Origin: Paragordius varius
Taxonomy: Eukaryota; Animalia; Nematomorpha
Assembly (NCBI GenBank): GCA_964247055.1
Contig: OZ176058.1
Location: 2,480,001-2,544,000, forward strand
Direction of reading: 5' to 3'
Length of the DNA stretch: 64,000 bases
Position numbers and translations under genes: made by a program. Shown here in pieces: positions 1 to 64,000 of the stretch (its first letter is position 1; each line of letters begins with the position of its first letter). Under the pieces are notes generated by a model. The model ran no database searches. It was not told where the DNA came from and saw only the letters and a program-made list of their open reading frames with translations.

Positions 1-722
1 AATTTTTTTTAAAAATAATTTTTTTATAAAATAATTTTTAATATTAATATATTTTTTTCCAAATCTCTCTATATAAGTTTTATACTATAAAAATTTAGTT
101 TAGTTATATTTTAATTAATAAATAGAAAATAGAAAATTTTATGTAGATATATTATATTTTTATTTTATTTTTTTTTTGTTATTAAAAAAAATATCAAAAT
201 TAAAATAAATTAATATATTTATTAAAATAAATAATATTTCTTTATTTATTCATTATAATTTTTTAATAAATAAGGTATTGCCAATTAATTTAAAAAATAT
301 TAAATTATATAAATTTCCAACTATTGTATTATTATTATTATTTTTAAAATAAACTATTATATCATTGTTTTTAATGAAAATAATTTTAATTTAATAATTT
401 ATTAAAATTTTTATTTATTAATAATTTAGTTTATTCTATAAACTGATAAATTTAATTATTATATTATATAAAAAAAATTTATTTAATTTTAATTATAATC
501 TTAATTATATAAATATTATAATAGATTCTTATATAAAATAATTATACAATAGTTTTATATATATATATATATATATATTAATTTTTTACTATCAAATTTT
601 AAATTAGTTTAGTGCTATTTTCTTGAAAAAATAATTTAATTTTAAATTTAATAATTATATTTATTAGATTTTATTTTAAGTTAAATAATTTTTATAATTT
701 TTTTTATATGAATCTAATTTAG

Positions 723-8488
<7,766 letters not shown>

Positions 8489-10139
8489 TTTAACATATTT
8501 TTGCATAAAAAAGCAAAAAATGGAAGGATATGAAAGAAAATTAATATAATTATAAAAGAATTTGATTAACTATTGGAATTAACACCTTATGATAGTTGAT
8601 ATGTCTTAAAGAAAAAACTCTTATTCGCTACTGGAGAAACTGAAGATAAGAAAAAATAATGCTTAGAAATTAAAAGTACAAAAGAAATTGGATATTACTA
8701 GATAATATTAAGTATTTAATGTGGGTTCTATATGGTATTTCTTTGAAATTTAGGGTATATAATGGGTTATAAACATAAAATGATATTAATAATTTTTTTT
8801 GTATGATCAATCATGTCACACAATGACAAAAGTATCAATATATCATGAGAAATTTAAGATGTTAAGGAAACATTACCCTAATATTAAAGTGAACTGCTTA
8901 AGCAACAACTATGATTCCATTTTCTTTTTATAATGTATTAATATATGACAGATCTTTGTAACATTCACACAACTCAGCATTAAACCTTTTTGTGACTTAT
9001 TGAAATATAAATATTATATTAAATTATATTATATTTTAATTTATTAAAAATACTTTATGAATTAATAAATGCACGCGCTTTTCATTAGATATATTTGTAG
9101 AGGATAGTACTAACCCTCTATACTACTTAAAAATGGCCTGAATATAAAACAAACAGCAATCGAAATAGCATTAAAATATTTGAATTATATATGTTTTCAT
9201 ATGTCATTGTTGTCAGAGATTTAGTAAAAAATTATAGAAAAATTATGGCGAAAAGGCTAATATATACATAGAAGGATTATGTTTATAAATTGTATTTACT
9301 TTTATATTAGTTCTAAATTATTTTGGGAAAGAAAACGGTCGTTAAAAGTATTTTAAATTTTTCGCACAATATATGATTCTATATACAACAATCGATTTAT
9401 AATACATCTGATAATTGATTTATAATACATCTGATATTTAAAAGAGAATTTAACAATTTTAATAATTCTAATAGAATGCGGATAGATAATTATTTTTCTC
9501 AAGAAACCGCTTTCCAAATTGTTTTGGGGTAGAAAAGTGTTACAAATGTTTTTCAATTAATTTTTGCATAAAAATTATATGATTCTAAATACAACAATCA
9601 ATTTATATTACACATTATAGTTTTGTGCCAAAGTTAATTACATATTTTAATGAAGATCCACCAATATTTTTTTGAATTTAAATGTTTATAAAATTATCTT
9701 AGATATTTTTTTGCAATTAGTGTACAATGCATAAAAGAAAATTATTTAATTAAGTATTGAAAAAATTTTATATGCCATCTCATTAATTAATATTGTAATT
9801 GTAGATTAATAATTAATATTTTGTAAAAAAATAAAGACAATAATATACAAAAATTATCACTTTATGATCTTTTGGGGTAATTTTCTACTCCAGTAAAGTA
9901 TTATATTTTAAATATCTTAAAAAATATTTTATTGTAAATTTGAACATTTGCTTTCTCTACCCTTTTATAGGCGCATGTTACAATTTTTTTTGAGAAATGT
10001 AATAGTAAAAAAATTTTTAAAAAATATTCCAGCCGCTATTTTCCTTTAATTTTTTATTATATTGTTAATAAAACTGGCAAAAAATGTATATATGATTGAA
10101 GAATGAAATTAATTAACTTAAAAAGCTTTTAAATTAATA

Positions 10140-11877
10140 TTTTTCAGCAAAAAGCGCTGAGTTAAATACTTTGCCTTTAAAATTTGGAATCATCTTTAAT
10201 ACCATCGTCTCTCATAGATTATTCGAAAAACTTTTTCAACACTAAATAATTGTTATATGATGGCATATTTTTAGGGCATAAATGCCCTAAATTAACTGCT
10301 AATAAAAAAACGCCTGATTTTTTTACTTAGTACGGGTAATATTTTAAATATGGCTTTATAAATTTTCTGTAAATTAGCTCCAAAACAACGCAATTTCTAT
10401 ATAATGGCGCAGTTTTTGGCGGCTAGCTCCTTACCCAGGGGCAGGGATAAAATAGCGTTGGGCAAAATTTTTGCCTTTGTATAGGGAATATCTGAAATTA
10501 TCACGGAATATGTTCCTACTAGACTTATAGGTTATTGAAATTTGGCTCCAAAGACATGCTGTATCTATATGTCAAGCAATTTTACGCGGGTAGCCCTCTA
10601 ACCATGGGCGAAAATGCTCGATTAAAATTTTTGCCTTTATTCGGCTAATCCTGGAATATGATTGATTCCATTTCTCCCATGGGGTTTTCGGAAAATAGCC
10701 TCAAATCAAAAAGTTATTCTATGGTGGCGCATTTTTTAGGGCAAGGCACTAATTAAGGGGTAATTTAATATAACCGCTCTACATTTTTTTCTTTTTACGG
10801 GTAATATTTTTAAAGCCCTTGAACTCATATGGCTTGATAAGTTTTAAGTTGCCTCCAAAGTCACTCTGTATTGATATGGTGGCACAGTTGTAGGCGCGTA
10901 CACTACCCAGAGGCCAACATAAAAAAGACTTCGTTAAAATTTTTTTTGCCTTTATAGGGGAATACCCGCAATCATCTTCATTCCATACTTAATAGTTTTT
11001 AGAAGAATGGCTTCAAAACTAAATAAATTCAATGATAGTGCATTTATTAGGGCGTAAGGGGCCTAATTAACGACTAATTTAAAAAAACCGCTCAACTATA
11101 AATTTTTGCCTTTTTTCGGGTAATATTTCAGGCCCTTTTCAAACTTATGTGGCCTGCTCCTAAACAACGCAATTTTGATATGGTGGGGCAGTTTAAGGCG
11201 GGTAGCTCCCTACCCAGAAGCTGATAAAAAATGGCCTTGATTAAAATTTTTGCCTTTTTACGGAGAATACCTGAAATCATAGGCCTAAAAGCCTAATTAA
11301 CGGCTAATTTTAAAAACTGTACAGACTAATTTTTTGCTTTGTTACGGGTATTATTTTTAATCTCATATGGCCTCATGTTTTCTGAAGCCCCAAAGGCACG
11401 CTATTTCGATATGATAAGACAGTTTTTAGCGGGTATCTCCTTACCCAGCTACCAATATAAAAAAACGCACGACTAAAATTTTTGCCTTTTAACAGGAAAT
11501 ATCTGAAATCCTCATTAAATTTTTACTGCCTCATACCTTGAGGGGAAAATAGATTCAAAAAATTATTTTTGTGGACTTAGTTTTTTTAAAAAAATCATTT
11601 TACGGAGGGAGCGGGTAAAAGGAGGGCCTAAGTTAAAAAAGCGAGCCGACTATGTTCGGCCAAATCGAAAAAAAGTAAATAAAAATGATATCTGAAATCG
11701 AATGGTCCAACACGTTTTCCGTAAAATTATCTCAACACGATCTAGGGGCCTAATTCAAATAAAGGGAAGCTATTGTCGGGGCATTCATTATTGATTATAC
11801 TTCGATTTGGATAAGTCTACGGGTTTTCCGGAAACAGATCACAAAGCCGCCACTTTCAATTTTTATAAATGTATAGA
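10140..11877 (-). mobile_element. Non-autonomous Helitron with an internal ~160-bp subrepeat array (copy A; 3' end not recognised)
   Basis: The minus strand begins TCTATACATTTATAAAAA at 11877, the same terminus as the copies at 19618, 20591 and 37519. Shares the GCGAGCCGACTATGTTCGG and GGTTTTCCGGAAACAGATCA blocks and the GGCGCAGTTTTAGGCGGGTAGCTCC subrepeats. Confidence 0.7.
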
Positions 11878-11997
11878 TTTTTTCACTAACATACTTAAAT
11901 TATAACATGTTCATTTATATTAATTTTAAAGTTTAGGCCCTTTTGATTTTGAAGTAATAAATGTTAAAATTCCAATTTTACCGGAGAAGAGGGTTTC

Positions 11998-14760
11998 ATA
12001 ATCATCATCAGGTGCTGTTTCACCAGCATGAGCTAACTTCCAAATTCTTGAACGAAATTACTTGCAATCGAGACAGTGGTCTTTGATCAATTGAAGTTTA
12101 AGTCATAGCTGATTGTTTTTTCCCAGTTATAATATGGTCGGCTTCGCCTTAAATTGCCGTTCGGATGAAAGGATCTAATTTTGTTAATCCAACCATATGA
12201 GCGTTCCCAGTATCTGAGACGATTTGCTCTGAGAAAAGAAGACATAAGTGGGATTTGAAACGGACTATGTAAGCTTTTATATTATTTATTTTATTATTGT
12301 GGTACTGATTGTGGGGGCAGGGCGAATGGCATTCATCTAGATTTTGCCCTTGTTTGGGTTTAAAATGTTGTGTATCATTATATACTTGAGTGGATGGAAT
12401 CCAAACTTAATGTTTTCGTGTTGTTATAGATTTTTAATATTAATATTAGCTGATATTGTGTCACCCAGGTTGTACTTGTTTTTCGATGTTTAAAGATGGG
12501 AGGAAATGGTTGGCGTGGGATTGTCTGGGTTTATATCTAGTGTTGCACAAGTTTTACATTAAAATCTTTACTTATTAAACTTCCTTTAATTTGTTAGCCC
12601 TTTTTATGGACCCACAGCTGGCATTTAGTGCATTTTATGAAATTTAGTTTCACATCAGAGTGACAAATGAAAAGAAATTATAATACACAGGTGAAGGTAA
12701 TTAAAGCCGTTTTATCTGTGTTAATTTGAGGCCGAATTATTCCTACAAGATTTCCAGAGGTTATATTTATTGATAATGACTGTTTCGCTGGTGGATATTA
12801 GTATTATGTCATCAGCGTATTTCAAAGGATAAACCTGTTTTTATATTATCAGTTATTACATCTATAGTGATGATAAATACTAATGAACTGAGGATGCACC
12901 CTGGTGTAGTCCGACAGTTAAGAATTTTCTCCCACGCGGGAGTTCTCTCGCAACTAGTGGTGTTCTCATTTGGTAATTTTTTATTTTTATTATCCATTCC
13001 AAGATTTCTTCTTTTCGTAACACAAATGTGATCATGGACCGCGGGATGCAGTCAAATTCAAATATTTTTGCATCTGTAGTTCTCTTGTAACCTGCTATAA
13101 TATGGCGTCAAAGGTGCTGACACCCTGTTGAAAACCAAATTGGGTTTCGTCAATTGAAAGCTAACGCATTTTCCTTTCTATTATAATTTCGAATAATTTT
13201 GTTGAATGTTCAAGTAATCTTAATGGTCTGTAGGAGGCGCAGTTAAGCATGTCGCCCTTGTTTATATATATTGGAATTATGATACTTTGGTTCAAGTCAT
13301 TTAAGATTTTTTCCTTCATTATACTCAGATTTAATAGCTCTGTGAAATAGGTAATTGCTTCAGGAATATTTTTGTACATTTCAGTTTTAATTTCCGTTGG
13401 ACCAGATGCCTTATTGATTTTACATTTTTGCATGGCTAAGCTCACATCTTCTGCAGTAATAATTGGGGTTGGCCCAATAACTGGAGGTAAGTTTGGGATC
13501 TCGATATTTGAATGCTGGAAATTCAGTGTATTTTGCATGTATTGTGTCCATACATTTTGAATGCTAAAAGTGTCAGTAACTGTGTTGTTATTTTTATCTT
13601 TTATGGCCTTCACTACCCGAATATCTTTTTTATTATTTTTAATATTTTTTAGTGTTTTAAAAACTTTTAAGTTTTTAATTTCTCCCTCAAGTTTTTTGGC
13701 CATTTCCAAACATCTTTCATTCATTTTGTCAGCTATTATTTTCTTTACTCTTTTTTTAACCATTATGTAAAAATGTTTGTCATCATCATGTTTAGAAGCT
13801 TTCCATTTCTTAAAGGCATCTCTTTTCTCATTCAATAAGGGTTTAATATCGCTTTGCCACCACCATTGAGATTTTGTTTTGGTACGTTTTCTTCCGCAGA
13901 TTTTGGAAACGTTTGAGAGAAGGGTGTTTTTGAGATGCTCCCAGCCGTCATGAACGTTGTTAGGGGAATGTTTTAGTTCAGGTGTAATTTGGTTGATGTA
14001 TTGATGCTTTGTTTTAGGATCATTAAGTTTTGCAACGTTAAGTTGTGGCAATTTTTTAGGGCTAGGTCGGTTCTTATTTATTATTAAAAAAGCAACTATT
14101 AGTTTATGTTGTGTATCATATTCATGGGTTTTGATGTTAATTATAAGTTTTAATTGTCTATTCATAAAAACAAAATCATTTTGAGTGTGCTTTCCCTTTT
14201 TATATGCATGTATTAGACTGGGTTTTTTTTATAAAATGTGTATTGCAAATCAATAGGTCTACACCACTTCAAAATTCTAAAAGCGTTTCGCCCTCTTTGT
14301 TGCATGACCAATACCTACTCCATCGTGTACACCTTCGTAACCATCGGCGTACATTCCAATGTGTCCATTGAAACTCCGCCGATAAAAAGTATGTCATTTG
14401 TGGGAACATATTGTGCAATCTGATAAAGCTGGTTCGATTCCAGTTTGGTAGTTTTCTTTTGACTCTGTTGATTATAGATATATATTATGTTAAGGGTTGT
14501 ATTATTGAGAACCATTCGCATTTGAACAATTCTCTCGTTGTGACGTGTTTATTTATTTTAATTTAGTTTATGGCTACTCCTGATTTCCCTGTTTTTCCCC
14601 CTTCATAATAACGTGTCCCTTCATGTCGATAGTTACCTCCGTTTTTAAATGCTTCTTGTAAACAACTAATATCAAGTTTTTGTTCTTTAATTACATTTAT
14701 TATCATCCAAGCTTTTCCAACAAGGGTTCCGACATTCCATGCCAAATATAAATATAATTA
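11998..14760 (-). mobile_element. Decayed non-LTR retrotransposon, RTE-like (APE endonuclease + reverse transcriptase)
   Basis: Minus-strand fragments: AWNVGTL...DISCLQE (APE start, ORF 14563-14745); DTQHKLIVA; SGPTEIKTEMYK...YRPLRLLEH (ORF 13161-14165); GLHQG near 12900; YADD near 12810; (TGA)n-like 3' tail at about 11998-12010. Many stops and frameshifts. Confidence 0.85.
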
Positions 14761-15743
14761 TTATTATTGTGCAGTATAAAAATAAATAAAATGAAGTTTC
14801 AGAGGACGCTTTTTAAAAAGTATTTAGTCATTGGTATTTCGCTGTTAAACATGGTAAAGTAATGAGGTTTATAGACTATATGTCCTTCCAACCTCTTAAC
14901 TCGGAGTATTTGCTGTACCAGGCTAGAGAGTGTCTGAAAAGACTTCGATCTCAATCCGATTGTAAGTTTAAGTCTGCGGCCGAGGGAGGTGCCTTTCCGG
15001 GCTTTGGAAACTCCCAATCCATCTTTCGTTTTAAGAACTTAATAATTCATTTATCATCGGGCTGCTCGTTAGAACAGCCAGATAAACCCGCTTTAAAACC
15101 ATGTGTGTGAATACAGGCATTGTGGTATTTTGTAAGAAAATGAGACAGCCAATCTCAATTCCGCCACGCCGCACACACTAGTTTCCCTCCTTATGGATTG
15201 ATGTTCATTGACTGTTCTTTACAAACAGTGCCGCTTCCGTTAGCGTTATTCAGGATGCCCCGCGAAGAGGTGGAAGTTGGTTTTTGCTCCCAGGAGAGGA
15301 GAGTTTAATCATTAAAATTTAACGAGTAATCTTATAATGTCATCCAAAAAATGAAAGAGAATGATATAATAAATTATAAATTTCTTACATAAAAACTACA
15401 GTTTTGAAATAATTTATAGTGCCACTAATTTACCTATTGCCCATATTTTAGCCTATCGGTAAGAGATTACATTAAAATTTTAAGGTAGTTGTCTTTTAAT
15501 ACAAAAAATTATTTAGATTATATATAGATATATATATATATATAATTTAACTGAGATTTACGCCGATTTTTTTTTTAAAATTCCAAATGCAACACAAAAA
15601 ACATATTTAATCAAAATACAGTTTTGGCCAATCTATAAATATTATAATAATTTTTAGTTTAGTTTTGTTTTATTTAACAAAATACAATAAAATTATTTAA
15701 ATATTTTTAATATCACAAATCCCTAAAATATATATAAATGTAT

Positions 15744-16136
15744 TTATTCATCCTCTTTGGTTTGAATAGAATCCATTAATTGGGTAATATTTTTTTCTAA
15801 ATCATCAATTTTAGATCCCATTTCATCTAGTGCACATTGAAATTAAAGTTAAGGAATACTCCTGCAAAGTTATTTAATATATATTTTATATTGTATATAA
15901 AAAGGATATTTTTTGACGATATATCAGTGTAAGATTCTTCAAATTTGTCCTGCATATTTTCTAGCAATGACTGAACCTAAAATATAAACAAATCTACTAA
16001 CAAAATTGGTTAAATCCTGCGCCGTTTCAATTTTATCCAAATCTATCAGCCCATTAGTTTCCGATTGCTTTTCAACAGTATTTTTCTTTTCACATGTGGA
16101 ATCCTCAACAGACGTTTTCTTTAAATCGCCTTCCAT
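15744..16136 (-). CDS. HSBP1: Heat shock factor binding protein 1 (95 aa), 3 coding exons
   Basis: Exons 16136-16002, 15976-15910, 15829-15744. Spliced product MEGDLKK...IETAQDLTNF|VQSLLENMQDKFEESYTDISSK|IDEMGSKIDDLEKNITQLMDSIQTKEDE* matches the HSBP1 pattern (QDLT.FVQ.LL..MQDKF.....I...ID.M..RIDDLEKNI..LM). Intron 1 is 25 nt GT-AG; intron 2 is 80 nt AT-AC. A probable 5'UTR acceptor lies at 16238-16240. Confidence 0.93.
15830..15909 (-). other. U12-type (minor spliceosome) AT-AC intron
   Basis: 5' end ATATCCTTT (15909-15901), branch site TTCCTTAAC (15856-15848), 3' end CAC. Removal restores the HSBP1 frame (K|I-D-E-M). Confidence 0.92.
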
Positions 16137-17009
16137 TAAAATGTTATTTTTATGTTTAAAATAATTATTTTGTTAACACTTGGATACACTTCATTTAGAT
16201 ACTTCTATTCCTATTGAGGTAGTTGGATACCTCAGGCCTGTTTAAAAAAAAATTCTTAAATAATATGCAACGAATCAAAATTGGCAATATTTTGCACTTT
16301 ATAACATTAATACTATATAAAAAATAATTATTCAAATTAATATTAAGTATTTAAAGCTAAAACCCAATGAAAAAAGTTTGGTCAACGTGACATGTCTGCA
16401 ATGGTAAAATTGAATAATAATACAAAATAAACCATTTTTTCCATTTCTATCAATGTTAGATGTAACTTATATATAAATTTTTAATTTTATCCTCAAAATT
16501 AAAGGCAATATTTTGCAAATAATTTCTAAATTGCGTCGAAGTATTTTAACATAGAACTTTTACTAAATTTTATTTAAATAATCTGGCATTTATATAATTT
16601 TTATTAAGATAGAAGCATAAATTTAAATTCGGACCGTTTCCTTCAGTAGCTTTTTAAAAATCCTAACTTAAAATTAATCTGGGATTTAGATGCCCCAGTT
16701 AAAATCGAAGTGTTAATTTGATAGATTAGCTAGAGGATTTTAACATCTTGTAATATAATATATTTAAAGATTACTTAAAAAGCCCAGATATAGTGATAAT
16801 TTAATATAATTTTTATTCTCTGCCCCTAAAAATAAGAAAAATATTTATTTGCAAATCAATAAATTTAATATTATAGTATTCACTAGTTTATGTATTTATT
16901 CAATAATATTTTTGTTTTAAAAAATTTAAGAAAAAAAATAACTTTACTTCCCAGAACTCATTTTGTATTAATGAGTAATACTGCGTCCACAATCGGAAGG
17001 TGGATAAAG

Positions 17010-18190
17010 ATAACTTTATAAAATATATATTCTGAGGAGAAAAAATCAGATTTAAAATGGTGTTTTGGGGTTTTATTACGAGTGATATGAGAAAGTTATT
17101 TATACTTTTGTAGTAATTGCCTAATATCAGAGAATCGCAAAATTTGCGCATATTTTTTATAAATTTTTTGAAGAAAATGCTTGATTCCAAAAATATCACT
17201 AAAATATTTCATAAACTCTCTAAAATATCAAAACAACATTAAAAATTTTCTAATTTAGATGAGAAAAGTCCCAATTTTTTTTCTTTTTTAAAATGGGCTA
17301 GATCTCTTAAAAACGCAAAAATGCCGGGATTTGGCGATTTAATTATATAGTATTAACATAAAAGTTTATTAAAAAATGTATATTTTTTAAAATTTATTTA
17401 GCAAAATTTTGTTAAAGGGTACTTCATTTTATGAGTCATGATGGATACGGTACAAAAACGCTTTTAATTTTCCACTATTGATGCCGATTCTCTTGCCTTA
17501 GAATTTTAAGGTTCTTTAATTTTCCAATTTCAGTAGATTTCTGTAAAAAAATTATTTATATTTACCAAAAATTTGCAGACAAGTGATTATTTTAATCCGA
17601 ATTCTGAGATGAAATGTTTGGCATCATTGAATTATATTGTAAAAGTGTTTTTATATTATCTCAAAAGATATTTATACCGTTACTATCTTGCATAAAAGTT
17701 AGTCAACATATTTTGCTAAAAATTATTAAAAAAAATTATTAAAAAAAGTATTAAATAAATTAGTTTAAAATAAACTATATATTAAATTTTTATCGCAAAA
17801 TCCCGGCATATTTTATTTTAATAGATTTAGCCATATTGAAAAAATTTGGGACTTTGACCCCACACTTAAATATCAAAATATTTTAAAAATATTAATTTGC
17901 TTTTTTAGGGAGTTTATGATATATAATATATATTTTTTGTAATCAAGCATATCACTAAAAAAATTTATTTATATGCGCAAATTTTGCCATTTTCTGATAT
18001 GGAGCAATCTACAAAAGTGTAAATAACTTTTGGGTTATCTTTTAAAAAAATATATTTGTCTTTTTATTTATATTTTTTGTCCGTATTGTCACAAGTAATG
18101 ATGCTTAAATTTCTTAAAATACGTGTTATTATTCCAAAAGCACCATGATAATTTCATTTTACATATCAAAAAATATATATTTTAACAATT
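17010..18190. mobile_element. Fold-back element with long imperfect inverted arms
   Basis: AAAATTTGCGCATAT (17140) / ATATGCGCAAATTTT (17971); AAAAGTCCCAATTTTTT (17264) / AAAAAATTTGGGACTTT (17838); ATGCCGGGATTT (17321) / AAATCCCGGCAT (17798). Arms are collinear in inverted order; boundaries approximate. Confidence 0.7.
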
Positions 18191-18331
18191 TATTTTTTGT
18201 CGTCACTGTGTAATCCATAGAGAAGTGTTTTGATACCATACTCGATATACCTTTTATAAATAATATATATTCTATAATGATATTTAGAATATAATATTTA
18301 GTTTTTACCTAAAATTTTATATGATATAAAG

Positions 18332-19807
18332 CAGGGCTTCTTAAACCTCTGTAGTTACCGACCCCATTTATGATTGTGAGTTTCTTAACGACCTCAACAA
18401 ATGTAAAAGAAAAATAATAATTTCTTCGAAATATCACTTGGAAAATCGTTGATAATATTTATCAGGATTATTTCGGTTTTGAGAAATTAAAAAATATATC
18501 TACATTTTTTATAAATTTCTATTACATTTTCTGATTTACAGTAAATTTATACAAGATACTAGCTGGCCCTGTCACGCTTCGGTGTGACGTAGTCTCACCG
18601 ATAATTCTTAATAATTTGCAATAAATAAAGTTAATGGAGAAAAAAAATAATAATAAACATATTTAATAAAAAGAATGTCTTTAATTATTATTTTACGGGT
18701 TTTTGCATAGGCTGAAATATTGTTTACTCGAAATTGACCATATATAATCTGTCCCTTATTAAAGTTACTATTCAACTATATTTTAACTTAAGATTTTTTT
18801 ACGGAATCATGGTTAAAAGTTCTAATTTTTAATTGTGTTCATACAGTATGCCTATTTTGTATGGCGTCTCAGTTTTAAGCCGGTATCCCTATTCATAGAC
18901 CTATATGGAAAAAGCGCTGAGCTTTATAGAGCAATATTTGGAATCATCTTTAAAACCATCGTCTCATGGGTTAATCAAAAAAATACCTCAACACTTAATA
19001 ATCGTTATGTAATGGCTTAGGGCATAAAGGCCCCAAATTACCGGCTAATTAAAAAACACGACCTTAATTTTTACCTAGTTAGGGGTAATATTTTAAGCTT
19101 TTAATGAGTTCATATGCCTGCATAAATTTTCTGTTAATTAGCTTCAAAACAACGCAATTTTTATATAGTGGCGCAGTTTTAGCGGCCATCTGTTTACCCA
19201 CAATATTAAAAAAACTCAAGACTATAATTTTTGCCTTTTAACATAGAATAACTCGAATCCTCAGTGAATTTAACGGTCTCATACACTGGGCAAAAAATTT
19301 AGTTTTTTTTGAAAAAAAATGAAATTTTACGGGTGGAACGGGTAAATAAAGAGCCTAAATTAAAAAAGTAAACCGATTGGGTTTGGCGCAATCGAAAAAA
19401 AGTAATAAAAATTATATTTGAAATCGAATGCACGGTTTTTCAGACTTCTGTTTTCAAAAAAACCCGTTTACACTGGGTGGGCCCGAACTGGGGGCCTAAT
19501 TCAAAAAAAGGGTGAAGCTATTGTCAGGGCATTCATTATACATTTGGATATGAATGGGTCGACCGGTTTTCCGGAAACAGATCATAAAGCCAGCATTTTC
19601 TTTTTATAAATATATAGATTATGATGATCGGAATAGAAATGCTGGTATAAACAGTCTTTCCGAACCAGAAGATTTCATGATATTTATCTACGATGATTGT
19701 TATTTTTCTTTATAACAATATTATGTTAAAAAACATTTTTTGTTATATTGTATTTTTATCACTCGCGACCCGATATGGTGTCACGACTCATAGTTTAAGA
19801 AGCACTG
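18332..19807 (+). mobile_element. hAT (Buster/Charlie-type) MITE carrying a nested Helitron
   Basis: TIRs CAGGGCTTCTTAAAC and GTTTAAGAAGCACTG; perfect 8-bp TSD ATATAAAG (18324-18331 and 19808-19815) with TA at positions 4-5, typical of Buster-type hATs. Confidence 0.9.
18559..19618 (-). mobile_element. Full-length non-autonomous Helitron (copy B, 1060 bp)
   Basis: Minus strand: 5' TCTATATATTTATAAAAAG at 19618; 3' hairpin GTCACGC-TTCG-GTGTGAC (18571-18588) 8 nt from a terminal CTAG (18559-18562); inserted between A and T with no TSD. Confidence 0.85.
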
Positions 19808-20590
19808 ATATAAAGTTATTTTCGCCACTTTTCTTAGCTTAATCAGTAAAAGATTTTTATTTCCATAAGACATAAAACCCCTGACCCATTTTTATATTTG
19901 GAAAATATTATTATTAAGATGCGCACTGTTATACAGAAAAAAAAAGTTTGAATGATAATAACTTTTATACCCTTTCTACTATGATTCAAAATAATACGCT
20001 TCAACAAAAGCTATAAAAATAATATTTTTAACAAAGTATATATTATATTTAAAATAACATCTTATAAGACATTTCAAATCATAAGGTAATAAAAAATTGT
20101 TATTTAATTTATATATGTATATATAAAAATAACATACTTCAACCGAAATCGAAGGATTAGAACACCTGAAAGATATATATTTGATTATGTGCTTTTAGTT
20201 ATGGCCATTACGAGTGGTGTATAAGTAATTTTTTTTAAAACGTATTGGTAGAATATTTTGAGGACTAGTTTTAATTTATAGATAAATTGTTTATTAATAA
20301 TTCGTATAAATACTAAATTTCATTTTATTTAGTATTTTAATACTAAATGGAATCGGTATACATTAAGGATGATCATTTTGTGAAAAGTCTCAACTCATTA
20401 AAAATGGGAAAGAAAAATTTATTGGGTTAATTGTAAAATACTTAATGGCATTATAAAACTAATTTAATCAACAATTTTGGGGTAGTTTATACCCCAGAGC
20501 GATTTGAAATTTAATATCTTAAAAATTAGGCCATTAAACGCCGAATTTAAAAATATGCTTATTTTAGTCTTTTGGGCGCATTATACAGAA

Positions 20591-21150
20591 TCTATATATT
20601 TATAAAAATGGAAAATGCTGGCTTTGTGATCTGGTATAGGAAAACCGGTAGACCCATTCAAATCCAAACATAGATATAATCATTAATGAATGCCCCCTTC
20701 GCCCTTTTGTTTGAAAAAGGCCCCCAGTTTGGCCCACCCCGTGCGAAAAACGGTTTTTTTTGAAAACAGAAGTCCACAAAAATCGTGTCTTTGAGACAAT
20801 TTTCCGGAGAACGTGTTGCACCATTCAATTTCAAATATGATTTTCGTTTACTTATTTTCGATTGCGCCGAACATAGTCGTCTCGTTTAATTTAGGCCCTC
20901 TTTTTACCCGCTCCCCCCGTAAAATGCCATTCTTTTCAAAAAACAAAGTCCACAAAAATAATCTTCTGAATCTATTTTTCGCCCAAGTATGAGACCGTAA
21001 AAATTCAATAAGGATTTCTATTCCCTGTTAAAAGGCAAAAATTTTCGTCAAGCGTTTCTTTGATGATAGCTGCTGAGTAAGGAGCTATACCCGCGAAAAA
21101 CTGACCCGTCATATCAAAATAGCGTGCTTTTGGGGCTAAATTAACGCTAG
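20591..21150 (+). mobile_element. Non-autonomous Helitron, truncated (copy C)
   Basis: A|TCTATATATTTATAAAAATG start; reverse complement of the terminal ~550 bp of copies A, B and D. Confidence 0.75.
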
Positions 21151-22445
21151 TTTTTTATAAAATATAAATAAATCCTCATCCCTTACTATTATTGTCGTCT
21201 TTCTATAATTTTTTAATCGCTAATGCAACCGGCAAATAAATGTATATTATGTTAGAAATGTAAATAATTAACTTTAAAAATTTTATTAGCAAAAGTTTAA
21301 TATATTTTGTAAGTTGTTCTTTCAACCGTGTTTTAAAGCTGTCCCGATTTTCTAGAAGTCACCACATAACTGTAAAAAGATAAGCTTTAATACATGCGAC
21401 AATGTTTGATAATAAATTTTTATTAAAATAACTTTCAAAACTATTTTACAAAATCTGGCATCTAAAACTACCCCCAAAGGTAGACTAGGTTAAAAAATGA
21501 AAAGGTAGTGTTAAATAAGTGCCCACAAGTATAAGCAATACAAATGCGAGAAAAAGGGCATTGGGTTTATCCCTCAATCATGCCAATAGCAAAATGTGCA
21601 GACGAAATTTTTCCAAACTATATGCATAATAAAATTATAGGGGTGTGATGGTATATCATGTGGGGCGCCGGACCCTTACGTCTAGTGGGGATGTGTCATA
21701 GTTCGAAACCCGAAACTGCCCTAGCCCTGGGAATGTAAGGTGACCAGACGTCCCGCTTTTGGCGGGACAGTCCCGCTTTTTCACACTTTGTCCCGCGTCC
21801 CGCTACGTTTTTTAAATGTCCCGCTTTTTCACGATTATATAAAAAATTTTTTTTTAATACAAATAAATTTATTTATCCGTTTATATTTTTTATCATTAAA
21901 TATCTTTAAAATCTATTCAATTTTAAATTAAAATTTTTTATTTTTAAATTAAAATATTAATTTTTTTCGAATTTATATCATATGATTATACAATTTGCTT
22001 CCTATTACTACTGTCATAATTATCAAAAAGCCAAGTTAATACCATAAATCTCTAGATTAAAAGATAAATTAATACCACAAATCGGTAGCTTACACGTTTA
22101 TTTCAGAAAATTAAGGTAATATAATATTTACTATGCTAATATTTTAGTTTTATTACTTGCTATCATATCAAAAAGCCAAATTAATACCACAAATCGGTAG
22201 CTTAAAAGACAAATTGATAACACAAATCGGAACCTTACACGTTTACTTCAGAAAATTAAGGTAATATAATTTTTATTATACTAATATTTTAGTTTTATTG
22301 CTTGCCAACATTATTAAAAAGCCAAATTAATACCACAAATCGGTAGCTTAAAAGACAAATTGATACCACAAATCGGACCTTACACGTTTATTCCAGAAAA
22401 TTAAGGTAATATAATATTTATATATTAATAGTAGTTTATAAATAT

Positions 22446-24140
22446 GAGCACAAAAAGAGGTTGTAAATTCAACGATGAATTAATGAAAGACTTTTATTAA
22501 AAAAAACGAAGAATGAATCATCTGTTAAATGTCTTATATGCGAGGGGGAATTCACCCTAGCACATGGCGGCAAGCACTATATTACACAGCATATGGAAAC
22601 ACAGAAACATAAAAAATGTTTAGATATGGGGGCATCATCTTACAAAATGAGCGATTTTTTTCGAAAAACCGCTTTTGGAGAGGAAGAAAAGAATTTTGCA
22701 CTAGCTGAGGGCGTGTTATCTTTTCACGCCGTTAATCACAATCATTCCTTTAGATCTATGGACTGTACCTCACAGGTTATTCGCACCTTATTCAATAAAA
22801 AAATTTGTACCCGTACAAGGGCTGAAGCCATTAAATGCAATGTCCTTTCGCCACATGCATTTTCTGAAATACAAAAAGATTTACAAATTAATTTCATATC
22901 GCTATACTTTGATGCATCTCACAAGGAAACAAAATTATTTCCCACTTTAATAAGATATTTTGATCCAGGAACTGGAGTAATTGTTTTAGATTTTATTTCG
23001 CTACCCGGTGTAAATTTCGACATAAGTTTTACTTCAATAATGAATATTTTAGCAAATAATAATTTAAAAGGCAAAATCATCGCATATTGGGCTGATACCA
23101 TTACGAACTTCGGTGGAAAAAGCAAGGAGGGGAACAAAAAATATTTTTCATAATTACAAATACAAAACATTATTGGCGTTGGGTGTGCAGCGCATTTACA
23201 CAACGCTATTCAAACAGCTACTGATTTGTTACCCCTAGATGTGGAAAATTTGGTTTAGTTATTAAAATACATATTATATACACGGTACGTGTTGAAACGC
23301 TTAAGGAATTCTGTGAAAATGCAGAAGTTCAATATCAAAAAATGCTTGGATATTGTAAAACTCGTTGGTTAGCTCTTCTAGCTATCGAAAGAATTTATAA
23401 AATGTATGTTCCTTTAATATCCTATTTTTTATCACAGGACAAATGTCCTACAACTTTGGAAAAGTTTTTTGAAAGTGATTCTTCAAAAATATGGAGTCCC
23501 TACATAATCAAGCTTCTCTCTTTCAAAATGTTATTAAATTGATAGAAGGTGACAAAATTTCGGCAATTGAATTAGTCAATTAAGTTAGAACCTAATTCCA
23601 ATGTCACGAAAGGTTAAAAAATAATTTTCTACCATTAACCATCCGCAATATAAATAATTTAAAAAAACAAGGCTTAATAAATCGCCAAGATATCCTGTAC
23701 CATATAAAAATGTTTTATACAAACTGTAAAGATTATTTGGAAGACTGGACGACGCAATTCAATTTAATTGATCATTTTCATTGGATAACATTAAAGCCAT
23801 AATTTAATTGGTGCGATGTTCAAAATCATTTGATTATATCTGTTCCCAAAAATTTTAGTTAAAAGATATATTAATAATGAAAAACTTAAATTATGGACAA
23901 AAAAATATACAGTAGTAAAGAAATGGTTGGAAATATTTCATCATTTTGAAGCCAAATATATTACATACAATAATATTTAAAAAATTGTGGAATTTTCACT
24001 ATCTTTACCTGGAACCAACGCTGCTACTGAGCGCGTTTTTTCCACTGTAAATCAGATGTGGACATCGGAAAAATCAAATTTAAAAGTTAAACCTTTTAAG
24101 GCCATTTTATCTGTCAAATATAATTTGACAAATTCTTGTG
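22446..24140 (+). pseudogene. hAT transposase pseudogene
   Basis: ORF fragments 22593-23153 and 23342-23542 plus flanking frames; multiple stops and frameshifts. Confidence 0.85.
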
Positions 24141-24289
24141 AAGACTTCTACAATATTTAAAAAAAATGATGACAATCTGCTAAAACGCTTTCACTCATAT
24201 AAAAAATATACCAAAGAATAAAATATTTTCTTAAAATATAAAGTTTTTTGTTAAAAAAATAAAAAATTACTTAAAATATTGTTTAAGTC

Positions 24290-25115
24290 TTCATAATAAT
24301 TTGTCAAATTATATATGAACACATAAATGGCTTTAAAGTTTCAACATTTTAATTTTATTTTTCCGTGTCCAAACTTAATTTACTGTGGAACGCTTTCAAT
24401 AGCAGTGGTTCCAGGTAAAGATAATGCAAATTCTACAGTTTTTAAAATATTTTTGTATGGAATATATTTTGTTTAAAAATGATTATTTCAAACAATTTCT
24501 ATATATTGTATTTTTTCTGTTGTCCATAATTTAATTTTCATTATCAATATATTTATTTAATAATGATATTTCAGAAAAAAAGTGTCATAGAATTGGACCG
24601 TTTTGTATTCCAAATAATCTTTTCAGTTTGCATAAAACCCTTTTATATCCTGGCTATTCATTGAGCCTTGTTTTTCTGGATGATTTATAATATTGCGATT
24701 AGGTAATGGTATAAAATTATTTTCTATCCCTTCTTGACTTGAAATTTTTGACATTTGTCTGTCACAATAGGATTCTAGGCGATCATACATTTTTAAAATT
24801 AAATCGCTGGCAAAAGACTAACCAACGAGCTCTACAATATCCAAGCCTTTTAACAACTACATTTTCCACATCCAGGGTAACAAATCAGCAGCTGTTTGAA
24901 CAGCGTTGTGTATCTACCAATAATGTTTTGATTAAGATTATTCACTAAATTGTTAAAAATATTTTTTGTGCCGCTTCTTGCATCACCCAGCGCACTTTGT
25001 GATGATTTCGTCTATTTTTTTTCTAAAATATTACAATCACTTCACCCTTTGTTCGTGCACTAAATTTATTGAATAAGGTACAAACAACCTGTACGGTACA
25101 AATTTTTCTATATTT
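24290..25115 (-). pseudogene. Internally deleted, diverged hAT transposase copy in antisense orientation
   Basis: Reverse complement matches the forward copy in blocks: ACACAACGCTGTTCAAACAGCTGCTGATTTGTTACCC vs 23197; GCTTGGATATTGTA..CTCGTTGGTTAG vs 23344; ATCTTTACCTGGAACC vs 24001; TATAATTTGACAAATT vs 24119. Confidence 0.8.
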
Positions 25116-25276
25116 ATAATGTATTTGTGTTAAAAATAAATAAATATTACAATAAATTTGTTTAAAAAATTTTACCCCCCAATGACCCCCTTCCCCTTTT
25201 CAGATTCGTCCCGCTTTTTCCTACAAAAAATCTGGTCACCTTATATATACCTCATGGCTTAATATACACCCAAATC

Positions 25277-25895
25277 CTAAATCTGACGTATCCGTTTTAT
25301 TATTAATTTCCTATTCGGATTATATGGTGTAAAAATCACTTTTTCGCTTAACAAATTCTTAGGTGCTAACCAGCTTTTCTCATGTTTCTCGGTCCAAGAC
25401 CATCTCGTATTTTTACTAGTTAATTCTTGTAAGAAACCGATTATCATTTGTAATTTTGGTATAAAGCGTTCATGAAAGGTCAAATACGTAATGACTTTTT
25501 ATCTACCGGCCTTTTTAGTTCGTTAATTGCCTTGATTTTGCTTTTACATGTTTATACCCTTTTTCGATATTTTAAACCCTAAATAGTTTACTGATTCTGC
25601 ACCTATCATTATTTTATTCTTGTCTTAATTTAGATTCAGCCTTATCGATACGACTTAATACGTTATTTAAATTATTAACGTGCTCATTTTCCGTCCTACC
25701 AGTCACTAGGACGTCATTTAAATATACGCAAGTTCCCGGCCTTTCAGCCAGCACCTGTTCGATCACCCGTTGAAAGATGATGGGTGCGGTAGTCAGCCCA
25801 AACGGCATGCGTTTGTATCTAAAAATACCTTTATGTGTTGATATAGTTAACAAATCTTGACACTTCTCTACCACTGGCATTTGGAGGTAAGCATC
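25277..25895 (-). pseudogene. Fragment of an older Ty3/gypsy pol (RT core to the RT/RNase H connection)
   Basis: DAYLQMP...GIFRYKRMPFGLTTAPIIFQRVIEQVL...VYLNDVLVTGRTENEH (ORF 25614-25925) and RWSWTEKHEKSW...FTPYNP (ORF 25277-25483). Confidence 0.85.
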
Positions 25896-26127
25896 TGTTA
25901 AGTTAGATCCTACTGTCGTAGACACAAACGCACCTATATAATTGTAAACAATTATAACTTGTGATACACCTAGTTAATGTTGATTGTAGCTTCAAGCAAA
26001 ATAGCTAGTATATAATTGCTGTATTATAATATCACACACACATGTTTTGATTCCTGATATTTAATAAATTTATGTTTAATATATCTTTACTTCTATTATT
26101 CTGGGTTATATAGCTTTACTTCCATTA
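25896..26127 (+). repeat. 5' LTR (232 bp)
   Basis: Direct repeat of 29939-30176, differing by 3 substitutions and two 3-nt indels. Confidence 0.95.
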
Positions 26128-29100
26128 TTGGCGCGGTAATGAACCTGGCAAAAATTTCTCTGGAAAGTTTTGATGAAAAGGAAAATTTTGATCGATACGT
26201 TTCGTACATTCAGCCAATGTTAGCTGCAAAAAACATGACGGCAAACGATAACAATTGCAAGACGTTATTCCTCGCCTACGCAGGAATGTCGGTCACAAAG
26301 AAATTCGAACAATTCCTGTTCCCAAATTCACTGGATAATACCTCCTGGCCGTACATCATTGAAGCCGGCAGGAAAATCTACGAATCGAATAGGACAAACA
26401 TATTCCAGGCCAGATTCAATTTCGTAAAACTCCGTCGGAAATAAAATGAAACATTTACGGAATTTCTGTTACGAGTCAAAACCGAAGCCGCAAAATGCAA
26501 CTTCAAGCTCGACATCGATGAAAAAATGCGCGACGTGTTCATTGCAGGCCTGGGAGTGGAAAAATTAGAACTAGATCTATTCACTAGATTCCCCGATGCA
26601 ATGTGGGGAAACGAAGCTGTAACGCTCAAACAAGTGGTAGACATTGCTCTCAACTATGAAAAAGCACATCAACTAACAACAATAGATGGCCAGATATTGC
26701 ACAGTTCGGAAATACCAAAACATGTGTCGATTCTGCGGGTTAGGTCATGCACCCGGCAGATGCCCAGCTTGGGGCAAACAATGTTATAAGTGCCAAGGCT
26801 GGAATCACTTCCAACCGTGCTGTAAGAAGAAAAGGATTAGCAACGTTCAGCATGTCAAATCTGGAGCCACCGCCAAGATAGCAATAATAATAAATAGCAA
26901 ACAAACACACATGATTATAGACACAGGTTCAAGCGTATCTACAATCGATTGTCAAGCGTGGGAAAAAATTGGGAAGCCCGAGTTGCAACAAACAGGCACA
27001 GATTTGTATAGCTATGGTGGACAAAGAATCAATTCCAAGGGTAGTAGTATGGTCATGGTACAATGCGAGGGTGAAACAAAATCTCTGGCGTGTATGGTTG
27101 TAAGCGGCAAGAAGGCCCCAGCAGTTCTTGGTTGGAATTGGCAACAAGAATTCCCGAATGCCATAAAACAGTGATAAATTGTTGTAAATGTTTTAATATT
27201 AATACATTTGAGGCAAATTCACTTATTAATAAATTTAATTCACTTTTTTGTGAAAAGTTAGGGTGTTTCACGAGAACCACTATTAAATTTTTTTTAAAAA
27301 ACAATACAAAACCAAAAATTTTTAAGTGTCGCCGCATCCCGATACCGTTAAAAGAAAAAGTCGACTCTGAAAAAGAGAGACTTTTAGAAGCGGACATAAT
27401 CAAACCATTAGACCCTACGACTGAGAAATTAACCAGGGCCACCCCTATTGTTTGTATAACAAAAGCGAATGGTTCTCTAAGGTTATGTGCAGATTATCGT
27501 GTTACAATAAATCCACATCTAGTAGATGACAGTCACAATATACCGACATTTGACGAATTAGTTTCCAAAATAGGATTGGGAGAATCATTTTCGGTAATCG
27601 ATTTGAAAGACGCATATCCGCAATTGCCAATAGATCAAGAAAGTCAAAAGTTATTAACAATTACCACACCCCTAGGGTATTTTACATATAAAAGGCTTAC
27701 CTTTGGCCTAACAAGCGCCCCCTGCATTTTTCAAAGATTAATGGATAAGATTTTAGGTGACTGCCCAGGAACAGCTGTATATTTAGACGATATTTTAATA
27801 ACAGGAAAAAACCAAAACGAACATAAAAGAAACTTAGAAAAGGTATTTAAGCGTTTAGACGATTCGGGTTTAAAATAAAGTAAAAGCAAACTAAAACTTT
27901 TTCAACCGTCTGTATTTGGGATATGTAATATCAAAAAACGGCATATCACCAGCTGCCGATAAAGTGGAAGTCATACAAAACTTCCCAAGACCCACGGACA
28001 AAACAACACTCAAGTCCTTTTTAGGCTTAATAAATTTTCACACACGATTCCTCCCGAAATTGCATGGAAGTTTGGCTATACTTCACGACCTAAGCAGTTA
28101 TAAAAAATCCTGGATATGGACCAAAAACTACGAGGACTGTTTTAACAGAGCCAAAAAATTAATATGTCATACTGTTAAACTAACTCCGTTCAACCCTGAG
28201 TTACCTATAATAATCGAAACAGACGCCTCAAAAGGGTACGGAGCAGTGTTACTACAGACCATGCAAGAGGGCATAAATAAACCCATTGCCTACGCATCTT
28301 GAAAGTGGTCCAAACCCGAAGAAAATTATTCAGTGATAGAAAAGGAATTACAAGCCATACTTTTCGCTTTTGAAAAGTTTAGAACGTTCATTACGGGGAA
28401 GAAGTTTGAACTGCGTACTGATCACAAACCACTAATAAAGCTGTTTGGAAATAATCGTAAATTAGACCAAATAAATAATTCTCAAGCTACTACGTTGGAT
28501 ATATAAAGCGAGCGAATTTAATTACAATCTACGGTACATTAAAAGTCACGAAAACATTGCAGATTCAATGCCGACAGAACCACATCAACAAGACACAGAA
28601 AGCTTTCAAACAGCAGAACATGTAAGATAAGTCAATAGTAATCTATTCAATATAAATCGTGACCACATTAGAAGCCAGACCGAAACCGACCCTGTATTAA
28701 AACAGGTAATAAGGGCACTAAGAACAAACAACTGGTCCAATAAAATATTATATCCATTCCACAATTTTAGAAATGAAATTGAAAATACATACGGGTTATT
28801 ATATTGGCATGATAGATTAATAATTCCCGAATCTCAAAAAATAAATATCTTACAATTATTACACGTCGACACCCCGGATTCAAAGCAATGTACGAACAAG
28901 CAAAACAAATAGTCTTTTAGCACAATATGGAAAGCGACATAAAAAAGTGGGTAGATACGTGTAAAAAGTGTCAAGAAAACCGTCTGAGGCGAAAACTGAA
29001 TCCCACATACAATTGGAACACAAATACAGCAATATGGGATAGATTACATCTAGATATAGCAGGCCCGATAGACAATTATTATTGTATAGTTCTTATTGAC

Positions 29101-29938
29101 AGTTATTCTGGATGGGTCGAAGTTAAACTATCGAAAATGATATTGACCAAAAATATCTTAAATTTCCTAGACGAATGTTTCAGTCGATACCAAGAATGAT
29201 AGTAACCGACAACGCGTCTTACTTTACATCTGAGGTTTTTAAAAAAGTCATGAAAACGGGAAACATTAAACATGTAACATCAGTTCCCTATCATCCAAAA
29301 ACTAACGGAATGGTGGAACGAGTAATATATACCCTAAAAACCCATTATCGGTCAGCAGAAGACGATGACCTACATTCCAAAATAAATAACACGCTTTGGG
29401 GATACCGCACTAACATACACAGTGCTACAAATACATGTCCCGCTCAACTTTTCCTAAAACGTACCCTACCCAATCCAATCACATGGCTACAATATAAACA
29501 AACAGACTTCTTAGACGATGTACAACCTAATCACGAATACCATGAAAACGAAAAAGTATACAGAAAAAATGAACTATCGAATGGTTGGCGAGAAAGAATT
29601 GTAAATAAACGACTCGTATTACTCTCATATGAATACAAGATGATAACAAAATCATCCGAAAACACGCAGACCAACTGAGACCAAGGGAAGGAGGCGAAAG
29701 AATAATGGGTAAGACAATTATCCGAAGAAACTCCACCATCGCATGACCTATATGTTAGGTACCCTACTGCCACGACCGAAGACCCGACCTTACCTCCGCC
29801 TCAACCCTCGGAACCCATCATTAAATTGCCATCCCAAACACCCACTATAGCACCTACCACTGACACTCATACAGAACGGCGATACCCTACACGAGTCCGA
29901 CACCCACCAGATAGATATCAAGGACAGGGAAAGAGTGA

Positions 29939-30176
29939 TGTTAAGTTAGATCCTACTGTCGTAGACACAAACGCACCTATATAATTGTAAACAATTATAA
30001 CTCTTTGTGATACACCTAGTTAATGTTAATTGTAGCTTCAAGCAAAATAGCTAGTATATAATAATTGCTGTATTATAATATCACACACACTTGTTTTGAT
30101 TCCTGATATTTAATAAATTTCTGTTTAATATATCTTTACTTCTATTATTCTGGGTTATATAGCTTTACTTCCATTA
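29939..30176 (+). repeat. 3' LTR (238 bp)
   Basis: TGTTAAGTTAG...CTTCCATTA, preceded by the PPT. Confidence 0.95.
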
Positions 30177-30902
30177 GGAGTATAATCTAATATAATAATA
30201 CTACAAACATAAGTTACGAGGTTAATTTATTAATATATTATGAATGTTGTTTGTGCGGTTAATCTAATAGTATAATATAAGATTCATTCAAATTAGCCTG
30301 TCAGTTACCACTATAACATTGCTAAATTTGATATCAACTAAAAATATTTTCAAATAATGCTACTTTTTTCAAAAATATAATTAGCAAATTTTGAAGCGTA
30401 CTTTATATTGTTTTGAGGCCTTGTGGAAACGGTTTATAAACGCTTTAGATATTATAACAATACTTTTTCTCTATAATCGGATGCTGAACATTACCATCAC
30501 CTCAGAATTAAACAAAATGGCAAGCCCACATATAAATTATAATTTTACAGAAATGTTATTGTGCTTTTTACAACTAATGATATATCTATGTGATATATTT
30601 TGGAATATAACTTTTAGCTCTCGCTAAAAAAATTATATATAACAAAATGTTATTATATAAATAACTTGCTAAAAAACACTCTTAAGAGTCAGAATCAAAA
30701 GAGTATACAGAATTTAAACCCAAGATTTTTTTATCTGATTTCGTAAGGAGTATATTGTTCATTTAAAAAAAATAAATAAGGTTTATATATATATTATAAA
30801 TATACAAAAAGTGTTCCATTATAAAGTATCGAAAAGTCGCAAGATTAGCGCTTATCGCATATTATAACAAATATTTTTTGGGTAAAAAGGCAACTGCCTG
30901 AA

Positions 30903-31145
30903 ATTTCAGTAAAAACTGAAATTATACAGACAAAAAGTGAAAAAATGATAATTTTTATATACTGATTTTTTAACATCAAACTATCGTTTAAAATGACAAA
31001 GTATGAAATATATATATATAACACAACCAATTCCATATTTTACAATTGTAACTAAATAGTTTTACAGGCAAAATTAAGGTTTAAAAAGTATGGTCGACTT
31101 TTAAATAAAAATATTCGCCTTATATTTTTACGTTTTGTCCGTTTA
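30903..31145. mobile_element. MITE, TACAGTAAAAACTG family
   Basis: CAGTAAAAACTGAAATTATACAGACAAAA arm and inverted AAAAAGTATGG...TTTTACGTTTTGTCCGT arm. Confidence 0.6.
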
Positions 31146-31404
31146 TACAATATATAATTAAAAGACGTCAGAAAAAAACCTAAATTTGATAGAGAGCCCA
31201 TTTATTCATCCTACTAAAAATACAAAGATTCATAACTTGTGTTCGCCAGAAACGAGTGCCTTATTTTTATTATTCAATAATTTTGTCGTTGTGCTAAAAG
31301 ATAATTTTCGGTAAGCATTGCCAAGATAAATACACTTAAAAATTATCGTTTGCTCAAAAAAGTTTTGTGAACATGCTATATCAATTAACACATGTAAATA
31401 ATGG

Positions 31405-31678
31405 TTTTGAAATTATCCAGACAAAACGTAAAAATATAAAAACAAATATTGCTTTCTAAAAGATATCCATACTTTTTTAATCCTAATTTTTTTAAATTAA
31501 CTGATTGTTTTAAACTGCAAATTATAATATAGTAATGTTAATTGGTACAATCAATTATGTATTTTACGATTATAATTAAATGTTTTAGTAGGATAAATTA
31601 AGGATTAAAAAAGTATGGTTGTCTTATGAAAAAAAATATTGTCTTTTTATTTTCCGTATAATTTCAATTTTTACTGTA
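31405..31678. mobile_element. MITE, TACAGTAAAAACTG family
   Basis: GACAAAACGTAAAAATATAAA...CCATACTTTTTTAATCC and GGATTAAAAAAGTATGG...ATAATTTCAATTTTTACTGTA inverted arms. Confidence 0.7.
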
Positions 31679-33241
31679 AAAGTTATTTCATGTAATAGAG
31701 TGAGCTACCAGGTAGACACATTTTCAAAGACGCATAAATGCAAGAGTTATTGGAGGACGACCAACTGAATTAACAATCTGCAGTATTATTAGTTTATCTT
31801 TAAAAGAACATTAATAGATATATATATACATATATATATAAGCAATGAAATCATCAATAAAATCGGAAAATGGGCCCAACACAATTGGAATTAATAAAGC
31901 GCAAATATAAAACTCTTTTGAACTGATTCAACGGCACCAAAAGGATTGTTTCATTGAATTGCAACGAGTGATGAGAAACTTTATTTTTTAAATTCAAATT
32001 GGTAAACATTATGGTTTTACCTTTCTTAGCCGCTCCATTAAAACTACTGTCTAGAATAGCATGTTCTACGTATTATAAGACTAAAGCGATATTGAGTATT
32101 ACTAACTTTTGAAACCCAGTTAAACGGTTAGTACAAAACGCCTTGGCCAAAAATGATTAATTTAACCCATTATTCATCAAAAAGTGACAATTGTTAAGAC
32201 ATGTCATAGTAATTTTTATACACTATAATGTCCGTTCACAAAACCATGAAACATCGTTGGTAACTTTCGCATTTGCTTAACATTCTTCACTTGGCGCATT
32301 TGATTAAACTATTTCGCTATTGGACACATTCTTTAAAATGGATTGACGAATAGTTATTCTGGCATTAATATATTACCTTGGAGAAGGGTAAAATGTGTAG
32401 AAATCAATGTGTAAGATCTTTAAAAAATACAAGTTTTTTTTCAATAATTAAATAATACTTTTGATTACACCTATCAACTTAAATTGGCTTCACACTGGTT
32501 AATAGAGAAAAGAATTGTGTTTTAATGCAAACAAATTATATTTCATTGTAAGAACATCTGAAATCACTATATAAAAGGTTAAGACTATATATTTCGTAAG
32601 GACAACCATATTTTTATAGATGTCTGGTTTAAATAAATAAACAAAATTGCTAATTTTATATATCCAGAATATCAAAATCATAGGTTTGTAAAAACAAGAT
32701 TTATAGTTTTCTTAAAATAAAGTGTTTAGTTTATATATAGTATGTATCAATTAAAGGTCAAACTATGGTTGAATATTAGAAATTATTTTAAATTCAAAAA
32801 ATAATTTAACTTTCGCTCTCAAATTCTATTTAAAATAATTAATTTTTTTATTATTTTTGCCGTTTCCATTGGTGACACACTTGCATAAATATACATTCTC
32901 TCAAACTGACTATATAAAATTTTTTTTTAATTAATATGACATATAAAAATGTATCTTTGGTTAATTTTTTTTTAAAAAAAACTGAAAAATATCTTAAAAA
33001 TAAAAATCAAACCTGAATTAATATTTGAACAAGTGTGTAGACGGCAGAAATTTTGCTGGTCATTAAATAATGTATACATTTAAAATATATTAGAAATCAA
33101 ATTGAAATGTGCAAAGTAATGCTACATTTCATATTGCTTACAACCATATTTATTTATAAAAAACTGGTTAATTAATTTTAAAAAATTATATTTCAAAACA
33201 ACCATCTGCGGACCTTAAATAAACCACCCCTCTTCAAAAAC

Positions 33242-33249
33242 TATATAAA
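33242..33249 (+). promoter_or_regulatory. Candidate TATA box of the chitinase gene
   Basis: TATATAAA 78 nt upstream of the ATG at 33320; weak evidence in such an AT-rich background. Confidence 0.4.
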
Positions 33250-33319
33250 GTCATTCGCATATAAACGATTTTAAATATAGTTTTTACTTTTTTGTCTCTT
33301 TTTTTGTGTCCCGTCAATA

Positions 33320-36300
33320 ATGAAATTTTTGCTTCTGTTCTGTAATGCCTCATTGCTCCTGAGCATGATTCTATTAATGAACAAGCCGGAAAAAGGTTAG
33401 AATTTGTCATATCAAAACTTAAAAGTATATGCGCTTAAAATTATTAGATAAAACTAAATTTATATAGACTAAACTTAAATATTCAAAAATATATATTATA
33501 TTTGAAAAAACAATTGCAAAATTGTGAATTTTATTAAACTCATTGCTTTCAATGCTGAATTTAATTATATCATGTATATCAGAGGGGTCAATACAAATGC
33601 CTGCATTTGAAATAAATCTATGGGCAACTATATATAATTTATTAGATTTCACAAACATCTGTAAAATACAAACCAACATAACAATTTTTTCTAGTTCTTG
33701 CCAATACAAATATGAATCTGAAAAATTGTTTAAGAAATGATGTTTTTACTAAGATTTTATGGGCATATTTTTACAATTAGGGCAGTCAGGGCCATGTGTG
33801 GTATATAATTTTAAGTTAGTTTGTTTTGTCTTTTTATATTTAAGTTTTTCCTGTATATGGTTGGCTCACCCACATAATTCTAATTGGATATAAATTTAAT
33901 TAATAGCTTTCAAAAGATTTATTTTCAATCAGTATTTAGCTAATTTCCAGTAATATTTACAATAATTATAAATTTTATGGATAAATTATTGTATAAATTA
34001 CAAAATGTGAATTTGGGATAGAGGTTATTAAAAAAATGTCTACGTTTTGTCTTTATAAATTTATGTTTTACTGTTTATACAGTAAAATTGAAATTATACG
34101 GACAAAAAGTAAAAATATAAAGACAAATATTTTTTTTTCTAAAAGACGACCATATTTTCTAAATCATACTTTTTATAATAACTTATTGTTTCAAACTATA
34201 AAGTAGGAAATAAAAATAAATTGATAACACAAGCAATTTATGTATTATTATACGATTTGTAATTAAATTATTTTAATTGGATAAATTAAGGTTTAAAAAG
34301 TATCATTGTCTTTTTGAAAAAAATTGTCTTTATACAGTAAAGACTGAAATTATACGGACAAAATGTTAAAATATAAAACAAATTTTTTTTCAAAAGACAA
34401 CCTTACTTTTTAGGATTCATTTTTTTAAAGGTAACCCATTGTAAATTGCATATAGAATTGATATCTATACTGGTGACACAATAAATTATATATTTTGAAA
34501 TTGTAAATATATAATTTGTATGAGAAAAATTAGGAGTATGGTAGTCTTTTAGAAAAAAATATTTGTCTTTATATTTTAACGTTTTGTTCGTATAACTTCA
34601 GTTTTTTTATAGATAACATCATCAATCATATATTTCAAAATTGGTGTTATTTAAAATTATGGTAATTTTTTATAAATTTATCTCTAAATTTTATATTGAA
34701 AATTTTGATTTTTTCTGTTTTTTATATTTTAGTTACATCTTCTGGCGTGGTCATTGGCTATGTAACAGAATGGTCGTCTTTGCCAATCAGTCAAATTCAA
34801 GGAAACTACTTAACACACATACTGTATGCCTTTCTGTTCATTAATCAGGACGGGTCTTTGAGGATTTTAGACTCTAGTAAAAAACTTTTGTAAATTAAAA
34901 CTAAAAATAGCTTACTATTTTCATTGTTTAAAAAAAATTTTAAGTGTATTACAACTATACTATTTCAATTTTGAAAATTGATTTAAAGCAGAGTAATACT
35001 CACTAGAATTTATAAAGGGGCGCAAACAATATTTTTCTTCGTGCAATATATAATACGATGGAAATTTCATAGCTGTTTAACACAGTTGCTAATAATTATA
35101 CCTAAAACAAGTATATAAAAAATATTGAATAAGTAATTCAGGGCCATAATAGCACTTTTAGAACCTCATGCGAACCCTGGGTTGCGGTTTGAGTACCACA
35201 GTTTTGATTTATTTAAGGAAAAAATTTTTATTTAAACCAATGATTTATGCAACCTTAAAATAGATATTCTACGAATAAGAATACTTTAAGTAAGGGCTTC
35301 TTGAACTTTTGTAATTCCCGACATTATTTATGATTGCAAGTTTCTTAACGACCCCAACAATTCGAAAAACTCTTAAAATTTGTTGATAAAATTTATCAGG
35401 GTTATTTGGGTTTTAAGAGATTGACAAAAATAAATCTAAATTTAATAAATTTCTATAACATCTTCTGATCCATAGAAAATTAATACAAGATAATGATCGG
35501 TATTCCCTTTTAAAGAAAAGAATGATATTATACAAATCCAGAAATTTGTTTAACTGAACTCATAATGGCTTCTTATTTTTTTAAAAAAATTAGCTTTAAA
35601 ACCACGCTATTTTTGTATGGCGTCTCAGTTTTAAACCGGTAAACTCTACCCATAGACCTATATGGAAAAAGCTCTTTGCCTTTATAGGGCAAATATTTGG
35701 AATCATCTTTGATACCATTGTCTCAAGGGTTTTTTAAAAAAATACCTATACACTAAATTATCGTTAAATGATGGCGTATTTTTAGGGCATAAAGGCCCCA
35801 AATTAACGGCTAATAAAAAGGCCTGACCTTAATTTTACCCAGTTACGGGTAATATTTCCAGCTTTTAATGAGGTCATGTTCATAAATTTTCTGTAAGTTA
35901 GCTAAAGTTTCTATATAGTGGCGCAGTTTTTGGTGGGTAGCTCCTAACCTAAGGCAGGTATAAAAAAGCGCTGGTTAAAATTTTTGCCATCCTATGGGGA
36001 AAATCTGGAATTATCATGGAATCCATATGTGCCTATTAGACTCATAGGAATTCTGAAATTTGGCTCCAAAGGCATGCTGTATCGAGATGTGACGCAGTTT
36101 TACGCGGGTAGTCTCTAACCAGGGGCGAAACAAAAAACGCTCGATTAAATTTTTTGCCTTAAGGGTAATACCTGGAATCATGATTGATTCCATATGATCT
36201 CATCTTCCCCAAAACCAAAATGTCATTCTATGGTGGCGCATTTTTCAGGGCAGGGGCCTAATTAAGAGGTAATTTAATAAAACCGCTACACTTAAATTTT

Positions 36301-39300
36301 TGCTTTTTACGATATTTTAATCCCCTATTGAATTCATATGGCCTGATAGGTTTTCTAAATTTTGCCTCCAAAGTCAGGCTGTATCGATATGGTTGTGCAG
36401 TTGTAGGCGGATAACCCCCTACCCAGAAGCCAATATAAAAGACATTCCATACAATTTTTAGCTTTTACAGTCCTGGAATCATATTTGAATCCATATGTTT
36501 TTTAATGGTTTTTGGAAGAATGGCTTCAAAACTAAATAATAGTTCAATAGCGCATTTTTAGGGCGTAAAGGGCCTAATTAACGGCCCATTAAGAAACCCG
36601 CTGGACTTAAATTTTTGCCTTTATACGGGTAATAATTCAGATCCTTATTTAACTTATATGGACTGATAAGTTTTCTGAAAATTAACTCCTAAACAACGAA
36701 ATTTCGCTATGATGGGGCGGTTTTAGGCGGGTAGCCCCTTACTCAAAGGCCGACACAAAAAAGCGCTTGATTAAAATTTTTGCCTTTTTACAATGCTCTC
36801 ATTAGTTTTAGGAAAAATTTCCTTAAAACTAAAAAATCATTTAATAGTGGCGTATTTATCAGGGCGTGAGGGGACTAATTGACGGCTAATTTTATAAATC
36901 GTACCCTAAATTTTTGCCTTGTTATGGGTAATATTTTAAGCACCTATTGAACTCATATGGCCTGATAGATTTTCTGAAATTTAGCCCCAAAACGCTATTT
37001 CTATATGACGGGGCAGTTTTTAGTGGGTATCTCCTTACCCAAAAGCCAATATAAAAAAAAAGCTCGACTAAAATATTTGCTTAACAGGAATACCTGGAAT
37101 CCTTATTAAATTTTTAGGGTATCTTTCCTTGAGCGAATAATAGATTTAAAAAATTATTTTTGTGGACTTTTCAATAAAATGACATTTTACAGCGGGAGCG
37201 GGTAAAAAGAGGGTTTAAATTAAAAAAGCGAGCCGACTATGTTCGGCGCAATAGATCATAAGTAAAAAAAATTAAATTTGCAATCGGTACAACACGTTTT
37301 CAGGAAAATTGTCTCAAAGTCACGATTTTTGTGGACTTCTGTTTTCAAAAAAAACCGTTTTTTACACGGGATGGGCCCAACTTGGGGTTTAATTTAAAAA
37401 AAGGCATATTGTCGGGGCATTCATTAATGATATTTTTTCGACATTTGGATTTGAATGGGTCCACCAGTTTTCCGAAAACAGATTATAAGCCGCATTTTCC
37501 AATTATAAAAATATATAGATTTTACAAGTTAAAAAACATTTTTGTCAAATTTTAATTTTATCACTCGCCACCCTATTATTTTAATACGCGACCCCAAATG
37601 GGGTCACGACCCATAGTTAGAGCAACCCTGCTTTGAGTAATCAAAAAATGTAGTTTTTTTATCGTTTTAAGTAAAATTGAAATCTCCAATTAAACAATGA
37701 ATGTCTAATGAAATTGATGTATAAACTATCAATTAAATTATTCCCCATATATGTGATTTTATTTGTATTTAGGTCAAGCCCATTTTACTCAATTGGAGGA
37801 GATGGTTAAAAAATATCCACACCTCAAAGTATTACCAAGTATAGGAGGTGCCAGAAACTCAACTGACTTTTTGTAATTATATATTTAGTCATTTTAAAGT
37901 ATTGAAAACAGTTATGTTCTAAAACATAATAAGCTAAAAACGTTTAAACAAAATCTCACACCTTTGATAAAGAATTCACAAAATATAAAAAATATCTTGA
38001 TATTATATATGTGTTGATAGAAAAATTCTCAACTGTATTGCTTTTTGTTTTGTGTCTCATGAGTCATATTAGGAAGTTATTTACACTTTTATATGTTAAA
38101 AAATAAATTTTCCACAAAGTTTATGTGTAACTTTTTTGCGCTGTATTGGCATATATCAAAATAAGATATCGCGTATATGTTGTCTAATTCAGAGGTATAT
38201 TATATAATAGATTATTATATGTGTTATAGAATTTTGAATACTGACGCTAAACGCCAAGTATTTGCAGATTCTTGCAAAGCTTTTATTCAAAAACACAAAT
38301 TCCATGGCATTGATATAGATTGGGAATATCCCGCAAACAAAGATCAACAAGCTTCGTATGGCAAATTATTAGAAGTAAGTAAACTCTAAAGCCTATACTT
38401 AATTTCCATTAATTAATAAATAAAATTATAAGTATAATAGGAAAACTGAAGGGTAAAACATCTTTTTATATATAAACACATAGGTATCTAAAAATTTTAA
38501 AGCCAAATAATATGAATAAATGAAACATACAGTCAATGTGTGCGGATTTAGTTGGCCCTCTCAACTTGTGCGATTTTTTGGTGATTTTTGATTGGTTATT
38601 TCTCACTTTTTATGCTGTTTTATTCGTCTGCTATTTTTATATTAAAAATGTTATTTATGCCATTTTTGCATTTTTAAGCCGATCGTTATAGGTTGACATA
38701 GTCTCTGAAAAATATGATTTTTTTACGAATTTTTTTTTGATTACTTCGTAAACTTAAACCTATTTGTGTTTTAGTTTTAACATTTTGGCTATAAATGTAA
38801 TTTTTTACTGTATAATATTTATAGATACTTAAAGAAACATTGGGCTCTGGTTATGAAGTTATGTCTGCCGTTGCAGCCGGTGTTGACTATATGCAATTTT
38901 TCAACATCGATGCCATGAATAAGTATATTTCTGTTTTTTCCATTTTATATTTTTTATGATTGTTTTAAATATTTTCACACTTCATAATCGTATCGTATTT
39001 AGTTATCTAGATTATGTGTTAGTTATGGGTTATGATTTTGCTGGCTCATGGAGTACAACCACGTCCCACAATGCCCCTCTCAAGGGCGGTCAGTACAGTG
39101 TTGTAAGTTTTTATTATCGGTATATTCAATATACCATTTGCACCTCAAATAATTCACTTTTGAACATTACAAATTAACCCTTTAACGCAGCAAATTCACC
39201 CTTAAGAGCTTCTGACCCTTATTGTTATTTTTTAAATCAAAATAAACCTATATTTTAATATTTTCAAAAATATATTTTGTTTAATATTATCATAAAGAAT

Positions 39301-42300
39301 AGCAAATGATAATCTATGCAATAAAAAAACAGTATCATATTAATTATGAACTTATTAGCATTTTATTTTAGGGTTAAATATTTTAGGGTTAGTTTGTGGT
39401 GTAAATGATATGTATATATAAAAAATTAACTTAAAAAATGAAAATCATTTTTCCTTTACATACTTATATTCAGTTTTTATTTTGTAATTTTTTTAACATC
39501 TTGAAAATGTTATACCATTATAACCAAAATTTTAAAATCTAACAAATAAATTAAATAATAAAGTTTATAATCATATATACGCGTTTTCACTATTGAAAAT
39601 AACCATTAAAAGTTAAAACCCCGATATTTTTCCATTCCTAATTTAAAATTTCAATTTTTTTCACACACCTAAACACGAAATCTTTTTGATTTAGGAAGGT
39701 GCAGTGAATACTTGGGTATCTAACGGATTACAACCCAAAAAAATTGTGGTCGGGGTTCCTTTTTACGGGGGAAAATTTAATGCGCAGTCACACACAGTAG
39801 GCAGTCCAGGTCAATATGTCCAACTCATGACATATGATGAGGTAATCGAATTATTTTGTTTTTGAAATAAAATACAGTAAAAACTGAAATTAACCATGGA
39901 CAAAACGTGAAATATAAAGACAAATATTTTTTTTTATCAAAAGACAACCAACCCTACCATACTTTTTTAATCATTTTTTTAACTATATAACTAACCAACC
40001 ATTGTTTCGAATCGCGTATTATAGTATTTATATAGGTGAAACCATAAATTAATTATTTTAAAATTGTAATATATAATTTATATGAGATTAATTAAGGATT
40101 AAAAAAGTATGGTTGTCTTATAAAAAATATATTTGTCTTTTTAATTTAACGTGCATGTAATATCAGATTTTACAGTAATTACAGTAAAAAATTTATTTTT
40201 TTTTATTAAATTGTGTAAAAAGCGAAATCTCACCTAATAAAAATGTCATACATAATATTTTAATATATTTTCGATATAAATATTATATCATCATGATCAA
40301 AAAAAAGAAAAATTTATACAATCTTACAGTAAATATTGAAATTATAATGACGAATTATAAAAAATGAGAGAGAGTCAATTTTTTAAGACATCCGCACTTT
40401 TTAAGCTTTGAATTTTTCATAAATAAATCATTATTATTGGTCAGATTTGCGAAAACAACTAATTGAGATGTAAAAAATTAAAGTGTATATAATAAAATAA
40501 CGAAAGTTTTCTCCGCATAGCTTTATTTTTTTAATATTCATAATTCTTTTTGATATACTGTGGTAGCCTTCTCCCCCGTGTGACTAAAAAGAATGTGATA
40601 ATATCCGCGTCTCCATATTTTTTATCAGATTTTTTTTAAATAAAAATTTTAAATAATTTAATTATTTAATAATTTGTAAAGTAATGAGATCTCATTAACT
40701 TTTATCTATTTTTGGGGTCGTTGCCGCAAAATTTCTACAAACTAATGATTTAATTAGTGTATGAAAAAGTGTAGTCAACTTTAACAGAATTAATTTTGAA
40801 AACTAGCCTCTTATTTAAGTTTAAGTTATAAATTTATAAAGCTATGTATTTGGAAAAGCTCAGAATGGGGTGGGGTCTACTATAAATATCTTATTAATGC
40901 TTAACACAATATTAAAAATCTATATTTTTTAGATCAAATCAGCTCCTATGACACGTGCGTGGGATAGTAATGCCCAAACTTCGTATGGATACAGTGGGAA
41001 TAATTGGTATACGTTTGATGATGCCGAAAGCCTTAAAAAGAAAGTAAGTCCACTAAGTTACTTATATTTGCAATCGTAAAAGGGGTAGTTATCAAGCTTT
41101 TATATGGTATTTTATCCCATTTTTCCTGAAACCAGATATATTCTAGGTTATCCGCGCTACTATATATATCATTTACACTTCGAATTCACCTTTAAACATT
41201 TCATTCATCCTCGAACATTAAGAATTTACCCTGAAGATAAATTACGTGTTTTTGGACTAATAATTTAAATAACTATTATTTGATCTTTCTTTATGGCATG
41301 GCATTAAACAAAGTTTTATTTTTTAAAATATCCAGTTAAAATACTAGGGTGAAATGATTAAGATTTGAGATGTTCAATGGTGTTAAAAGGTTTTGTTGTT
41401 TAAGAAATATAAGATATGTTTTATACCTTAGCAAATAATTTAATTTGGTTTTCAAAAAATGAATATTCGTTGTAAAATAATATTAAATTTTTTCCATGTT
41501 TTAGGTTGATTATGCTTGCCCTACATACGGTGGTGCTATGATATGGGAGTTAAGTCAAAACAGAGATCAAAGTTTACTAAAAGCTGTATATGATGAGGTA
41601 ATTTTTGTTTAATCAAAAACTTATCTAAAAAAATATTGATTATATATAATTACAGACCATATTAGTATTATTTCATTACTTACAATTCAGCTTGATTAAG
41701 GATTTTTATGATATGTAGACCAGTGGTGCTCCTTAAATAATATAATAACTTTTTTGATGAACTTATGCTAAATATAAATATCTACAAATTTGCTATTATA
41801 TGGCATGGCCTTTGGAAAAAATTTTTGCGGCCTTCTTAATCTTTTTGGTTAGTCCAATGGAAATAGATTATGAATAGGTAGTCGATTCACCCTATTAAAT
41901 TCATCTCATTTTTAATTCTTTGTTAACAGGTTAAGAGTCAATGTGGAATAGATTCTGGGAATGGCACAACAACCACCCAGGCGCCAGGTACCAGCACTTC
42001 TGGTAGTTCGACAACAGCTGTTCCAACCGGAAGTACAACTTCTCGTTCGACAACAGCTGTTCCGACTGGAACTACCACTCATGCTAGTTCGACATCAGCT
42101 GTTCCAACACCTGGCCCTACAACAACAACCTCGGGCACAGGAGGGGGAGGTGATTGTCCCCAAACCCCAGCTGAGATCTGTAAAACTGGCAACAATTTAG
42201 GATATGCCAGCTATCCACCCGATTGCAAGTATTGTATTGTCCTTTTTTAGATTCTTTTATTGTTTATTACAATAAAAAAACGAAATTATTCAGACAAAAC

Positions 42301-43622
42301 GCAAATCAAAGAAAGACAATCTACCATACTTTTTGAACTTTATCTTTTCCTAAGTTATCAAATAATAATATATATATAATTGTTGTTACCAATCTACATC
42401 TCTATTTCATATTTTTCAGTTTAATACAATGAGTTTATGTTCAAAAAAATTACAGTGGTTTTTAGAAAGAAATAATTGTTTATATGTGATTACGTTCTGT
42501 CCTTACATTTTCAATTTTTACTGTATTTACTCCCCTCATTGTGCGAATGTTATATACTAATCTCAGCTTTCTCTCTATTAAAGTGTATCCATAGGCAATC
42601 TTGGGACTCCCACATATAAGTTAGGTATTAAACTGTATCCACCCCTTTTTTAGGCGGACCCTTTTGCTGGTACCATCGACCGGCCCAAAATAAATGTTTT
42701 TTCCCGAGTATAATATATAAGAATGTGATATGTATGGAATGACTGTAGATTATCTGATCGTAAATCAAAAATTCGGATTTGATAAAGAGTTAAGAATATA
42801 TGAGATAGGGAGTTGTAAGCTCTCCAGGAGATTCTTAATGATTTAGTTGATGCAGACTTTATCGATTAATTTACATATCCGTAGTTCAGACCCATAAATA
42901 GCAACGGGTTAAACCACTTATATATAATGAATTAATGATAATTTGCCATATCATTATAGAAACTAGTGTAAAAAGCTGATAATCGAGTAAAGTAATAGCC
43001 CACACAAAAATCTCGCAAAAAAATCATTTTCGATCTTAAACCATTGGATATTTGATCATAAGATATTGCATTTCGGCATCACGTTCTAACTATTATATTG
43101 ATTATGAAATAAAAATTTTAGGTATCCGATTTGTGAAGCATTCGATATAACCCTAGCTCTTAGGGTCAGTATGTGCGTTGTCTTTGATTTTTAATAAGAA
43201 AATGAAAAAAACTCTATTCAGTAAAACATTGTTAGTTTTCATTAATTGCCAGCCAGAGAGACTATTCAGCAAAAGGAAATATTATAATTTAAATATATTT
43301 TTCCCTTTTACCATTATTACATGTAATAAAATATTTGGCAGCAATATTTGATAAAAAAACCATCATGTACACTTAGGGAGTGTATCCACGATGCTAGTCT
43401 ACGAATACTACGGACAACGAACGGTTTTACATACATCATTTAGAATTTTGTCTCATACATTATTTCATTTCAATTATTCTCTATTATATTTATTTTAGCA
43501 AGTTTGTGTCGTGCGTAGCCTATGTGATTATGGATTGCCCTGCAGGCCTGGTGTGGAATCCGACGATTAATGCATGCGATTGGAGCACAAATTATGCTTG
43601 TACATCCTGCAAAATAAATTAA
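33320..43622 (+). CDS. Secreted GH18 chitinase with Ser/Thr linker and C-terminal CBM14 (peritrophin-A) domain, 478 aa, 11 exons
   Basis: Exons 33320-33395, 34733-34876, 37773-37872, 38230-38374, 38825-38922, 39003-39102, 39695-39841, 40933-41043, 41505-41597, 41930-42228, 43499-43622 (1437 nt, open frame). Signal-like MKFLLLFCNASLLLSMILL; VVIGYVTEW; LTHILYAF; SIGG; FHGIDIDWEYP; VMGYDFAGSW; KIVVGVPFYG; WYTFDD; GGAMIWEL; CBM14 C...YPPDCNKFVSC...CPAGLVWNPTINACDW...C. Confidence 0.95.
34078..34610. mobile_element. Two adjacent MITEs of the TACAGTAAAA family in chitinase intron 1
   Basis: Copies start at 34078 and 34333, each with the AAATTATACGGACAAAA / TTTTGTTCGTATAAC-type inverted arms. Confidence 0.7.
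35292..37630 (+). mobile_element. hAT (Buster-type) MITE with a nested Helitron, in chitinase intron 2
   Basis: Same family as 18332-19807 (GGGCTTCTT.AAC start; GTCACGAC.CATAGTT...CCCTG end); TSD CTTTAAGT / CTTTGAGT (7 of 8 match). Confidence 0.8.
35560..37519 (-). mobile_element. Non-autonomous Helitron with about 10 subrepeats (copy D)
   Basis: 5' terminus TCTATATATTTTTATAA at 37519; alternating ~155-170-bp subrepeats; 3' hairpin not found. Confidence 0.75.
39873..40177. mobile_element. MITE, TACAGTAAAAACTG family (also in the duplicate at about 61069-61370)
   Basis: TACAGTAAAAACTGAAAT...CCATACTTTTTTAATC and GGATTAAAAAAGTATGG...ATTTGTCTTT inverted arms. Confidence 0.7.
42004..42110 (+). 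repeat. Three ~39-nt coding repeats (SSTTAVPTG-type) in the chitinase mucin-like linker
   Basis: GTTCGACA(A/T)CAGCTGTTCC(A/G)AC recurs three times at 39-nt spacing. Confidence 0.85.
43368..43397 (+). mobile_element. Possible Helitron 3' terminus in the last chitinase intron
   Basis: TACACT-taggg-AGTGTA hairpin followed 9 nt later by CTAG|T; matching 5' end not identified. Confidence 0.3.
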
Positions 43623-45850
43623 ATGAAAAAAATTATTGGGATAATTTTTAACCAAATTTAATTTTAGCATAGCTTAAATTTGTAAATCTGCTAAAACCTA
43701 TATTATTTTTTTATGTAAATACAGTCATATATCCTTTTTGTTTTATGAAAATTTATTTTCTTTCGTTAAATGGGTATTGGTAAAGAATTGAAAAAAAAAC
43801 AAGTGCTCTATGGTATTAACAATATCATATTCCTCAAAAAATATAAAATTTACCATAGAGCTCTTGTTTTTTCCATTCTTTACCAAATATTTATACTCAT
43901 TTAACAAAAAAAATAAATTTTTGATAAAATAAAGTATACATGACTGTAATATATATTCATACAGACACAACGTAAAAACATACAAACAATGTATTTTTGT
44001 CATACGTTTCTTATACCTTAAATTACCTTTTATTAATAATTTAATTCCAATTGTATAAATAATTTTAAACAATAAGTTTTAATAAAACAATCAAGTTAGA
44101 AAATATAATTGCCCTTTAAAAGAATATTTCTAAAGTTTATACTTATTTGTATAATTTCTAATTTTAGCGTACAATGCCTTAAATTTATTATAATTTTTTG
44201 TGTAAATAATACATTTCTATTTATAGATTCGTGTAATTTAAACAAAAACGTATCTGCAAATAAATGTTTAACAAAATATTACTTATACTATAATGTATGT
44301 ATGATATATTGGAAATTAACCATTAAATTTACCCGTTTGTCTCTTTAAATGTTGTGTCATAAAGTTAATTATACCTTGGAAAAAGCATTAAATCGACAAC
44401 CATCTATCCTATAATAATAATAATTAGTTGAATAACTTAAAGACTCCCGGCCCTATATTCAGAAACAAAATTAATATTTTATCCAAATGTACCATAACAA
44501 ATAAAGAGTACTCTCTTAAATCGATTAACAATCTAGTTGCTTAATTTTAATTTTCAATTCAAATGCTAGTTAATGATCCTTTTCGGTTATATATTTAAGT
44601 CCATTAAGTTATAGAGTTTTATGTTATCAAAATTTGAAAATATTATCGAATTTCCTTTTTTTAATAGGGCGAATTTATTGAAAATAACCAATTCCATGTC
44701 TATCTATCGTGTCAAATTTGGGATTACCTTTTTTTACTCTCATTTATTAACTTTGACTATTATCACTTAATTTAATAATTTATATAAAATTAATAAAATA
44801 TTTAAGCTAATTATGTTCATTATGGTAAAGGGCAACATCAAATATAAGGGTTTATATTTATATTTTGTTAAAATTAACCCTGATCTATATGCCAAAACTT
44901 AACTAAAATTGATTTTTATTACAAACCGTAAGCAAATACATATTAAAATATGTTAGTGTTAATAATTATATCTTACATAATACCAGCTTTAGTAAGCACT
45001 TTTGGCCACAGATTTCAGTTCGAGATATAATGGTTATTATGAAATACAAGACTGAAAATTTTGAAGAATAATTTGTTTAAATTTCTATTAAGGACAGAAC
45101 AGTTACCGTAAGGCAATGTGTGAGTCTTGAACTGCTCTGCAGCCAAACGAAATCCTGCCAAGTTCTTAAGGAAACGAACCATTTCCAATCCTTCCCCCTA
45201 AGCCTAAATCCTCACAATCGAAATCTTTAACTATTTTTTATATAAATTTTAATTAATTTTATTGAGCAATATTTATGCTAATTATAATAATAAGTGGTCT
45301 TGTTGTGGAATTCTTTGGTATATTTCCTGTTATGCCTTATTAAGTCTCATTGAGTTAAATAATAATCAAATAAAAAATGTATCATCGAAATATAACTTTA
45401 TGGCAAAGAGGAGCTTTTTACAGAATAAAAATAAATTCTGATTAATATAGAGTAAATACGGGATTTAATTACATTGGGTGATAAATAATTATCGTAGCCT
45501 TTCATATATTTAATCAGTATACATATATTTGCTTTTGCAATAATATGTATTTTATTTACACGAATTTCCAATTTTAAATCATAAGTTGTCTAATTGGCGA
45601 ATTGAACAATAATATCCTGGTTTTAAAAATATATTTTAGGTGCGATGACAAATCAAATAATTGACAAAAAAGCATATTGAAATTCATTTTTTAGCTAATA
45701 CCATCAAACTATTGAACAAAACATACTAATTTAGTTGATAAAAAATATATCAATGTAGGATGTCTTATTTATAAGAGATAACTTTGCTAAAAATTTTATA
45801 ACCAACGCTTATCTGTAGCGCAATTTCATTATGATCATTTTTAAATTAAC

Positions 45851-45967
45851 CAAAGAAATGCGTGGGTCTCGGCCTGCTGCGCGGATCTAGGAAGTCCTGC
45901 GGACTTTTTTTAGAAAATGAACCAACTCCAATCCCTAACCCTAGCCCACAAACTCAAAAACCTTAAA
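45851..45967 (+). repeat. ~120-bp dispersed repeat: double hairpin plus telomere-like CCCTAA units
   Basis: Homologous to 46705-46826; degenerate copy at about 45118-45225; half copy on the minus strand at 57375-57437. Confidence 0.85.
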
Positions 45968-46704
45968 GTACTTGAACCCGCATTCAAGAAATTATATTAT
46001 ATCTAAATCGAATTTTTTTTATTTTTTGATGAAATTTATTGGGTATAAACACTATTAATACAATATATGTAAGTAAAATCAAATATTAGCATATTGTAAT
46101 ATTAGTCTTTTAAGTCGTTTTCATAATAACTTAAATTTATAATGTCATCAATTTTTGACCTTTATTTCGAACGATGTCTAATCAATCAATTACAAGTTTT
46201 AAAAACAATGTTCATAGACATGTATATAATTTTTAAAACGTATTTGTCTTAGTTGACACAAAACTCCTAGTTTATAAAAATATATTTTTAAAATATACAA
46301 ATTAGGGATTTGTATGTAAATAAATTTATTCAATAGTAATATTATTTTGGAGCATTAATAATTAAGTAAGATACATTAAAATTAAAAAGCAAATTACTGA
46401 ATACCCTTCTAACGAATTTATTAAAAAAATAAATCTGCCGGATAAATATGGATGGGATTATTATATTTAAACATGGTAAGTATTTGTAAGGCTTTAGAGC
46501 TAAAATAATTTTTTATCCATTGATCCTCTTTACTGAAACTAGCACAGATCTTTATTTATTAGTCAAAAAATAATTTAACCCAAACTATCAAATATTTTTA
46601 CGCGAGTTATATGCCCCATATTAATATCTTTACATATGTTTATAATCAAAAGTTTAGTAAAAAATATATTTAAATACTAACAATATTATTACAAAAATAT
46701 TTCA

Positions 46705-46826
46705 CAAAGAAGTGCGTGGGTCTCGGCCTGCTGCGCAGACCGAGGAAGTCCTGCGGACTTCTTCAAGAAAATGAACCAACTCCAATCCCTAACCCTAACC
46801 CTAGCCCACAAACTCGAAAACCCTAA
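46705..46826 (+). repeat. ~120-bp dispersed repeat: double hairpin plus (CCCTAA)2CCCTAG, best-preserved copy
   Basis: CTCGG-C-CTGC-tgc-GCAG-A-CCGAG immediately followed by GAAGTCC-tgc-GGACTTC, then CCCTAACCCTAACCCTAG at 46787-46804. Confidence 0.85.
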
Positions 46827-47859
46827 AATTAAATCTGTATTAAAATAATTGACTACCATATAACTAAATATTTTTGTTGGTTATACAATTTAATATAAAT
46901 ATTTGTTAAAAATATCAGTTAGCTTAAACTATTAGAACTATATTAATACGTGCTTGAGTCATTGATAATACTATCCAACGATATCGCATTTTGCCCATAC
47001 CGCTTTTTACAATATTATTAACAAAAAAAGTTAGATGGAACTACTTCAATTTAAATTTGTGTTTTATATTAATAAATTACGGATTTTAACAACTGTTATT
47101 ACAAAACATAACCAATCCGTTCATTACCATTACAATAATTGATATATTGGAATATGTGATTAATTAGGTTGCTTATTCCCATTTAGCAAAAATAATTTTT
47201 AACTCAAGCAGTGTATGCTATAATATTTGATTGATTTTAATTTTTTATAATGAGAATAAAAGTCAACGTTTAGATTAATTATTTTAACTAGTTATTCATT
47301 ATTGTTGGATTTTACAAATAGTGTCTAGATTTTAAATATTAATATTTAAAATGTATTTAAAAAAAATTTTAAACAAATTTCTAGTCGATTGTAATCTTTA
47401 TAGAACAAAATAGAAATAAAATAATTTCCTGATGTATCCCCAAATGTTTAATTAATCTAAATTATTTCTACAGGTTAAAAGGCAAACTTTTATATAATAA
47501 TATGTTTATTAAATAATCATAAAATTCTTAAATTTAATAAAAATAAGGAGCCAACTTTAATAAAATTCTTATTTAACATATATTACCAATTGAATTTATA
47601 AAATTAATAAATATTAGGATTCGAAACAATTTATATATAAAATTAGATATAATTATGTTTTCCTAAATTATTATCGATATTTAAAGCATTTCAAATTTAA
47701 CTTATTAAGTGATGATATTTAAATTATATTTTTTAACATATTTAAAATATATATTCACATTATTTTACAGAGATGTATAATATTAATTATTGTAATAGCC
47801 TATAAATAAGATATAATTATTATTAGAGAGCAAAAAAATATTTAACATTAGAGTGATAT

Positions 47860-48085
47860 TTATGTGAGCGCACATAGTAAGTAGTAGGGGAGAAAACAAT
47901 CTGTGCGTGAGAAGAAGAAAGGCGCCCATATTGCGCACCAAACAAATAAACAAACGAACAAGAGAGGGAAAAAAATGCACGTGTACGATTTTTCTAGAAG
48001 GGGGGAGAAAAGGCGCAATGCGCACATTAATTTGATTGGGTGAGCACACACACGTGTGCTTTCCCCCCTATATAAAGGGAAATAA
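47860..48085 (+). promoter_or_regulatory. GC-enriched promoter-like block with TATA box upstream of the decayed gene
   Basis: CpG-containing block with ATTGG (reverse CCAAT), CACGTG E-boxes and TATATAAA at 48069-48076, about 105 nt before the first candidate ATG (48181). Confidence 0.45.
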
Positions 48086-49149
48086 TTTTTTAAATTTTAT
48101 TAATTTAATTTTTTTTTGCAAATTACATTTTATGGATAGAATGGAATTCATTTGTTTTCCTCTCTCTCTCTTGTTCCACTATGCAATGTATTGCTAACTT
48201 GGATTATCTTATATTAAATTAAGGTAAAATTATTTTAATTTTATAGATTTTACTCAAACCCACGGAACACTACTTACGGTTGAGATTAAAACAGGAAATG
48301 GATGACAATATTTATTTGAAATAATTTCAGGTAAAGCCATTTTTTTATAATTATAGATTACGGAATATTTAAATAATGAACAATGAATAGTGAAAACATG
48401 TTGAGATTGTGCAACCGAAATGGCAAATCTAACTATTACATTTTAGCCTAATCAATATTAGTAAGTTTCGCATGTTTTGTTTTTATTAAAAGTACATGGT
48501 TAGATGTGCATAAAATACGAATAGAAATAGAAAGAACATTGTTGATTATTTTTTGCTTTTATCATAAAAAATTTCGTTTTTTGTTATTTTGGAAATTTTA
48601 AACAATGTTTAGAATTTTTTTAATTTACTGTACTTGTACGAATAATGGCTAATAATTACATATTTGTAGCTCTTTTAATCTTCTAACCTTTCAAATTTAT
48701 TTTTTGATAGGGGAAGTTAACGTAAAAAGGTTAACACATGATACCATTTTTATTGAGGTGTATATTTTCTTTATGCCAAATTTTAATAAAAATATTTTAG
48801 GACTATTGCATGTATTTACCTGAACAACTAAATAAATGTCTATTTATATATTTATATTGAACTGGTGAAGGTTTTCTATTCTTGTAAATTTTCTAAATTT
48901 GTTTCTGTGTAATTTTTAATTTTCTTGCATGCGTGTTAATTAATAATAGTTGCCTAAGATATTCATTGAAATTAAAATATTAATAAAACATTTAATCACA
49001 GTGTTAATTATTTAAATATTTTAGAAAAGATATCTAACTCTCCAGAATTTAAAAATTTTGAGAAAAATAAACAGAATCTTAATTTGAAAATAACTAAATC
49101 TTGTAAAGTTGTTAACCGGAATGTTCAAAGGTGTTAAAAAAATTCTAAA

Positions 49150-52100
49150 AACATAATTATTAAAAAGAATTACATGGAAAACTTTTTTACTTCAAAATAG
49201 CTCTAAAATTTTTTAAAAAAGAGCGTTTAAAAAAAGTACCAAATTTTATATTGTTAATTAATAGTCCTAATATTTTATAAACGAATTTCTAAATTCCAAG
49301 AATCGGTAAAAATCCTTAAATTTTAAATAGCTCTAAATTTTTTAATTTCTAAAAAGTAGTAAAATTACAAAAAACCGGTAGGATTATTAAAAATTTTTTA
49401 TAAATGCATAAATTGATTATCATTAACAAAGGCCAATTACCTAAAGTTCTTTAAAAAAGCGCAAGTATTCTCTTTAGAAACTGCTAAAATTTTGTGAAAA
49501 TCATCTGAAGAGGCTAAAATTTCTAAAATTACTTAGAATTCTATAAAAATTTTTTATTTTTTTTAAATGTAAAAAGCGCTTGAAATTTTTTAAAAATGTC
49601 TATTTTTTTAAATTTTAAACAAACGATGAAATTATTTAAAAACTACTGAATACTCTAGAAAACGCTGAAATCTCATAAAAGCTAAAGTTGCCTAAAAATG
49701 GCTATTTCTTACTTAAATTTTAAAATTTCTTAAAAACCGTTAAAATTTTGAAAACCGATAAATTGTTTATAAATTGATGAAATTCTACAAAAAAAGTCGA
49801 AAATTGTTTAAAAACCTTTAAAATTCTAACCGCTAAAACCATCTAAAAGCGTTAAAATTCTGTTAAAAACCAAAATTTACTAACCTACAAAATTTTATAA
49901 AAAGAGACAAAATTGTTTTAAAAAACCTTTAAAAATATCTAAAAACCACTAAAACTCAATTGGCTAATTTTTATTAAAATTCGAAAAACGCTAATTACAA
50001 AAAATCATAAGATTCTTTAATACACCAAAAATTCTAAAAATCATACTTTAAACAACCTAAAAACCACAAAATTTTTCAAAAAACCTCTAATATATAAACG
50101 CTAAAACCCTAAAAGATGCTGAATTTTTTTAAAAAGCGTAAATATTCCTTTTTAATAAAAAAATGTGTTGAAATTCTTTAAAAATTGCTATCTTCTAAAA
50201 ACCGCTAAAACTCTCAATCCAAAACCCTCTAAAAAGGGTAAATATTTTTTTAATAAATGCGCTTGAAATTCTTAAAAAATTGCAAAAATTCTTCAAAAAT
50301 TGCTGAAACTATCAAAAACTGCTAAAATTCTTTAAAAAGCGTAAATATTCTTTTGAATAAAAGTATGGGCTAAAACTCTTAAAAAACCGCCGACATTGTT
50401 CTGAAACCGACAAAATTGTTTAAAAAGGGCTAAAGTTGTAAAAAACCTCTTAAATTATCTAAAAAATCGTAACTATACTTTTTAAATATAATATGGCTGA
50501 AATTATCTAAAAACCGATAATACTCTCTAAAAAGCGCCAAAATTCTTTAAAAAAGCGCAAAAAATTTTTTTTAATGAAAATATGGGCTAAAACTTTCCAA
50601 AAAACGCTAAAATTTTTTTAAAAAGCTCTAAAACTCTCTAAAAACCGCTAAAACTCTCTAAAAACCGCTAAAATTCTCTAAAAACCACTAAAACTCTCAA
50701 AAAAGCGCCAAAATTCTTTAAAAAAGCGCAAAAATTTTTTTTAATGAAAATATGGGCTAAAACTTTCCAAAAAACGCTAAAATTTTTTTAAAAAGCTCTA
50801 AAACTCTCTAAAAACCGCTAAAACTCTCTAAAAACCGCTAAAACTCTCTAAAAACCGCTAAAATTCTCTAAAAACCACTAAAACTCTCAAAAAAGCGCCA
50901 AAATTCTTTAAAAAAGCGCAAAATTTTTTTTAATGAAAATATGGGCTAAAACTTTCCAAAAAACGCTAAAATTTTTTTAAAAAGCTCTAAAACTCTCTAA
51001 AAACCGCTAACTCTTTCTAAAAAGCGTAAATATCCTTTTAAAATAATAATATGTAAAATTTTTTTAAAAAGCGCTAAAACTCCCTAAAAAGCGCTAAAAC
51101 TCTTTAAAAAACGCTAAAACTCTATAAAAAACTCTAAAACTCCTCAAAACCGTTAAAACTCTTTTAAAACCGCTAAAACTCTTTAAAAAGCTCTAAAACT
51201 CTCTCAAAACCGCTAAAACTCTCTTAAAACCGCTAAACTCTCTCAAAACCGCTAAAACTCTCTAAAAACTGCTAAAACTCTCTAAAAACTGCTAAAACTC
51301 TCTAAAAAACGCTAAAACTCTCTAAAAAACGCTAAAACTCTCTAAAAAATGCTAAAACTTTCTAAAAAACGCTAAAACTCTTTAAAAAAGCGTAAATATC
51401 CTTTTTAATTAAAAATATGGGCTAAAACTTTCCAAAAAACGCTAAATTTTTTTTAAAAAGCTCTAAAACTCTCTAAAAACCTCTAACTAAAACTCTCTAA
51501 AAAAACGCTAAAATTCTCTTAAAACCGCTAAAACTCTCTCAAAACCGCTAAAACTCTCTCAAAACCGCTAAAACTCTCTCAAAACCGCTAAAACTCTCTC
51601 AAAACCGCTAAAACTCTCTCAAAACCGCTAAAACTCTCTATAAACCGCTAAAACTCTCTAAAAACCGCTAAAACTCTCTAAAAACCGCTAAATCTCTTAA
51701 AAAACCGCTAAATCTCTTAAAAAAGTCTAAATTATCTTTTTGAATAAAAATATGAGCTAAAACTTTAAAACTCTCTCATAACCGCTAAAACTCTTTCATA
51801 ACCGCTAAAACTCTCTCAAAACCGCTAAAACTCTCTTTAAACCGCTAAAACTTTCTTTAAACCGCTAAAACTCTCTCAAAACCGCTAAAACTCTCTTAAA
51901 AGCGCTAAAACTCTCTAAAAAAGCGTAAATATCCTTTTTAAATAAAAATATGGGCTAAAACTTTCCAAAAAACGCTAAAACCTTTTAAAAAAGCTTTAAA
52001 ACTCTCTAAAAACCGCTAATTCTCTTAAAAATGCATAAATATCCTTTTTAAATAAAAATATGTAAAATTTTTTTAAAAAGCGCTAAAACTGTCTAAAAAG

Positions 52101-53100
52101 CTCTAAAACTATTTTAAAACCGCTAAAACTCTCTCAAAACCGCTAAAACTCTCTAAAAAAAACTCTCTAAAAAGCTCTAAAACTCTCTCAAAACCGCTAA
52201 AACTCTCTTAAAAGCTTTAATATTCTCTTAAAACCGCAAAACTCTTTTAAAAGCTTTAAAACTCTCTCAAAACCGCTGAAATTCTCTCAAAACCGCTAAA
52301 ACTCTCTAAAAACCGCTAAAACTCTCTAAAAACCGCTAAAACTTTCTAAAAAGCTCTAAAACTCTCTAAAAACTGCTAAAACTCTCTAAAAATTGCTAAA
52401 ACTCTCTAAAAACTGCTAAATCTCTCTAAAAACTGTAAAACTTTCTAAAAAACGCTAAAACTCTTTAAAAAAGCGTAAATATCCTTTTTAATTAAAAATA
52501 TGGGCTAAAACTTTCCAAAAAACGCTATTAAATAAAAATATGAGCTAAAACTTTCCAAAAAACGCTAAAACTTTTTTAAAAAGCTCTAAAACTCTCTCAT
52601 AACCGCTAAGACTCTCTAAAAACCTCTGAAGAAACCGCTAAAATTCTCTAAAATACGCTAAAACTCTTTTAAAAGCTTTAAAACTCTCTAAAAACCGCTA
52701 AAACTCTCTAAAAACCGCTAAAACTCTCTAAAAACCGCTAAAATTCTCTAAAAATCACTAAAACTCTCAAAAAAGCGCCAAAATTCTTTAAAAAAGCGCA
52801 AAATTTTTTTTTAATGAAAATATGGGCTCAAACTTTCCAAAAAACGCTAAAAATTTTTTAAAAAGCTCTAAAACTTTCTAAAAACCTCTAAAACTCTCTA
52901 AAAAAACGCTAAAACTCTCTCAAAACCGCTAAAACCCTCTAAAAAGCGCCAAAATTCTAAACAAACCGCAAAAATTCTAAACAAACCGCAAAACTGTCTA
53001 AAAACGCCAAATTGTCTAAAACTTAAAATTTAAAAAAGCGAGCGTAAATATACTTTTTAACAGAAAATATGCGCTAAAAAATTAAAATGGCTATTTTTAA
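49150..53100. repeat. Intronic satellite, ~20-21-bp unit AAAACCGCTAAAACTCTCT(A/C), with ~170-190-bp higher-order units
   Basis: Homogeneous core at about 50600-52950; spacer block GCGTAAATATCCTTTT...AATATGGGCTAAAACTTTCC recurs; degenerate flanks continue to 54500 and again at 56100-57200. Confidence 0.95.
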
Positions 53101-55454
53101 ATTTACTAAATATCTTCAAATGCAAACCTCTTTAACCGCAAAAGTGCTTAAATTTTCTGCACACATATGCCACCTTTTTTATTTAAATTATATTATTTTA
53201 CCAATTACCCATTTTAAAATATCGTATTTATAATTTTTATCTTAATATATTCTTTAGAATATGTTGTCCTAAAGAAGTAAACAGGACTTTCTCGGCCTGC
53301 TGCGCAAAACTGCTATAGAAAGTTACCTAAAATGTTTCGGAATTGGGTAATTAATATTTTATATTTATCGTTTATATCATTATTATCTTTATAAGCTGTT
53401 CTTATTTAATTAGCTTTTATCATCTGTTTATCAGGGTTTATTAATCAGTTTATCAGTTGTTTTCAATTGTTTTTAGTTTAAAAAATTTGGCTAGCTTGAT
53501 ATATTTTAAAGATAGTTACTTTTTCTAAAAAAGAATATGTAGAATATATAGAAAGAATAATAACTGTTATATAGTACTTTTATATCGTTTTTAAAAAAAT
53601 TTTTCAATTAATATCGAAACGTAATAAAGCATTCAATCATCAATTATTACATTTTTCTTTATTTTAATATAGATGGATGTGTTTCTTGTATGATATGCTG
53701 CCCAAAACGCGGAAACGAAGCCTAATGTAAAAGCTCTATTGAATATTATGGATGAATTTGGTATTTATATTTAGATTATTAATTTTTAGAATAGTTCTTT
53801 TTGCAGAGAATATAAATATTCCTTTTTTCTTTATAACTATTCGTGAAAAACAAATCATTTAAAAACAAATTTGTTATGAAACAGATGGCTTAATTAAAAG
53901 GCTGAATTTTATAAAATCTAAAACAGTAAAAATTTTTTAATAATTTCTTAAAATCTAAAACAGTAAATTTCAAAAAAGCGCTAAATTCTCTAAAAAGCGC
54001 TGAAAATTTCTAAATCTGCTGAAATACCCTATAAATCTGCTATTTTTTTTTTAAAAAAAGCTAAAATTATCCAAAAAACCGCTTAAATTTTCTAATTTTA
54101 AATATAAAACAGTAATTTTTATAAAAAAAGGCTAATGTTTTAAATTAAAACAGAATTTTCTTAAAGGGGCCAATTTTTTAAGTCTAAAAAGCTGAAATTG
54201 TCTAAAAATGGTCATTCTTTACAAAAAATTTATAAACCGCAAGCTCTTTAACCGAAGTCCGTACTTTTTTAACAGCTAAAAAGTATTTAAAAATGCTGTT
54301 TTTTAAATCTAAAGTCTATTTAATCTCTAAAAACAAACACCGTAAAATGGCTAACTTTTTTCAAATATAAAAAACCACAGATCTTTTTAAAACCCGGTAA
54401 CTTTCTGCAAACTTTTTTAAAAACTCCATTTTTTTAGATCCTAAAAACCGCTAAAACTAAAATATCACTAGATTTTTTCAAAACTGCAGCATTATTGAAA
54501 TATTCCGCAAAAATACGCCTTTTTTTATATAAAATACTTTATTAAGTAGCGTTTTTTTTAAAAAAAATTTAAATATATTGTAACGTATTAATTTTTTTAT
54601 TTTATTTGATTTAGAATACCTCAGTTAATTGCGCAAAACTGTTGACGAAAGTTTTCCTAGAATATTTCGGAATTTGGTAATTATAATTTGTTTTTTTAAC
54701 AGTTTTTAATTATTTGTTTTTATCTGCTTTTTAACGTGTTTTATAAATCGGTTATGATTTAATTATTATGTTGATCAGTTTTTATGTTAATAGCTTATAT
54801 CATTTGTTTATCAGTTGTTTTATTTAATCAATCTTTTTTAGTAAATCAGTTTATTTTTTAAAAACTGATGTAATTTATTTAACCATATTCTAAAGATAGT
54901 TGATATCGTTTTAAAAAACGAAAATGTATAATATATAGAAGCAAAAACTGTTATTTGAATTTGATATTATTGTTAAATCTTTTCAATTTAAGCGGAGAAT
55001 AGAAATAATTAATAAATTTTTTAATTAACTATTTATAAAAACAATTGATTTATAAATTATTATGACTGGCTTGAATTCAATGCTAACTTTATTAAAACAG
55101 CTGATCTATATTATAAATAACACCTGATTGATTACTAAACAGTTGAATTTTTAAATCAGCTGATTAAATGAAATGGTCTTGTTAATATGTTTTAAAAGAA
55201 TTTAATTTGTTTTTTAAAATTCAGTAGATTTGTTAAAAGATATTAAGTTTAAAAATATAAAAATAATTTGTTAATTATTAAAAACCCAATTTTAATTCAA
55301 ATCAACTGTTTTATTTAAATAATAATAACCTTTTTTTAATTGTAACCATATTCTAATTTTACAAAAACAGCTGATTTATTTAAATTAAAATGATAATTAA
55401 ACCGCAAAAGTTGTTTATATTGATATCTATTATTTTAAATTTACAACTCTATCA

Positions 55455-55685
55455 AAATAATCAGTTGTTTTTATTAATCAGTTGTTTTACTTAATCAGTT
55501 GTTTTTATTAATCATTTTAATCATTATATTTAATCAGTTGTTTTTAATAATAAGTCTTTATTATTCAGTTGTTTTTAATAATAATATTAATCAGTTTTTT
55601 TTATTAATTAGTTGTTTTTATTAATCAGTTGTTACAAACTAATTGTTTTAAATAATCAATTGTTTTGAATAATCAGAAACTACTA
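55455..55685. repeat. Minisatellite (ATTAATCAGTTGTTTTT)n
   Basis: About 10 degenerate copies; related runs follow the exons ending at 53346 and 54676. Confidence 0.8.
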
Positions 55686-56370
55686 AAATTATTGTAACAC
55701 AGAAACTCTTGTAAAACTAAATTTTTTAGTACTAATTGAATTCTTTTAAAAGCGAAAAAACTAAAATTTTTTGCAAAAGAGTTAAATCAATAAATTCTCA
55801 AAAATATGCCAACTCTTTATTTTATAAATTACATTATTGACCTTTTTTAAAATTTTATTATATTTTTTCATTTTTTTCATTTAGAATATGATGGTTGCCT
55901 CAGTTATTTGCCAAAAACTGATAAAGAAAATCGAAATTTTGAAATTTGGTAATTATTATTTGTATTTATTTTATTAATCGGTTTTTACGTAAAACCTAAC
56001 TAATATACTTTTTTAATTTTTTTTATTAACCACATGTAAATTAATCAGTGTTTTTATAATGCCTTTTTTTCAATAATAAGTTGTTTAAATCAGCTGTTTA
56101 TTAATCAGATGCTTTTTTTAAAAAACGGTTAACATCAAATAAAAAAAATTATTAGTTAAAAATTGCTAAACTTTTTAAGAACCACAAAGTTTGTTATAAA
56201 AGAGGATTTTTTGAAGCCAAAAAAACCCGTGAAGATTTTCAAAACCAATTTATTTTATTGAAAAACCGCCAACATAACTAAAATATAGCTAGTTTTTGCT
56301 TAAAAAACACTAATTTTTATTATAAAACCGTTGAAGTTTATTTAATTAATGAAAACTGCTAAATGATATA

Positions 56371-56678
56371 CCATTTACAGTCCAAATTCACCCTTGAACA
56401 ATTCAAATTCACCCTTGAACAATTCAAATTCACCCTTAAAATAAATTATGTGTTTTCGAACTAATATAACTCATTATTAATATAAAATATATGTTTTTGG
56501 CATAATTAATTATTTTTTTCAGTGTTATTTTAATTTAAAACAAAATTTTATTTTTTAAAAATATATTAAAATATAGGTAATTTTTAATCTTAAAAAACAT
56601 ATTATTTATTTGAGGGTGAATTTGAATTGTTCAAGGGTGAATTTGAATTGTTCAAGGGTGAATTTGAACTGTAAATGG
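56371..56678. mobile_element. 308-bp MITE with long TIRs built of 21-bp repeats (CCATTTACAG...CTGTAAATGG)
   Basis: Left CCATTTACAGTCCAAATTCACCCTTGAACAATTCAAATTCACCCTTGAACAATTCAAATTCACCCT is the near-perfect reverse complement of the right end; flanked by TATA on both sides. Superfamily not assigned. Confidence 0.9.
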
Positions 56679-58179
56679 TATAACATTGATAAGAACCTTT
56701 AAATTTGTTTTATAAACCGCTAATATATATCAATTAACCTATTTTTTTCATGAAAACCGCTAATATATATCAATTACCCTATTTTTTCATGAAAACCGCT
56801 AAATTTTATATGTTTATGAATAATCTCCTATTTATTATAAAAATTTCTATTTTTTTTTATTAAAAACCGTTAAAGTAGTAAACAACCGCATATCTTAAAG
56901 GAAATTTTCAAAAACGGCTGAGGTGTATTAAAAAATTATTATTTATTTTAAAAACCACTAAATTTAACCACCAATATCTATTAAAATCCATAATTGTTTT
57001 TGAAACCGCTAATTTATTTTTAAAAACCGTTGAATCATAAATTAAAACCGCTAAATAATAAGAGATTCTTAGAATAGCTAATCATTATTTAAACCCAGCG
57101 AAATATTTATAAAACCGCACAAACTGCTAAATTTATTATAACACTATAATCTTCTTAAAAACCGTTAAATATCTAAAAATTACTAAATCTAAATCAGCTA
57201 ATATTTTAAAAGCCTCAACAAATTTTTTAATTTTATATATAAAACCTATTTTTTATTAAACGAGAGGTATTATTACATAAATGATAGAAGGCGTTTATAT
57301 AAAAGTTGTTGGTTAATTTTATTTGCAATAAATACCCACTGTTTTTCTTTTTTAAATTTTTTTCTGTTCCGTAGAGTTTGTGGTCTAGGGTTAGGGTGAG
57401 GGATTGGAGTTGGTTCATTATCTTAAAGAAGTCCGCAATTTCTTTTTTATTAATTTATATATTGATTATTTGGGGTTTTAAGCTTGTAACATAAAAGTTA
57501 ATTTTACCAAAACCACAAAAATTTGTTTTTAAAAACCACAATTTGGCCAAAAACGAGCGAAAAAGTCTATTCTCTTTGAAACTTTTAATATGGGTTAATG
57601 TCTTCACATTATTTATAAATTATTACATTTAATTAGAGAAATCTTTTGATAAAATTGGTATTGAAAAACTACTCTCTAAATACCATTTTTGTTATAAATA
57701 AAAGCGCACTATTACTTGTAATATTTAATTTTTTTAATTTTAATAAAAGTTTTTAATTTATATAATATTAAATTGAGGTGGGTTCTTTAATATGGGTTGC
57801 TTGAAATGCAACTTAAATAGGCTTAATTTTACTTATAAACTACAATCAGGCTAAAAATGAGCAAAAACAGCTGACAAACTGAATTTTTTATTCATTAGGA
57901 TAAGCGTTTTTGACTATAAGGATTTTTTAATTCATATAAATCAATATAAATTTTATCTATTTGGTTTATTTAGAAAATACCTACACGAAATCCAAAATAC
58001 AACCAAAACATAAGACAAAAATGAATCAAAGACAGAAAAACAAGAATAACTTAACCAGACAAGAATGAATATTAAAGAAAATTAATATTTTTTTATATAA
58101 ATTATTCAATAAATGTTGTGTACTAATTGAGATTTTTTATTGAAAAAAATTAAAAAATATTAATAAATATATATAACAC

Positions 58180-58870
58180 CCCCCCCCCCCCCAAAGGGCG
58201 AGAAAAAAATTAAAAAATATTCTAAGTCCAAAATTTTATTTTGAGCGTCCGGGAGTAAGAGTGCTCAAATTAAAATTTTGGACTTGGCCTGCAACAAACT
58301 CATTATACTTGTGGAGAGTTTTTGGGCCAACTCTCTAATGGGAGGAATAAATCCTAGGATAACTACTCTTTCAAGAGCTGATTTTCCCCACTCGTGTGAA
58401 GGGGGATTTATTCCTCCCATTAGAGAGTCATTTGGCCCAAAAACTCTCCACAAGGATAATGAGAGTTTGTTGTGCGATCATCCCCAATGAGATCCTTGAG
58501 TGCGTCTTGCCATCAATCAGCTCCAGGCATGATTTGTCTTCTCCCCATTGCCGTGTGCCAGGTATTGTGGAAGTTCCCAGCAGATCCCTCCTGCCCAATG
58601 TGCCAAAGTCCATCAACACCTAAAAATTAAGATTACCTCGTAATAAGTAGGTTCCTCTTCCTGTATCGCTACATCAATCGTCCAGTCCCAAATCCCCAGC
58701 ATTTGATCTGTGCACGGCTTCTGAATTCCGCAATGTAGGCTTTTCCCGTGGAGTTCGGTTCGCTCCTTGATTCACGCAACAATCCTTGGTTGATAGTCCT
58801 GATTCACGTCCCGATCCCTGATTGTCATAGGAGAAGAAGGCCTAAAGCCTTCGAATTTGTTTTTTCAACC
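58180..58870 (-). other. GC-rich island with a disrupted ORF of unknown origin and two adjacent fold-back hairpins
   Basis: GC roughly double the surroundings by eye; poly-C at about 58179-58192; hairpins 58224-58285 and 58292-58472; minus-strand frame of about 150 codons with one TGA and a 17-nt GT-AG interruption. Confidence 0.6.
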
Positions 58871-59949
58871 AGCCTCTCATATAAACTTTTTTCTGATTGC
58901 AATCATAGGCGCTTAGATTTACTAATACATCCATATATGTACTCTCGTGTTCAAAAATGCAAATTACAGAAACTAACAATCTTATGGACACTAGGCGTGT
59001 CTTTAGATTTTCGTTTTAATAATTTTGCTTTTATTTACCAGCTCAATTCCTTATTATATGCTCTCTTTATCTATTAAATCAGCGGAATTGGTGGAATAGT
59101 TTAATTTATTTTATATGCATGCGCTAAAGTCTATTCCCTGCAGCAAATATGATTTATTTAAAATTTTGCACATGGAACGCACAACTTCATTTAAACCATG
59201 TCTTCATTATGCTAATTACAACTATTAGATATTCATTGTCAAATTGGATTCATCATTCAACAATTGTTTTAATCCCTCATAGTATAAGCGATCCTTTCAC
59301 CGTTGACAAAAGGGAAAGTGTGGCATAGTGATGTGACAGTCCATTCCAATGACACGCTTTATGAACTAATTTGATTGCCATCTCTTGCACCAATATTCCG
59401 AGATGGCTCTAACTTCACAACAAAGTATGTTTTTTTATCAAAATTTGGCCAAATCTTTTACTGTATATTTAGTATAGTTTAGATTTTAATATGATATATT
59501 AAGGGTTTGCCTTTATAAATTAACTCTAATAACAAAAGACATTATATATATATATATAAACAGCCCTGCCTTTTTAAATTTTGATATTTCTCGCATAAAC
59601 TAATATAATTTTGTGGATTAACCCATCCCTTCTATTCCTGCAATCCAAAACTTTGTTAGAATCTATTTAATTTTATTTGTGTTAACTCGACAATAACAAC
59701 CCTTGAAAGTATGATAAAAATACTTTTTCAATAATAATTCTTAAGATTTGTTATTAAAAATATTATTGTTTTATTCGTCTGCAATTTTATATTAAAGTTA
59801 TAACCATTATGTTAATTTAATATCTTATTTTTTATTTAATCATTGTTATGGTATTTTTTATTTACATCATAATGTTATTTATGCGATTTTTGCATTGCCG
59901 ATTGTTATAGGTTAACACAGTTTGATTACTTCTTAAAAAAGTTAAACAC

Positions 59950-62900
59950 CTATTTGTGTTTTAGTTTTAACATTTTGTCTATAAAATGTAATTTTTTACT
60001 GTATAATTTTTATAGATACTTAAAAATACCTTGGGCTCTGGTTATGAAGTTATGTCTGCCGTTGCAGCCGGTGTTGACTATATGCAATTTTTTAACATCG
60101 ATGCCATGAATAAGTATATTTCTGTTTATTCCATTTTATATTTTTTATGATTGTTTTAAATATTTTCACACTTCATAATCGTATCGTATTTAGTTATCTA
60201 GATTATGTGTTAGTTATGGGTTATGATTTTGCCGGCTCATGGAGTACAACCACGTCCCACAATGCCCCTCTCAAGGGCGGTCAGTACAGTGTTGTAAGTT
60301 TTTATTATCGGTATATTCAATATACCATTTGCACCTCAAATAATTCACTTTTGAACATTACAAATTAACCCTTTAACGCAGCAAATTCACCCTTAAGAGC
60401 TTCTGACCCTTATTGTTATTTTTTAAATCAAAATAAACCTATATTTTAATATTTTCAAAAATATATTTTGTTTAATATTATCATAAAGAAGAGCAAATGA
60501 TAATCTATGCAATAAAAAAACAGTATCATATTAATTATGAATTAAATTAGCATTTTATTTTTAGGGTTAATTGAAATATTTCAGGGTGAGTTTGTGGTGT
60601 AAATGATATGTATATATAAAAAATTAACTTAAAAAATGAAAATCATTTTTCCTTTACATACTTTTCAGTTTTTATTTTGTAATTTTTTTAACATCTTGAA
60701 AATGTTATACCATTATAACCAAAATTTTAAAATCTAACAAATAAATTAAATAATAAAGTTTATAATCATATATACGCGTTTTCACTATTGAAAATAACCA
60801 TTAAAAGTTAAAACCCCGATATTTTTCCATTCCTAATTTAAAATTTCAATTTTTTTCACACACCTAAACACGAAATCTTTTTGATTTAGGAAGGTGCAGT
60901 AAATACTTGGGTATCTAACGGATTACAACCCAAAAAAATTGTGGTCGGGGTTCCTTTTTACGGGGGAAAATTTAATGCGCAGTCACACACAGTAGGCAGT
61001 CCAGGTCAATATGTCCAACTCATGACATATGATGAGGTAATCGAATTATTTTGTTTTTGAAATAAAATACAGTAAAAACTGAAATTAACCATGGACAAAA
61101 CGTGAAATATAAAGACAAATATTTTTTTTTATCAAAAGACAACCAACCCTACCATACTTTTTTAATCATTTTTTTAACTATATAACTAACCAACCATTGT
61201 TTCGAATCGCGTATTATAGTATTTATATAGGTGAAACCATAAATTAATTATTTTAAAATTGTAATATATAATTTATATGAGATTAATTAAGGATTAAAAA
61301 AGTATGGTTGTCTTATAAAAAATATATTTGTCTTTTTAATTTAACGTGCATGTAATATCAGATTTTACAGTAATTACAGTAAAAAATTTATTTTTTTTTA
61401 TTAAATTGTGTAAAAAGCGAAATCTCACCTAATAAAAATGTCATACATAATATTTTAATATATTTTCGATATAAATATTATATCATCATGATCAAAAAAA
61501 AGAAAAATTTATACAATCTTACAGTAAATATTGAAATTATAATGACGAATTATCAAAAATGAGAGAGAGTCAATTTTTTAAGGACATCCGCACTTTTTAA
61601 GCTTTGAATTTTTCATAAATAAATCATTATTATTGGTCAGATTTGCGAAAACAACTAATTGAGATGTAAAAAATTAAAGTGTATATAATAAAATAACGAA
61701 AGTTTTCTCCGCATAGCTTTATTTTTTTAATATTCATAATTCTTTTTGATATACTGTGGTAGCCTTCTCCCCCGTGTGACTAAAAAGAATGTGATAATAT
61801 CCGCGTCTCCATATTTTTTATCAGATTTTTTTAAATAAAAATTTTAAATAATTTAATTATTTAATAATTTGTAAAGTAATGAGATCTCATTAACTTTTAT
61901 CTATTTTTGGGGTCGTTGCCGCAAAATATCTACAAACTAATGATTTAATTAGTGTATGAAAAAGTGTAGTCAACTTTAACAGGGTTAATTTTGAAAACTA
62001 GCCTCTTATTTAAGTTTAACTTATATATAAAGCTATGAATTTGGAAAAGCTCAGAATGGGGTGGGGTCTACTTTAAATATCTTATTAATGCTTAACACAA
62101 TATTAAAAATCTATATTTTTTAGATCAAATCAGCTCCTATGACACGTGCGTGGGATAGTAATGCCCAAACTTCGTATGGATACAGTGGGAATAATTGGTA
62201 TACGTTTGATGATGCCGAAAGCCTTAAAAAGAAAGTAAGTCCACTAAGTTACTTATATTTGCAATCGTAAAAGGGGTAGTTATCAAGCTTTTATATGGTA
62301 TTTTATCCCATTTTTCCTGAAACCAGATATATTCTAGGTTATCCGCGCTACTATATATATCATTTACACTTCGAATTCACCTTTGAACGTTTCATTCATC
62401 CTCGAACATTAAGAATTTACCCTGAAGATAAATTACGTGTTTTTGGACTAATAATTTAAATAACTATTATTTGATCTTTCTTTATGGCATAGCATTAAAC
62501 AAAGTTTTATTTTTTAAAATATCCAGTTAAAATACTAGGGTGAACTGATTAAGATTTGAGATGTTCAATGGTGTTAAAAGGTTTTGTTGTTTAAGAAATA
62601 TAAGGTATGTTTTATACCTTAGCAAATAATTTAATTTGGTTTTCAAAAAATGAATATTCGTTGTAAAATAATATTAAATTTTTTCCATGTTTTAGGTTGA
62701 TTATGCTTGCCCTACATACGGTGGTGCTATGATATGGGAGTTAAGTCAAAACAGAGATCAAAGTTTACTAAAAGCTGTATATGATGAGGTAATTTTTGTT
62801 TAATCAAAAACTTATCTAAAAAAATATTGATTATATATAATTACAGACCATATTAGTATTATTTCATTACTTACAATTCAGCTTGATTAAGGATTTTTAT

Positions 62901-64000
62901 GATATGTAGACCAGTGGTGCTCCTTAAATAATATAATAACTTTTTTGATGAACTTATGCTAAATATAAATATCTACAAATTTGCTATTATATGGCATGGC
63001 CTTTGGAAAAAATTGCGGCCTTCTTAATCTTTTTGGTTAGTCCAATGGAAATAGATTATGAATAGGTAGTCGATTCACCCTATTAAACTCATCTCATTTT
63101 TAATTCTTTGTTAACAGGTTAAGAGTCAATGTGGAATTGATTCTGGGAATGGCACAACAACCACCCAGGCGCCAGGTACCAGCACTTCTGGTAGTTCGAC
63201 AACAGCTGTTCCAACCGGAAGTACAACTTCTCGTTCGACAACAGCTGTTCCGACTGGAACTACCACTCATGCTAGTTCGACATCAGCTGTTCCAACACCT
63301 GGCCCTACAACAACCTCGGGCACAGGAGGGGGAGGTGATTGTCCCCAAACCCCAGCTGAGATCTGTAAAACTGGCAACAATTTAGGATATGCCAGCTATC
63401 CACCCGATTGCAAGTATTGTATTGTCTTTTTAGATTCTTTTATTGTTTATTACAATAAAAAAACGAAATTATTCAGACAAAACGGAAATCAAAGAAAGAC
63501 AATCTACCATACTTTTTGAACTTTATCTTTTCCTAAGTTATCAAATAATAATATATATATAATTGTTGTTACCAATCTACATCTCTATTTCATATTTTTC
63601 AGTTTAATACAATGAGTTTATGTTCAAAAAAATTACAGTGGTTTTTAGAAAGAAATAATTGTTTATATGTGATTACGTTCTGTCCTTACATTTTCAATTT
63701 TTACTGTATTTACTCCCCTCATTGTGCGAATGTTATATACTAATCTCAGCTTTCTCTCTATTAAAGTGTATGCATAGGCAATCTTGGGACTCCCGCATAT
63801 AAGTTAGGTATTAAACTGTATCCACCGCTTTTTTAGGCGGACCCTTTTGCTGGTACCATCGACCGGCCCAAAATAAATGTTTTTTCCCGAGTATAATATA
63901 TAAGAATGTGATATGTATGGAATGACTCTAGATTATCTGATCGTAAATCAAAAATTCGGATTTGATAAAGAGTTAAGAATATATGAGATAGGGAGTTGTA
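59950..64000 (+). repeat. Near-identical direct duplication of about 38760-42810 (offset about 21.19 kb)
   Basis: Introns and MITE insertions are shared almost base for base; weaker, gapped similarity extends back to about 59770 / 38616. Confidence 0.95.
60016..63413 (+). CDS. Second, 5'-truncated copy of the GH18 chitinase (exons 5-10; exon 11 expected beyond the window); gene or pseudogene status unresolved
   Basis: Exons 60016-60113, 60194-60293, 60890-61036, 62124-62234, 62696-62788, 63118-63413, with open frame and intact splice sites. Differences from copy 1 that I found: E to N near the start of exon 5, five synonymous changes, and a one-Thr deletion in the linker. Confidence 0.8.

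What the first reader, a model, noticed from the sequence alone, without database searches (positions are those of the whole stretch)
15830..15909. Textbook AT-AC U12-type intron in an intact HSBP1 gene
Seen: the intron starts ATATCCTTT, has TTCCTTAAC about 18 nt from the end and finishes CAC. Only this splice joins ...DISSK to IDEMGSKIDDLEKNI in frame. Established: these are the minor-spliceosome (U11/U12) consensus signals, and the minor spliceosome has been lost repeatedly in fast-evolving lineages. Inference: this divergent AT-rich animal retains a functional minor spliceosome. Standard GT-AG gene finders would miss or mangle this gene.
Basis: partly seen in the sequence, partly recalled or inferred. 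Interest (0 to 1): 0.78.

Follow-up and report, generated by a model that had tools for sequence, protein, structure and literature searches.

The report
Conserved minor-spliceosome intron in HSBP1
This is a real-looking 80-base intron of the rare "minor spliceosome" (U12, AT-AC) type in this AT-rich animal's only HSBP1 gene, but human, mouse and many other eukaryotes carry the same intron at the same codon, so it is an ordinary inherited feature.

Summary
On the minus strand, 15909-15830 is an 80-nt intron. It starts ATATCCTTT, has TTCCTTAAC 18 nt before its end, and finishes CAC. It lies in a three-exon, single-copy HSBP1 gene. No GT-AG or GC-AG join is in frame. Only this AT-AC join keeps the protein collinear with the Pfam HSBP1 profile and with human HSBP1 (PDB 3ci9).

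The minor spliceosome appears to be retained:
- U6atac and U11 score above Rfam's cut-offs.
- U4atac scores just below its cut-off.
- A divergent U12 candidate has a near-perfect 5' end.
- There is an intact SNRNP25 (U11/U12-25K) gene.

It is not new. HSBP1 and HSBP1L1 are catalogued minor-intron genes in human and mouse, with the same A|ATATCCTTT donor (PMC6717393 supplements). An intron-blind scan of metagenome contigs found 36 distinct HSBP1 loci with an AC-ending, TCCTTAAC-bearing intron at exactly this phase-1 site, in both plant-like and animal-like sequences. This scan had already noted other U12 introns in the same genome (SUDS3, SRSF10, BRMS1, PHB2).

The only oddity is the long branch-site-to-3'-end distance: 18 nt, against 8-12 nt in the 36 orthologues. 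No RNA evidence was available. Interest is low.

The parts
16002..16136 (-). HSBP1 exon 1, coding part (ATG at 16136; ends ...AQDLTNF)
   Evidence: Sequence and ORF list. The N-terminal 45 aa have no significant Pfam match. DLTNF lines up with the DLT..F/V motif that precedes VQ.LL in environmental HSBP1 loci.
15977..16001 (-). Intron 1: 25-nt GT-AG micro-intron (GTTAGT...TTTTAG), phase 0
Evidence: Removing it joins DLTNF to VQSLL in frame.
15910..15976 (-). HSBP1 exon 2 (VQSLLENMQDKFEESYTDISSK plus the first base of an Ile codon)
   Evidence: Pfam HSBP1 profile positions 7-27, E 9e-4. Aligns to human HSBP1 chain 3ci9_A from residue 11.
15830..15909 (-). Intron 2: 80-nt AT-AC U12-type intron, phase 1
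   Evidence: Same site and donor as the catalogued human and mouse HSBP1 minor intron and as 36 environmental HSBP1 loci.
15901..15909 (-). U12-type 5' splice site ATATCCTTT, preceded by exonic A
   Evidence: It is 9 of 9 to the consensus. It is complementary to the AAAGG in the 5' end of the genome's U11 candidate (AAAAAGGGCUU). The pairing itself is inferred from the established U11 model.
15848..15856 (-). U12-type branch-point sequence TTCCTTAAC
   Evidence: It is complementary, with one bulged A, to GUAAGGAA in the U12 candidate. The pairing is inferred from the established U12 model. The motif ends 18 nt before the intron end.
15830..15832 (-). 3' splice site CAC
   Evidence: It is the only acceptor that restores the HSBP1 frame with the U12 donor.
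15744..15829 (-). HSBP1 exon 3, coding part (last two bases of the Ile codon, DEMGSKIDDLEKNITQLMDSIQTKEDE, stop TAA at 15746-15744)
   Evidence: Pfam HSBP1 31.2 bits, profile positions 30-49. Aligns to 3ci9_A residues 34-47. It is the only PF06825 match in the 110.6-Mb genome.

Best explanation
The stretch 15909-15830 (minus strand) is a genuine U12-dependent, AT-AC intron in phase 1 within the Ile codon that precedes D-E-M-G. It sits in the single-copy, intact HSBP1 (heat shock factor binding protein 1) gene.

Inferred mechanism, from the established minor-spliceosome model:
- The U11 5' end pairs with ATATCCTTT.
- U12 pairs with TTCCTTAAC and bulges the branch adenosine.
- U4atac/U6atac.U5 then joins, and U6atac replaces U11 at the donor.
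- The lariat forms and the exons are joined at CAC|TA.

The intron is the orthologue of the catalogued human and mouse HSBP1 and HSBP1L1 minor intron. It is shared with plant-like and animal-like HSBP1 genes, so it was inherited from a very early eukaryotic ancestor and not gained here.

Shown here: the sequence signals, the reading frame, collinearity with the family, orthology of position, and the presence of minor snRNA genes and SNRNP25. Inferred: that the RNA is actually spliced at these sites by the minor spliceosome.
For: (1) The signals are a perfect donor and a perfect branch site. The pair occurs once in the window and in 0 of 100 shuffles.

(2) The frame allows 0 GT-AG and 0 GC-AG in-frame joins. 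Only one of the 13 AT-AC joins has a U12 donor, and it yields 22+1+27 residues.

(3) The product is collinear with the family. Exon 2 covers Pfam profile positions 7-27 and exon 3 covers 30-49, leaving exactly K and the split Ile for positions 28-29. Exon 2 aligns from residue 11 of human 3ci9_A and exon 3 from residue 34, which is gap-free.

(4) The gene is single copy.

(5) The position is orthologous to a known minor intron. Olthof et al. 2019 (PMC6717393, supplementary files 2 and 3) list HSBP1 and HSBP1L1 as minor-intron genes in human and mouse. Their donors are GAA|ATATCCTTT and GGA|ATATCCTTT, and their branch sites are TCTTTAAC or TCCTTGAC.

(6) An intron-blind coding pattern pulled 98 distinct HSBP1-like loci from metagenome contigs. 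Of these, 36 have an AC-ending intron at exactly this site with a TCCTTAAC-like motif (0-2 mismatches). All 10 recoverable donors are ATATCCTT.

(7) The machinery is present: U6atac 66.3 bits, U11 62.7 bits, U4atac 50.7 bits and a U12 candidate at 34 bits. A 157-aa ORF matches PF18036 at 82 bits and human U11/U12-25K from minor-spliceosome structures (8r7n_B) at E 7.7e-15 over residues 12-130 of 132.
Against: No transcript evidence was available, so splice-site use is inferred.

The branch motif ends 18 nt from the 3' end. In all 36 orthologous environmental introns it ends 8-12 nt from the end. From my own knowledge, the experimentally favoured branch-to-3'ss distance for U12 introns is about 11-13 nt, so 3' site choice could be inefficient.

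U12 (34 bits) and U4atac (50.7 bits) are below Rfam's gathering score of 53.

The PDCD7 and CCDC84 Pfam models found nothing. These searches had no positive control, so they are uninformative.

Genome-wide, the strict motif pair is only mildly enriched: 26 matches against 15 in the reversed-pattern control. U12 introns are therefore few here, and the motif pair alone proves little.
Confidence: 0.9

Rival explanations
1. The intron is real but is removed by the major (U2-type) spliceosome, as a rare U2-type AT-AC intron.
For: An earlier scan note (s1-373567) describes an AT-AC intron in this genome that has lost its U12 marks. The long 18-nt branch-to-end distance is more U2-like.
Against: The donor and branch site match the U12 consensus 9 of 9 each. 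U2-type AT-AC introns lack both motifs (established knowledge). The genome keeps minor snRNA genes and SNRNP25. There is no polypyrimidine tract with a U2-like branch and AG.
Confidence: 0.04
2. The minor spliceosome uses a nearer, cryptic 3' site about 10-13 nt after the branch site for much of the transcript. That would give a frameshifted, truncated product, and CAC at 15830 would be only a minor site.
For: All 36 orthologous introns have the motif 8-12 nt from the 3' end, whereas here it is 18 nt. A CAA lies 11 nt after the motif.
Against: Any such join hits a stop within a few codons and loses the conserved IDDLEKNI helix (logic). The gene is single copy with an intact, conserved exon 3, which argues that the productive join is used. 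At least one other candidate U12 intron in this genome (L131) also seems to have a distance of about 17 nt (tentative).
Confidence: 0.04
3. It is a chance motif pair in a decaying or unexpressed HSBP1 pseudogene.
For: Each motif alone occurs at chance frequency in this AT-rich DNA. About 15 motif pairs per genome are expected by chance. No expression data are available.
Against: The motifs sit exactly at the exon ends, in the right order and phase, at the site where human, mouse and 36 other loci have the same intron. All three exons are open. Exon 3 alone passes Pfam's cut-off. No other HSBP1 copy exists.
Confidence: 0.02

Closest known systems
Human and mouse HSBP1 minor (U12-type, AT-AC) intron, catalogued in MIDB (Olthof et al. 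2019, PMC6717393)
   Same: Same gene family. Same position (between the R/K codon and the Ile codon before D-D/E-M) and same phase 1. Same A|ATATCCTTT donor, and AT-AC subtype.
   Different: It is 80 nt here, against 558 nt (human) and 610 nt (mouse). The branch site is a perfect TTCCTTAAC here, against TCTTTAAC-type motifs in human and mouse. The branch motif ends 18 nt from the 3' end here.
HSBP1 AT-AC introns in environmental eukaryote contigs (for example L033 animal-like, L008 and L016 plant-like)
   Same: Identical site and phase, AC terminus, TCCTTAAC-like branch site, and ATATCCTT donor wherever the donor could be recovered.
   Different: Their branch motif ends 8-12 nt from the intron end. 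Their lengths are 215-1754 nt where measurable. The window's intron is shorter and its branch site lies farther upstream.
Other U12 introns noted in the same genome (SRSF10/12 at 61 nt, SUDS3 at 62 nt, BRMS1, PHB2)
   Same: Same genome and same class of short AT-AC intron with textbook signals at ancestral positions. This rests on earlier notes. Matching motif loci L127 and L130 were seen.
   Different: They lie in different genes. In L127 and L130 the branch motif ends 8 and 11 nt from the inferred 3' end.

Membership tests
U12-type (minor spliceosome) intron | 5' splice site matching [A/G]TATCCTT at the intron start | tested here: met
   ATATCCTTT at 15909-15901, 9 of 9
U12-type (minor spliceosome) intron | Branch-point sequence TCCTTAAC close to the 3' end, without need of a polypyrimidine tract | tested here: met
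   TTCCTTAAC at 15856-15848. The distance to the 3' end is 18 nt, longer than the 8-12 nt seen in 36 orthologues, but from my own knowledge it is still within the range reported for U12 introns.
U12-type (minor spliceosome) intron | AT-AC (or GT-AG) termini that restore the reading frame | tested here: met
   AT...AC. It is the only join with a U12 donor, it is in frame, and it is collinear with Pfam HSBP1 and 3ci9.
U12-type (minor spliceosome) intron | Orthologous position to an accepted U12 intron in other species | tested here: met
   Human and mouse HSBP1 and HSBP1L1 are listed as minor-intron genes with the same donor context. 36 environmental loci have the intron at the same site.
U12-type (minor spliceosome) intron | The genome encodes the minor-specific snRNAs U11, U12, U4atac and U6atac | tested here: met
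   U6atac at 66.3 bits and U11 at 62.7 bits are over Rfam's cut-offs. U4atac at 50.7 bits and the U12 candidate at 34 bits are below the cut-off of 53 but are full-length matches. The U12 5' 30 nt are near-consensus, and the 25-nt seed is unique in the genome with 0 control hits.
U12-type (minor spliceosome) intron | The genome encodes minor-spliceosome-specific proteins | tested here: met
   SNRNP25 (U11/U12-25K): PF18036 at 82 bits and 8r7n_B at E 7.7e-15. PDCD7 and CCDC84 were not detected, but those searches were uninformative. RNPC3, ZCRB1, SNRNP35 and SNRNP48 were not searched.
U12-type (minor spliceosome) intron | Removal from RNA at these sites, dependent on the minor spliceosome | not testable with these tools
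HSBP1 (Pfam PF06825) | Match to the family profile above the curated cut-off | tested here: met
   Exon 3 alone scores 31.2 bits against a cut-off of 28.6. Exon 2 adds 19.4 bits on the adjoining profile positions. The genome search gives 29.7 bits. The joined protein was not scored.

The most novel reading that the evidence does not exclude
In this micro-intron, very AT-rich genome the minor spliceosome may work with remodelled parts and looser geometry.

- The U11 candidate is 248 nt with two large insertions.
- The U4atac candidate is 104 nt and lacks about 29 nt before the Sm site.
- The U12 candidate is divergent.
- At least some U12 introns have a branch site 17-18 nt from the 3' end, instead of the 8-12 nt seen in orthologues.

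If transcripts confirm this, the genome would be a natural test of how far U12 3'-site selection can stretch.
Probability: 0.2. Interest if true: 0.35.

Novelty: already known. Interest (0 to 1): 0.15.

Why it matters
It matters little beyond annotation.

The gene is this genome's only HSBP1, and it can be annotated correctly only if AT-AC/U12 introns are allowed. Together with the snRNA and SNRNP25 loci, it documents that this lineage keeps the minor spliceosome alongside 25-nt micro-introns. Earlier scan notes suggest the organism is a horsehair worm; that was not tested here.

Retention is the ancestral state, and the HSBP1 minor intron is already catalogued in mammals. The result therefore fills in a species and does not change any picture.

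Tried and rejected
Searches that led nowhere:
- The word-based protein search with exon 2 plus its read-through ORF (49 aa) found no candidates.
- The SNRNP25 ORF found nothing in the word search. It was identified through Pfam and PDB instead.
- The Rfam U12 genome search found nothing, because only 42 of 10263 first-look candidates were scored. A 25-nt pattern found the candidate.
- The PDCD7 and CCDC84 family searches were blank, with no positive control, and are treated as uninformative.
- Full-text searches pairing HSBP1 with the U12-type, U12, minor intron or minor spliceosome terms listed no paper containing HSBP1. The link was found only in supplementary tables.
- A search for a shared promoter element upstream of the four snRNA genes gave nothing at the three-gene k-mer threshold. 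By eye, only U6atac and U4atac share a CCTATTT-containing stretch.

Full report
**What is there.** The gene lies on the minus strand.
- The ATG at 16136 opens exon 1, which ends ...AQDLTNF at 16002.
- A 25-nt GT-AG micro-intron (16001-15977, GTTAGT...TTTTAG) follows.
- Exon 2 (15976-15910) reads VQSLLENMQDKFEESYTDISSK plus one base.
- The reported interval, 15909-15830, comes next.
- Exon 3 (15829-15744) supplies two bases and then DEMGSKIDDLEKNITQLMDSIQTKEDE plus stop.

The interval is 80 nt and 21% G+C. It begins ATATCCTTT. TTCCTTAAC lies at 15856-15848, with exactly 18 nt after it, and the interval ends CAC.

**Is it more than chance?** Each motif alone is at chance frequency in this AT-rich DNA. 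RTATCCTT occurs 8 times against 6.5 expected, and TTCCTTAAC occurs twice against 1.0 expected. The ordered pair within 20-50 nt occurs once, and in none of 100 shuffles.

Genome-wide (110.6 Mb), a looser pair occurs 26 times against 15 for the reversed control. U12 introns are evidently few here, and the motif pair by itself is weak evidence.

The strength lies in the fit to the gene. I enumerated all 2884 in-frame, stop-free joins between exon 2 and exon 3. There are 0 GT-AG, 0 GC-AG and 13 AT-AC joins. Only 15909/15830 has a U12 donor, and only it gives 22+1+27 residues (the first run was).

**The gene is HSBP1 and the join is collinear.** The exons were searched apart, by reference. The joined protein was not sent to any tool.
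- Exon 3 alone passes Pfam's HSBP1 cut-off (31.2 bits against 28.6, profile positions 30-49).
- Exon 2 matches profile positions 7-27 (19.4 bits).
- That leaves exactly two profile positions for the terminal Lys and the split Ile.
- Against human HSBP1 (PDB 3ci9_A), exon 2 aligns from residue 11 and exon 3 from residue 34, again without a gap.
- The family model finds only this one locus in the genome, so this is the organism's only HSBP1.

**Is the machinery present?** Rfam models run on the whole assembly, and then on the fetched loci, gave four candidates.
- U6atac scores 66.3 bits (cut-off 33). It has the AAGGAGAGA box, and by eye a TATA-like box about 30 nt upstream and a terminal T-run.
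- U11 scores 62.7 bits (cut-off 39). Its 5' end is AAAAAGGGCUU, which is complementary to the donor. The candidate is 248 nt long and carries two large insertions.
- U4atac scores 50.7 bits, just below its cut-off of 53. It is only 104 nt long.
- U12 was missed by the model search, which scored only 42 of 10263 candidates. A 25-nt seed pattern found a single locus, with no control hit. Its first 30 nt are near-consensus, including GUAAGGAA, the branch-site-pairing box. The whole-model score is 34 bits, below the cut-off of 53.

A 157-aa ORF at L006 matches Pfam PF18036 at 82 bits. It also matches human U11/U12-25K from minor-spliceosome cryo-EM entries (8r7n_B) at E 7.7e-15 over nearly the full length.

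PDCD7 and CCDC84 models gave nothing, but those searches had no positive control.

**Comparison with what is known.** Full-text searches pairing HSBP1 with the U12-type, U12, minor intron or minor spliceosome terms listed no paper containing HSBP1. The supplementary tables of Olthof et al. 2019 (PMC6717393) do list both HSBP1 and HSBP1L1 as minor-intron genes in human and mouse.
- The HSBP1 intron is at chr16:83808747-83809304 in human (558 nt) and is 610 nt in mouse.
- The donors are GAA|ATATCCTTT and GGA|ATATCCTTT.
- The branch sites are TCTTTAAC, or TCCTTGAC/GCCTTAAC in HSBP1L1.

The three exonic bases fit an Arg codon plus the first A of an Ile codon. That is the same phase-1 site as Lys plus A here. 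This last step rests on the 3ci9 alignment plus inference.

**How widely is the site conserved?** I scanned metagenome contigs with a degenerate coding pattern for D-[DE]-M-x3-I-D-D-L-E-K. The pattern starts two bases inside exon 3, so it is blind to the intron.
- 120 loci came back, 98 of them distinct and HSBP1-like.
- 52 have continuous coding sequence at the site. These are either intron-less genes or assembled transcripts; I cannot tell which.
- 36 have an intron ending in AC exactly at this site.
- In every one of the 36, a TCCTTAAC-like motif (0-2 mismatches) ends 8-12 nt before the intron end.
- In all 10 cases where the upstream exon lay on the contig, the donor is ATATCCTT.
- The 36 include plant-like C-termini (L008, L016) and animal-like ones (L033), so the intron is very old.
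- A few loci show change at the same site: GTAAGA...CAG of 39 nt (L078), ATATCCTTT...CAG of 47 nt (L007), and ATATCCTTA...CAA of 48 nt (L018).

**Earlier notes of this scan.** Other agents had already reported U12 AT-AC introns in this same genome, in SUDS3, SRSF10/12, BRMS1 and PHB2. They guessed that the organism is a horsehair worm. I did not test the identity. Two of my genome-wide motif hits (L127, 61 nt, flanked by RGFAYV and DAEDAE; L130, 62 nt) fit the SRSF10 and SUDS3 notes.

**What is unusual.** Only the geometry is unusual. The branch motif ends 18 nt before the 3' end, outside the 8-12 nt range of all 36 orthologues. It is also longer than in L127 (8 nt) and L130 (11 nt). One further candidate (L131) may be about 17 nt (tentative, no gene model).

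From my own knowledge, the optimum for U12 introns is about 11-13 nt, with function up to roughly 20. The intron is therefore plausible, but it may be inefficient or prone to cryptic 3' sites. Every nearer acceptor breaks the frame.

**Verdict.** This is the well-known, deeply conserved HSBP1 minor intron, in a genome where this scan has already seen several other U12 introns. Splicing itself remains inferred for lack of RNA data. Novelty: already known. Interest: low.

Noticed in passing
window 50586-53005: A satellite of about 118 copies of a 20-bp unit (GCTAAAACTCTCTAAAAACC), with a 99-bp higher-order period. It explains the strong negative GC skew at 50-54 kb and the cluster of chance ATATCCTT matches there.
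   Followed up: partly
window 26686-29678 (+): Broken remains of an LTR-type retroelement. Separate ORFs match aspartyl protease, reverse transcriptase (RVT_1, 82 bits) and integrase core. I observed this only.
   Followed up: partly
L003:1501-1748 (G000:C5:11395495-11395742): The U11 snRNA candidate is 248 nt against a 134-position model. It has two large insertions, in stem-loop I and in the next helix, while the 5' end and the Sm site are conserved.
   Followed up: no
L002:1501-1604 and L004:1377-1527(-): The U4atac candidate is only 104 nt: 9 nt stand where the model has 38 before the Sm site. The U12 candidate is divergent outside its first 30 nt (34 bits). Both fall below Rfam's gathering score.
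   Followed up: partly
L078, L007, L018 (metagenome contigs): Other eukaryotes' HSBP1 genes carry different introns at the same phase-1 site: GTAAGA...CAG (39 nt), ATATCCTTT...CAG (47 nt) and ATATCCTTA...CAA (48 nt). These look like examples of subtype switching or U12-to-U2 conversion of this intron.
   Followed up: partly
L001 and L002, 48-68 nt upstream of the snRNA starts: U6atac and U4atac share a CC(A)CCTATTT-like stretch about 50-65 nt upstream. U6atac also has a TATA-like box near -30 and ends in a T-run. These may be a proximal sequence element and a Pol III layout.
   Followed up: no
window 1-6000: The G+C content is extremely low, 12-16%, against 25-35% over most of the window.
   Followed up: no
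L128, L131, L132, L133 (G000 C1, C3, C4): These are further ATATCCTT...TCCTTAAC pairs in this genome whose first downstream AC lies 15-23 nt after the branch motif. If they are real introns, long branch-to-3'-end distances may be common here. No gene models were made.
   Followed up: partly
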